A DNA stretch of 64,000 nucleotides from Octopus bimaculoides (taxonomy: Eukaryota). The stretch lies in NCBI RefSeq assembly GCF_001194135.2, contig NC_068984.1, forward strand, positions 15,435,549 through 15,499,548. Direction: 5' to 3'. Below the pieces are notes generated by a model. It saw only the letters and a list, made by a program, of their open reading frames with translations, was not told the origin of the DNA and ran no database searches. The translations under genes were made by a program, and so were the position numbers. Of the stretch, positions 1 through 64,000 are shown one piece after another (the stretch's first letter is position 1; each line of letters begins with the position of its first letter).

Positions 1-1270
1 GGCTCTGGTGGTAAAAACTGCTTAGACAACGAGAATATTTATGTTATCAGAAAATTAACTGAAATAACCTTCAATCATGTGGCCGATGTAGTTAGGCTTA
101 GTAACCTATTAGCTAAGTTCATTACAGTATTACAAAAGAATACAGACAAGATAACAAGGCAAAGGAAAAATACTCTCTATAAATAGGTACTACTAGAATG
201 AATAATTGAAACATTGGTTCTTTAAAGCTGGTAGTATATCAAATCACAGCAAAAAGAGAAAAACCTAAGAAAAATAAACAAAATATTCACTACATAAAAC
301 CAAAATTGNNNNNNNNNNNNNNNNNNNNNNNNNNNNNNNNNNNNNNNNNNNNNNNNNNNNNNNNNNNNNNNNNNNNNNTTTTTTTTTTTCTAATGGCATA
401 TCTCATGGGAGGGAGAATCGATATGCAGATTTCTCGGTACATCTTTACTTTCCATCAGGTAATAAACTTTCTAATTTCCAAGTATATTGCATTAAATTTT
501 ATGAAATTATTGTTATATAAATTTAAATAACAAAGCAGGTTTTTTGATGATTCTACATTCATTAAATTTTTTTTTTTAATGTTTAGCTAGAAATTTAGAG
601 ATTGCAACTTAATGAATGGTAGTCAGCAAAGTTTCCATCCTATTGTTATTATCTGATACAAAAGCAAACATAAATGTGTAAAAGTTTCTTTCACAAACAT
701 CTGTAACAGAACTCAATAAACATAATAAATTCTTCAGGGATTAGCATGTATTACTAACAATTATGCAGGGTAAGTCAGTAGATAATATTAAAAAATCAAA
801 ATTACAAAGGAAGCATAATTATGAGAACAATTCACACATGTTTGAGGATTACAAACAAGAGAGTACTCAATACATGTAACAGAGTTTAAATGGAAAGGCT
901 AAGGTGTAACTACTCAATGCTTATTCATTTTCAGTTGTTGCATATGTTGTTATTTTTTTACTCACTTGAATTATCACAATTAACAACAGAATGAATCATA
1001 ACTATATATAGCTTGGCTTTTTGCCTGGTCTCCAAGAACCCATATATATTAAAGGGAGGAGAACCGAATGCAGAATGCATGGTACCAAATGGATACCCCC
1101 AAAGCATTGTGCCAATGCTCTAACAATCCACCAGTTCATCACCCTAAATTGCTGCTATATATTTAACGAGCCCAGAAGTATGGATGGCAACGGTGACCTG
1201 GTTGGGATTTGAACTCAGAGGGCAGAAGGCCAGAACAAACAGTGATTCAAAGAACTCTGTGAATTCAGCA

Positions 1271-1272
<2 letters not shown>

Positions 1273-1321
<49 letters not shown>
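1273..1321. repeat. (GT)n microsatellite
   Basis: Direct reading. Confidence 0.95.
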
Positions 1322-1322
<1 letters not shown>

Positions 1323-2134
1323 CCTTATCCCTTTACCTAGAATCACTGCTCTACTCTATCTCCTATCCCTCCTTGATTATAGGGGCCACTTTAGCCTTGA
1401 AACTACAAGGTGATCTTCACTAGTCCAGTACCATGAAAAAAATTCTATACAATGTCAAGTGGTTGGTGTTAGGAAGGGNNNNNNNNNNNNNNNNNNNNNN
1501 NNNNNNNNNNNNNNNNNNNNNNNNNNNNNNNNNNNNNNNNNNNNTATATATATATATATATATAGCTTCTTCTTATATAGTATAATCTTACTTAGTATAT
1601 AGTATCAGTTACCACACTAATAAAACTATTTAATAAACAATTTAATAAACTATTTAATAAACTATTTAATAAACAATAAAATCATTATTTGAGAAGCCAT
1701 TAACTCAGGCAATTCTAAAATTCATAGTGTGAGTGTGAAAGAGAGAGAAAAGAACTCAGTTATAAGAAAGGCAGTATTTAAGTAAAAAGTTTATGGTATT
1801 GTGAAGTGATGCTCATAAAATGCAGAGTAAACAGAATTACAGAGATGAGCATTTAAAAAAATACAAAAAAAAATGTATATGAAACAAAAACAATGCACTT
1901 GTACATTATTTTTCACACTTTGCTATTTAGCCTCATCTTTACTTCTAAACATTTTATCACATTATTACAAGTAGATTGTTACAAAGCAAGTATCTTACTA
2001 TACATCCTGACCTTTTGTGACCTAAATAGACAGCCTGACTATCAGTACTTTGTGCATTGTTATAGGAATTTTGTTACGAAAGAGATTCTGATTCTTTGGT
2101 TAAAGGATGTAACTTAAGTTTAGAAACAAAATAT

Positions 2135-2172
<38 letters not shown>

Positions 2173-5131
2173 CATACATATATATATACATACATACATA
2201 TATGTGTGTGTGTGTGTGTGTAGTAAGAATCATTCTTTGGCAGATGAAACTTTTTCAATTTCCAATGAAATAATTACATTTCGAGAATAACAACACATAT
2301 GCCCATGCCAGCATAGTTAAATAGTTTATTGTGCAAATGTGATTCTGGGTTTGACCTCCACTACACAGCAGTTTTGGCAAGTGACTTGTATGCAAATTCA
2401 ACTTATAACAGAAAGACATCTATGAAATTTGGCAGAATGAAAACGGGCACAATCCTGCAGCATGTGTATATGCACATGTTGTCTACTTGTCCTGTAATTT
2501 AGCGATTTAAGAAAAAACCTCTGAAGGTGATATTCCAGCATGAGTAAAACAAGTTAAAGAATATACACATTAGATAAGCAAAATCTTGGCCTGTTTGAAG
2601 AACTGTTTTTTATTAAAGATTATAATTTCTCTCTCTCATGTGTACAAGCAAGTGGAAATGCATTTTTAGAAACTACCAAGGCTTCCTTTTGTAAGCATAC
2701 AATAGTTTTGCAAAACTGGGAATTGACAAAAGAGATCCTATGCTGCAAACATACACTCGCACAACCTTTAATTTTTTCAATAAAAATCAATAGAAAATAG
2801 CAAAATGTACGGGAGTTATTAAAACTGAAGCACAAAATCGTTTAAAGATATGTTTGAAAACCTACAAAGTGCAAAGCAACAACCCTAGCAAACAATAGCA
2901 GGAAGAAGGGGAAATTTTAATGAGTTTAGGCTTAGCTTAAATTAAAAAAAGGAAGTAAAACGCCCTTTGATGCTCATCTAATTTCTGTAACAATAAGCAA
3001 ATGAGAAAGAAATATCAGCTGTGCTGAATAGTGAGTATAAGACCTGGTATCTTTTATCTCAATAAACTAAGTAGAATTAAGTGTTTTGGTTTGAGAAACA
3101 ACACATCACATGACTCAAGATCTAATAGACAGATAACAGTGTTCCATCTACTGAGTAAAGATAGTAGCTCATTAAATTAAATAAAAATAGGCTTGGCTAT
3201 ACAGCCATGAACTATACAAGTAATGACTGCTTGTCTACTGTTTCTTACAGATATTGGCTGCAAAGTAGAATTGTAGAAACTATCAAGCAAGAACAGTTCA
3301 AATGGTGCAGTATTTGTATCTAAAGCTATTATAAAGAGCATAAAATTGAGAGTAAACAAATGACCAACAAGCTGAATTATTATCCACCGGTATCTGGTCA
3401 CACATGTTTTTATGTCAAAGACAATTAACTCTCAATGGTCCAAACTAATAATCTGCAAATAGCTACCAAAAATGAAGTATACATAATTCACTGAAGGAAA
3501 CAAGAGGCACTTCAATTGACAGTCGTATCGTGATTAACAAGCAGCACTATTTTCAAATTTCTTTCATAAGCAAACTATGGGAGATCCAAGAGAAATATCC
3601 TTTAATTTGACATCTTGAAAACTTAAATCAGCTGCAGCAATAGTGGTAGTTAAGAAAATGTATATCAATATATGCTCTGCTGCAACAAACTTCAAACTGT
3701 GTCAGCAATGTATATTGCAAATAAACAGGTTCACTTTCACAGTCATGAATTAAGAAAGTGAATTTGTAAATGGTATCTATACAAACAAAGCTACACATAC
3801 ACAAGAAACAAAATACTTGTGTAGATATTATCAAAGAAGCAATTACCAAAATAAATTCCTAAATTATCCTTAAGGTTATACCTCTTATATACACACATGA
3901 TAAAAAAAATTTGTGAGCTAAAATGGAAAATAGTCGATGAAAAAATTCAGAAGTTCAGCAATTGCAAATCTATTTTTATGAACATTATATCAACTACATT
4001 GCTACATGACTATTGAACTGTGTCAACTTTTACAATAACAATAGCTCTTCATTTACATAACAGAGCATTTCCAATTTCTTCCTTCTTGCTCTGAGCCAGC
4101 TAAGAATACTTGTAACATTTAACTATACATCAATAACAACCATAATGAAATACTAACACCATAGGGTGGAAAATTTAACAAAATGACATTATAGTTGGTG
4201 CTGTTTAGTATCAAATCAGCCTTGGTCAAGTAGAGTTACAGTCAAAGGCATTCAAGCCATCATCATTCAGCCTTTAACATCAAGGACAGCATCATTCAAT
4301 ATTATCCTGGTTTCACATCTTGGCATTTTGCTTTAAGGCAATTTGGTCATTTCTTCTAGACAGTCAAGTAGCTACATAAAGACTCTCCAATTATCAGATG
4401 AGCTAGATAATTCAATTGTAACTGAACATTTATTATTCTATTTTCTCGCGTTTCCTGACACTCCTCAAGCTTGATTAATTCAATGCAATGTGAATAAACA
4501 AGCATTACAGTTGACAATAAATGCTAAAGGGTTTTTAAAAAAGGATAAATAGTGGAAGCTAGTCTGCTAATATCCAATCAGCATTGTTCATGCTCAATGA
4601 TCCTGCAGTTATCTGATAGTTTACAAATACTTTCACTCAGAAAAACATAATTCACCAATACAATTAAGGAAGGACTCTTTAGTCTAGCTTCAGCAACACA
4701 ATGAAAAACAAGATACATTTTTCTGCACCGTTTATAGATTGTTGCAACATATCAGAATGAGGGAGATTCTTATGGAACTGAATGAAAATGCTTTTATGAC
4801 ACAAAATAGAGAAGATATCTTCATTTAATATATCCAACTTTTTTTTTCCCCCAGCTAAAAAAGCATTTCTACAGCCAAAAATAAAATAAAATAGAGCGAA
4901 TTTTAGCCAAAGACCATAACAAGAAATGGTCTTATTTTCATGTGAGAAATATAAATGAAGTGCAGGAAAGAAAAAGTTGTGCAAAGAATAATGGGCGTTT
5001 AAGCATAAACTTTTCATAAATAGCAAATAATAAACAAGAAGACCATGCTAACATTTAAAATCGAACTTTGTTGCTGCAAAAAGAGAAAGATATTAGATAT
5101 GAAGACAATTCCCTTAGTCTAAAGAACCTAC

Positions 5132-5198
5132 CTCGCAACATCCTTCACCTCAACACATTTCCCAAAGGTGCCTTCACCAAGGGTCTGAATAATTTCAT
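5132..5198 (-). CDS. CLK2: CLK2/Doa LAMMER kinase exon (kinase subdomain I, Gly-rich loop)
   Basis: Minus strand reads tttcag|AT GAA ATT ATT CAG ACC CTT GGT GAA GGC ACC TTT GGG AAA TGT GTT GAG GTG AAG GAT GTT GCG AG|gtaggt = (Y)EIIQTLGEGTFGKCVEVKDVA. It is 67 nt and completes the split Tyr codon (T|AT) from the upstream exon. LGEGTFG is typical of CLK/LAMMER kinases. Confidence 0.96.
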
Positions 5199-6675
5199 CT
5201 GAAATTAAATATAATGCTCAAATAATCCCTAGTATATGACAAATGGTACTGGTTAATTACCAGTTTAGAAAAACACTTCATAGCAATGCAACAAGAGGCT
5301 GGCAGCGAAACTACATAAAAACGGTATTTATCTTATTTTGAAAACTGAAAGGCTCAATGGATGAGAGTAAGTTACAGTTTTACAGCAATATAGTTTTCAT
5401 CCATTAGGATAGATTTAACACACTTTTGAAGTAGACAAATTAGCTTCATACTTGGGGTAAATGAATAAGACTTATGACAAATATATTTTAAGCTATCAAA
5501 TATGCACTGAAGCATCCAAATAAAGTACCTCATATATGAGAGGTCAGAGAACTTTAAAATAGTTTTTCATAGTAAATGCTTTAATGTATCCTAATATATT
5601 TCAACTAGTGATTGCTTTTCAACTAGCTTCTTAAAGCTATAAGCTATATATATGTATGGACATATAAAAATGCAAAAGTATTTTTTTTTTAAATAAAAGC
5701 TAGTATTGTTGTTCTGAAATGATGTTGAAAAGTATAATGAATACATTAAAGTCTTCGTTAAAAAATGTCTAAGGTGTGTATTTATCTGTACACATCACAG
5801 TATCTTCCAATATTATATGAAAATGTCAGATGTGTCCTTAAAGATTTTGACATATCTAATGAAACAAATTCTAATTTTCGTAGTTATATTCAGTTCAATG
5901 TATCAGATATGTTTCTAAGGCATGTAAAACATTAAGGACTGAAAATTTAATATATATATATATATATNNNNNNNNNNNNNNNNNNNNNNNNNNNNNNNNN
6001 NNNNNNNNNNNNNNNNNNNNNNNNNNNNNNNNNNNNNNNNNNNNNNNNNNNNNNNNNNNNNNNNNNNNNNNNNNNNNNNNNNNNNNNNNNNNNNNNNNNN
6101 NNNNNNNNNNNNNNNNNNNNNNNNNNNNNNNNNNNNNNNNNNNNNNNNNNNNNNNNNNNNNNNNNNNNNNNNNNNNNNNNNNNNNNNNNNNNNNNNNNNN
6201 NNNNNNNNNNNNNNNNNNNNNNNNNNNNNNNNNNNNNNNNNNNNNNNNNNNNNNNNNNNNNNNNNNNNNNNNNNNNNNNNNNNNNNNNNNNNNNNNNNNN
6301 NNNNNNNNNNNNNNNNNNNNNNNNNNNNNNNNNNNNNNNNNNNNNNNNNNNNNNNNNNNNNNNNNNNNNNNNNNNNNNNNNNNNNNNNNNNNNNNNNNNN
6401 NNNNNNNNNNNNNNNNNNNNNNNNNNNNNNNNNNNNNNNNNNNNNNNNNNNNNNNNNNNNNNNNNNNNNNNNNNNNNNNNNNNNAATTTCTTAAAATCAA
6501 AATAAATAATTAAATTTATCAAAAGGTGGGAGAATTTAATGAAACGCAAAAAAAAAATTTTATGAGACAAATTATGTTTTGGAGAAATTGAAAATAAAAA
6601 AGCTATCGCCCCAGTTGATTTAGAAACAAAAATATGCTAGATATTTCATACAGGGATATGAAATATATATATATG

Positions 6676-6706
<31 letters not shown>

Positions 6707-7789
6707 ATATCAAGAGTAGTCTAGTATACAACACTTGATTTTTAAGCTACACTGCAGACGTGGAAGACGCAAATTCTTGTTTCAAGTGTTTATAATAACA
6801 AAAAATAATATGGAAATATCTTCAGTATAATTTAAATCCACTGAACATCATTAAATTAATTAATTATTTAGTATTAAAACTAACATTATTTCAAGTTTAC
6901 ATCTTCTACAACACAGTTTAAATCTTAAAAAGGGCATTGAAAATATGAGAATTAAAAAAAAAATTTAAACCAACTACTCATTGATTGTAACTAAAATTTG
7001 CTAACTCTATCCAAACAATTACTATATTAAAAAATCAATTTGTCCTAATTGTATTTCAAGATAAAACTTAGCAATTATTACCCCATCTTTTAAATTAACA
7101 TTATGAAATCAAAATTTCACTAAGCTTTCGGTTATTGCCATTTATTTATATCTTTCCATTTATTTTATTTTAATGCATATTCAAAGAGTAATTAAATTTT
7201 TTTTTTTTTTATATTTTAAAAATTAATCCATAAAATACTAAAATATTAAATTTAAGTGTATTTTATAGGAATGTGTTTATAAGAAAGAATGAAAAATGCA
7301 TTCATTTTTCAGCAGTTTATATTTCAATTAAAAATAATAGAACTAATGCCTACAAAAGATGGCATGGTTCAAATATAGTTGATCTTCCAATAGTTAGAAG
7401 ACCAAGATAAAAACAATCATATATACAATAGGCATTAAAAAAAACTTAGGATAAATTTAAATCAAGAAAAATGTGTAATTTTGGATATCCCCCAACCCAA
7501 ATTTTTTAATTTTAAATTCTTATAGAAAGAATAAAAATGACAATAGAAGGGGAAATTAGATTAGAGATAAGGAAATGTTAAAGAGAGAAATAAAGAAAGT
7601 TGAATTTTAGGATTTAAGAAGAAAATTGGGGGAAGGGGTAAAAGAAACAAAGATAAACAAAAACATTAATACATTTTTGGGAAAAATTGGAGAAAAAAAA
7701 ATTCAGGAAAAAATGGAAAAAAAAAAAATGAAAAAAAAAAAAAGAAGTCAAATAATATCCTAGGCTAAACGTTACGAAATGATGAGTAC

Positions 7790-7886
7790 ATCGAGCCTGA
7801 AGAACGTCTCCCGGGTGATAGATCAGGTGACCATCTTCGTCGTCCTCGATGCAGGGCGCTCCAGCAATGAGTTCAGGGTGGTCCTG
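7790..7886 (-). CDS. CLK2: CLK2/Doa exon equivalent to vertebrate CLK exon 4
   Basis: acag|CAG GAC CAC ... = QDHPELIAGAPCIEDDEDGHLIYHPGDVLQAR+T, ending CGAT|gtactc. The DDxxGHLIY motif is diagnostic of the segment just before the CLK kinase domain. 97 nt (94 nt with the second NAGNAG acceptor). Confidence 0.95.
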
Positions 7887-8766
7887 CTGTTTGTGTCCGC
7901 CCCAACGTATTTCATCCCCCATTCATTCATTCAGCAGCACATATCATTCCCCAGCAAGCGAACGTATCAATCAGATGGGTGAGCAGCAGTAGAGTTCGTT
8001 CACATCCGTAGCACCGAATTTTTCAATGCCGCAACAGTGAGGCCAGCCAATTCAGGGTACATATGAGATAAACAAGGGTAGGCAAGGCCAAGTAAAGATA
8101 GTGTCACATACAAGCAACAAAAGATTTCAAAAAAACAAATGTATATAGATATATTTATATATATATTGAGAGATAAGAGACATGTAAGATCACTTTAAAG
8201 CCAAGTGGGGATCAATATTTTAAGAATTTAATTTTTCATGCAGTATCAATAAATTATTAAATTGCTTATCTATGGATTGTTTTTTACACCAAAAATATTT
8301 ATCATACAACTGAAATCAGCATAATTGAATAAAAGCTATTTACTAATATATTAATAAAGCATTTAAATATCATTATGACAAAATTAAAAGGCAAGAATGT
8401 ATATATATTTAACAAAACAATGTAGCAATAGAATTAAATATTACAAAATGAACTAAAGAAATAAAAATGAATATTTAATTGTATAGAATAGCTTCAAAGA
8501 ATACATATAAATATACAAAAAAAAGTTATATCAATGATGCAATTTTAGCAAAAAAAATAAATAAATAAAAATAACACTGACAATCATATTGAATTACAAG
8601 TTAAAAATATATATCTCAATGACATTAAATTTAGTTAAATCACAAATGCAGGGCTGTCAGGTATTTAAGGTTCAGTTCATGGTTGACCCTCAACATGGAA
8701 GTATTTATGGAAATACCTTCCCTAATGAAAAGAGAAATAAAAACATTCCAAAAAGACCTTGATTAC

Positions 8767-8768
<2 letters not shown>

Positions 8769-8845
<77 letters not shown>
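8769..8845. repeat. (AC)n microsatellite
   Basis: Direct reading. Confidence 0.95.
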
Positions 8846-8848
<3 letters not shown>

Positions 8849-9996
8849 AATAGCCAGTCCCTAACAGTATATTTAATTTTTAAAAAAAAAAGAAAGAAAA
8901 AAACCATGCTTTATATAATTCCAAGTATGCTCAAAATTTTGATCCTACACTAACTGCACCCTCATTCTTTCTCCCTCTCTCACATACACATATATATATA
9001 TAAGGAAAGAAATAGATGTAGTGAAGAATGAAGTGAAACATGCAGAAAAAAAGCATTACAATCTTGTTATAGAAAGTGTAAGTAAATTAAATTTTCATTT
9101 TCGTTGCATCAGCACAAACATGTGTAAATGATGGCCAGCCACAAATTTAGTTTACCAGCTTCCATGAGGATACAAAATAAAGAAGAAAAAGTGCAATATC
9201 AACTTATTTTGCCTATGTTTAACCATATGTTAACCACCAGTAACAGATATTATCAAAAGCACTTAAAACTAGAGATAAAAATTAGGGAAAAAGTATGGTA
9301 ACATAGTTTATGGAAGAAGCACAAGATAGAAGTAAAGTGTTGAAAATGTGAACTTTAGCTAAAAGGAAAACTAACATTGTGCCAAAAATAAAAATGATAT
9401 TGGAGATGGCGGGGAAACGAGTATTGTCTTAACTAAGGACCCAACTTTTATCAGAATGAATGATTCAGGGAAGCAATAATGGCTTTTTGTCTATATTAGC
9501 TATGTGTAGTTATGAGCAGTGTGTGCGTGTGTGTGTGTGCATGCGTGCTCGCGTTTGTAATTTACATTGGCACATATATATATGTACCATAAGTAAAAGG
9601 TGATTCTGAGAGTTCCCCCACCATTTTAAACCCCAAACTCAGTAATATACTCATAATTTCGAAATTATTTTTAGCTCTAGTGTAATGCTACCAATTTCAA
9701 GCTTGGCATTTTGTATTAAATTACTAGTAATACACACATGCACACATACACATAAACATACATTCAAATATGTCTAAACATATACACACTAAAGTATGTA
9801 TAAATGTATGTAGCCATATCCCCATAAGCGCGCGCACACATACACACACACAGCTGTAGAGTTTACAAGGTTCACTTTGTAACTATGTGATTTCAGGGTC
9901 TATCCCAATGCAAGGTATCTTGGCCTAGTATCAACAAAAGTACTGGTTGACCAATGTTTTGTAAATGTAATTGGTAGGGGGGAAACTATATGAAAG

Positions 9997-10032
<36 letters not shown>

Positions 10033-10899
10033 ACTTTTGCATCTTTGGCACCATTCGAGCAAGCTAGTGATATCCTGTTTATATCTTTTAAAAAAAAAAA
10101 AATACATGCTGTAGCTGTGATTTTAAAAACTAGTTGAATAAATACTTGAAAAAGAAGTAAAGGTTGGTGACAGAAAAGGCATCCAGCAATAAATTACTGT
10201 CCCAATAAGTCATTGTCCAACCAATGACTGCGTGAAGGGGAGGGGAACTGTTTTTCCACAGCATATTTGTTCTGTGTAGTGTTTTTGAGTTATAACTCAT
10301 CTTCAGATGATCTGAAATCTGAATAAATGGAACTGACTACAGGATACAAACTTTCTTTGTTCTATAGTACCTAAAATGTACCTCCACATATCCATCTCTC
10401 CTGTACAGTTCACATTTGGTCTAACTTCCTAATAAACCCCTGCAATGCACAGTCTCATTGTGTTGATGATGCCTTCCCAAAAGTTAAATTATAGATGGTA
10501 GGGGAGGGAGAGGTAATACTTGCTCTATTATTCTTTTGTGTAGTTCTCTTTTTCCATCTTTTTTTTTTATTTTGTTGATGTGTGTCATCACATTGACATG
10601 TCAAACCAGCAGACCACACTGGTATCAAAACAATGTCTGGCTGCTGTCCTGTCAATTTTTTCCCTTTTTTTTTTACCCCCACTTTAGTTATAAACGGTTT
10701 TTGCCACCCACACATAACTGTGTTGACCCAATACACATTATGTGTGCACATACACACAAACAGATATATACAAAGTAATTTTTCCTATTATAGCAACACC
10801 ACTTAAATCCACTCCCTTTTATACTACCCTTCAAAATATCTTCATGGATCCAACCAAAATCTATGGAAATGAACTACAGTGTTGCCAATTCACTGACAA

Positions 10900-11330
10900 C
10901 TCTGCTTTATTTCCTTCACTTCCTCCACCAACGGAGAAGTGATGAAAGTAGCCAAAACCAATGCTACTGTTCCTCACCTAAGCAACACAACTTTAGTTGA
11001 TTAAGGTTTTTGCCTGTCTCAACTCTTGTATTAAAAGTTTCTTATTAGACTACCTCCATTGCAGCATGTCCTAAGGACAAACTGCTGTTTCCAGCTCCCA
11101 TATCAACACTTGGTTATACACCAGAGTGCAGTTATGACATACACACACTTTCTTCTGGTTTAATAATGGACTTGTTAATTCAGACAGACATACCGCTTAT
11201 GCACACGGCAACACCCTTCATTCCCATTTAAATTTCTGTACATAAATGTCATCCACTTGTTAAACTGGACACCCGGCATCAGTTATGCACTACTTCCATG
11301 AATATATACATTGAGAATGTCATCAAATAG
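10900..11330 (+). mobile_element. Degenerate non-LTR retrotransposon reverse-transcriptase remnant
   Basis: Broken frames resemble RT motifs (CIKSFLLDY ~ WIKSFLSDR; ...HTAYA ~ YADD region), with many stops. Confidence 0.4.
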
Positions 11331-11504
11331 TGGAGAGGCACTGTGATCTAGCTTCTCTTCAACATCAGACAGAAAACTGCAACACGCACAAGGTTCCCTT
11401 CCTTAAAGAGCCAAAAATCAATTGAAATTTTCACTAAAGTACTACCTACACATCTAAAAGTAAAAAACAAATGTGCTGTTTTTACACATTCAAACACTGT
11501 AGAC

Positions 11505-11783
11505 CATAGGTTCTCAAATTGGGCACTAAATGTGGGTATTGAGGAGGTCCAAGTAAGCACTAGTGTCTATGGGAGTGGTAGAGAAAAAGGGGTCATTGGG
11601 AGAAAGGCAATGGATTAAGTTGATGCTAGGAGTTTATATTATTATAGTATTGTATATAAATTATATATCATATTAAATATCAAATGAATCATAGTATATA
11701 TAAATTAGTAAAATATTTATACATTAAAAATATGAATGGGGGTGCTGAGTGGGGTGGTGGCCCAAAAAGTTTGAGAACCTCTG
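11505..11783. mobile_element. hAT (Charlie-like) MITE
   Basis: TIRs cataggttctcaaa ... tttgagaacctctg. 8-bp TSD ctgtagac (11497-11504) / ctgtaggc (11784-11791). Confidence 0.8.
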
Positions 11784-13208
11784 CTGTAGGCAGACAAAAG
11801 AGACTTACGTGGCCAATGGCATTGACTCATTCACTAATACATTATAATCACTAGTTCAAATAGGATCTACCAGGATCATCTTTTGTCAAAGCCCCTGCTC
11901 AACTGAAGCAGTTGGCTGCATGCAATCTGTCTCAGCCCACCTGATGCAACGGATTTCAACATCCCCTACCACAAAGGCTAAAGACAATTTTAAAAATATT
12001 TTCTCAAAGTTACATCTGAATAAGATGCTAATGTCAGAAAATCTTGGTGTCAACCCCCAAGAGTTAGATTAACAACAGAAAAGAATGAAGAATTGTGACC
12101 CTAGAGGATCACAAAGTCCTCCCCATCGCCTGAACGGGACAAATGAACAATTATCCAACACCTAAATAGCTCATTCATTCAGACTTTTCCTTTTTATATA
12201 TCCACAAATCCTTGGGAATATAAAAAATTTACATTACTCTAAATAATTTACAGAATTAATTAAGACAAATAATTCAAATTGGAATTATTTATTTACATGA
12301 CTGCAAATACAACTTTTTAAAATTTTAACTTTAAATACATGAACATCTTAATCCTGATTATGTTCCCAATATTATCAGAAAAGTTTGAAAGAAAATAGAA
12401 TTTCTAATATAGTTACAATGTTTCTGGAGCTGTATCATAGTCACAGAAAATACTGGATAGAAAACTAAATAAATGTGTTTTAAATACAATTAAAAAAAAA
12501 AAACACTTACAATAAACCACTTACAATTATGTAATAAGCAAGCATTATGAAAGCAACTGAGAAAACTACTAAATGTTTCTCTAGCAGAAACAAATGATTT
12601 GTTAGATCGAAACAAAGTGAGAACTATTTCAGTTAATAAAAATTTGACAGCATACCAAAAGGTCAAAATTAGGTCCTTATTAACCAATGATGATATCTTC
12701 AAGAATTTCCAGTAGCTTAACAATTAAACACACAGAAATTACCATACTAAGATTAAAATTTGGAGAACTCAGCCATAAGTTTGAGCTTCTAAAGTGTTTA
12801 AATTTCTATTTGCTCTAAGGAAAGATTCTAATTCCAAATTAAAATGGAAAGAGACCCTTAGTTAAATCAATGGACTTACTATTTCCTGTTGTGTAGAAAC
12901 ATAAAAGCAGAAAAAAGTCTGAAGTAGTTTGAAAAAGAATGTGTATATGTTGAGAGACAGAGAGAGTCACACAGCCAGAGATACAAAGTTTGTGAGCAAA
13001 AAACAAAATTTTCAATGGATGGGATGATAAAAGCTAGATTGGGATTGGGAGAAAATTAATTTAAGTAAAGCAGAAAATGACTTTTTGCAAAGTTTAGGAG
13101 TGGAAATGAAAATAGTGAGACATAATGCAAATGAAAAGAAGTCTGCCAAATTGAAAACATAGTGGCCAAGAGTTCACAATTGAATCTGGAAATAGTATGA
13201 GTCAGGCT

Positions 13209-13290
13209 TCATCATCATCATCATCGTTTAACGTCCGCTTTCCATGCTAGCATGGGTTGGACGATTTGACTGAGGACTGGTGAAACCTTG
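13209..13290 (-). mobile_element. RTE-LINE/OK-SINE-type 3' end fragment
   Basis: (cat)n cgtttaacgtccgctttccatgctagcatgggttggacg. The same tail recurs more than 15 times in the window (for example 26230, 30941, 31285, 36880, 39640, 39845, 46738, 47885). Confidence 0.75.
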
Positions 13291-14858
13291 ATGGTTCTTT
13301 TCAATTCAAAGCTTCATTGCTTCATCATTCAGAGATCAAATGCCAACAAACTTTGACAACTATAATGGTTTTGATATCAACTATATGACTCATAGAAGTT
13401 AAATTCTAGCTGGCTTTAGTAAAAGCTATATTTTGATCTCAGAGCCTTGATACTAAATATTCCAAAAGACAAATTTGTGCCACACACAAACACATTAAAA
13501 CAAGTTAGAAATTCTCAAGAACTGGGATTAGTTTTACTGCAATTAAATTTCATTTCAAAGTATTTTCATATTTCTCAAGGTCAGGAAGGCCAATGCAGAA
13601 GAAATGCAACAAACATGGATTTTATTTTTCTCAAGGATTTCTTTTTTAATATTATTTCTTACACTAAGGATTTCTTTAAAGGAAATGTGATTGTGGAGTA
13701 GGTACGTAACTTTTTCCCCTTTATAATAGGAAGAATAGAGAGAACTTAAAAAGAATAATTTTTATCTAAATAAACAAATGTTGATTTTAAGCACGAGTAC
13801 AGTCTGATATTTTATTAGCAGAAGCTTAAGATGTTGCAGACCATATTTTACCATGAAAAATAACAAATTGTGTACAATCAGTAATCAAAATTGAGTGATT
13901 CATTGACTTTGCTAAAAGCCTACCTGTCTTCTATGCTACCCATCCAATACAATAATATTAGCCCTAAACTACAGCGATTCGAAACAATGGGGAAACTCAC
14001 TTTATTTGAAAATCAATAGCTACACAAAACAATCTATCTCAATAGTGGACATTTATTTGTCTATTGTTTGCTTTTCAATCTGTTGCAGCATTCATTTTTG
14101 AGATTGGCGCCAGAAAGTGCCAGATTTATAACGGTAACCCACCACAAGGATTAAATTAAAATTTGAAACATTCGAACAAAAAATTAACCAGATGTGCCAC
14201 AGAAAAAATTATGTGGGGCATGAGCCATCATTAGAAAAAAAGAAATTACTTTATTAATCAAATGAAAGCAGTAGTTGCTTAAAATCAGTGCAAGATAAAA
14301 TATGTTTTCTTCCCAACCCAACACACATTCATTCATTCATGCACACACACAATCTCTCTCTCATTTCCTTAAAACCCTAACTATAAGTCTCAGTTGCTAT
14401 TTGGAAAACTTGCAAAAAATTAACATCATGAATAATGCACAAGATAACTTGAGGATCTTGTAAGACAACAATGCCATTAATTCATTTCTCACACAGAAAA
14501 ATTTATCTAAATTTAGTGAATTTAAGCATTGTTACATATCTTCAAACCTCATCCTATCAACCAAGTAATGTTAAACAGATAACCTTTTACACATTTAATA
14601 CTTCCCTTCTAAACTACTCTAGGTCACACCCACATAATATAGGGTACACTGAGAATATTTATACATTAAGTAGCCTAGGAAGCAGACGCAAGCTAATTTG
14701 TATAGTAGCAAAATGAGATATTAAAAGTACTGCTACTTTAGCACTAGCTTTTTAACAAGCTACACCTATATCCGATTCTTCAAGTAATGGCAATCTTTAC
14801 ACGTATGGAAACAACAAAGATCATATTATGTTTTAAGGTAATACAAGCAAAATAGTAA

Positions 14859-14915
<57 letters not shown>

Positions 14916-17899
14916 GACACATCTTTACATTTATATCTGTTTGTTTTTATATTGAGTTATAATAAAATCAATTAAACAAAAGAATTACTCAATACTTTTT
15001 GTACAGTATCAATTTATTTTACAAGAAGTAGAGTAACAGTGAATTCAAAGTTTCAATCTGGAAGCCTTCAAATAGATAGTCCAAACTAAGGCTGGCAGGC
15101 CAAAACATAGAAGTGATTGACACCTCTTTTCTTATAAAAGTGTTAAATATATACTTGAATTAAGAATGACAACTATATTTAAATGAATTTCTTTTTCAAT
15201 CATTCTAATATTTGTTACTCGAAGAAAGCGATAATAAACTTTAGAGTGTTTAACACCTTTCCACATAAATAAAAACAAAAACTAGTGATTAAGTTTACAT
15301 GGATGATATACATACTTAAATAATATCTGGGTGAATATTGCAGAGCAAGAAACAAATTCTAGCAAGTTGTGTTTATGATTCACTTTTGATTCCCAGTTTA
15401 ATGACATTTCATCTCACTTATGCCACTAATGCCCTTGGGAAAGGTATGTCACAATTTCTCTTTCTCTACACCCTTGAAATGTAGGGCAGCTGTGCCTAAT
15501 CAAAAAGAAACCAATATTTAAATAACCTGAACTGAAATTGAAACAATTCAAGCCATTTGATAAGTTAAAAACTATAATAAACAAGTCTAGCTATAGTTTA
15601 CGATAAAAACATTAGGCATAAGCTTGTGTAGTTAACTATCTTGGAGAAGATACTTTAATAGTAGCCAGACAGTAAAGGCCGTAATCTTATACTAGTGTTT
15701 ATAAGAATAGCAGAATAGCAGATAAGTGGAGCAAGTAGAAACATAGGAATTCAAGAAAATGAAGTTTCTAGGATAGATTGCAAAGTTGTAATCACAAGAA
15801 CTAACATCATCCACCAGCACCAAAACATCAATTAAATAAAATTTTAATATTTTGGTTTTACCAAAGTGTACTAGACTGAAATAAGTACCGGAATTTATAA
15901 TTGACTAAACTATGGAAGGCAGTAGTGCAATCTCTAAGACTGAAATTTGTAAATGAATACTTCTAAAAAGTTTTGTCCATACTTGGAAATTGTTATCAAT
16001 AACATTGTAACCTTAATGTAATCAACACTAATAACACCTCAAGTCCAACGTTAACACACTGAGAGAAAAGCAATAACCATAACAAAGAAAGTAATAATGA
16101 CCGTGACAATACTATTCCACTAAATTACTGAAAGTATAAACAAACATGAAAAAAGATTCCAAACTAAAATGTTTCAAGATCTCGTGAGAAAGCAAAGAAA
16201 GGTAGAACAACAAGATGCTGGTGACTCCAATCAAAACAGACAATTGCACACCTGCTTTCAAGAGGAGTAAAGAGGGAAAGTTAAGAGAAGAATTCGAAAA
16301 CAGTTTTAATTGAACTTTTTTCAATTTCAGAAGGGGTGGGAGGGGAAGGGGGGATATTATCGATTTCTTTTAATACGAAGGACTAATATTTTAAGGAATT
16401 AAGTGAAATCTAACTAGTATAAAGCAAACCTGATGAGATAACTATTCNNNNNNNNNNNNNNNNNNNNNNNNNNNNNNNNNNNNNNNNNNNNNNNNNNNNN
16501 NNNNNNNNNNNNNNNNNNNNNNNNNNNNNNNNNNNNNNNNNNNNNNNNNNNNNNNNNNNNNNNNNNNNNNNNNNNNNNNNNNNNNNNNNNNNNNNNNNNN
16601 NNNNNNNNNNNNNNNNNNNNNNNNNNNNNNNNNNNNNNNNNNNNNNNNNNNNNNNNNNNNNNNNAAATATGCTAACCCAACCATAGGCACCTCAGAAGCA
16701 CAATTGATTAAGAACATAGGAAAAGACAAATAATGTCCATGAAGCATCCCATATTATCTCACACACGCAAAACTTTTCTCTAGTGTTAAGACTATTGAAA
16801 TCTTTCTTCAAAATTAGTGATTGCCACACAACAAGGGAGCATCTTTTTTTTTTGTTTGCTTTTTAATTGCTCAAGTTATGTCAGCATGCTGTAAACTTGA
16901 TAAATAACCTAGTTTTATTATTTCTTTTTAATATGGACAGCTAATTAAAATATATTAGTAAATGAATTATTTTGCAGTTAATGAGCCAAAAACAATGTTA
17001 TGGACAATAATAACCAAATGCACAATCACTCATTCAAAAAAGCAAGACAAGTATTTTGCAACATTCCTTGTAAAGTTTCCTATGCATTGTATTCTTGCCA
17101 ATTAATGAAGTATTCCCTATTTTGGTAGATAACTCAGTCACAGTAGGCATCCCTAATTTGAACTTAGATGTTTCTTGGTTAATGTTATGGTTAGTTATGA
17201 AATTATACTTATAGCTGGGGACTTCGTACTTCCGTACGAGATTGTAGTTCATCTAGTGAAAGAGAAGCATTAAGATAATATACTTTTTCTTTTTTGTAAA
17301 CTATGTGCAAAAAGAAAAAATATTAATTTAAGCAACAAGGCATGAAAAAAAGCTAGCTAGCAATTATGAAAAATATGTGCAGAAAGCATAGCTAACAACA
17401 GTGAAAGATTAAAGCAGATATACAAATTTTTACAAAGCTAAAAATGGTAGAATGCAATGAAAATGTATACAGGTCTATATACATATATATATGTGGTCAA
17501 ATTATCCATCCCCCACCAAAAAATAAATAAATATAAAAAACATATAATAGTCGAAAATTAACAAATTACACTTTCAAATAATTTAATAGAAACTATCTTG
17601 ATTTATCAGAAATAAACTTGTAACTGTCATTGGGGCATGGAAATAGAAAAAGTTTTCAGTTGGAGGTAGGGGGTTATTGTCAGTTGAGAAGAAGGCAACC
17701 AGAACTTTTACATTCCCTTAGATACCATTTCAAAAATTTATCTAATATCACAGCTTATTCTAAGAAAGTTCATGAATCTAAAATATAGCAATGCACTCTT
17801 TTCAAACACACACACATGCAAACCACACACACACACACACAAACAGATCTTATAATTTTATTCAAAATTAAGTGAAACTTGAAAATATCCTATACCTAC

Positions 17900-18103
17900 C
17901 TTTTTTGATGAGTTAGTAGTTGATAGAGAAGTGTCGTTGTTGTTATTATTATTGATAGCAGTTATAGAATCTGTAGTTGTTGAAGTAGTGGTTGTAGTGG
18001 TAGCAGTAATAGAGTTATTATTTAGAGATGTAGTCGGGCTATCCGTAGAAGAAGTAGGCATATTTGCCCATTCTTTGTATGCCGTAAGGACATCAACTTT
18101 CAT
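17900..18103 (-). CDS. Candidate alternative N-terminal coding exon of CLK (Thr/Ser/Asn-rich, RS-less isoform)
   Basis: ATG at 18103 gives MKVDVLTAYKEWANMPTSSTDSPTT...SSKK (68 codons), ending AAG|gtaggt in phase 0, which fits the 7886 exon. Candidate acceptor attttttcag at 18173-18174. CpGs are retained locally. Confidence 0.65.
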
Positions 18104-18835
18104 TTTATACAAAAATTCCACATCTGTGACTACGAAATTCTTTCAGCAAGTATAATGTATTCCAACAACTAACTGAAAAAATGTTTTCTTTCTTTTCTTT
18201 TTTTTTTCGATAAGTTTTATTTTGTCCTTCCTAAATATATGGAACCACAGTAACCCAAAATAGGAATAACTGTTGAACAGTACTCAAAAGGCAAAATAAA
18301 CGGAGAGAATGTGTGTGTACATGTACATATGTTTGTGAATGTAAGGGCCAGCATGCAGATGTTCCAAAAGGAAATAGAAGGGGAGGGGGGCAGCTTCCTG
18401 AACAGATGAAAATTAAGTTTCTTATTGCCCCCTCCTCCACTGGTTAATGGAGTTTCTTATAAGTTCTACAGTCTTGACTGGGCAAGAGGCAAAGATAGAC
18501 TGGTAGCAAGTGAGGTAGCTAGCTTAGTCGATTCAGGCACTATTAGAATTGCAGAACACCAATAATTCTCTGCTAAAACAGGAGGGGGCACAAAAGACTA
18601 AAAAGTTGGTGAAACACATACATACACATACATACAAAGAGAGGCAGTAATAGACACTCCCATTGCATATACACTCACTCACTCTCTTTCTCTCTCAAGT
18701 GTAAATGTATATTTAGTAGTCAGCCCTGGTATCAGCTTGAATTTCATCCCTTATCACAAACATGTGCTACTGATGCTGGATAGAAGCTCCATAACCTTTA
18801 GTGAGCCAACCTAAAGTCTACATTCCACCACAAGC

Positions 18836-18856
18836 CGAGCGACTGATATGACGCAG
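18836..18856 (-). promoter_or_regulatory. Candidate internal promoter (Inr-like TCAGTC with adjacent TGACGCA CRE-like site)
   Basis: Minus strand reads ctgcgtcatatcagtcgctcgg. It is a CpG cluster inside a CpG-poor intron, about 160 nt upstream of AGA|gtgagt donors at 18682/18678. Confidence 0.35.
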
Positions 18857-20675
18857 AAAGAATTCACTTTTTTTTTCTACTCTATGCTGCCAGCATGATT
18901 TTGAAAAATATTGGTATTTGGCCCTAAAAGAAACAATTTCTCCAGGATTCAATACTTTCTTGGGACACAATTGGAATAGTAAGAGGTAAAATAAACTAAT
19001 TTTATGAATTTCTTTTCAACTTAATAAGATTTAAATGCCATTTTTCCTTCTGGAACAAGTCTTTACAATTACTCTAAATGCATTAATAAATTCGTTAACC
19101 TTGATCGTATTTAATTTTTTGATAAGTTAATACATCAAGTGTAATAAAAAAAAAAGTTATTTTAAATAAATGTTATTATCACAGCTGGATTTTGTTCGTA
19201 CCAAATACAGTTGCATAGACTTAGTACCAGGCAGCAATTTCAATATGGGATATATTGGCATTATTCTATAAAATATCACAGGATATCTATTTTAATTATT
19301 AAAAACATGGATGGTTTACAAGTTATTAGTTTTTAAGTCACCAAGAAAATCTATGAAAAGTCATTAAAATATAAATCATAATTACATCATGATATTTGAT
19401 AATATTTTGTAAATATGGTATTGAAATTAATGAACATTGCACATAAATCGGTTTGCTTGTTTCAAATGTAATGAATGTCAAAAAGATATGAACTACAAGA
19501 TATTTTACTATGAATAGTAAATAAAATGAAGATTAATTACTAAGCAAAAGATAAGATTATTTTTTCCCTAGAATAAGACAACCAAATAGAAACAGAAAAA
19601 TTAGAAGTCAATAAAACAAAGACAGAAATGTTGTTATCTAAAATAGCTATAAAAATTTAAACGAATTTAAAGACTTGTTGACAATAACAAAAGTTGAAAG
19701 CTAAAGAAAATATTCAATATCTACCGAAATGTATCAGTTAATTCAAAAAGAGAATTAAGAAATGCTTTTTGGCAAAGGGATAAGTAAGTGTTATTAAAAA
19801 TAATAGACATAATTTTAATTAAAAACAAAGAATTTTTAAAATAGTGTTTTTTTTTTTTNNNNNNNNNNTTTTTTGGAAGGGAACAGCAAATTATTTCAGT
19901 TCTATCTTAAAACATTAACCAAAATTTTATCATCACACAGCTAAAGAAGAAAATAATTAACAGGAACTAGATTGGTAAATTTGGTGAAGAGTATTGAAAG
20001 TTTTTCAAAACACAAGGACAAAATGCCACCATAATTGTTGTCAATTTTGTAGCTACTGTCACTGAAATTTCGAAGCAAATGGAAGACAATGGGTGGCTTA
20101 TCAGGGAAAATGCCACCATATACATTGCTTGATTTGATCGGTTGTTCACAGTAGCTGCAGCCTGATAACCAGTTGTTGCAGTCTTTTATGCAGCCATGTT
20201 TCAGGTCAATGGCTCTCCCACATATAAAGCAGTTCTGTAAATTGATGTTAAAAGAGAAAATGCAATCAAGCTCTACCACCATCATTGGATGGTGGTGTGC
20301 TGTTGCAGCTGTAGGACAACAAAAGCTTTAATACTGATACCGTTGACCCCTTAGCTGATTCAGGCAAATAAAATCAGTAGATCTCCAAATCCAAGTAAGT
20401 AGCTTTTTTCATCTCTTCCAAACACATACAGTCTGATCATTCTCTGAGGAAAGAGGAAAACATTACGCGAAAAGCCAGGAAGATGACAAGAGAGCTACAA
20501 AGCAAGTAGTTACAGAAGCAGCAGCTAGCCAGCCAACCAACCACTCTTACTACTACTACTACTACTATTACTACTACTACTGTTATCGTTAGTCCTACTA
20601 CCAATGTATTATGGTGGTTATTGACAAAGCAGACTACTGTAAATAAAGTAATGGTAGCTGCTGCTAAAATTTCTA

Positions 20676-20707
<32 letters not shown>

Positions 20708-22208
20708 ACTCCCACTACCATAGAATAAAGATGACATTGATGACTCCAAAATCAGCAGCTGCTAAAGGAAGTGAGAAAAGGCTGAAAAAACACTGGCATT
20801 CAAAATCCATAATCATTGCAACAAGAATTGTGTTGAATTTTTCACTGAAAATCAGAAATTTATCAAATTATTCAACTGAAACATCAAAAGTAAATATCAT
20901 TAATATTAAGTAGAGCAAAATAATATTACTATCATTCATGTTGATGCTGATTTCAATTGTAAGACATTTTAATAGCAATTCTTATTAATCAATGAACTGA
21001 GAAGAAAAAAACAGTCAGAAATCATTTTTTTTTTTTTTTATTATTGAAAATAGACAACAATTGAAACTAGAAAAGGATAGTTAATTAAGCTTAATATCAT
21101 ATTGAAAGGATAATTATCAATAACTGATGAAGAGAAAATTTAAAAAGCTGATCCCCATTTATCTGAGAAAGTGTCATTTGAAGTAAAGAGCAAGGAATAA
21201 TGTCTCTTGAATATATTTTTCCTTTTTTTTTTTTTTAATTTTAACTTTTTTTTATATATATTTTTTTAGTGAATATGAAGATGCATCTTACCTGCTCCCG
21301 TATATTTAGATAGTAGCAAGCAAACTTTAGCTTGCTACTATCATCATCCAGCACAGAGAAGTAAAAACAAAATGTTTATGACTTTTTTTTTTTTCTTTAA
21401 TTAAGACTCAAACCTAACAGACAAAGTCAGGTTTAAATCTTCGCATGCACCGCTTTCAATTAAATTAGGTAGATTCTCTTAGTCAGGCTAAATATATATA
21501 TATGTATATATATATTATAAATGTAGCCAGCATTGTAGAATTAAGAAACCAACAGAACTTTAAATCTAATAAAATAACACTAATTATTATTGTTCATTAT
21601 AAGAACTTTGCAATGGGGGTTTATATATAAAGGTTCTCAGAATACTTAGTGGGGTTGCTTACTTTATTAATTCTTACAGAATTGNNNNNNNNNNNNNNNN
21701 NNNNNNNNNNNNNNNNNNNNNNNNNNNNNNNNNNNNNNNNNNNNNNNNNNNNNNNNNNNNNNNNNNNNNNNNNNNNNNNNNNNNNNNNNNNNNNNNNNNN
21801 NNNNNNNNNNNNNNNNNNNNNNNNNNNNNNNNNNNNNNNNNNNNNNNNNNNNNNNNNNNNNNNNNNNNNNNNNNNNNNNNNNNNNNNNNNNNNNNNNNNN
21901 NNNNNNNNNNNNNNNNNNNNTTATTTTATGTTTTTTTTTCCTTTTGATTTTTTTTTTTTTTTTTTTTAAATCATTTTTAAGAATAAACTAGATTTTTAAT
22001 GAAATTAAAGTTGGAAATAGTAAATATCAGAAACATAGATTGCAGATGGGGACTGGACAGAGAATGAATATATAAAATAAATAGAAAAGGCTCTTAATAG
22101 TAAAGAGCCAAGGGAGCGGTTAGGGCCAAGGTAGAGTAAGATTTGTTTTCCTGATCAATGTCGATTACCTATAATAAATAATTGAAAATACCCAATAAGT
22201 CTACTCAC

Positions 22209-22455
22209 CCGACTTGACTGAGAACTGTAAGATGGCCGATGGTGCCGGTAGCTTCTACGATACTTCTTTCGCTTGTAAGATCTGCTATGGCCACTGCTTT
22301 CGTGTGAATGGTAATGACTGCTGTGATCAGAATCATGGTAGCTGTGGCGACTTGAATAATTTGTACGATCTGGACTATAGGAATTTTCATCAGAATGGGC
22401 CCTGTCACGATGATGATGATAATGATGATGGTGCCGTCTTCTTCTTCGATCAGGA
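22209..22455 (-). CDS. CLK2: CLK2/Doa RS/His-rich N-terminal exon
   Basis: ttttattccag|T CCT GAT CGA...AGT CGG|gtgagt encodes PDRRRRRHHHHYHHHRDRAHSDENSYSPDR...RPSYSSQSSR. 247 nt, phase 2 in and phase 0 out, matching both neighbouring exons. Confidence 0.94.
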
Positions 22456-25400
22456 CTGGAATAAAAGAAAAACAAGGTATATTTGGAGTTATTACAACTT
22501 TACAACATACAATCTTCTAGTTTTTAAGCTCCAATCCTTAAACTGCCTTGATCTTCCTCTTTTCCCTTTCAAGACCCCACATGTGCCCCCTTAACTCCCA
22601 TACCAGTGAATTTGCCCCAACTCTCAATTATAGCTCCATAATCACTTTAATTGCATCCACTCTGTCCATGTTGGCCATAAACTCTGTAATTACACTATAG
22701 AAATGAAATAGGGTGATGTCTGTGTGAGCACTCCTGGGGACACAATACCTAGAACATTTCCAAATCTATAGGCATACATTTCAATTCATCAGGCTACCAC
22801 TTTGTTTGTTGTACTATCTTACACCACGGACCTCACATTTGTAAACAGAAAGCAAAGTATTTCATATTCACCCTTAGTACTACTACTACTCAAAGAATTA
22901 ACATAACTTTTACAATGCTCTATTCATTATACACAACATTACATACAACAAACACAATTACAATCCTCTATTCATTCACTTTCTCCTTTTGGAGCCTGTT
23001 GGTTGCATGCACACATGCATGTGCTGCCACCTGCCTGCTTCTATGATCCTATCCCTTCACTTTATTAACACCTGATAATTCTCCTCTTTCCTTAGCTGTA
23101 CTTTTTTTTTCCCCCACATCCCAACCCATTGACTTCTTCCTGTTCCCATTTTCTTGTGGATGCATATTCGTTTGTACATACACACATACATGTATTTTAT
23201 ACACATCTATGTATAAATATATATAACAAACATACCATCCAGTATTTAATTCTATTAACTCTTTACCTGCTACAAGGCTTTATTTCAATATAATATTCAG
23301 AACTCTAAAGGAACAAAAAAGTTCAGGTCAGATTCAATTTTATCCATACATGAATTAAAATGCCACTAGGCTTGATTGCCTTTTATCCCTAGTGTCAATA
23401 AAATACTGTCATGTACTGTAATTGGATTGTTCTATAATATAATCCCATACCGCAAATTTGCGGTCTTGTGCCAATGAGAAAATCTTATAAGGTTATATAA
23501 AAATCACCCTTCTAGCATGTCATCACCCTGAAAACGTATAAAATTACAGACTAGAAAATAAAAGGTAAGTAGTTACTTTGTCTCTCTGTTTCAATTTATA
23601 CATTTCATGGTTTTAAAAATACAAGAAAAAATACATTTGCATCAGAGCTGTGTTTGTTTTGTTTTTCTTTTCTTTTCTTCATAGTTCTTTGACAGACGAA
23701 AATAAAATGACATTTCTTTAACTGCTCTATATTAATATAATTAGTCTGAGATTAAACCTCATTGGATAAAACAGCAATTGTCTTTATTAGCAATTAGTAA
23801 TTTACAGAAACAATGTAATATCTGCTCCAAATTTTGGGGACATTAATTATTTCGGCAGCAATTTATTTAAAAGACTGCTAAGCAATTTTAAAATGCAAAG
23901 AAATATTTGGTAAATATTATCAAGTTTCCCATGTTATTTAAAATGATAGAAACAATAGAAGAGCTATTAAGGAGGTTGCAAAGATATAATGCTTATACTA
24001 AGACATGGTATCAGAGATTGTATTTATGGTACAATATATGAAAGAATGATATTTCACAAGGAAGAAAGAGTATTTTATATCGTTTATTATGACCCACCTC
24101 ACTCACTGTCTCCAAAACACAAAGAAATTAAAAGTAGAATCTAATTAGCATTGAGCTCAGTGCAAAGTTTAATGTCCATCAATCTAGCCCCCATAAGAAC
24201 TATGAAACAACAACTTTTGATATCGCAAAGGCTTAGGTAATGATGACAACAAAGACAGTAATGGGTGGCAGAGTCTACTAAAGTTTAACAGCAAAACAGA
24301 AATGGCTTTCCTCAATATTTTTGTGCATCTATTAGTGTTTATCTTCATGCTTAGCTGGTTTTTCTAGATAAACTTACACAGCAAACAACTAGTGGTGATG
24401 AACCGATAAGAGAACCCAATTTGTTAGAAATAACAGCTAAATACCCGTCTAATTACACTTTGCCATCTAAGAAAGGAAAAGACAGCGCTTAATATGGTCC
24501 TATATATTCCTAAAATGACGATGTCTACCAAATTGATCTACGTACCAGCAAGATAGCTCAGCAAAAAGAAAATAAATGGCAGTTTTTAGACAAAGCTGAT
24601 TTATAGGCATTAACATCAACATCATTTTTACATCCACTTTCCATATTGGCATGGATTGGAATGGACATTGTATGACCAAAACCAGTAGTTTCATTGAGAA
24701 ATGTGCATATGGATAATACTTTGACAAAGTAAATGCATAGGAGATCAGTCACCATTTGTGAAATACATCCAAACTAGAGATAAAAGGTCTTAGGAACTAA
24801 ATATCAGGTCCAGAAAACAGAACTAGCAATCAAAGTGTAGAAAAGAATGAGTGAAATACTTGGATTTTCCTATGAAACTGAATTTCTTTAGGAACTATAA
24901 ACTGAGTGTTAGTCACATGAAGGCAGCATTAGATAATGAAATGTGCCTCACCATTTTTATTTTTGGATTGTCAGGCTGATAGGAAGAAATTCCTCAATCT
25001 GTCAATAGCACCAAGTGTAAGCAGATTTCTTGCTTGTAAAGATCTAGGTTTTTGGCTGCTATTGACTTACAAATCAATCCACTTCAAAACTTTTACAATC
25101 TCACACAGCGATATCTACATAAGACACGACCATCTCCATGGATTTTCCAAGGATTAATGATGCACCAATCCAAAAGTTATTCCTAGTCCACAAGCAGATG
25201 TTGGATTGACCATCTTTTCCCAAAGGCAAGGCATCAAAATCACAGTGACTCTAGACTACATTTTCATAATTTTAATCATTTTACTTTGTCGACATAGGTT
25301 AAACACTATGCATCAATTCTTCTTGGTTCTATGTCATCTTTTATTTGAAGTACATGGCTTTTCCTTAAGTCTTTCACTACTACAGGTACTTTCCATACTC

Positions 25401-25769
25401 AGCATACACCATTTTTGTTTTTACTCAGATATTTTCCAACTGAGTCAGGTCTATATTCATGCAACTGCTTATGCTCAAAAGCTGGTAATTTCATGATAAG
25501 CAGCTCTTTAAACTTGCACTCTGGATTTCCTACAAATTAACGCATCAGATCCAATGGCTTGTATTTAGTTCACAGTAGGTTTTCAATATTCAGTACCAAT
25601 GTCTCACCACTGTGCAGTATCACACTCTTCACTGATGTTATAAGGTCTACATTTTGTACTAAGGGAAACACTCTTTGTCACTAACTAAAGTAGTGGTGCC
25701 CTGAAGTTCTTTCACTATTTTACTCTACTTATACTTTCACTAAAACCATCTCTAGCGCTGATTACTCAC

Positions 25770-25807
25770 CCATTTAAAATAATATATATGCTATCTACCA
25801 AAGCCAT
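25770..25807 (-). CDS. Candidate short alternative first coding exon (MALVDSIYIILNG)
   Basis: caagATGG in strong Kozak context, then 12 codons + GG, then |gtgagt. Phase 2 is compatible with the 22455 exon. Confidence 0.35.
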
Positions 25808-28800
25808 CTTGTGGACTTCGAGTACCACTACTACTAACAGTTCCTGTATATTTAGTGAAAGATCAATTTACGCTAGCAAATTAACATTAAAAAAAATTAT
25901 GGTGGCTGAAGTAATGACAATTTAGGTATTGTTTTACCAACAAATTAAAATTTTAATTTTAAAAAATTATTAAAAACCAGCTAAATTGCGGTCGAATTAG
26001 AAGAGGTAAGACTATCTCCCTTCAAAACAGTGAAGTAGCATATTCAAGGGAGATAACCTGAAAGCTATTTGAGGAGACTTTTGAATAGAAAATTTTATCA
26101 AATTGCAGTGTTTAGAGCCAATGCTGAAACATTGCATATATATATTCTAAGAGTAGTAACCACTTATTTAACAATTAAGTTTTAGACTTGGATAATCACC
26201 AATTAAAAGTAAACCCATAGGCAGCTTGTATATCATCATTTAGTCCTCTTTCCATGCTGGCATAGCTAGGACATTTTGACAGGAACTGGGAAATTATGCC
26301 AAGCTCTACTGTCTGCTTTGGTGTGGTTTCTTCGGTTGGATGCCCTTTCTAACAACAACCACTTTACAAAATGTACTGGGTGTTTTCTTTTTTTTTTTTT
26401 CGTGACACTAGCAGCAGTGAGGTCACCAGGTAACTTGAGACAAGACCCCCTCCTTAGTGGGGAGTAGTATGAAGGAGGTGGCTTTGTGCCAGGTAATGAA
26501 AAGTTAGAGTATGAACAGAATGACAAAAACAGAAGATATATGGCTACCTTAGCCAGAGGGAGGGGGAAGAAGAGAGAGATTAAGTAGGTGAAAAAACACT
26601 TGGAGAAAATTATCCAACTATACAGATTGTTCCTGCAAGACCATCAACCAAATCATGAAAGATGCTTCCATGCATTACAGACCAGAAGCCTCCCAAAGTA
26701 CAGATGGTTTTATTGGTTTCTTAACCAACAAGGATGACTCTATGCAATCACTTGACCTACAAGAAATAATCAAACTGCCTTCAAATCTCATCCTATCATT
26801 TTAAAATAAGAAAGAAACATTGAATAGACTCCTAACTACATGGACAAGATAGCCTTGGCTGAAATACCTTTTATCGTAGGCTTGCTTGAAAGAAAACAAA
26901 GCCTAGCCCCAAACCACCATAACCTATTGGTATACAACAAGGGTGTCTAACCACTACTTGGTGAAATGCACAGTATGGTCTCCCACAAAGCAAAGGTATG
27001 GTACAGGTGGAACAGTAGGGCTAAAGATCAAACTAAATTCTTTGATTGATTACTAATGTTCCATAGGTCTGCTCCAGAGATGATCTGAGGTTAAGTAACA
27101 ACAATACTTTCACAAGTTTCAGAAAAGTTATGGAAAACAACTTCCATCAAGAGGTAATTTAGTTTACAAGTTCCAACCAAAAAAATATTTATGACAACAT
27201 AAAATACAAACTTAACTGTACAACTAAAATAACTTTTCAAACTTAAAACCACTTCAAACACAAACCAACATTATTACACTTAACCGAAATAATATTCAGC
27301 CTCAAGCATCTAAGCATTTATAGCAACAGAGCAAATTATGATAATTATATTAATTATCAATGAGAAGCATACATTTAAAATGTGTGTTGCTCATACCAAC
27401 ATACAAGGTATATAACATAATAACATTCTTGACTGGTAAAATCATCTCATACCAAAATTGCCAAACTCCCAGAATTTGGAAACTGGGGAAAAATATGGTT
27501 CTAAAACCTAAAAAAAAATTAAATCAAGGCATCTTCATCAAGACTTTTTAAGTACACTCTAAACAAAGGAATTTTTTTTAAAAATAAAAATAAAAAAAAC
27601 TCGGCTTACACATTCCCTTTTTCTATTCACAATATGGATTTAGTCACTACATTATCACCACACTACTAACTATCGACAAAAAACATGAAACTTAAAAGCA
27701 ACAAGTTAACATTAGCAAACGTTTTGACTGTTTCCTGCCCTCACTTATAAAGAAAATACTAAATATCTCCTTAAAACAACACGAAGAACAGGCTAGTTAA
27801 TTATTTAATGAGTTGCCAAGTGTATAGCATGTTCAGAATCTGTTATTTTTCAATATATACATGCGAAAGTGAGAAAGAAATGAAGAGGGTGGTCTTGGGA
27901 TGTGCTAGAAACAACAGCCAATTCTCCCTTAAATCACTGAAAATATTTACTTTTTTTCTTTCTTTTTACCGAAAAGGCTTCTAAGTGCAAAAATTGGCCA
28001 AAATCGNNNNNNNNNNNNNNNNNNNNNNNNNNNNNNNNNNNNNNNNNNNNNNNNNNNNNNNNNNNNNNNNNNNNNNNNNNNNNNNNNNNNNNNNNNNNNN
28101 NNNNNNNNNNNNNNNNNNNNNNNNNNNNNNNNNNNNNNNNNNNNNNNNNNNNNNNNNNNNNNNNNNNNNNNNNNNNNNNNNNNNNNNNNNNNNNNNNNNN
28201 NNNNNNNNNNNNNNNNNNNNNNNNNNNNNNNNNNNNNNNNNNNNNNNNNNNNNNNNNNNNNNNNNNNNNNNNNNNNNNNNNNNNNNNNNNNNNNNNNNNN
28301 NNNNNNNNNNNNNNNNNNNNNNNNNNNNNNNNNNNNNNNNNNNNNNNNNNNNNNNNNNNNNNNNNNNNNNNNNNNNNNNNNNNNATGAATTTTCCAAAAC
28401 TCCTTATATCAACCCTTCACAAAAATTCATTCCAACAAATCCCTACATATTCTGAATCTACAGCATCTCAGCGGTATTTGTTGAAAATTTCGTTAAAAAA
28501 ATATCCATTTTTTCTAGAAGTTATGAAGCAACAAAATGGGGGAGGGGGTACATATCTGTAGTTATGCCAATTTGTTTTAATTAGAATAAATTAACTCCCT
28601 TCGACAATTAGGGGAGGCGCTAGCCCTTAACACTACGCACTTGAGTACATATGTATAAGTATTTCAAGTTGACCAGTCAAATTCCTGTGGAATTACACCG
28701 TGCCGTTTTAAAGTGAAGACACGTAGATCAGTATAGACTTGGATGTACAAAATGATGGAATGGAAGGTCACAGCTAAAACGGTTTGATTAGGCTTGCTTG

Positions 28801-31599
28801 ATCAGTGATAACAGTAATAAATGTCGAAGAGAAGCAATCTCCACTTCTTATCTTCTAAATTAAATGTGGAGCCTTTGTATGAATTGCTGTTAAAATTCAA
28901 AATTACAATTTTAAATATATTGCTTTAATAACATTATAGCGAGTCTCAAGGTACACAACTCACTTCAAGTGCTTTCCCCTGATACACGAAAACTAAATTA
29001 GAACAATGATTCAAAGTGAGGAGTGATCTTCAGTTCTTTTCAAATTAACAGAATGTTTATATTAACAAATAGAAATACAGCTNNNNNNNNNNNNNNNNNN
29101 NNNNNNNNNNNNNNNNNNNNNNNNNNNNNNNNNNNNNNNNNNNNNNNNNNNNNNNNNNNNNNNNNNNNNNNNNNNNNNNNNNNNNNNNNNNNNNNNNNNN
29201 NNNNNNNNNNNNNNNNNNNNNNNNNNNNNNNNNNNNNNNNNNNNNNNNNNNNNNNNNNNNNNNNNNNNNNNNNNNNNNNNNNNNNNNNNNNNNNNNNNNN
29301 NNNNNNNNNNNNNNNNNNNNNNNNNNNNNNNNNNNNNNNNNNNNNNNNNNNNNNNNNNNNNNNNNNNNNNNNNNNNNNNNNNNNNNNNNNNNNNNNNNNN
29401 NNNNNNNNNNNNNNNNNNNNNNNNNNNNNNNNNNNNNNNNNNNNNNNNNNNNNNNNNNNNNNNNNNNNNNNNNNNNNNNNNNNNNNNNNNNNNNNNNNNN
29501 NNNNNNNNNNNNNNNNNNNNNNNNNNNNNNNNNNNNNNNNNNNNNNNNNNNNNNNNNNNNNNNNNNNNNNNNNNNNNNNNNNNNNNNNNNNNNNNNNNNN
29601 NNNNNNNNNNNNNNNNNNNNNNNNNNNNNNNNNAATTTTACTTAAATCTGTGTTTAACTTTGGGGGAGGGGAGGGTTAAAAAAAATTCCAGGTTTGAGAT
29701 TTGGCCGAAATATTAAAAAGGTTGAAAACGACTGCCCTAGACGTTGTTCAGACAAATTTTCAAGGAAAAAAGCTTTTGAATTTTTCAGTAGAATTATAAG
29801 AACATGGAGGTACATAATTTTATACTAAGTTGGTAATGCCGTTAAACAAATCTTTAAATCACATACATAGCACAAGAACCAGTGTATGTACACACACACA
29901 CTCTCTCACTCTCTCTAATGGAAGCCAGTTACAGAAAATTTTATATTGAAGACAATTCCAAAAGACCTTTTAAAGAATCTATTGCTATTCAAAGCAGAAA
30001 CATTTCACGGCACCAAAGAAAAAGAAAACAGCATCTCTATAGTGCAATTGTGACAGTGATTATGAAGATTGTAAAAGATTCACAAGCGATGGTAAGATTT
30101 GGCACAGTGTGATGGGACGAAGTTCACTGCTAAACATTTTTGGTATTTTGAAGGGTTACAACACTGTCGGATGATTTTAAAAGATAGTGAAGATTCCTAC
30201 TGTTGGAAAATAGAAATGTCAAGTAAGAACCATTGACATATTCAAAAAACAGCTTAATTATATACAGAATTAATGGTAATTGATAGCACAATCAAAAGCA
30301 TCATCAAACAATAAATAATAGAGATAAGTAATTGTTAGATAAAGAGAACACTGAATATGTACAGCCAGTGAACTGAGGTTTGCATTTAATTCTAGGGTGC
30401 AGTGTCCTTGGATTTAGCAGTCCTCGGAAATGATTATCTTAAAAATATGGCAGAAAATGAAGCAAAATATAAGCACAATTGAAACAAATTGACCCCAAAA
30501 AAAAAAGCTGAGAAGTGTTTACTTCATTTACTTTCAAATTTTAGCCTAGAAGAGAGGACAGTAGGGTGGATATTCCAAAGAATTAGTTCTAGATATCTGA
30601 AGAGGAAGGATTGGGTGACATGTTTGGCAAATGATTCCAGAGACAATGAGAGGAAGCAAAAAAACAAGGTAAGACAGGAAGACTTGTAATTAAATTTAAA
30701 ACAAGGGGGAAGATATAACTGCATTTTGCAAGTGGTTGTAGGGTACTTACAAACAAAACTGTATTCTTAGTTTTATTGTTATATTTTACTTTAAAAATAG
30801 ACTTATTATTTCTAGTCAAGTGTGTACTTGACTTTATCATCTGATGAACTGGAACAAGATGTTTAACCGAATTTTAGCCAATCAGTACTTCAGGTCTAAT
30901 GCATGTAATGGTGAACTAATACACAGAAAGTATTCTTACATCATCATCGTTTAACGTCCGCTTTCCATGCTAGCATGGGTTGGACAGTCGATAGACAAAA
31001 TTTTTGTTTGACTCATCCATTTATTATACCAGTGGTACAGATTACTTTATCTGCAATAAGACTAATCGGATATAACATACATGACACTGACATGGCTGTG
31101 TAGTATAAAAAGTTTGCTTTTCAATCACATGGTTTCTGGTTCAGCCCTATTGCATGGCACCTTGGGCAAGTGTCTTCTAATATAGTCATGGACCAAGCAA
31201 AGTTTTGTGAGAGGATTTGGTAGACAGAAACTGAAAAGAAATCTGCTATATATATGTGTGAGCAAATAAATATATATATATATATCATTTAACATCCTCT
31301 TTCCATGCTGGTGTGGGTTGCAAGGTTGTGGTAACAAGGCTGGGAGCCATACCAGGTTCCAATGTCTGCTTCAGCATGATTTCTACTGCTGGATGCCCAT
31401 CCCAATGCCAACAAGTTTACAGAGGGTACTGGTTGCTTCTTACATGACACCATCACCAAGTAACTTGCAATAAGTAAACATATATATATCAGAAAAAGAA
31501 AATGGAGATTGGCAAAATAATCATCATGCCTTATATGTGTGTGTGTGTGTGTGCGCGCGTGCGTGTGTATGGCGACAGTCACATGAGAGTCACAGAGAG

Positions 31600-32760
31600 G
31601 ATCATGTGAAAGACATGAGAGGGTCTTAGCTCAACTAATTAGGGAAAGAGTTACTTTAGATGAGATGCAGTTTGGGTTTGTGCCAAGGAGAAGCACCACT
31701 GACACTATATTTCTGGTAAGGCAGCTGCAGGAGAAATTCCTAACCAAAGATAAACCTCTGTACTTCGCTTTCGTTGACATGGAGAAAGCCCTCGACAGGG
31801 TCTCCCAATCCCTTATCTGGTGGTCAATGTGGAAACTAGGGATAGATGAGTGGTTGGTGAGAGAAGTGTACAAGCCATGTACGGGGATGCTGTCAGTAAG
31901 GTGAGGGTTGGCAACAAGTATAGTGAAGAATTCTGGGTAGAAGTAGGGGCTCGTGAAGAATCAGTCCTAATTCATCATAGTCCTCCATGCAATAACAGAG
32001 GAATTCAAGACAGGATGCCCCTGGGAGCTCCATGCTGATGACCTTGCTCAAATAGCTGAGAGAAGAAGTTTCAGGTGTGGAAGCAAGGTCTAGAATTGAA
32101 GGGGCTTAAAGAGTCAATCTAGCAAAAATCAGTCTTAGTACGTAAGAGGGCAGACAAATCACAAATCTCTTCAGGTAGATGGCCTTGCTCGATCTGTAGA
32201 AAAGGTGTAAGTAGAATCTCCATAAGATGTATCCAGTATAAGCTATGGACACAAAAGAGGTGCAGCAATATCAAAAGGTTAACTGGGAAGATAGATTGTG
32301 TGTGTGGCAAATGCACAGCAACAATAAACACCAAAGATGTGCAGAAAACAGATTCCGTCACATGCCAGTGCCACATGACTGATCCCATGCCGGTGGGACG
32401 TAAAAAGCATCTTTTGAGCATGGTTGTTGCCAATGCCACCTGACTGGCTCCTGTGCCAGTGGCACATAACAAGCACCATTCAAGCGTGGTCATTATCAGT
32501 GCTGCCTGACTGGCTCCCATGCCAGTGACATGTAAAAAGCAACATTTGAGCATGGCCGATGCCAGTAATGCCAGACTGGCCCCCATGCCAGTGGCACGTA
32601 AAAAGCACCCACTACATTCTTGGAGTAGTTGGCGTTAGGAAGGGCATCTAGCTGTAGAAACCTTGCCAGATGAGCTTAGGCAGCCTCCTGGCTTGCCAGT
32701 CCTCAGTCAAACCGTCCAACCCATGCCAGCATATCTGCTAGCATGGGAAAATGGACATAA
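31600..32760 (+). mobile_element. Internally deleted RTE-clade LINE (RT fragment, Cys-rich finger, 3'UTR)
   Basis: DEMQFGFVPRRSTTDTIFLVRQLQEKFLTKDKPLYFAFVDMEKALDRV is RTE RT. It is followed by a WPCSICRKGV...C finger, ~65-bp tandem repeats and the ccaacccatgccagcat tail. Frameshifted. Confidence 0.9.
32378..32600 (+). repeat. About four tandem copies of a ~65-bp unit in the RTE 3'UTR
   Basis: gactggctcccatgccagtggcacgtaaaaagcac-like unit at about 32378, 32442, 32509 and 32574. Confidence 0.8.
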
Positions 32761-34060
32761 AAATGAAATAAATATATATATAACATACATATGGCCAATG
32801 TGGATCACCAGGCTACATTTTAGTCTCCAGGGGTTAGGATATAGCAGCCTTTCTATATTATTTAAAAAGTTTCAAGCAAAAGAAAAAATTTTTTTCATCT
32901 CCATCAAAATTAAAATGTATCTATAAAATAGTGAGTTAGATCAAAAAACCAAGTCTAAAATTTATTAACATCAGTTTGCAGAAACAAACTTGCTTCAAAC
33001 AGATCCTCTGCCTCATTGAAACCCTTAAATCTGATTTGATTTGATTACTTTCATATCTGTGAAATTAAAAATTTTGACAAATATTACATTTTACAGTTAG
33101 TCAGAGTTGGTAAAACTACCAACTAACTCCAGCAACCCAATAATTGCTGCCAACTCTTTAATTCTGAGTCCATAGCTCACGTAGGGAAAAATACTGCTTA
33201 TTCGGACCTATTTAGGACATGGTGTTTTTTGAAGTTTGACTTCATGAATACAACCTATTGTAAATCTTGCTAGGTGCACTAATTGAAAACTCACAAATGA
33301 CTCATTAGTTATGGAGTGACTCACTGCTACTGCAGCCAGCTGTACCTCCCAATAACTAGGCATATCTAGGTTAACTTGTTTATTGAGTATTACTCTTTTT
33401 ATCAGCAACAAAGCAAGATGATATCATAATGACTCAGCCGGCTATAAGTCTCTGGGACAATAGCAAGGGTGTGTAAAGCAAATAAAAATTTGCGTTGAGG
33501 AAGTTAAATCAGACCATGAAGAAGCTCACAATTGTAATGGCAAGTAAGCAATACACAATAAAGACACCCTTCCTTTTGTTAATTCAGAAAAACAGATACT
33601 AAAACCAATGCAAACAAAAAGCATTAACAATATCTATTCTAGTTCAGATGTGATAATGCTGCATGAGCAGCAAAAATATTCCGGCTTATGTGGATTCTAA
33701 AACTGCAATTGAAAATAAGACAAAGAATACTCTGGTATTTGTCCCTTATTTTACATTGAGAAACTTTCACTTATGTTACATAGAAAGCCAATTCGTAATT
33801 TATAAAGCAAATTTTGAATGTAAAATGAGAATATAAATAATTTGCTGACAAAGAATAGTCCAAAATGTATTCTTTATTTTTGTTACAGAACTTTTAGTGA
33901 TGTTAGATAATAGAAGGGTAATTAGCAATGATAAAGCCAATTTTAAATATTGCATAAGCATACAAAACATGTAAAAACAACATTATATCGAAGTAGCAAT
34001 TTTTTTTTTGATAATACAATTAATTACAAAACAACAGCTACAAATTATGTACAAACATAC

Positions 34061-34191
34061 CTTCTGGAATGCTTCTGATAATCATAATCTCTAGTGGCTT
34101 TTCTTCTTTTTGATTTGCAATATCCATATGCGTCATCATCATAAGGAGAATCTCGACTAGGAGATCTGCGCCTTCGACGTGATTTTGGCAT
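34061..34191 (-). CDS. CLK2: CLK2/Doa first canonical coding exon (start codon at exon boundary)
   Basis: tttttgttccag|ATG CCA AAA TCA CGT CGA...TCC AGA AG|gtatgt = MPKSRRRRRSPSRDSPYDDDAYGYCKSKRRKATRDYDYQKHSR. 131 nt. Phase 2 joins the T of the 22455 exon to give Ser. Confidence 0.92.
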
Positions 34192-35439
34192 CTGGAACAA
34201 AAACAATCAGCGTTAAAAATGCTGCAGTATGCTACTTCACAATGGTTTTCAGTTACTTTAAATATCAATGAATATGCAAGTGTTAGATAATCAATTCTTT
34301 GATTTCCCCAAATCAGATGAACATAAACAATTGATCATTATGTGATTAGCATTGCTGAGGTCAGATATTTTCCCAGACTACACACACACACAACACTATT
34401 TCAACAGAGTACTGAAAGTCAACGAACACTCCAAAATTGAATGCACTTCACAATCACCCATTTATTGGTCCCTATTGATAAGTGAACCAAGCAATAGGAA
34501 GAGAAGTGTCAGTTACATGGGCATTTTGCATATAAATTTCCTTACTGATTGAAAACGTCTATCTCAACATTCCATCAAAGACTTCTTTGCTTCTGTAAGA
34601 TACATCACAGCATCAAAATCATTTAGTTGCCAATTTGCAAAATAGAACGAGCCTCTGAAATCTGATCTTTCGTCTGGTAAATAGATACAGAAGGTTTGGG
34701 AGGATCCTAAATTAATTTTTACATAATCCACCATATCTTATTGTGAAAATGATTCAATCAATTATTCTAAAATATAAAGAAAAACCTGTCCTATATATAT
34801 ATAACTTCATTTCTTCATTAATTAAGTGTAGTAAAATATCTAATGATGTTAGCTTCATGAATACTTATAAAGCTGTCAGTGTCTGACAGAAAAGTAATTC
34901 AACTACAAGTAGATCAGAATTATGTCCCATGCATAAGTTCTCTACCTTTTTTTCTCTTCACGCAGCAAAAGAGTAGAAACAAAAAAAAACTGATGATACA
35001 CTTACATGGAAAGTATTAAAATAATTTGTAATTTTACAAAATCAACAAACAGTATGCAAATTTATCATACATGTATGTAACAAAAATAATAATTACAGGT
35101 GTATCAAGAGACACTAGAATATATTTTTATCTTCTACCACTATATATTTATAAATGCTCATAGACTATCTAACAATATCCATTACTGCCACAGGGCAATA
35201 TATGAGAAGCACTGCATTATTAATTGAAAAATATTTAAATGCAAACAAAGTAACAATGCTGTTTAAATTTTATACAGAAGTACAGATACATGTGTATTGA
35301 CATCATACAAATATATGTGCATATATAAACATATATGTAAAATGTAAAATAAACATAAGCATATATACAAACACACACACACACACATGCATAAGCATAA
35401 ACACACACACATCTACCTATCTAACATTTCATGTAAGTT

Positions 35440-35660
35440 GCCCAGACCAAAACCACTCTTTCTCTCCAAGCATCCCTATCTTCCATGACATTTTTGAGGT
35501 CTTCTATTTCTAACTCGAAATTCCATAAGATCGATCAATGTACACCATTCTGGGTCATCTGATCTGAGAATTCCCATGGTTTGGGATCCAGAAGGAACAC
35601 ATTCAGTAATACAACTTTCCTTCAATAGCAGTGAACAGCATACCATGTCCTCTGCTCTTC
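35440..35660 (-). mobile_element. RTE-type LINE ORF2 C-terminal remnant
   Basis: Minus strand encodes DLKNVMEDRDAWRERVV, a typical RTE C-terminus. Confidence 0.6.
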
Positions 35661-36169
35661 AATGATTGAAGATATGTTGGGTGATATTTCCACGAAGTTT
35701 TTCTTTTGTCAAACATAATAGATTTCATGATTTGTTCAGAACAACACACAACACACATGAAATGGTGAAATCGTTCAAGCCTATGGTGTATAATCACACA
35801 ATGTTGGGTGGAGCAACTAAAAATAGGTAATAGTCAAGATAAACTGGTTCAGTTAGAGAAGTACTGCTCACATCTGCAGTGTTGTATGTAGATTTATACT
35901 TTCAGCTATCAACAGACAAATAAGGATTTTAAATCTACTAAAATGCTTAAATTGCATTGCTCATTGTTCAAGTGAACAAGGAGCACTTTCTGTAGTGATA
36001 CAAACCTAAAGCATACACTCTTGAAATACAAGAAGTCAATGTCAGTATCAAACTTCAATATTTGCACTCTACACACAATGTTAGTCATTGGAACTCATAG
36101 CATTAGCTACTGATCATTGACCTGAGAAAAGGATGAATATTGGTTGAAGCATCCTCCTAAAAGAACAAA

Positions 36170-36665
36170 TAATAAGATAGGAGGTGTAGGAATGCTACTC
36201 GGTTCACTTTCAATACAGATCAATATCAAGAGCTCCCTTCAGATCTTCTATTGCTACCTTCAATGAAAACATGCAAACCACTGATTTCATGCTACAATCC
36301 ACAAGTATATCTGATGAGCATGATGTATACCTCTTCTACGAACTATCATTCATAGTTCATGCAATACCAAAGCACAATGTCCAAATCATTAGTGACGATA
36401 TGAAAGCACAATAAGTAATCAGCAAATGTCACAAGCATTCCTTTCATGAAGGAACCTATGGAAATGGCACATATTTCGAGCATTTTCTGATTAAAAATAG
36501 CTGGTTGTTGTCTTGACACTCAGTTTCAGAAGTTGAATGGAAAGTTATGGACTCGTATATGTACAACAAACAGTGCTGGCTCAACTCGATTACATCATTA
36601 TCAATAAAAATTTGATCAATAGCAGACATGTGTAAAGTATTTAACTCTTTTGAAGTCATATCATC
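36170..36665 (+). mobile_element. LINE APE-endonuclease remnant
   Basis: Broken frames GGVGMLL, IPKHNVQIISDDMKAQ and AQLDYIIINKNLINS match APE endonuclease motifs. Confidence 0.7.
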
Positions 36666-37434
36666 CAATCATTGAATCATACTGGGTCGTTTCCAGCTGA
36701 GTATGCATGCAAACAGAAAGAGGAAACCTCCATGGATGCAAACAACTATCCAACACACACACACACACACAAACATATGTATACACGTTTGTCTAGTCAT
36801 ATATATGTGTATGTATGTATACCAGTGTGTAGATGCATATATATGTAAATATATATATATTTTTTGTATTGTATATATCATCATTTAACATGTTAGCATG
36901 GGCTGGACAGTTTGACACACGGCTGTATTGTGCTCCATGTCAGCTTTGGCAGTTTCTACAGCTGGATGCCTTCTCCTAACACCAACTACTTCAGAGTGTA
37001 CTGAATGCTTTTTCCAAGGTACCAGCATCAGTGGGGTTACCATGTACCCAAAGAACAAGATCCTTCAACTGAGTAGAGTATAGAAGGATATCAAAGTGAG
37101 GGGCAGGAGCTAATGTTTTGCTGAAAAGGTGAATACATGGCTTCCCTATCTGAGAAGAGATGTGAGGTAAAAGTACAATGTTAATGAGAGAGAGAGAAAG
37201 AGAAGTAGGATAGAGGAACAGCAAAGGTGGGTTGGTAAGTGTACTACAGTGAAAATCAGTTCGGAGAGAAGGAGTGAAGGAAAGGATGAGTGGATCAGGG
37301 AGGTAGCGAGGGACAGTAGTGGGGATACAATACAAAGTGTAGTGGGGATAGGTCGTATTGTTTACAGTACCAGAGTAGTACTACAGGAGATTGTTAGGAT
37401 GGGTGTTAGAAGACAAGTTATGAGGGAGGCTTGA

Positions 37435-37880
37435 CCACAATGTTGCCAAGGTGGACATGTCTTCTTAAACACAGCACATTATGTCATTAATCTCAGTCCC
37501 GTTATCTCTTCCAAGAGGACTAATATCTTGAGGTGTCTTCATGTCTTCCACAGGCTCCTTCAATGTTCTGTAATCAGCACTTCTTTATACAGCTGTCCTC
37601 ATCCATCTTTATCATATTACTATACCAGCGCAATGTTCTCTCCCACACACCACATCTGATGCATCTTATGCTCAATTTTTCTCTCGAAACATTTGTACTT
37701 TGTCGTACATGAACACTTACATTGCACATTCAGCCAAGCATTTCTTTCTAGTCTTTCTATGTCCTCTGCATTCACAGCCCAAATTTTACAACCGTATAGT
37801 ATTGCTGTTCATACACAGGGCTGAACAACCTGCTTTTCACAGAGAGAGACCTTTTGTTATGAACAGGAAGTAATAGTTCT
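37435..37880 (-). mobile_element. RTE LINE ORF2 3' fragment
   Basis: Minus-strand remnants of the TAMLYGSETWAV / RLERNAWLNVQC / RTLRWY region, degenerate. Confidence 0.6.
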
Positions 37881-39291
37881 TTGCTTACAGTATCCCGACA
37901 CCTAATTAGGTCACCAAAGTAACAAACTATGTACTACCTCTGAGGATCATCCTGGGCATTGCAGAAAATTTATATCCTATATGCTCTTAGTATTTACTGC
38001 AGCTATGCATCTGCCACAAACAAAGCCTACTTAATCTACTGCACTATTTTTTTTTTTACAGAATTTGCTGTAAGTACAACATATGGTATTTCTACCAACA
38101 GCTCTTCCACATATTGAACAGAGTCACTTGCCTGAAGAGATTAACATCTTGCCTGTCTGCCCTGCTAACTAAAACCTTGGTTTTTAAATTAACTGTAAGG
38201 CTCTTTGATTCAACATAAACCTGTACACATACACATCCAAGCGTAGGTCAGAAAAATCTCTTAGAGTCAGATTTTCTGCACCTGGATTCTCCTTCTTGTC
38301 ACCAACTTCACTTGATTCCAAGCAAAGTAATATTTTTCCATGATCAGACATGTTTGCGTAAAGGATTGAAAATGTTCGTATGTTGGTAGCAGTTATTTAC
38401 AAAACAAGGAGACACAAAAAAAAATATATAAAAATGCGTATATACGTGCGCACACGCACACATAGATACATATAGATATCATAACCATCGTTTTACTGAC
38501 CACATTTCCATGCTCAGATGGGTTGAACAGAATTTGTTGAAGCGGATTTTCTACAGCCAGATGCCATTCTTTTGCCAACTCTCACCCACTTCCAACTAAA
38601 GTAATATTTTTCATGACCAGACAAGCTTTCACAGAATATTGTAAATAAAGACCACTGCTTGTGTGATAGCGAGTCATTTACAACTATCACATACAGATAT
38701 ATATATACGCGTGCTTCTTTCAGTTTCTGTCTACCAAATTCACCCCAAGGCTTTAGTTGTAAAAATAACAATTAATAAATAATTTATAAGTTGTTTTAAA
38801 ATAAGGAGTTACTTTTCAATCACCCTGTATATAAAGACGCCTACATATATATTTCAACAAGACAAAAAGACCAGTCAATTGCATTTGTTGATATAACTAG
38901 ATAGAAATCAGATGGTTCTTTGCAGATTGTGACAACTCAGAGACAAGGCTGAAGAGTATCAAGTTACATTTTTGGCTCTTGTTAAAATGGTTTCATCTAC
39001 ACTTGTACAGAGAACAGATAAGTTCACATGTACTCATACATGCTATACAATTATATACACATATGCCTCGTGGTACATACACACATATACACACACTTCA
39101 TACATACACATAAGTGTGTGTTTATCATAACCATGATTGTTTAATGTCCATTTTCCATGGACGGTTTGACGTGGACCTGGCCAGGTTCCAATTGTTGTTT
39201 TGGCAAGATTTCTACAGTAGGATGCCCTTTACGTGGTATCAACATGCCAGCATGGCTGCATTCTATGTGGCACCAGCACCTGCATATATCT

Positions 39292-39325
<34 letters not shown>

Positions 39326-39914
39326 AAACAGGAGACTGGAAAATTTTTGGTATTATTTATTCATCATTACACATGTTTCATTTGCTAAAAGGAGTTACAA
39401 AAATGTATATGTAATCTCCTATTAGAAATTCTTCAGTCAAAGAATCAAATAATATTATTTGATATTATTCACATGTAATGAATAAATAATACCAACAAAT
39501 TTTCTAATCTCTTGTTTTGCTATTACTCTGCAGAAAATATTTTCCAGTATTGTCAACTCTTATGCATACCTCACACAATGATAAAGCCAATGTGCTCCAA
39601 GAAGACACAGCTTAGATTTTAACCATATCTACATAATATCATCATCATTGTTTAACGTCCATCTTCCATGCATGCATGGGTAGGATGATTGACAGGAGCC
39701 AGCTAAGTAGAAAAATTACCCTAGGCTACTGTGTCTGTTTTGGCAAGGAATTTATGACTGGATGCCCTTCCTACAACCATGGATAAATATATACACATAA
39801 AGACACACAAATATATATCATCATCATTGTCGTCGTCATTGTTGTTGTCGTTTAACGTCCGCTTTCCATGCTGGCATGAGTTAAATGGTTTGACTGAGGG
39901 CTGGTATATACATA

Positions 39915-40220
39915 TATGGTATAGCCGTGAAGTAAAAGTTTGCTTCTCAACCACATAGTTCCAGGTTCAATCCCACTACATACCATCTAGTCTTCTACTA
40001 TAGCCTCAGGCCTATCAAAGCCTTGTGAGCAGATTTCGTGGACAGAAACTTAAAGAAGCCCAACGTGTTTGTATTATATATATATACACACACACACACA
40101 CAGGCATTGGCGTTTATATACCCATAACTTAGCAGTGCAAGACCAATAGAATAAGTACCAGGCTCAATTCATTTGGCTAAAAGTTTAAGGTGGTTCCTCT
40201 GATGACTGAAACAAGTAAAC
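39915..40220 (+). mobile_element. tRNA-derived octopus SINE (OR-like), degenerate
   Basis: B-box-like ggttcaatccc, then agccttgtgagcagattt...gacagaaact and the gactgaaacaagtaaa tail shared with the other copies. Confidence 0.7.
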
Positions 40221-40749
40221 GATATCTGCCTTGACAAATTCCCTCTTATCCATGCAAGCAATGAAAAGTGAACATTAGATGAATACAATACACACAGTGT
40301 TGAGCATAAATATATATTGCCTAATTAATGATGGGCCATCTAAAAGCATAGTCAGACAGGTTCATAAGTTAACCTTATGTAAGTAAATCTTTAATGCTAA
40401 CATCTAAGAGAAAAGTCAAAGGATACATCCTGTGATGATCAGCTAACTGTGAAAATGTGCCACGGGAAGACACCTTTTTTCTACAAATTATACTTAATTT
40501 ATATAATTGCAATTATAATTTCGCAGCCAAGAATTTCTCATATGCTTATATATGTATTTATATATGTGCTTGTGCCACATAAAAAGCACTCAGTCAACTC
40601 TGCTGAGTGGCTGGTGTTAGCACTCAGCTGTAAAAACCCTGCCAAAACAGCTAAACAAGTCTGGTGCAAGCTTCTGTCAAACCCTCCACCCATGCCAGCA
40701 TGAAAGGCAGATGTTAAACGACGACGATGATTATATATGTATAGGATAA

Positions 40750-41078
40750 GGGTAAAGACACCTTTTGGTCACAAATGACCATGGGATTGCACCAAGGAAG
40801 TTCCCCTCTGAAGTACAAGTCCAGGCAAGGTTGTTTGTGAAAGACCAGCAGTCACCCATGCATACCAGTCTCCCCTCTTCATGCCCCCCAATGTTGTCCA
40901 AGGCTGATATAGCTCAGAACCAGTGACGCTGTAACTCATTTGTACAGCTGAATGGATTGCAGCAATGTGAAATAAAGTGTCTTGCTCAAGAACACAACAC
41001 ACAGCCCGGTCTGGGAATCAAACTCACAACCACAAGATTGTAAGCCAGATGCTCTAACCACTGAGTCATGTGCCTTCA
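40750..41078 (-). mobile_element. tRNA-head SINE with central gtgttcttgagcaagacact (V/Meta/CORE-like) domain
   Basis: Minus-strand head tgaaggcacatgactcagtggttagagca...gagtttgattccc contains A and B boxes. It is flanked by an inverted repeat (see findings). Confidence 0.75.
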
Positions 41079-41965
41079 TGGAGGAGAACTTTCTAGGTGC
41101 AATCCCATGGTCATTCATGACCAAAGTGAGGGGAGGCTTTATTTTTGTGTGTCTATATGCATACACACACACACACTGGCATGGAAGACATTAAACAATG
41201 ATATATATACATATATATATATATACACACACACACACGCATAAATACACATATACACATATGTATACATATATCATTACAACAGAATGCAGGTTACATT
41301 CACATAAGACTAACAGGTAAAGTATTTGCATTTTAATTATGCTTGTACATCATGTCTATGTATGAAGCCTTGCTCTGCCTATTGTGAGCTCAGTCTCTAT
41401 GAAGCTGTATGTGTTAGCATATAGTTATGATGAGCATGTGTGTACATGCATGCATGTATGTATTGTTACCAGTCTGAGTCCTTATTTGCAACTGTTTCTT
41501 AGCATTATTAAATAATGGCATGTGCTTGCGTATAAGCATACTTCCCTGTCTGTAATAGAGTGACTGGGGATCTATTGCCTACCAGGAACAGATTGTGGAG
41601 GATTGTGAGGATAAAGTTTACTTCCCAGCCTTGAGGTTTCAGATTCAGTTATATTGTGGGGCATCTTAGGCAAGTGTCTTCTATTATAAGCCCTGGGCCA
41701 ATCAAGGCCTTATGGCTGGATTGATAGATGGAAACCGAAAGAAGCCCATCATATGCATGTACATTCATTTCTTGCAGAAAGCATATCTGGGATGTTTGTT
41801 GTTCAACAGACCGAGAGATTAACAGATCATCTCGAAACAGGCAAGGGTTGGCATCAGGAAGAACGTCTAGCTGTAGAAAACTCTGCCTCAATATAATCTT
41901 ATCTAACCCATGCATATATATATATATATATATATAAAAATGTTGACAATACATACACACACATA

Positions 41966-42340
41966 AGCATAGATGTGGTTGTGTGGTAAGAAGATTGCTT
42001 TCTATCTACATGGCTCCAGGTTCAGCCCCACTGTGTGACATCTTGGGCAAGTGTTTTCTATAGTGTCAGGTCAACCCAAGCCTAGTAAATGAATTTGGTA
42101 GACAGAAACTGAAAGATGTCTTGTGTGCGCATGTGTGTGTGCCTACATTTGTCCCCCCACCATCACTTGACAACTGGAGTTGGTTTGTTTACATCCCCAT
42201 CACATAGCAGCTTGGCAAAGAGACTGATAGAATAAGTACCAGGCTTAAAATAAGTATTGAGGTCAATTCATTCAACTAAGAAATTCTTTAAGGTGGTGCC
42301 CCAGCATGACCACAGTCTAATGACTGAAACAAGTAAAAAA
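41966..42340 (+). mobile_element. tRNA-derived octopus SINE (OR-like)
   Basis: Head gtggttgtgtggtaagaag...ggttcagccccactg, body, and tail ggtggtgccccagcatgaccacagtctaatgactgaaacaagtaaaa. Confidence 0.85.
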
Positions 42341-43279
42341 ATTAAAAAAGGTAATGTACACATACACACGCTACTTCCAAAGTTACTATCATATGAGTGG
42401 TAATCCTGGAAATATACTTTTGAAACCATGGTTAATATCAGGAAATAAGGCATACATACAACAATTCAAATTTATTACATTTCCCAGCATGTATTCATTT
42501 ACTCATTGCCTGTCACTTAGCCAAGTATGAACACTCATCCATCACCTCATATTAATTCTCTTTCTCACCATACAATGTAAAGCATGACTGGAGAAATCAA
42601 CCAACACTTACTGACTGTAATTATAGAGATAGACAGAATCACACGCACAGTCATGGCATTATGGTAAAGAAACCTGCTTGTCAACTACATGACTTCAAGT
42701 TCAGACTCACTACACTGCATCTTGAGCAATAGTCTTCTACAGCTCTACTGTAGTGTTTTGATAGTGAAAGCTCTGTGAAGATTGTCTTAAATGTACATGT
42801 ATGTGTGTTTCTGCGAATGTTTACATTTTCTTCCTGACTACAAGTCATGAACATATCATTTCAACCTCAAAGTGTGTGGAGTGTGTGCTCTGGGTGTTAC
42901 TGTGAGGTAATGGGAGTACAATATTCATCATGATGAGTATCTATGCCACAAATGTGAAGGTAATTGGCTTACAGCCAAGCATGTGTTTGACTGGTGTTTA
43001 TCGACCTTAGTGAAAATGACAGGTGTTGTAATGTGTTGATAGAGCCTCCAGTATATGTGCATGTGTGTGTGTGCGTGCGTGTGTCTATTACATGTATGAA
43101 TAAGCTTGGATGTGTCTATGTATTTTGATTAGTGTGATTATGGTTGAGTCCAGAGAATGAGATAATAGTGTGTGTGAAAGTTTGTTTTAATCTTGCGTTA
43201 AATATGTGGGTAGAACAAGTGTGACTTTTTGTGTCATGTTTTTTGGTTGTCTTTGGGTGCATGATGGTCTGGATGTATA

Positions 43280-43570
43280 AATATGTCAAGTATGTGTGGG
43301 TGGGGTGTAATGGTCAAGTCCATAAGGTGTGAAAGCTTGATGAGTTAGAATGCATTCCAGCTCATGTTAGTAATGTGTCTGGTAAATTGTTGCATAGGTT
43401 AACATGAATTGGTTTGAGACATCAGCTTCAGTGATCTGCAGAACTTGGACAAAAATGGTAAGCAATGAAAGTAGGGGTGGAGTTCATAACACAGGCAAAT
43501 GTCCCTGCAAGTGTTCAATGAAGCAGCCAGACAAGTGTCATGCAGTCTGTTCAATATACAAGGAGTTGCA
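43280..43570 (-). mobile_element. Penelope-like element GIY-YIG endonuclease remnant
   Basis: Minus strand reads CNSLYIEQTA*HLSGCFIEHLQDIC (~ C..YIGETGRRLSDRFAEHLRDI), followed by an ...TPYGL-like terminus. A partial inverted copy lies at about 44309-44350. Confidence 0.65.
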
Positions 43571-43891
43571 GCAGGAGGATTTTAAAAAAATAAGAGGAAT
43601 TGGAGCAGGAGTCAATTATATGGGAAAAGTAATGGTTGGCTCAGGTGGGAAAGTGGTGTTGGAGAAGAAAAGACAAGTTCTGCAGGTGTTTCTCGCTTCC
43701 TTGTGAGTCTCTCTCTTCCCATGAATTATTAATTTTCTTTATATTTGACCGATAAAAGAAGTTGTTACAACATTATTTTTGTTAGACGTGTATACACACG
43801 TGACTTTGTTCTTTATGGTTGATAATTTTATGAAGCAGGAATTCTAAGTTGCCATGTTTACATTCTATTTTCAAGACAGGCAGCATTGAGT

Positions 43892-43932
43892 GGTAGGTAG
43901 GTAGGTAGGTAGGTAGGTAGGTAGGTAGGTAG

Positions 43933-43971
<39 letters not shown>
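43892..43971. repeat. Compound (GGTA)n-(GT)n microsatellite
   Basis: Direct reading. Confidence 0.95.
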
Positions 43972-43976
<5 letters not shown>

Positions 43977-44617
43977 TGAGAAATGTACTGGGAATATCAT
44001 GAGGGTTATCCTGTTGAGAAACTCAACAACCACTGTTCTCTTCTGCTATATAACCCATGCAACAAACTCCCAGAAATAGGTGTTGAGTAATTCTATCAAG
44101 GATTGTCCACCAAACAGTGCAATCCTGGCACATTAACTTCTCTCAATGGAAAGTTTAATGCTCAGCTAAAGCCTATAAGTTCACTCTTCACTTTCAACAA
44201 AAATACAACAGAAATAGCAAGCACAGCAAATTGCTATTAGTATGTTTCAGAACTGTGCAGATCCCTGTCGGCTACATCTTCACTTGAAAGAAGTGAACTA
44301 AAAGCACACTCATCAAGCTTATGGACTTGACCATTACACCCCACCCACACTCAAGTGTAAAGGCTGGACCTAACCCATCTGAAAGGATTTTATAGTTTCA
44401 GTCAACCCAAATACAATAACAAGGAAATGATCTGGGTATGATAGCCTGGTACTGTGAATTGCATTGTGACGTAAGATTAAAGAAGTGCAGACTGCATTAG
44501 ATGCATTTTTTTTTTTAATTAATAAACGAGAAAGAACAATACTTTAGATCCTCACTTCAATTTCACATTGCTGCTTTTCATCTGAAGTAATGAGTAGCCT
44601 TTGTATGTGCAATTTAA

Positions 44618-44841
44618 CCCTTTTGATACCCAACTGCCAGAGATCAACCTTGGTTCTATAATGCAAAATCTTCCTTTTAAAGTGCTCTAAATTTACAACT
44701 TCCATCAAAATTTCATGTTAATTTATGTTCCAATCACCAGCTTAATAATGATGAAGTTATTTTAACTAAATTCATCCATATTTTCAAATTTTATTGCAAC
44801 AAAGGTAACACTTTTCAAAAAAAAATATGGGAACAAAAGGG
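44618..44841. mobile_element. piggyBac-type MITE
   Basis: TTAA|cccttttgatacc ... ggaacaaaaggg|TTAA. Same family as 49828-50043. Confidence 0.8.
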
Positions 44842-44949
44842 TTAAGATTAAATCACCTTTGTTTGAGCTCACATCACTGTTAAAGATAGTCGTGTCTCTA
44901 GGTATGCTATGTTAAAAGGATCCTATATAGCACGGTTTTGTTCAGTGTC

Positions 44950-45350
44950 CTTTTATTTGTTTCAGTCATTTGACTGCGGCCATGCTGGAGCACTGTCTTT
45001 AGTCAGGCAAATCGACCCCAGGACTTATTCTTTGTAAGCCTAGTACTTATTCTATTGGTCTCTTTTGCCGGACCACTAAGTTAAGGGGACACCAGCATCG
45101 GCTGTCAAGGGATGTTGGAGGGACAAACACAGACACAAACATATACATATATATACATATATATATAGAAATATATAAATATATAGATGACAGGCTTCTT
45201 TCAGTTTCCATCTACCAAATCCACTCACAAGGCTTTGGTTGGCCCGAGGCTATACCAGAAGACACTTGCCAAAGATGCCATGCAGTAGGACTGAACCCGG
45301 AACCATGTGGTTTGGAAGCAAGCTACTTACTACACAGCCACTCCTACACC
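44950..45350 (-). mobile_element. Full-length tRNA-derived octopus SINE (OR-like)
   Basis: Reverse complement of the 46288-46690 copy, including head, central microsatellite, cctggggtcgatttg domain and tail. Confidence 0.9.
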
Positions 45351-46019
45351 TATAGTGATTTTTTTTTTTTTTTAGGAATGCCAACTGCATCTAGGAATAC
45401 TAATTTCATTCCAAAGCCTGGCCAAAATAACTTCATTCATACACCCAACAAGTGATCAGGTCTATGAGACAGATGAATATGCAATAACTTTAACCTGGAA
45501 TTTAGTGAAGCTGCAGAAGGCAAATTATGTAGTAATTGTATCTGCATACATTCTTTCTTAAACACTTTAAACACCAACCCAACTGTAAATGGAAGAGAAT
45601 GTTCAAATGTAATTCAAATCTCAATCCAAATCTTCCTTTTTTTTCTTTTAACATTTTGATATATCAAAATATAAAAAAGCTATTTTATTAAGCTCTTACA
45701 TAATTCATTAATTTAAAACTTAATACAACGGCAATATATTCTTAAAAGAACTCAAACTAGGGATTTGTATCAAATACACTACTGGTATTTGGACTCATAA
45801 ATTCATAGCTTTTATTTATCAAATGGTGTAATATCATATCACCTAAATGATGGGAATAAAAACGCAATTGATCTAAATGAACACAAATATACAATTTTCA
45901 AATTGTAAATTTCATTGTTATATTTGTACTCATAGATAACAGAATTATGCTTAAATGTGTTAAGAAATTTCCTAAATTATGAATAAATATGAATCTGTTA
46001 ATCTTTTGTTTTTGGAAGG

Positions 46020-46235
46020 TGCCATGTAAAAAGCACCCATGCTGGTTCCTCGTAAAGGGCACTCACTACACTCTGTAAAGTGGTTGGTGTTAGGAAGGGC
46101 ATCTAGCTGTAGAAAACTTGCCAAAACAGACACTAGAGCCTAGTGCAGCTCTCCAGCCTGCCAGCTCCTGTCAAACCGTCCAACCCATGCCAGCATAGAA
46201 AATGGATGTTAAATGGTGATAATAATGATGATGAT
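46020..46235 (+). mobile_element. RTE/OK-type 3' end fragment
   Basis: aaaaagcaccca...gttaggaagggcatctagctgtagaaa...caacccatgccagcat...(gat)n tail. Confidence 0.8.
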
Positions 46236-46287
46236 CCCCTCCATCCATTTATGTTCATACTGACTTTTTTTGGAATACTAATATATA

Positions 46288-46690
46288 GGCGCAGGAGTGG
46301 CTGTGTGGTAAGTAGCTTGCTTACCAACCACATGGCCCCAGGTTCAGTCCCACTGCATGGCACCTTGGGCAAGTGTCTTCTACTATAGCCTCAGGCCGAT
46401 CAAAGCCTTGCGAGTGTATTTAGTAGACGGAAACTGGAAGAAGCCTGTCGTATATGTATATATATGTGTATGTGTGTGCTTGTGTGACTGTTTGTCCCCG
46501 CCAGCATTGCTTAACAACTGATGCTGGTGTGCTTACTCCCCGTAACTTAGTGGTTTAGCAAAAGAGACCGACAGAATAAGTACTAGGCTTACAAAGAATA
46601 AGCTGTGGGGTCGATTTGCTCGACTATAAAGGCGATGCTCCAGCATGGCCACAGTCAAATGACTGAAACAAGTAAAAGAGTAAAAGAGAG
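46288..46690 (+). mobile_element. Full-length tRNA-derived octopus SINE (OR-like)
   Basis: ggcgcaggagtggctgtgtggtaag (A box) ... ggttcagtcccactg (B box) ... ggggtcgatttgctcgact ... gactgaaacaagtaaaagagtaaaagag. Confidence 0.92.
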
Positions 46691-46940
46691 TAAAATGTAT
46701 ATTGTTGGCCATTTGGATCATAAAATATAAAATCACCATCATCATCGTTTAACATCCGCTTTCCATGTTAGCAAGGGTTGGATGATTTGAGGACTGGTGA
46801 ACCAGATGGCTGCACCTGGCTCCAATCTGACCTGGCAGAGTTTCTACAGCTGCAGGAAACCAATGACTAAGTGTTGTTTGTACGAAGTCTCTTACAATAT
46901 TTGTTCTGTGTCCAGTTTAACATTTTCTTGTTACATCATT

Positions 46941-47570
46941 GGGATCTATTTTAAAACGGGGGCGCCAGTTTTCATTTATGTTTTATGTAGTGTTTTTGGT
47001 ACGGAAAGACTTTCAAACTTCGTATACTTATCTATTTTGTGTTATAGAACAGAAAAATATTTTTGTATTCATATTTATTTCATGTAAAAAATTGTCTTAT
47101 TTCGATAATTTCTACTAATCACTGACGTCTATTCAGTTGAAAACAGTTAGCGCTCTAACGGTGTATATCGTATTAATCCCCTAACCCTAACTAGACTGTT
47201 AACCGTAACCGTAACCCTAACTTGAGAATCCAAACTCTAAAATTGTTACACACATAGATACGCACAGCGTAATTTATTATATAAACAATATATGCATATA
47301 AATTACGATTAAACCAGATGAAATATGTCACAGGGAATAACATTTTTATGACCGCCCAGCAGTAACTCTATTCAGCTGAATAGACGTCAGTGATTGGTTG
47401 AAATTACAGAAATACGACAACTTTAACATGGAATAACTTGCGAATTCCTTTTTTTTTTGTTAAGAAGACTAAGAGTAAAAGATGTTTTATATGACACATT
47501 CTACCAGTGTCCCAAGTTTCAAAGTGTTTCGTTAAGAAAATACTGGCGCCCCCGTTTTAAAATAGATCCC
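46941..47570. mobile_element. Non-autonomous DNA transposon with 29-bp perfect TIRs and 6-bp TSD
   Basis: gggatctattttaaaacgggggcgccagt (46941-46969) is the exact reverse complement of 47542-47570. ATCATT is duplicated at 46935-46940 and 47571-47576. Confidence 0.92.
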
Positions 47571-47689
47571 ATCATTGTGATTGGTCTGTTGGAAACCAGT
47601 AACTAGCAGCATTATTTTCACAATATAAAAAATATTCCACTGGATTCATAGCATTCTAATAGTACAGTTATTCTTGTAAGCAGAATTGG

Positions 47690-47873
47690 TAAGAGCATTA
47701 AGTTGGCCTCATATTTTCAAAAATTGAGTGCTTAACAGTTTTGTTCCTCAATTTCTATTGAAATTCACTGCTTTTATTTCAATTAATTTTGAAAACACTA
47801 AATTTAGTAAATAACTTTTGTTAAAAAAAAAAAAATTAAAAAAAGAGCTCTAGGTGTGTTGGAATCAAAAGGG
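47690..47873. mobile_element. Partial piggyBac-type MITE (opposite orientation)
   Basis: Ends gttggaatcaaaaggg|ttaa, the reverse complement of the 44618/49828 left end. The left boundary is approximate. Confidence 0.55.
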
Positions 47874-49827
47874 TTAATTTCTATCATCATTATTATCATC
47901 ACTTTCATGTCTACTTTACTCTGCTTGCATAGGTTGGACAGACTCTGTTAAGGCGGATTTTCTACAGCCGGATGCCCTTCCTGTTGCCAATCCTCATCTG
48001 TTTCCAAGTAAAGTAATATTTCCCCCATGGCCAGATGTATCACACAGAAGGTTGGAAACAAAGGACACTGCTTGAGTAACAGTGACACTCATTTACAATT
48101 ATCACAATGTCAAGGCAGGTTTTTGTCTATCAAATCCACTCACAAGGCTTGAGTCAGCCTGGGGCTACAGTAGAAGACACTTGCCCAAGATGCCACACAA
48201 TTGGACTGAACCTGAAACCATGTGGTTGGGAAGCAAACTTCTCACCACACCACCAAACCTGCACATAATAGCTGCATAATGTTCAATTGAGATATTGACA
48301 TTGATCTCTTTGTTAAATACCTAAGCTGATATTAACATTGATTTTTAGAACCTTATTTTCTATTTTATATTGGATTCTACCAGGAATTTGTAGATCAAAA
48401 TAGTGCTTATTAGAATGTGAGGTATGAAGCTAACATTGTTAATCTGTGAGATTAAATTTTCGAAGTTATTTCATGATAAAAATAAAATACATTAAGCCAT
48501 TTTAAGCTTTTTAATAATGATCCACTTCAGAGTGCCTCAGTTTGTATGTTTCAAAAAACTTATTGTAAAATGTTTTTATTCAAATGAAAAACTTTCACTA
48601 TCATAATGTAAGAAACTTTTGTTAAACTTTTAATCCAAATACCTGTTTAATAATGAAAAATAATCCATCTAAATTGCTGATTATATCTAAAATTAATTGA
48701 AATATATAGGCTGTGTATTTCATTAGAAATATAGTCATAAAAGGTTAATTCAAGCATAAATGTAACACAACAAAATCTATCCTTACACTAACTACAAACA
48801 CCACATTCAAAATATTAAAGCGTAACTAATTGATTGTTACATCAAAATACAGTGACAACAGCCCAATCTGGTTTTCATTGTATCTAAAACACTGTGAAAA
48901 ATAGAATTCTTTGTATTTCAAATGATTGTCAAATTGTCAACTAGGTAATTTAACACTGGTTTCATTACCCCACCCCCACTCGTGCGAGCATGAATGTTCA
49001 AATAATGAAATTATTTGTAATTACATTGTCCATTACTAAATGCCTCATAGTAAAATCTCAAAACAAGTATCAAATATTACACCAGTCCTACACTTCTCAC
49101 AAATTTAATTTGCATATTTCCAATTGGATTAGCTTTCTTATTTCTTAAAGCTACTTAGAATTTAATGGCAAGTGTGATATGGACAATTTAGTTTATACAT
49201 TTGAACGGAATCTGTACTGAGGCACATTATTTTTTATTTAGGACATGAACACCACTAACTCATGTGACACAGTTCAGCATTAGGAAGAGAATTCAACTAT
49301 GAAAAACTCTTTCCAACCAATCATACTTATGTACAAAGTTATCACTCTATAACTCTATATGTGGAAGTTGAAATTTACAAGAGCAAACTTTTTTCAAACA
49401 TTTGCGCAATGTTTTAGCTGCGTTTCCAAACTAAGGAGTCAAGAGGTTAGTGCAACACGAAAGCATGGAGAAACAGCTCCAGATAATGACAATATTCAAA
49501 ATAAGGTTGCACAAGCTTCAGTAAGGGATCATGAGAAAGACAATATAAATGTCAAAAAGTGTGAAAGTAATTTCAATAAGAAAAAAAAATATCAGGAAAA
49601 TAAAAGGTTTAATTTTGAAATGCAAAATGTAACGCAAAAATAGTCAGGAAGAAATCATACCATAAATATCATTTATCTGCAAGTTAACCATTCAAAGGAT
49701 CTTCAATTCACTAAATTAATAAAGAACATTCTAGTCTCTTTTCTGATCAGAAGGAATTTCAAATCTGCTGAATAGTTTACCTTCTACATAAATGGCATTG
49801 CAAACAAAACACCTCAAAACCACTTAA

Positions 49828-50043
49828 CCCTTTTGATACCAACCTGCAAGAGATCACCCTTGATTCTGTGACACAAAATCAATACTTTAAAATGATTAGA
49901 ATTAAAACCTTAGAATTTTTATGTTAGTTTATGTTTCAAATACCAGCTTTAATAATGGCAGAGTTATTCTAAATTCTTCAATATTTTAAAATTTATTTGA
50001 AATAAATACAGTGTATTTCAAAGAAAATATGTTAACAAAAGGG
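49828..50043. mobile_element. piggyBac-type MITE
   Basis: TTAA|cccttttgataccaac ... taacaaaaggg|TTAA. Internally similar to 44618-44841. Confidence 0.8.
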
Positions 50044-51163
50044 TTAATTCACTGCTTGCTTTACATCCCCCCCCCCCACTCCACCATATACACTTGCAGC
50101 AAATCCACTTTCACTAATCCTTACTTGTGTTCACACTCAGATACAGAAATATTTTAGTTAAAAAAAAATGCAAATAAATAGGATCAGCCATCCTAAGCAG
50201 ATCACTCAATTATTTTCTCTGTACACCCATTACGCGAAATAGGTATTTATTCAAAGATACTGATATATCACTGCACATTTCCAATTCTTCCCAAAAGAGA
50301 ATTTGATTCTGCCAACTAGCAGATTGTCTCAATTTCCTAACATCTCCATGTTGATGAAAATATCTTCTTCACTAACTCAATTTCTTTCCACTAAGTGATC
50401 ACTAATATAGTTTACACAGCCCATGGGCTTAACTCATTTAGATAAGAAACTCCCTTAAAGTACATCAAATCCCTCACCTCTGGCTCACTATATCGCTTAC
50501 ATTCCTACTCATTGCAGAAATCGCTAATCTATATACCACCTTCACATTCTACATAATTACAATACATGTCACCAGATATAAATATCCTCTATGAACAGAG
50601 ACCTTGAGAACATGCTGCATTACAATGTTAACACTTTTTTTTTTTTTTCACACACCAGCACTGCAAAATAATCCTCTCTTCTCACAACACAGCTAAAATC
50701 TTTATAATCTCAACAAATTACAGGCCTTTACAATCGATGACCTTTATGGCAACCAACCACAAGATATAACAATATTTGCAATTATAAGGGAATCATTTTC
50801 TCTGCAACTATGGAAAATATATTATCCTTGTATAGCTGACTCTAAAACACTGTTGATATTGAGTCAATGTATTCAACACGTAAACACAGTATGAATATAC
50901 AGTTTTTCTTCCACTACTAAAACTTACCAGCAATATAACTTACTTTAACCCACTGCGTCTCAATTACCTTTTATGTTACCATATTTCAAGGCATATAAAA
51001 TGAACTTTTGTTCAAAAAAAAAACACCCTAGGTCCTATCTATACATGAAGTTGGACCTCCCATAAGGTAATTTTTGCCCAAATTGAACTAAAACTTCCTG
51101 AATATGCCTGTGTCTTATGTCATCAAATACAGTATGTATGTGTGTGTGTGTATATATATATAT

Positions 51164-51789
51164 ATAAAGTAGTTGTATGCTGTCAACTTAATATGACAGT
51201 CCTACGATGGGAATAATACTACTGCTATTTAGCCCTCGGATGCAGCACAGCTTCCTGTCAACCTGGAGACATTTCCTGTGTCCTTATGTTTACAAGGGGA
51301 AGACAAGCACTTCCACTTAGTTAAGCCTGCACCCAGACACATATTTCTGAGTCTTTGCTCGTCATCAGTCTGGAGTAGCAATGGCCTGCTAGTTGGAGAC
51401 ACCTGTCAAGCTCTCGTAAACATATAATTCTAGTGAAACACATTCACTGATTTCAAAATTAGAAATAATACAGTTCTAAATCTCTTAGAGATTTATGCAG
51501 TAGTGATGCGATAAAGTAGTTGTATGCTATCAACTTAATGTGACAGTCCCATGAAGGGAATAATACTACTGCTATTTAGCCCTAGGAAGCAGCACCGCTT
51601 CCTGTCGGCCTTGACACATTTCTTGCGTCCTTATGTTTACAAGGGGGAACGAAATGCGTCAAGGACGACAGGAAGCAGTGCTGCATCCTAGAGCTCAATA
51701 GCAGTAGTATTATTCCCTTCATGTGACTGTCACATTAAGTTGACAGCATTATCGCATCACTACTGCATAAATCTCAGAGAGATTTAGAA
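51164..51789 (-). mobile_element. Penelope/retrozyme-like non-autonomous element (direct repeat, fold-back inversion, hammerhead)
   Basis: 51164-51300 is repeated at about 51510-51645. 51651-51789 is the inverted copy of 51475-51622. A hammerhead-like motif lies in between. Both ends abut (TA)n tracts. Confidence 0.7.
51333..51373 (-). ncRNA. Minimal type I hammerhead ribozyme, degenerate
   Basis: CCAGA-CUGAUGA-c GAG caaaga CUC a-GAAA-UAUG-U-G-UCUGG. Stem I is a perfect 5 bp and the core is intact, but position 17 is G and 10.1/11.1 is a mismatch. Confidence 0.6.
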
Positions 51790-51827
51790 ATGTGTTATTT
51801 ATATATATGTACATCACACCTAACACT

Positions 51828-51837
<10 letters not shown>

Positions 51838-51859
<22 letters not shown>

Positions 51860-51866
51860 GTGTATA

Positions 51867-51921
<55 letters not shown>
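51838..51921. repeat. (TA)n microsatellite
   Basis: Direct reading. Confidence 0.95.
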
Positions 51922-51923
<2 letters not shown>

Positions 51924-52569
51924 CCTGGTGTTAAACATTCCCCTGGAACTTGTTTCCTATTTTTGCCCTTCACTGATTAAAATTCCAAACTGGAACATAA
52001 TCTTTAACATATTAACCTCACCCCAATGTTTATAAACCTTGCTCTGAGAGGAACTTTCACCTTAATAAAACAAAAGGTGGCACTACTAAGCTGTTCCTAG
52101 TCTACTACTTCTGTTCCTACTTATTACAGAACAAGTCAAATGCATATTCTCTCCTTTCATTTAACTAAATTGCAACAATCCAAAATGATTATTATCCATA
52201 ACCAATTGAAATTTATCTTGAAAAAAAAAAAAAAAAAAGTGTGAATGCCTGCAACAACTACTGACCTCATGGTCATGTTTTCAAACCTCATTAACCATAT
52301 CAAATTATGCTCCAGGACAAAATATCTATATCTGGCTGCTTCAGTAGCCTTTTCTCCTTCCTACTTCATTGTTGAAATGATTAGTTATTACAAGGCCAAC
52401 CAATTATTTACAATTATGTAATTTTGCAAAATCTCACACAACAAATTATTATGGAAAGTAATTTTTAAAAGAAATTACACATTCACAGCAAAATCTTTGG
52501 AATATTTGTTTGATATTGCTTGCATGGCCCTCTCAACTTCTGAAGGAGCCTTCAAAATATACTGTACAC

Positions 52570-52790
52570 CAGTTTTCTCAATCCTGGTTATTCTGCCAGA
52601 AATCAGGTCTTTGCTGATTTGCCTGTCCATCTCTTTTCTCTCCATAGTTCCTTCAAGAATAATCTTTGCATAGTCAAGCTATCTGGTCTTTCCTTTGGGC
52701 CAGTATGATGATGGTTGGTTGTGGATCCAGAGTTTGTTACTCTACAAATGTCCAGGTTTTGTAATGCATACAGAGTAATGGAAAACACTT
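52570..52790 (-). mobile_element. RTE-type LINE ORF2 C-terminal remnant
   Basis: Minus strand encodes AKIILEGTMERK..GRQ (~ AKTILQGTVEGKRRRGRQ). Confidence 0.55.
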
Positions 52791-54499
52791 GTGCATGCAG
52801 GAAGCCTAACTGCTTTTCATAGTAACATCCCTATCTCTACATGTTCACTCAAGTTTGGTTAATGCAGTCAGTGTCTGTACAATTCTCGCAAGGATTTTAG
52901 GTTTTGATCTTTTATCATTAGTAAAGTATTTTGCGGTATTTGAACTGTCCTGAACAAGGACAGAAATTAATAGCTTCTTTGTTCAGAAACTTCAAATGAA
53001 AAGGTACCATTAGTACTTGTTATAAGTGTGATTTTGTGATCTGTCATTTTTTACTTTTTCAGTCATTAGACTGCAGCCTTATAGCACAGATTTCCATCAT
53101 ACAGTTAACAGAGATTTTGTCAAACCTCAATCATCATCATTTAACACCCATTAAATATCATCAGTAAATCTTAAATTTGTGATATTCCTCCCTCAAATGT
53201 CTTCAAGGGCATTGCTCATGATCTGATTCAGAAAGATAAAGAGTGGGGAGAGGAGGCAGTACTGATGCACCTCTACAGTGGTATGGAACTAATCCTCTGG
53301 AGTAAAACTGTATGAGTCAGCTTAACCCATGTTGAATTTGTTGTAACCCATACAGCATCATGCTTTAGAACAGATAGAAAATCAACCCTATGCAATTAAA
53401 GAAAGATTGTACCTGTAACACACACATCTAGGATAAGAATATGTCCCCTGGAATACTTAAGTTTAGTGACATATCTCTAAACTTAAAGACATTTACAGAA
53501 CTTTACACCTTATACCTAAAGAACAGGTTTTGATACTCACAACAAAGCTAACAGTTCCATAAATCTCATCCATCTTAGTCATTTAGTTTCACCCTCACTA
53601 TGTCACTAAGTACAAAGAAAGCTTTATGCAGTTGCTTAATCTGCTATATATAATAATCAAAATCCCTTAAAGCACAACCTACCAGCTTAGGTATAAAGAA
53701 AGGTTACATTAATCTTACATCTAAGATGAATGGTTATGGCTGGGATGCTCAATCAGATTCAACCTAGGCTCTAACAATTTACCAGCAAATTCAAGATATT
53801 TCTCAGTCTACGATATTTAAATAAGAATTGAACTGCTATTACTGCTTTATGCTTTTTTAAAATACTCTTTAGATTACACTATGTTCACTGAATTAAAAAC
53901 AATTTTAAAAGTACATTTTCCTTTTGTGGCTTTTAAATGTACTCTATAACAATTTATATATATTTAAAAACCTAAATTAAACAATTATTTAAAATTTAAC
54001 TTTTTTTTCTCTTAAAACCAAGTCACTGATTAGATTAAATTATCACATTCAATTAGTATGAAAAATTTATCAATGTAAATTTAATGCACATGTGCATAAA
54101 TTGTTAAAACAATGAAATTAGTATTATGAAGTTGTGTTTGACAATCTGCTGCAGAAAGACCTAGATGCTATGTGCCATATATAAATGAGCTGAATAAAAC
54201 AACACGCAGTTCTAAGTCCTCCACTATTAATTAGCAAGCTTGTGCTAACAGTTTTGTGATCTGAGGAGTGATATGAGCAACACCTCGTTTCACATGATGG
54301 TGATAATATGCAGGCAAATGACCAGATGGATTGAGAACTTTCAGAACAAGGGACCAGGAAACTATGCTGGTTCTATGGAGGACATTTGTCCTCAACCATC
54401 TTGACTACTGCTCTCTACTGTGGTCAAACTAATAGCAGGACTTGAGACAGGATGATTGCATCAATAGAACAGTTGAGCGACTGGGAGAGACTGAAAGAG

Positions 54500-54945
54500 C
54501 TGATAGGAGAGATACACAGTGATATATGTAAGGAAGATCCTTGAAGGGTTGAGATTAAACTTTGGCATTGAGAGCTATACCAACCCTCAAAATGGACGTC
54601 ACACTGTTTCAAAGGTCTCAGCCAACCCATCTAGAGTGAGGATAATGTACCGCAATAGCTTGGAATTCAAGAGTCCATGATTATTTAATACCTTGCCAAA
54701 TACATCTGAGAGGCTCTACATGGAGTAGGGGTAGATATTTTCAAGAAACAATTTGATTTTCTGCTGTCCAAGGTCCAAAATGAACCTACATCACAGCAAG
54801 AAACTCAAAGAGGACAACAATATCAAATTCCTTCTTTCACCAAAAGCCAATCACATAAGAATGGCCATTGAAAATGGTAATAACACTGGTGGTGCCCCAA
54901 CATGGTCACAGCCTTTGAGCTGAAACGCATAAAAGAATATGAGAG
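54500..54945 (+). mobile_element. CR1/L2-group LINE 3' end
   Basis: SLEFKSP*LFNTLP...GVGVDIFKKQFDFLLSKVQNEP, followed by the 3' tail ggtggtgccccaacatggtcacagcc..gctgaaac shared with the SINEs. Confidence 0.65.
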
Positions 54946-57900
54946 TATGAAATTTGATTCAATTAGCAATCATTTTCCACAAATCAGAGACTGATGTCCA
55001 ACCGATCAGCTTGCAATCAGGCAACCAAACCAGTGGTATATCATACCTTAGGGTAAAGACATGCATGTTTGAAAAAATTCAGTTAGGTGCAACAGTCTCA
55101 CAATTTCCTGAAAGCTTAGTGTTGCTTGGCACTTTACTATGCATTATACATTGCTAAGATTTTAATCACATACACTCCTGTGTAGGTGATTTGACTATTT
55201 ACTCTGAACAATATTCCACACTGGCATCAATGACACATCCCACCAAAACTGTGCAAACTCTGATGCAAATATCCACCAATGAATCCATGACCATTTAGTC
55301 TAATTCAACAGCCTCAACATCATTACTCACAATATTAAATTGGCTGATCTTTCATGACAATCAAACATTACATATTCTCTCAGGATAAGAAATATTTTCT
55401 GATATTCTACAACCCAAAATACTGTTCTTATATCTGTCACAATGCAACTTAGGCACAATTCTAAAAATGTACCATACACCCCGTCACTTCTACCAACTCT
55501 ACTACAGTTCCTGTTCTTTTGAACTGACTAATGCACCTATCTTTCCTCTTTACAGTATGTCACTGCACCCCAAAAGTCATTCACAATCCTAACTTTCTTT
55601 ACGAAAACTCCCACCAGGGATCAACCAGTTAAAGTTCAAACTGAACAATCCTACATTGATCTTTCCCATCTAGGAATAAAAATATAATGTATTCAACTCA
55701 ATAGCTTGAGTATTCACAGAACAAAAGCTATGATACTCAGCAATAAATAAATTATTGATGTATAGTGATGGAATCAAAGAAGAGGATAGAAAACGTTGAA
55801 GTATTATTGTTGACTAAAACAAAATACCATATTTTCTGGCACACAAACCAAATTTTTCAGATAAAAATTTAGACAAAAATGGTAGGATGGAGGATCAAAA
55901 ATCCCATGAGATGCAGCAGGATTTGGAAAGTTGGTGGCAATGTTTGAATGCTTAGTTTCATTGATGGTCTACAAGTAGGCCATATAGAGCGTAAGGTAAA
56001 AATGTAGAATTTGAGGAAATTGGAGTTAGTCTCCTTAGGTAACAATTAGTCCATAGGTAAGTTCAGAGAAGAGTTTAATAATTTCATTGCAAATAACTTA
56101 TTTAACTCTTCTATGAACTCTTATCATGATCATCTTTTTAACATTCACTCTTCCATCTGTGCATAAGTCAAAAGGAATTCATTGAGGTAGATGTGCTATG
56201 GCCAGATACCCTTCCTATTGCCAACCCTCACCCATTTTCAAATTAGGTAATATTTCCCCTTGGCCAGATACATTTCCATAGAAGACTGGAAATGAACAAC
56301 ACTGATTATATGACAGTGATGCTCATTTACAACTATCACATGATGTCAAAGAGAACAAAATGCATGCATACACACACATTAGGCTTCTTTTAGTTTCCAT
56401 CTCCAAATCCACTCACAAGGCTTTACTTAACCCGGGATTAGTGGCACTGAAGCTGAAACCATGTGGCTGGGAAGCAAACTTATTCCTACAGTCATGCTTG
56501 TGAAGCTGTGGTCTGCAAATTCTTGTTAGAGGCTAGTAAACCCAAATAAGAATTGACTGGATTGAAACAAACTGGCCACCCAATGTCAGTGCAGAAAGCA
56601 GATGTAAAAAGGGTTATGATGATGATGATGCTATGTCAATGAATCATGGGTAGTGAAATGACATCTAAGAATGCACAAATGTGGATTTGAAATATTAAAC
56701 TTACTAGAAAGGTTTTGTGCGAGGTGATCATAGAACTGGTCAGCAAAGAGCTTTGCAAATTATGCAGGAAAGAGGAGTTAATACAGACAAAAAATATGAA
56801 TGGATGATTGCATGAAGTGTAAAGGTGCTTTAAATTAGAATTATAGAGTATCTGAGTTATAAAGAAGACCTCACATATACTTTTGGTGGTGTTTTTTGTA
56901 AACAAAAGGGAAAATTATTAAATCCGTGCTCAGTGTGTGGATCTCACGCACTGAGCACAGACTTGGACTACTTGGGAAGATGCTTTGTTACGGATTTATC
57001 CGCCCTGATGGAGTACTGGAAAGCAATGAAGGACAATTTCAAGATGATTGAATTGTGGTCCTTGTATGTTGAAAACATCACGTGGGACAAACAAAAGCCC
57101 TGTAAAAAGAGGTTTTCCATTCACCGATAAAAGTTAAGCTTTTTCTAAACTATTACTTTTATTAGGCTAATGAGATTAAAGCCTCGCGAAATAAAAATGT
57201 AATATTTTTTAGATACCGTTAAAGGTTCTTCCTTGTGAAGCATTGACATAGTAAGTTACGTTCTCATGTAAAGATGCCTTAAGTGTTTGAACAGGAAGCG
57301 CAGGAAGATCAGAGCACTCTAAAAGACAAATTTGATAGAAAAAAAATATTTGAAAGCCATCTAAGTTTAAATATTAAAATTGAACTTTATTTCAGATTTA
57401 AAATATTGATTATGTTCAAGTGCTAAGCTAGTTATTTGCATACTTCAACGGCAAAGCTTTGTGAAGTGATTGGCAATAAAATGTCTTCATTTGTGAATAA
57501 CTAGGCCAAAGATATTTTCCCGTTTGTGAATGTATACAAACTGAAAAATATATTTATACAATAGTTTACGTTATTTTCTATAATACAAGTTTATATACGT
57601 AATAAATATAATTTTTGAAATTTTCAAAAGGATTTATTTCCAAAATTAAAGAAATAATGTCTAGATTTGTTCGATTCAGGGAATAAAATGCATTATTAGA
57701 GAGTGGCATATAGTTAGATCAGACTGGTGGTAATTGAAATATTCACGATCAAATAATATTTAAGTATTAATTTTCGTTACTAGTTTTTAAAAAGAAATAG
57801 CCTTTACGTTCAGAAGTGAAGACAATATTTTAATCGATTTATAACTCCTTAAATAAATCAGTAAAGCTTAAAATCTACAAACCACCTGCAAAGCAGTTTT

Positions 57901-58996
57901 AAGTGAGTTTAGACAAAGTTCCAAGTTGGCTGTGAATTTAGGGAGAATCATATTTAGATGAGTTGTTAAATATAATAAGAAAACCTGATTAAATCTAATA
58001 ATGTCCGTCCGTTCATCAAAAATATAATAGAGAAAACCCGTTATGAAAGCAATAACATTCGTCGTGTGCTTGACCAAGACGTTTTACTGATATATAATTA
58101 GCATTACTTATAATCCAATTATAACAGAAATGAAGGTGTAAGAAATTATTTTAAAAGCGATTTTGTCAGATATTCTTTGATTTTAAGTAGAAAATAAAAA
58201 CTATGTGATTCGACCTTTAAACAGGAGAGGAAAAAAAATAATAAATTTCACGCACTAACATCAGATCAAAAATACTTAATGGCGTGTACGGGAAAATGCT
58301 GCAATGATTGGGAAAATAAAATAATAATTTGCAACATAAATCAAGCTATAGTGAGAAATTGCACAAACTATTGAACTAAATAAGATATGAAAAAGAATTA
58401 TTAAGTATGTTGGAGGCCATTTTAAAAAGGTTAAATTAATCAAATATGATCGAAGATGGAATGTGATAGATATATCGGTTTTTAAGCTTACTGAATTGGA
58501 AGCAATAGTTAAATAGAGTCCTTTTACATATCTGTCTATAATAGTATCAAATAGATTTCTGACCAAAAAATAACAGAAATAGAGCGTAAATATATTTAAT
58601 TAAATAATACTTAATGTAACACAGTGCATTTCATCTAATCTTAGTCGATTTAAATAGGTTTGTATATAATTTTTATAAATAAAAAGAGGGGGGGGGGTAT
58701 TTATAATATATACTTTAAACATCATACACTTAACAAAAGGCTTAATATTTTTATTTATTTTCATTTTAATGTAAAGACTGAATTAAAACACGAGATACGA
58801 ACTGGAAAAGGGCGACACGAATTCAATCTTTTTGACACCGAATAAATAACTACAGCATATTTAACTGCTTCCACGATTATATTTTAGTTTTGATAGAATT
58901 AAAATTTATATCGAATTTATCACGTGGACTTGGGAGTAATTTGAATTACTAGTTTATAAGGTAAATGTGTTCTTGGAAGAAAATTCATTTACTTAC

Positions 58997-59260
58997 GTTA
59001 GAAGAAAAATGGGAAACAGTCAGTGCTAAGGAGAAGTAAAAACAGGGGGGAAAATTACACGTATATCGTAAGCTTCTTTATTATAACTATAGCAAGAGAC
59101 AAGAATAAATTGTTTTAATCTACTTGAAATAATAATTAATACAGAAATAAGAACTATAAAAGTAAAAAAACAACAGAACTGTAAAGGAAGACGTGGGATC
59201 AGCAATATGGCTGAACAAGTTTAGAAGATTGAATGGAGGGGGAAAAGCGCGCCTAGGACG
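58997..59260 (-). other. Probable non-coding 5'UTR exon of CLK
   Basis: ATG-free, pyrimidine-rich stretch of about 260 nt ending tctaac|gtaagt. It lies downstream of an ETS-like CGGAAG/GCGCGC cluster and contains GCCATATT (YY1-like). The 5' end is approximate. Confidence 0.55.
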
Positions 59261-59780
59261 GAAGCAAAGTTACATTGAAATCTTGATAAATAAATAAATA
59301 AATGGTCTCGAAAATAATTACGCAGCTTTTCCAAAGAAGAAATGCATCTGCTATTATAAATGCTAAAGAATTGTATTCTCTTGTCGAGCAATCAAACTGA
59401 TAAGAAAGAGAATGATTGGCATGGAACAAATACGAGGGAAGTAGTAAGAGGTGATAATTGAGAGAAAGCATTTGTCTTAAAACATAATTGGGACTAAGAT
59501 GTGTATGTTAGGCGCTTTATTGTTGCTAAACAAACTCACTTAGCCTGTCTGTTTTATTTCTAATGCTAACACAAAATTCTGCGTAGAAGTGTGACTGATG
59601 TAATAAGCCGTTTACTTACATTTAATGACCGAAAGTCTTCGGCTTTTCCTCGCAAAAGATTGAAATAAACCTTTCTACTACACTTCAATAAAAGTGAACT
59701 CAACGTAGCCATATGCCGGGAAGACTCGGCAGTCGCGATTGGCCCAGTTAATGGTCCAATCAGTGTCATTCTTACAAAAA
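59200..59780 (-). promoter_or_regulatory. CLK main promoter region
   Basis: CpG-retaining region with opposed CCAAT boxes (gattggcccagttaatggtccaatc, about 59737-59761), another ATTGG near 59415, an ETS-like CGGAAG at about 59259 and YY1-like GCCAT motifs. It lies upstream of all CLK exons. Confidence 0.6.
59620..59712 (-). CDS. Candidate upstream first exon giving a 31-aa N-terminal extension (MATLSSLLLKCSRKVYFNLLRGKAEDFRSLN)
   Basis: ATG at 59712, exactly 93 nt to AAT|gtaagt (phase 0), in frame with the exon starting ATG at 34191. It lies just downstream of paired CCAAT boxes. Confidence 0.45.
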
Positions 59781-61249
59781 TAATCAACGTCGTCACTATC
59801 AAATAAAGAAGAAACTAATTAATCCAGCTAGTAGCAGTGCTAGCACTTAACGCAAATGTATATAATTTTTCTCAATATTTTTAAAGATCATTTCTATATA
59901 ACTAATTAGGCAACATTTTTTAATTTTATTTATTTCATGCATCGCATACATATTTAAGAAAATTACTGGGTTTTTTTTTTGTTATGCAGTGTAATGTTAT
60001 TGAAAAGGTGTTGGATTAAAGAGTAAAACTAAAATACATATATAATATACATAGACGAAAAGGGAGCTTTCTTCATGTCTTGTCTTTGTCCATTAGGTCT
60101 TTTCGTAAAAACATAGTTTTAAATTTATATGGGTGTAGAAAACGAAATTGGGTCAAGCTCGTGTCGTTTTCAAGGGCATTGATGACATGTGAAATTGCTA
60201 TAACCGAAAATCGATCCCTGGTTGCTGATAGGAGCATAACTATCATTGGCACTGTTTGTTTCCGTTCCCTATAAAATTCCTTTCCTCACTGTATTTACAG
60301 ATCGATGTTCTTAATGACGAAATATAGAGAATATTTAGAGCTTTTGATTTATTATTCAAATTTAAGCTTGCACCTGTCATAATGGAGCCAGCTTAACAGT
60401 GAAGTATCCCACACAATAAATATCTTAAGCATGATTTATACCTCTACTTTTATGGCCAGTAAAGCTATATCAGACACTGCAACATCTGTAATTAGAGAAT
60501 TTTTTTCTTTTCTTTTAAATTTGTTTTGGAGGTGGTTACTTCGTCAGCCATCGCTTTACGCATACTGTAGCACTTGGATCACTAGTATAGTCAATTTACT
60601 ATAAACCATTATTAGTTATGCATTTGTTTTAATTTCTAAGTTGCTACTGTTTAGTTCTGGGTCAAATTTGATCGCGCAGGTTTATAGGAGGTGGTTTCAG
60701 CCGGTTGATCGCGCCAGGATCCATGAATACCTAACAGTACACACACACAAACTCAAACATCTTTCAATTTTGGAGGGATCCTCCTACCCCGAGGGAAAAG
60801 AAACCAGTCTTTTTCAGCTTTGTAAAATTTCTCTTGAAAGCCCAGCCTAAGAGCTAAGGCATTCTAACGGTGGCCATCCTGTCTTTTATGCTGTCATGCT
60901 TTGGACTGTTCTACCCACAGTGTCTTTTCCTTAGGATGTTATTTGTGGAACATTTCCATTTCATTTCTAAGTAGGTTGAGTGACCATGTACATATTTTCT
61001 CGTTAGCTAATTGGTTAAGCTCCAGGCTAATTTAGTTAGTGCTAATGAAGATCAAACTTTCGGTATTGAATCAAAATGCTTGCGTGAGAAGGCCCGGCAA
61101 GCCAAGTGAGACCTAAATCCAAGGCCTCTGCCAGGGATGTAGCCAGCCCACTTACGCGTACCTTTCCTTCATTGGACACTAAACTCCGCTTACGAAGACC
61201 TGTTGAGGCAAGTGAAATAGAAATCGAACTAAATTCGACGACTGGCACC

Positions 61250-61343
61250 CATGCCAACGTCGTCTTTCACCAGTCCTCAGTCAAATCGTCCAACCCATGC
61301 TAGCATGGAAAGCAGACATTAAACGATGATGATGATGATGAAG
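61250..61343 (+). mobile_element. RTE/OK-type 3' end fragment with (GAT)n tail
   Basis: cagtcctcagtcaaatcgtccaacccatgctagcatggaaagcagacattaaacgatgatgat. Confidence 0.75.
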
Positions 61344-61344
61344 A

Positions 61345-62118
61345 TCACCAAGCTAACATGGTAGTCCAGAAAAATAGGACGAATACCGCCGTTGATTAGC
61401 TCAAAAAGGCCATCGCCTCTAGCTATCTACGTGACACACGAACCTGTGTCCATTTGTGTGTCACATAGCTAGCTAGAGGCGATGGCCTCTTGGAGCTAAG
61501 CAACGGTAGCATTCATCTAATTCTTCTGGACTGCCATGTTAGCTTGGCGATAACTATTAATATCCAGTACTGCTGCCGTAGTCTCCTTTAGAGAGACTTA
61601 GAAACATTAATATTTCTATTTTTGAAAACCAGTGGATGTATTCCACTGAATTTANNNNNNNNNNGTACTGCTGCCGTAGTCTCCTTTAGAGAGACTTAGA
61701 AACATTAATATTTCTATTTTTGAAAACCAGTGGATGTATTCCACTGAATTTAGGTAAATAATCCTTCGAACAGATGGTCAGTAGCGACACCTGCTGGGTT
61801 TGGCTACTCTACATTGATGAGGGGCAAATACCCTGAAACTAGTCTATAGATGCCAGACCAGCAAGGGGAAGCAGCTGACCTCCCCTGTTCGAAGGTTATA
61901 ATGGACAAAGGTTCGTGTGTTATATAGCTAGCTAGGTGACAATGGACACAGGTTCGTGTGTCACATAGCTAGCTAGAGGCGATGGCCTCTTGGAGCTTAT
62001 CAATGGCAGCATTCGTCCTATTTTTCTGGACTGCCATGTTAGCTTGGCGATAACTATTAATGTCCAGTACTGCTACCAAAGTCTCCTTTAAAGAGACTTA
62101 GAAATATTAATATTTCTA
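61345..62118 (+). mobile_element. Penelope/retrozyme-like non-autonomous element (5' inverted segment, hammerhead, partial tandem repeat)
   Basis: 61345-61454 is the reverse complement of the repeat unit. The unit at about 61455-61620 is repeated at 61941-62118, with a hammerhead in a long stem between the copies. Confidence 0.75.
61808..61850 (+). ncRNA. Minimal type I hammerhead ribozyme (C3U core variant)
   Basis: UCUACA-UUGAUGA-GGGG caaaua CCCU-GAAA-CUAG-UC^UAUAGA. Stem II, palindromic stem III, a GUC cleavage triplet (after 61844) and 5 of 6 stem I pairs are present. Confidence 0.75.
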
Positions 62119-62765
62119 GCTTTGAGATAGCATTGATTTTTCAGGTTTGTTTAGTAATATTGACTACTCAATATCTAAAACCTTTTGTCATCTTAAACCA
62201 GTGTTATTTTAAGGTTTTTCGTTTCCACTATAACATGGATAACATAGATTACAATAAAATTAAGGAGACACCTATTGCTATAATGTTCTTTATAGTTACA
62301 ATGGTCAATTGGAAAAATTTAGTGTCAGACAAAATGCCTTGTGGTAGTTATTTTGGCTCCTTTCAGTTCCAAGTTGAAAATCCACAGTGGTCAATTTTGC
62401 CCATGTGGAATGCTTTTTTCATTACAGACAAAAAATTACAATGGGAACTAAGAAAATTTGAGATGGAAGCACATACATTATTGGCATTCTGATAGATAAA
62501 CTAAATATACTGGTAAAGTGCCAGAAATGAACAGAGTAATAATAACATTAATCAATAATTATGGCAATAATGTTCTTATAGCACAAAGAATAACAACTTC
62601 AATCAAATCCATTACCCAGCCACCTAATTAGATAATCTGAATAGGAATTCAAGACTGTACAAATAGACTTGAAAAGGCATAATGTTTTCTTTAAATAAAA
62701 TACTTAGATACAGAAAATAAAGATCCATTTATTATCATTTGTTTATTATAACAACAGTATCATGA

Positions 62766-62863
62766 AAGACAGACAGATAGATAGGCAGGCAGGCAGACAG
62801 ACAGACAGATAGATAGANNNNNNNNNNNNNNNNNNNNGATAGATAGATAGATAGATAGATAGG

Positions 62864-62935
<72 letters not shown>

Positions 62936-62936
62936 C
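62766..62936. repeat. (GACA)n/(GATA)n tetranucleotide microsatellite with an internal gap
   Basis: Direct reading. Confidence 0.95.
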
Positions 62937-63960
62937 TCACTCATGCATGTATGATTATGAACTATAAAGTGTTTAATAAATGCTTCCTATTCAACAATCC
63001 TACTTTAGCTTACAAAACAATAAATTATAGATTTCTCACATTGGAAATGGCAAATTATTAAGTAGGGAAGTTTACAGGAAAATAAAATCACTCTTTGAAA
63101 AGATATCTACATAGATCCATTCACAAATCATTCTAGTCTTCAGACATTGAGGAATCAATTGTTGGTATTGAACTATGATAGAATGATTTCTCAATAACAA
63201 AGTCAATCAAATCAACTGCAGACAGCATCAATCTATAAAAAACTCAAACTTTTGTCTTAAGTTTTGGCAATAGTTAATTAAAATAAAGAGAAAAAAACAT
63301 CACCATCATCATAGTTTTAACATACTCTTTTCAAAACTTACATAAGTCAGATGGAGTGCTTTTCCTATCTCTAACACTCAAAGTAATATTTCTCCATGGC
63401 CAGATATGTTCTTGCAAAATATTAGAAATGAATGACATTCATCTAGAACAATCACATGATATCAGGTCAAAGAGACAAACATATACACACTCACACAAAC
63501 ACATACATATATACCACATATTTCGTATGAGAGCTTCTTTCGGTTACTGGCTGCCAAATCCATACAGAAGGCTTGGTCAGCCCAAGGCTATAGTAGAAGC
63601 CAAAGGTGCCACACTGTGGGATTGAACATGAAACCATGTGGTTGGGAAGTAAACTTCTTAACTACACCTGCATCTGTTATGAAATATAATGCTAGTAAAT
63701 TACAATTTACAAGAGTTTGACAGGAATGACATCAACTTAGATAATTCACTTACAAATGCAATCAGTCAAGTATAATCGAATATGATCTACTGCATATTCA
63801 GTATATATTTGTATGTTTTATTTTTCATTTCAGTCATTCACAAGATGCCACAGTAATCTTATATGTCTAGAGCAGTGATTCCCAACAGTGGCTTCCAACA
63901 CTTTTATTTAAATGAGTTTTCCTACAGACCCCTTTTGATATGCTTATCCAAATGTGTGTG

Positions 63961-64000
<40 letters not shown>

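Follow-up and report, generated by a model that had tools for sequence, protein, structure and literature searches.

The CLK (LAMMER) splicing-kinase gene on the minus strand of the 64,000-nucleotide stretch of Octopus bimaculoides DNA analysed here (the window) contains a 97/94-nt exon that is the homologue of CLK exon 4. The weakness of its splice sites, a 304-nt AG-free zone and its local conservation are beyond chance. The anatomy of the exon gives about an even chance to the reading that it is a slow-splicing checkpoint with feedback as in mammalian CLK1/4, its regulation being inferred from that anatomy.

Judged from the encoded protein sequence, the host gene is an orthologue of the CLK kinases. 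The peptide entering the kinase domain has its best protein match in human CLK2 residues 138-195 (E 3.6e-16), followed by CLK1, CLK3 and CLK4, while DYRK and PRP4 reach only 1e-4 to 4e-3 with the same query; this bears out the original prediction of a counterpart of CLK exon 4. The exon codes for the same ...EDDEDGHLIY...AR/Y segment as in CLKs, immediately N-terminal to the kinase domain (here and below, a slash marks an exon border or splice cut), and the phase-1 boundary at ...AR/Y presumably matches that of vertebrate exon 4. A protein search with the 180-aa N-terminus yielded no close relative of the gene, its five matches all being distant CLKs. Comparison of intron positions with other loci met two loci (L001 and L002), both intron-less: a protein match (P0004) on a contig of a compact eukaryote, and one distant match in a metagenome scan. 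The exon map, with the gap in the assembly, is as follows.

Exon 2, 34061..34191, minus strand: 131 nt; begins exactly at the ATG behind the acceptor ttgttccag/ATG; codes for MPKSRRRRRSPSRDSPYDDDAYGYCKSKRRKATRDYDYQKHSR(S); donor AAG/GTATGT.
Exon 3, 22209..22455, minus strand: 247 nt, His/Arg/Ser-rich; ends ...SSQSSR in phase 0; donor CGG/GTGAGT; loose ends of reads at exon 4 match its 3' end.
Exon 4, 7790..7886, minus strand: 97 nt (94 nt from 7883); codes for (Q)DHPELIAGAPCIEDDEDGHLIYHPGDVLQAR and the first base of a Tyr codon; placed by RNA junctions and protein match.
Exon 5, 5132..5198, minus strand: 67 nt; begins ATGAAATTATTC; codes for (Y)EIIQTLGEGTFGKCVEVKDVA(R), the kinase glycine loop; donor GAG/GTAGGT.
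Assembly gap, 5968..6484, no strand: inside intron 4 (7789..5199).

RNA joins 7790 to 5198 with the codon T/AT (Tyr) kept, so the gap is purely intronic, hides no exon of the main isoform and leaves the frame settled. A 407-nt contig of RNA run X1, made up of 30 nt from exon 4 and another 377 nt, covers exon 3 and extends into exon 2. Introns 3 and 4 measure 14.3 kb and about 2.6 kb, and the exon after exon 5 (NGQIAALKII...) lies beyond the window together with the remaining kinase domain.

Junctions were counted from loose ends of RNA reads at exon borders in run X22, and contigs of runs X1, X2 and X9 were also checked. The features that the counts concern are these.

Tandem acceptor, 7884..7889, minus strand: ACAAACAG/CAG/GACCAC; a cut after 7887 gives the 97-nt form (+Gln), a cut after 7884 the 94-nt form.
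Exon eX, 17900..18103, minus strand: ATG at 18103-18101 and a 68-codon Thr/Ser/Asn-rich open reading frame that ends ...NSSKK in phase 0; donor AAG/GTAGGT.
Skip-frame TGA, 5145..5147, minus strand: in the +1 frame, 13 nt short of the exon 5/6 junction and followed by further junctions.

Exon 3 is joined to 7886 in 22 reads and to 7883 in 8 reads, and eX to the same two positions in 11 and 6 reads, respectively. Both acceptors of the CAGCAG tandem are thus in use (33 reads, 22 + 11, at the first AG against 14, 8 + 6, at the second, or about 70:30), and the ratios of 65:35 from eX and 73:27 from exon 3 rest on too few reads to be told apart. At its other end, exon 4 is joined from 7790 to 5198 in all 35 junction reads, and the same join is present in the junction contigs of three other runs. 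The RNA therefore bears out both predicted exon sizes (7886..7790 and 7883..7790), the non-consensus donor CGAT/GTACTC and the tandem acceptor with its gain or loss of one Gln.

Exon eX has an exon depth of 25-56 in X22, where it accounts for 17 junction reads, and is found in X1 in a contig of 1423 nt; its region yielded nothing in X2 and X9. Transcribed sequence runs upstream of eX to about 19320, so that eX is probably an alternative first exon. The original prediction had missed eX, and it had also left out intron retention, the aspect of the mammalian circuit that the present data actually resemble.

Were exon 4 left out, the frame would read from ...SSR into MKLFRPLVKAPLGNVLR and end at the TGA at 5147-5145, as had been predicted, with a kinase-less product of 143 residues and further exon junctions downstream of the stop. 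The exon thus has the make-up of the CLK1/4 module, in which an exon directly before the kinase domain causes a frameshift and an early stop when omitted. About two thirds of internal exons have lengths not divisible by 3, which makes a frameshift upon skipping unremarkable alone. The predicted skipping itself did not appear: no skip junction into exon 5 from exon 3 or eX occurs among 35 reads, an upper bound of about 8% that applies to few samples with NMD unblocked; the transcript assemblies X1, X2 and X9 contain no skip path; and the depth of exon 5 is not in excess over that of exon 4. In the data examined, exon 4 is part of essentially all spliced mRNA; a rare skipped isoform, removed by NMD or produced under certain conditions, would still be compatible with this.

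The signals that define this fully included exon are weak, and long AG-free stretches lie on both sides of it.

Weak donor, 7784..7792, minus strand: GAT/GTACTC, with 4/9 matches to CAG/GTAAGT and no G at -1 or +5; the sole donor seen in use.
AG-free zone, 7889..8192, minus strand: 304 nt, directly upstream of the exon 4 acceptor.
U/C-rich AG-free tract, 7520..7761, minus strand: 239 nt, beginning about 30 nt 3' of the weak donor; the second-longest AG-free gap on the strand.

The donor is the weakest in the gene, the four other donors each having 7/9 matches. The acceptor is without a local pyrimidine tract, with 6-7 pyrimidines in 20 positions and a longest run of 2, against a strand mean of 9.9 over all AGs. 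The 304-nt zone upstream is the longest of 3343 AG-to-AG gaps on the minus strand of the window (mean 16.3), and none of 20000 shuffles was AG-free. Its last 160 nt are filled by purine/G-runs and UGCU-rich sequence and contain no pyrimidine tract; a pyrimidine-rich tract lies farther upstream, at about 8130-8050, where candidate yUnAy branch sites have their A at 8093, 8069, 8064 and, nearer the exon, 8038. AG exclusion zones mark distant branch points and accompany alternative splicing (PMC1431707). At 304 nt, the zone is well above the 100 nt taken as the lower limit for such an arrangement, and it implies a distant branch point, for which the candidate position is roughly 150-300 nt upstream, with the pyrimidine tract. 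Downstream of the exon, the composition of the U/C-rich tract makes it a candidate intronic enhancer or silencer.

Conservation is concentrated on the exon and its flank.

Conserved GC-rich block, 7765..8110, minus strand: exon 4 plus upstream flank; GC 0.49 in the flank and 0.58 in the exon, about 0.30 in the window.

Over this block, organisms C and F have no fixed difference (about 300-346 nt compared) and organism D has 2, while neighbouring sequence differs by 2-4% between sister species. Comparison stretches contain 13 differences (22100-22451), 8 differences and 1 indel (5122-5418) and 6 differences and 3 indels (17850-18190). For organism F, the contrast is 0 in about 288 nt of the block against 27 in about 990 nt elsewhere (about P=0.001, by hand arithmetic on the counts); for organism C it is 0 in 346 nt against 5 in 252 nt of 5169-5420. 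The contrast as a whole is drawn from close relatives and comprises about 30 substitutions in total. Among these close relatives, conservation takes in the exon together with no less than 220 nt on its upstream side and no less than 25 nt on its downstream side; it is lacking at the 3' end of intron 4. The runs of organisms A-F each contain a fraction of 0.83-0.96 of the 31-letter words from 7700-7960. Other explanations were considered and set aside: that conservation and coverage of the flank stem from an intronic small RNA (no Rfam family at threshold in 7600-8800), that an RNA thermometer-like structure is present (the stability of the fold does not exceed that of shuffles, z = +1.39) and that the flank is a dispersed repeat (elsewhere in the window just microsatellites match).

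Reads from the introns adjoining exon 4 amount to 11-50% of spliced depth, compared with at most 2% for introns 2 and 5. In X22, a stranded poly(A) run, the intron signal is wholly on the strand of the gene. Its depth there, relative to spliced depth, is about 20 versus 65 at the start of intron 3, 8-14 versus 60 at the end of intron 3 and 5-8 versus 44 at the end of intron 4; it is 0 at the end of intron 2 and about 1 versus 43 at the start of intron 5. Contig depths from exon 4 into intron 4 are 19.7, 76 and 33, versus 155, 344 and 61 across the exon 4/5 junction, and those from intron 4 into exon 5 are 37.8, 43.6 and 60.6. In X22, the signal of the upstream flank breaks off near 8088, and intron 4 has no reads over its first 25 nt. 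A lariat intermediate was set aside as the source of flank reads ending near the candidate branch sites, since the lariat loop would be covered too. X2 and X9 are empty at 17850-18190, which shows that the presence of intron 3 is not uniform; the gene is highly expressed and its RNA assemblies also contain most of mid-intron 3, so some of the intron signal may be ordinary pre-mRNA. The presence of 31-letter words in the RNA assemblies was likewise dropped as a specific test of intron retention, the mid-intron 3 control being present too.

According to the slow-splicing reading, exon 4 would be defined only with the help of enhancer-bound SR-type proteins, which are CLK substrates, and such a requirement would make the removal of the two flanking introns slow and adjustable. 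Part of the transcripts would remain incompletely spliced and unproductive for a time, and the supply of mRNA coding for the kinase would follow the phosphorylation of SR proteins, which amounts to negative feedback. Complete skipping, yielding the 143-residue kinase-less product or an NMD target, would be a minor outlet at most at steady state. With lengths of 14.3 kb and about 2.6 kb, compared with 871 and 387 nt in mouse, detention of the whole introns is less plausible here. The predicted autoregulatory circuit of CLK fares unevenly: the weak sites, the distant-branch layout, the conserved block and the flanking-intron reads are marks of a regulated exon and agree with descriptions of mouse and human CLK1/4 (PMC3187705, PMC11346455), but the skipping on which it was built was not seen.

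That circuit as first written would let CLK activity or temperature trigger the skipping of exon 4, the frameshifted mRNA being lost to NMD or translated into a kinase-less protein, and thus invisible at steady state. We regard this version as unlikely, though with real points in its favour. The stop lies 17 codons into exon 5 and ahead of further junctions, the raw reads allow skipping of up to about 8%, and contigs, being less sensitive than raw reads, drop minor paths, including even the 94-nt form at about 30% of reads. Against it, none of the 35 junction reads into exon 5 comes from elsewhere than exon 4 (agreement 1), just two paths lead into exon 5 in X1, X2 and X9, exon 4 depth is not below exon 5 depth, and the exact 143-aa product has no match in the protein collection, which is weak evidence. 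In mammals, moreover, the skipped CLK form is readily detected without an NMD block. It is nevertheless an NMD target there, stabilised by cycloheximide (PMC3187705), and weak sites with a large AG-free zone predispose to skipping (PMC1431707). The full inclusion throughout the data seen would also suit an ordinary constitutive exon, whose weak sites are offset by enhancers of no regulatory meaning, whose conservation reflects the peptide plus chance and whose intron reads are pre-mRNA. Mid-intron 3 in the RNA assemblies and a conservation contrast of so few substitutions agree with this account, which we nonetheless hold to be quite unlikely: the AG-free zone is the extreme of all gaps on the strand and was never reached by shuffling, the non-coding flank is also without substitutions, the intron signal is 13-30% beside exon 4 and at most 2% at introns 2 and 5 of the same stranded poly(A) library, and the regulated exon of vertebrates is the same one (PMC3187705, PMC11346455).

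The conserved flank might instead be partly an internal promoter and leader, with transcripts that begin some 200 nt or farther ahead of exon 4 and run into it unspliced, an arrangement that could coexist with a checkpoint but that we judge improbable. In the stranded run, the flank depth falls from 14 to 0 between 8004 and 8089, as at the 5' end of a transcript, with no AG there to serve as acceptor, and X2 and X9 have contigs of flank plus exon 4 but none at 17850-18190. However, flank contigs of organisms A and C reach 8251, 8337 and about 8792 and terminate in a (CA)n repeat, all words of 8111-8800 are present in RNA runs, the stop of the signal at 8088 could be a sequence difference of organism F, and flank depth is just 6-20% of exon depth in X1, X2 and X22. 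A protein without the N-terminal domain, starting at ATG 7922 (MGDEIRWGGHKQ-QDHPELIAG...), is an equally improbable corollary; its reading frame is in frame with exon 4 and preceded by a TGA, but several short upstream open reading frames lie ahead of the ATG. As a precedent, Drosophila Doa produces isoforms from alternative promoters (Kpebe and Rabinow 2008, as cited in PMC12795684).

If the slow-splicing reading is correct, the occurrence in a mollusc of such a weak, conserved exon between retained introns would date the feedback module back to the bilaterian ancestor, and the exon 4 module would offer a testable entry to temperature-dependent RNA processing in an ectotherm, with the 304-nt AG-free zone as a concrete cis-element for mutation. 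CLK kinases have been proposed as thermometers of alternative splicing. A review links the extreme conservation of vertebrate exon 4 and its introns to endothermy (PMC11346455). As a tentative and somewhat doubtful extension, the CLK exon 4 cassette, with its weak conserved exon and slow flanking introns, may be an ancient bilaterian feedback device and not an invention of vertebrates or endotherms, implemented in the mollusc by a distant-branch-point acceptor and intron detention, with CLK output tuned to ambient temperature. If exon 4 is constitutive, the finding reduces to a CLK exon that is correctly annotated and has a tandem acceptor.

Among known systems, the experimentally known exons with distant branch points (Gooding et al. 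2006, PMC1431707) share the long stretch without AG that separates a far-upstream pyrimidine tract and its branch-like sites from the first AG, and the filling of that zone by non-pyrimidine, potentially regulatory sequence; all of those examples are alternatively spliced, however, whereas exon 4 is always included in the data seen here and its branch sites are candidates. The tandem acceptor is nothing unusual, NAGNAG acceptors likewise having two used AGs 3 nt apart (PMC3250501, PMC1431707), which here add or remove one Gln. Drosophila Doa (Kpebe and Rabinow 2008, cited in PMC12795684) also uses alternative upstream exons to place different non-catalytic N-termini on one kinase core, with sample-dependent expression comparable to the occurrence of eX in X22 and X1 and its absence from X2 and X9; its N-terminal exons are unrelated in sequence to those found here, and the first-exon status of eX is putative. 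The ultraconserved elements of unproductive splicing in SR protein genes (PMC11346455) also combine a splicing-regulator gene, conserved non-coding sequence around one exon and a splicing-coupled feedback logic, but they are poison exons whose inclusion is unproductive, whereas inclusion of exon 4 is productive.

The mammalian counterpart is exon 4 of CLK1/CLK4, described by Duncan 1997 (as cited in PMC3187705), Ninomiya 2011 (PMC3187705) and a review (PMC11346455), in which introns 3 and 4 are retained (detained) and the conserved exon 4 cassette is the cis element (PMC3187705, PMC11346455). Mammals skip the exon abundantly, while no skipping was detected here (at most 8%), the mouse introns of 0.87 and 0.39 kb correspond to 14.3 and 2.6 kb, and, unlike in the mammalian genes, the octopus acceptor is the CAGCAG tandem preceded by an AG-free zone of 304 nt, and two alternative upstream exons feed exon 4. 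Both systems belong to the same gene family and have the exon at the same place directly before the kinase domain; in both its length is not a multiple of 3 and its skipping truncates the protein ahead of the kinase, the exon and proximal intron sequence are unusually conserved, and the two flanking introns, with a signal that is uneven along intron 3 here, appear over-represented in poly(A) RNA relative to the other introns of the gene.

The following minus-strand features define the part of the CLK gene considered here; eX is an unannotated upstream exon.

Exon 2, 34191..34061, minus strand: begins at the ATG, peptide MPKSRRRRR...
Exon 3, 22455..22209, minus strand: His/Arg/Ser-rich, 3' end ...SSQSSR/GTGAGT, phase 0
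eX, ATG 18103, 3' end 17900, minus strand: ends ...AACTCATCAAAAAAG/GTAGGT, phase 0, spliced in frame to exon 4
Exon 4, 7886..7790 (97 nt) or 7883..7790 (94 nt), minus strand
U/C-rich tract, 7761-7520, minus strand: second longest AG-free gap (239 nt), about 30 nt past the weak exon 4 donor
Exon 5, 5198..5132 (67 nt), minus strand

With exon 4 kept, the reading frame is ...SSR(Q)DHPELIAGAPCIEDDEDGHLIYHPGDVLQAR/YEIIQTLGEGTFGKCVEVKDVA; leaving out exon 4 takes the frame from ...SSR through MKLFRPLVKAPLGNVLR to TGA at 5147-5145, and in this respect, as in the coordinates and the 97/94-nt length of the exon, the original prediction was correct. No additional kinase exon lies in 1..5131 of the window; exon 6, read as NGQIAALKII from loose ends, the parts of RNA reads running past a junction, lies outside it. 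In a protein search the best match of the exons 4–6 peptide was human CLK2 (residues 138-195, E 3.6e-16); next came CLK1, CLK3 and CLK4. A 2025 phylogeny assigns molluscs a single CLK gene (PMC12795684). An assembly gap (5968-6484) falls within intron 4 (7789..5199). RNA joins 7790 straight to 5198, both in X22, a stranded poly(A) run from a sister species (35/35 of the loose ends listed), and in 60-nt junction contigs of the runs X1, X2 and X9, of which X1 and X2 are from the same species as the window; the mRNA frame and continuity across the gap are therefore settled. At 5323 in intron 4, the window has G and all four runs have A, so that the window's G is a minor allele or an assembly error. 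Intron 2 holds a 66-nt tandem repeat (32363-32609; 3.8 copies, 75% match) that creates a spurious long minus-strand ORF. Microsatellites of (CA)n or (TA)n type occur at 8769-8845, 9999-10030, 1273-1321, 43935-43971 and 6680-6745, and transcript contigs end at them, as in X2 at about 8792.

The splice signals of exon 4 are weak. Its non-consensus donor, GAT/GTACTC, was predicted as such and has 4/9 consensus matches vs 7/9 in the gene's other four donors. The 20 nt before the acceptor contain 6-7 pyrimidines with no run >2, below the mean for any AG on the strand. Upstream of the acceptor lies an AG-free zone of 304 nt (8192..7889, minus strand), the longest among the 3343 AG-to-AG gaps of the strand (mean 16) and of a length reached in 0/20000 shuffles; within it, at about 8130-8040, are a pyrimidine-rich tract and several candidate branch-like sites. 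AG exclusion zones are a mark of distant branch points, and the exons with such zones that have been studied experimentally are all alternatively spliced and carry regulatory elements within the zone (PMC1431707).

Both AGs of the CAG/CAG acceptor are used, since reads from exon 3 and from eX attach at both 7886 and 7883. From the exon 3 end, 22 X22 reads attach at 7886 and 8 at 7883, the sister species being 95-99% alike to the window. Two more groups of loose ends, of 11 and 6 reads, match 17906-17935 on the minus strand and represent junctions of eX with 7886 and 7883, respectively; a foreign origin of these reads was discarded because this match is the eX end. The overall count is 33 vs 14 reads, which bears out the proposed gain or loss of one Gln and makes the site a normal example of NAGNAG acceptors (PMC3250501). 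The eX ORF comprises 68 Thr/Ser/Asn-rich codons, and its between-species indels are multiples of three. Its depth in X22 is 25-56, and a 1423-nt contig in X1 reaches upstream to about 19320; X2 and X9 have nothing at 17850-18190. Most probably, eX is an alternative first exon providing another CLK N-terminus without the RS/His-rich part. Such a change of N-terminus is known for Drosophila Doa (cited in PMC12795684).

The region around exon 4 is locally conserved. At 7765-8110, organisms C and F (coded species labels) show 0 fixed differences and organism D shows 2; elsewhere, organism F has 13 differences in 22100-22451, 8 differences and 1 indel in 5122-5418, and 6 differences and 3 indels in 17850-18190, and organism C has 5 differences in 5169-5420. 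Of the 31-letter words of 7700-7960, 83-96% are present in runs of six organism labels, whereas word lists for adjoining intron stretches show only organism A, whose DNA runs contain 100% of the sampled words and which is therefore the window's species. The conserved block is GC-rich (0.49-0.58 vs about 0.30).

Intron signal in RNA is uneven along the gene.

Intron depth vs exon depth in X22 (stranded poly(A); all reads on the gene's strand)
Intron 2, end: 0 vs about 60
Intron 3, first 109 nt: about 20 vs 65
Intron 3, last ~190 nt: 8-14 vs 60
Intron 4, last 220 nt: 5-8 vs 44
Intron 5, start: about 1 vs 43

Contig depths for intron 4 in the three other runs (11-50%) agree with X22, which has no coverage over the first 25 nt of this intron. 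At 22100-22208 (minus strand), X22 reads run through the exon 3 donor into the intron, with a depth about 30% that of the exon, and there are none at the intron 2 end. Such read-through would append VSRLIGYFQLFIIGNRH and a stop to the RS domain, and may represent intron retention or intronic polyadenylation, yielding a kinase-less product without exon skipping. Of words sampled in mid-intron 3 (11000-13000), 77-95% occur in many same-species RNA assemblies, despite the lack of X2 and X9 contigs over eX; either the 3' part of the intron is preferentially present or there is a separate transcript.

Exon 4 inclusion was near-complete in the RNA examined. The original prediction, that exon 4 is the counterpart of the vertebrate autoregulatory exon and that its skipping gives an NMD-type product, called for an exon 3–exon 5 junction; 0/35 X22 reads crossing into exon 5 at 5198 have it, and all loose ends listed carry the exon 4 end (agreement 1), which by our own calculation caps skipping at about 8% (95% upper bound). 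Exon 5 depth at 5198 is 43, with about 5 reads continuing from the intron. One further loose end, outside those listed, is most likely the exon 5/6 junction, because that junction must yield one and is seen in the contig runs. Exon 5 shows no excess over exon 4 in X22 (about 45 vs about 60), and the exact 143-aa skip product has no entry in the protein collection. In X1, X2 and X9 exactly two paths lead into exon 5: the exon 4/5 junction, with depths of 155, 344 and 61, and intron 4 left unspliced, with 38, 44 and 61. This is a weak test for skipping because the same assemblies missed the 94-nt form, which is 30% of reads; X2 and X9 also have no exon 3/4 junction contig despite the deep exon 4/5 junction. 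A skipping and NMD switch concealed at steady state is somewhat unlikely, although a skipped isoform may be rare, cleared by NMD or specific to certain conditions.

Skipping of exon 4 may instead be a minor outlet. Exon 4 would rely on activators of the SR type, with their phosphorylation under the control of CLK, and because of this proposed dependence the flanking introns would be removed slowly and adjustably, setting the output of kinase-coding mRNA; as a whole, we consider this reading the likeliest of those weighed, about evenly poised between right and wrong. The rivals overlap in part with it and with each other. That exon 4 is an ordinary constitutive exon, in keeping with its inclusion, is unlikely. 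A frameshift upon skipping is expected in two thirds of exons and is by itself uninformative and no proof of regulation; it is the splice signals, AG-free zone, conservation and intron signal that mark the exon as special. Quite unlikely is that an internal promoter and leader make up part of the conserved flank, a reading with some support. The X22 flank signal does fall away to zero near 8088, a position without an AG, TATAAATA stands at 8159-8152 within an AT-rich repeat, and a TGA precedes the in-frame ATG at 7922-7920, which opens MGDEIRWGGHKQ into exon 4 and could begin a kinase with a bare N-terminus; however, in other runs the flank contigs reach 8251, 8337 and about 8792. The features at 7887-8160 (minus strand) possibly reflect an internal transcription start, or a break in the sister species' sequence.

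We found no publication on CLK exon 4 in any invertebrate. In CLK transcripts from another invertebrate group, a Logan transcript contig (L003, 2205-2304, with P0001) retains an intron of about 98 nt (GTGAGT...TTTTTAG) in the kinase domain, directly after ...KRATEQ, splitting the ORF. Four protein clusters (P0001, P0002, P0003 and P0005) stop at this point, which suggests that a different CLK intron is recurrently retained elsewhere in animals.

In CLK1/4 of mouse and human, the introns on either side of exon 4 (introns 3 and 4) are kept in nuclear polyadenylated RNA and are spliced upon CLK inhibition or heat shock, mRNA without exon 4 is an NMD target, and the conserved exon 4 with its proximal introns is sufficient as cis element (PMC3187705). 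SR proteins and TRA2 act on an exonic enhancer and the 3' splice site (PMC11571805), and a review ties the extreme conservation of exon 4 and its introns in vertebrates to endothermy (PMC11346455). The observation behind the original prediction is confirmed and its interpretation partly supported: octopus and mammalian CLK1/4 have in common the gene, exon position, frameshift, conservation and raised intron signal, whereas the mRNA without exon 4 known in mammals was undetected in the octopus RNA examined. Introns 3 and 4 measure 14.3 and about 2.6 kb in octopus vs 871 and 387 nt in mouse. Unlike its mammalian counterpart, octopus exon 4 has a tandem acceptor of predicted distant-branch-point type and, as known from sequence and RNA reads, two alternative upstream exons.

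Follow-up and report, generated by a model that had tools for sequence, protein, structure and literature searches.

Exon 4 of a CLK (LAMMER/Doa-type) kinase gene, carried on the minus strand of the window (the whole 64-kb stretch of DNA analysed here), is preceded by 304 nt of intron that contain not a single AG dinucleotide. Judging from comparison with related sequences and from the analogy with the human genes, we think it likely that this stretch is the AG-exclusion zone of an exon-4 3' splice site whose branch point lies far away, some 200-300 nt upstream. The distant-branch-point arrangement has been known for the same exon in human since 2010 (PMC2991248). What is new is the arrangement in invertebrates, together with a conserved branch-site block and a transcript that retains the intron.

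Background

The phosphorylation state of SR splicing factors is governed by CLK kinases, whose own level is, in mammals, self-controlled by way of exon 4 and the two introns that flank it, both of them slow to splice (PMC11346455): CLK1 and CLK4 have detained introns 3 and 4 and an autoregulated inclusion of exon 4 (PMC3187705; PMC11571805; PMC11346455), and exon 4 with its proximal introns is conserved and is sufficient for intron retention that responds to CLK inhibitors (Ninomiya et al., 2011; PMC3187705). SRSF3, acting from within intron 3, is a repressor of the exon-4 3' splice site in human cells, where the exon has TRA2 proteins as its activators (PMC11571805). A 2024 review tied the extreme conservation of this region among vertebrates to endothermy and asked whether the mechanism is ancient (PMC11346455).

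AG-exclusion zones were defined by Gooding et al. (2006), who described distant branch points from which the first downstream AG is used as the splice site (PMC1431707). Such zones reach at least 100 nt in 838 of 67,334 human introns and at least 150 nt in 165 of them, and the exons that follow long AG-free zones are enriched for alternative splicing (PMC1431707). The classical cases are alpha-tropomyosin exon 3, PTBP1 exon 11 (381 nt), PTBP2, GABBR1 exon 23 and HTR4 (PMC1431707). Corvelo et al. (2010) mapped the branch points of two CLK genes (PMC2991248): in human CLK1, exon 4 is 91 nt long and follows a zone of 235 nt with branches at -224 (atctgAaaa) and -229 (atcttAtct), and in human CLK3, exon 4 is 97 nt long and follows a zone of 207 nt with a mapped branch at -196 (tcttgAcgt). 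In both genes the pyrimidine tracts downstream of the branch are interrupted by purines, and stronger candidates in the middle of the zone are not those used (PMC2991248).

The kinase gene, exon 4 and its acceptor

The exons and other features of the gene that bear on the argument are listed in Table 1. The joined peptide of exons 4 and 5 finds its best PDB matches in human CLK2, CLK1 and CLK3 (E 1e-13 to 4e-11), and the 97-nt exon is, on the evidence of the peptide it encodes, the homologue of human CLK exon 4. It codes for the EDDxxGHL(I/V)xxxGDxLxxR segment, which lies immediately N-terminal to the glycine loop of the kinase. Since the length of the exon is 1 mod 3, skipping it would shift the frame upstream of the kinase domain and yield a truncated protein; exon-4 skipping was not seen among the sequences recovered. 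The intron 5' of exon 4 measures about 14.3 kb, provided that every exon was spotted. The window contains ten assembly gaps totalling 2075 N, three of them within the introns that flank exon 4, and the 14-kb upstream intron could hence conceal sequence, even a small exon.

Table 1. Positions, in the whole 64-kb stretch, of the features discussed in the text.
Feature	Position	Strand	Remarks
RS-rich exon (exon 3)	22455-22209	-	donor gtgagt; phase 0 at its end
Conserved distal block	8056..8134	-	T-rich stretch, TATGTGACAC, branch site, purine-interrupted pyrimidine tract TTGGCCTTGCCTACCCTTGTTTATCTC, CATATGTACC
AG-exclusion zone (likely), 304 nt	7889..8192	-	zero AG; ends at the exon-4 acceptor
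Alternative branch-site candidates at the zone's edge	8167..8192	-	ATCTTAC (A 8185, -299), CTCTTAT (A 8174, -288)
Best candidate distant branch site, ATCTTTAC	8092..8099	-	candidate branch A 8093 (-207)
Proximal spacer	7889..8050	-	49% GC, 8 CpG; 3' end purine- and G-rich; AG-free
Proximal spacer motifs	G-runs 7952-7949, 7920-7916, 7903-7900; (TGAA)3 7933-7922; TGATTGATAC 7973-7964	-	
Tandem acceptor AGcAG (NAGNAG), acAGcAG	7884..7888	-	first AG past the zone 7888-7887; second AG 7885-7884
Exon 4, 97 nt	7790..7886	-	peptide QDHPELIAGAPCIEDDEDGHLIYHPGDVLQAR with CLK motif EDDEDGHLIY; donor GAT|GTACTC
Weak donor GAT|GTACTC and conserved downstream-intron block CATTTCGTAACGTTTAGCCTAGGAT	7757..7789	-	35/39 identical to L006
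Exon 5	5198-5132	-	peptide (Y)EIIQTLGEGTFGKCVEVKDVAR; carries LGEGTFGK
Assembly gaps (N)	5968-6484, 16448-16664, 21685-21920, 28007-28384, 29083-29633, plus smaller runs		

The acceptor is a tandem one, with a second AG 3 nt downstream of the first; both are in frame, and the exon begins CAG GAC in phase 0. Splicing at the second AG would remove one glutamine and keep the frame. The acceptor is almost certainly genuine, and poor scores from splice-site predictors are to be expected for it because it has no pyrimidine tract. We also considered a U12-type intron and rejected it: the upstream donor is gtgagt, and no TCCTTAAC-like box was seen near the acceptor on inspection by eye.

The AG-free zone and its composition

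The minus-strand AGs that bound the zone are at 8194-8193 and 7888-7887. The zone contains 73 A and 63 G, from which 15.1 AG would be expected and none is observed, while the reverse dinucleotide GA occurs 18 times; among 20,000 mononucleotide shuffles of the zone, none had fewer than 4 AG. When all dinucleotide-free runs of the whole window, on both strands, are normalised by dinucleotide frequency, the zone ranks first. Next in rank come (TA)n and (CA)n repeats; the zone itself is complex sequence. Upstream of it the spacing of AGs is normal (8194, 8266, 8271, 8311, 8337, 8344; gaps of 3-70 nt). The AG-free zone is real and far beyond chance.

An earlier note on this DNA, made from the letters of the window, had described the zone as free of AG over its whole length, as lacking a local polypyrimidine tract, as having pyrimidine-rich sequence farther upstream and as GC- and CpG-rich in its proximal part, and the counts agree with it on each point. 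The final 40 nt of the intron are 28% pyrimidine and end in ...GGGGCGGACACAAAC; in the same gene, the corresponding figure is 70% for the exon-3 acceptor, which is AG-free for 40 nt, and 55% for that of exon 5, AG-free for 16 nt. Pyrimidines make up at least 80% of the 20-nt windows that begin at -201..-196 and at -303..-301, and a T-rich stretch lies within the zone at about -250..-225. The proximal 162 nt (8050-7889) are 49% GC with 8 CpG, against 30% GC and no CpG in the distal 142 nt (8192-8051). CpG observed/expected is 0.65 in the zone and 0.30 elsewhere in the window, and a CpG-free stretch of 1070 nt (8030-9103) starts inside the zone and extends upstream of it.

Comparison lineages

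A search of metagenome contigs with the degenerate pattern DGHLIYxxGDxLQ found the homologous exon, introns included, at 11 genomic loci, which fall into four groups. The first consists of L001, L002, L004, L005, L007, L008, L009 and L011, which are near-identical to each other and whose kinase exons look insect-like; the second is L006, a marine metagenome contig of 12.4 kb; the third is L010; and the fourth is L003, which has only 109 nt upstream of the motif. The exon measures 91, 94 and 79 nt in the groups with enough upstream sequence, 91 nt in the cDNA contig L012 described below and 97 nt in the window, in every case 1 mod 3. At the homologous exon, L006 has an AG-free zone of 283 nt, L010 one of 215 nt and the L001 group one of 337-342 nt, where 10-15 AG would be expected; each of these zones is the longest AG-free run of its own contig and ends at a phase-0 AG.

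A protein-database search added four short CLK fragments, whose contigs include L012, L013 and L014. L012 (Logan SRR7949663) is a cDNA contig in which exons 4, 5 and 6 are joined and the upstream intron is retained over its last 243 nt; the 241 available intron bases hold no AG, with 12.3 expected, and 17 GA. Being a single contig, L012 could also represent a splicing intermediate of the ordinary sort. No information on introns comes from L014, which is fully spliced. In L013 (TARA metagenome scaffold, 330-480), the EDDEDGHLIY segment is preceded by a conventional intron about 60 nt long that has several AGs, and no intron follows it, the segment being fused to the kinase exons, so that the cassette layout is lost; with this counter-example, the arrangement is not universal. 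A local pyrimidine tract of fair quality, tcttgccctcctgcag, with 55% pyrimidine over the last 40 nt, is present in the L001 group, whose zone could not be aligned with that of the window by local alignment; for these two reasons, the arrangement could be partly convergent.

The AG-free zones of the window, L006, L010 and L001 also have a base composition of their own, with a GC content 6-12 percentage points above that of their contigs and a CpG observed/expected of 0.57-0.80, compared with 0.30-0.48 for the contigs. The proximal sequence is nonetheless unconserved.

Candidate branch sites and the conserved distal block

The best candidate for a distant branch site, ATCTTTAC, was among the top-scoring candidates before any comparison between lineages was made, and the next 30 nt are 73% pyrimidine. 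The branch-site-like string ATCTT[T/G]AC is invariant, its A standing at -240 in L006, at -155 in L010 and at -224 in L012. The alternative candidates at the 5' edge of the zone are followed by a 75%-pyrimidine stretch and show no conservation in the relatives. In sequence they are similar to atcttAtct, the branch site mapped in human CLK1, and that site, too, is found at the 5' edge of its zone (PMC2991248). The branch adenosine used here is a candidate assignment, most likely A8093 of ATCTTTAC, with A8185 or A8174 as the alternatives.

The candidate site sits within a conserved distal block that, when 700 nt of the upstream intron were compared with L006 by BLAST, was the sole significant match (E 3e-6). 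Smith-Waterman alignment of the AG-free zones, scored against dinucleotide shuffles, gave z 10.7 with L006 and 4.2 with L010, both on 8134-8056, and L012 has the block as well according to the alignment. The last element of the block has the consensus CA(T/C)AT(A)TGT.CCC. No base pairs were found in a consensus structure of the block, and beyond it the upstream intron does not align with L006.

On the other side of exon 4, the non-consensus donor core GAT|GTACT is common to the window, L006, L010 and L003, and intron conservation resumes there, so that exon 4 is flanked by conserved intron both upstream and downstream. Counted together with the donor, the downstream intron's opening 33 nt, GTACTCATCATTTCGTAACGTTTAGCCTAGGAT (7757-7789, minus strand), match L006 9095-9130 at 35 of 39 positions. 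This 33-nt block is better conserved with L006 than is the N-terminal half of the exon-4 coding sequence. Just 3' of exon 4, positions 7520-7761 of the minus strand contain an AG-free run of 239 nt, the second-longest on that strand, with a very T-rich tract, tttttttttttttcattttttttttttccatttttt..., that begins about 45 nt past the donor; L006 is T-rich there too. Next to the weak donor, this tract might serve as a U-rich platform for binding, or it may be plain low-complexity sequence.

The earlier note had taken the whole zone for a constrained splicing-control element and had suggested that some of its motifs might have counterparts in the introns of other CLK genes. The first of these proposals holds for the distal block and fails for the GC-rich proximal part, for which z ranges from -0.7 to +2.0; between lineages, the proximal spacer has no significant similarity except for a short stretch shared by L006 and L012. 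The second fares no better for (TGAA)3 and GGGGGATGAA, which are unique to the window, while TGATTGA(T) does recur, weakly, when compared with shuffles (P 0.04 in L006, P 0.02 in L003; overall P 0.02-0.11). The k-mers common to all four genomic lineages are not significant against dinucleotide shuffles, a test in which the shared GCGGCA.TGAAA and GCCATTGCC, which had made a first impression, fell as well. Taken as a whole, the comparison shows that constraint falls on the absence of AG and on the short branch-site and pyrimidine block, not on the sequence of the spacer.

Likeness to human CLK genes and other distant-branch-point exons

With human CLK1 and CLK3 the window shares the gene family and the exon itself, which is 91 or 97 nt long and encodes EDDxEGHL(I/V)... 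just before the kinase domain. The comparison with the human introns covers the mapped 9-mers and the primer ends (PMC2991248), and within that scope the likeness extends to the intron: the zones are of similar size (304 nt here, against 235 nt in human CLK1 and 207 nt in human CLK3), a TCTTnAY-type site with a purine-interrupted tract lies far from the exon (L010 has tcttgAcct), and stronger-looking candidates are present in the middle of the zone in the window as in human CLK1 and CLK3. The intron ends are pyrimidine-poor in both, ...GGGGGGCGGTGCATG in human CLK3, as implied by the reverse primer (PMC2991248), and ...GGGGCGGACACAAAC in the window. The differences are that the branch point here is predicted, that the candidate with the best conservation sits within the zone, 97 nt from its 5' edge, and not at the edge, that the zone here is longer than in CLK1 and CLK3, and that the intron here is about 14 kb.

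GGGGCGG occurs in the last 20 nt of the window's intron (7897-7903), and the primer-implied CLK3 sequence ...GGGGGGCGGTGCATG stands at the same place (PMC2991248). L012 has CGGCGGG at the same place and the L001 group GGCGGAC at about -45; these strings are too short for homology.

Mammalian CLK1 and CLK4 offer a further likeness. Here too we find a small frame-shifting exon, conserved proximal intron on both sides and two weak splice sites, and in L012 a transcript of a relative that keeps the upstream intron while the downstream introns are spliced. Unlike in mammalian CLK1 and CLK4, conservation comes in short blocks, of about 80 nt upstream and about 35 nt downstream, and retention is seen in L012 for the upstream intron only, whereas introns 3 and 4 are both detained in mammals.

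In the classical cases of distant branch points, as here, the zone is well over 150 nt long, the branch site (in the window a candidate) and the pyrimidine tract lie toward its 5' part, the frequency of AG is normal upstream, and there is room for regulatory elements between the branch site and the exon. Whereas those cases mostly involve PTB on pyrimidine-rich spacer elements, the spacer here is purine- and G-rich and the gene is that of an SR-protein kinase.

Proposed mechanism

We propose that U2 snRNP would recognise a branch site some 200-300 nt upstream of exon 4, that the purine-interrupted pyrimidine tract would adjoin this site and not the exon, and that the 3' splice site would be whichever AG comes first downstream of the branch point, in keeping with the scanning rule (PMC1431707). 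Any AG that arose between the branch site and the exon would then be a premature acceptor and would be purged by selection, which would account for 18 GA and no AG in a zone whose primary sequence can otherwise drift freely. The spacer of about 160 nt, GC-, G- and GAA-rich and unstructured, would be a probable landing pad for regulators of the SR/hnRNP type. Together with the weak donor GAT|GTACT, it would make the inclusion of the exon, or the removal of the flanking introns, dependent on SR-protein phosphorylation, a dependence that by analogy with mammals would be one on CLK activity itself. That the exon is regulated here, and which proteins bind, we infer.

The idea of a distant branch point, which the earlier note had put forward, now finds support in the zones that recur at the homologous exon, in the conserved distal block and in the branch points mapped in human CLK1 and CLK3 (PMC2991248). 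RNA structure that bridges the branch site and the acceptor was considered and rejected: folding of the window sequence gave z +0.8 and +0.6 against shuffles, and for the spacers between branch and AG in four lineages z was +0.34, +1.89, +1.95 and +0.53, these spacers being if anything less structured than shuffled sequence.

Alternative explanations

The branch point in use might instead lie mid-zone or not far from the exon, at CTGATTGAT (A 7971/7967, -85/-81), at TGCTCAC (A 7980, -94) or at a non-canonical A close to the exon, with the distal block serving as an intronic regulator site, for example for a pyrimidine-tract-binding repressor. On motif score alone the candidates at -94, -85 and -81 equal the distal one; TGATTGA is also found in L006 (-170) and, by reading, in L003 (about 30 nt from the likely acceptor); and human MBNL1 exon 9 and the HTR4 exons use both distal and proximal branch points (PMC2991248). 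A branch at -85, however, would account for about 85 nt of AG exclusion and not for 304, nor for the 215-342 nt of the relatives. The mid-zone candidates have no good pyrimidine tract downstream, the last 60 nt being 20-45% pyrimidine, the recurrence of TGATTGA is weak against shuffles, as given above, and in human CLK1 and CLK3, where stronger mid-zone candidates exist, the mapped branches are at the 5' end of the zone (PMC2991248). With this evidence on its two sides, we judge a mid-zone or proximal branch point unlikely.

Drosophila Doa has several alternative promoters, and the GC/CpG-rich segment could be an internal promoter or an alternative first exon from which translation would start at the ATG at 7922 (MGDEIRWGGHKQ|QDHPE...), giving a CLK without the RS-rich N-terminus. 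That ATG is in frame with no stop ahead of the exon, the CpG ratio of the zone exceeds that of the rest of the window, and in-frame ATGs with no later stop occur within the last 6-65 intron nt in the window, L006, L010 and L012 (232-264). The context of the ATG at 7922 is poor, however, with a T at -3 and two out-of-frame ATGs directly upstream, and the L001 group has no such in-frame ATG; because the sequence is TG-rich, ATGs are frequent and these are likely there by chance. Stops stand in all three frames of the zone, which also disposes of a coding extension of exon 4 into it. An internal promoter would leave the missing AGs unexplained and, being compatible with a distant branch point, would not replace it; we give this possibility little credence, although a kinase that lacks the RS-rich N-terminus might in principle be translated from a transcript that retains the intron. 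Scarcely credible is the proposal that the zone has nothing to do with splicing and arose from its composition, or represents a repeat, part of a transposon or a structured non-coding RNA. Simple repeats elsewhere in the window are indeed matched by a short (TA)n-like piece around 8166-8139, but the remainder of the zone is unique within it, and composition is contradicted by the shuffles and by the window-wide ranking. Rfam gave no relevant match, either in a relaxed scan of 6500-9500 or at gathering thresholds over the whole window, and no tRNAs were found. The recurrence of the AG-free property at the same exon in independent lineages effectively refutes this explanation.

Evolutionary implications

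The proposed distant branch point upstream of exon 4 belongs to what we call the cassette: a frame-shifting exon whose donor is weak and of the GAT|GTACT type, a distant branch site of the TCTTnAY type and an AG-exclusion zone of 200-340 nt. The arrangement is seen in the species of the window, in three to four further invertebrate lineages, of which one looks insect-like, and in human CLK1 and CLK3, and this distribution suggests a bilaterian origin of the CLK exon-4 switch. That the cassette is ancestral to Bilateria, and not an innovation of vertebrates or of endotherms, is a proposition for which we see the balance as about even. If it is true, the cassette would be among the oldest conserved intronic splicing architectures, and the self-regulation of CLK by delayed splicing of exon 4 would be older than the control of body temperature. 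Its recurrence in invertebrates, together with the retained-intron transcript, makes the question whether the mechanism is ancient (PMC11346455) one that can be tested in cold-blooded animals.
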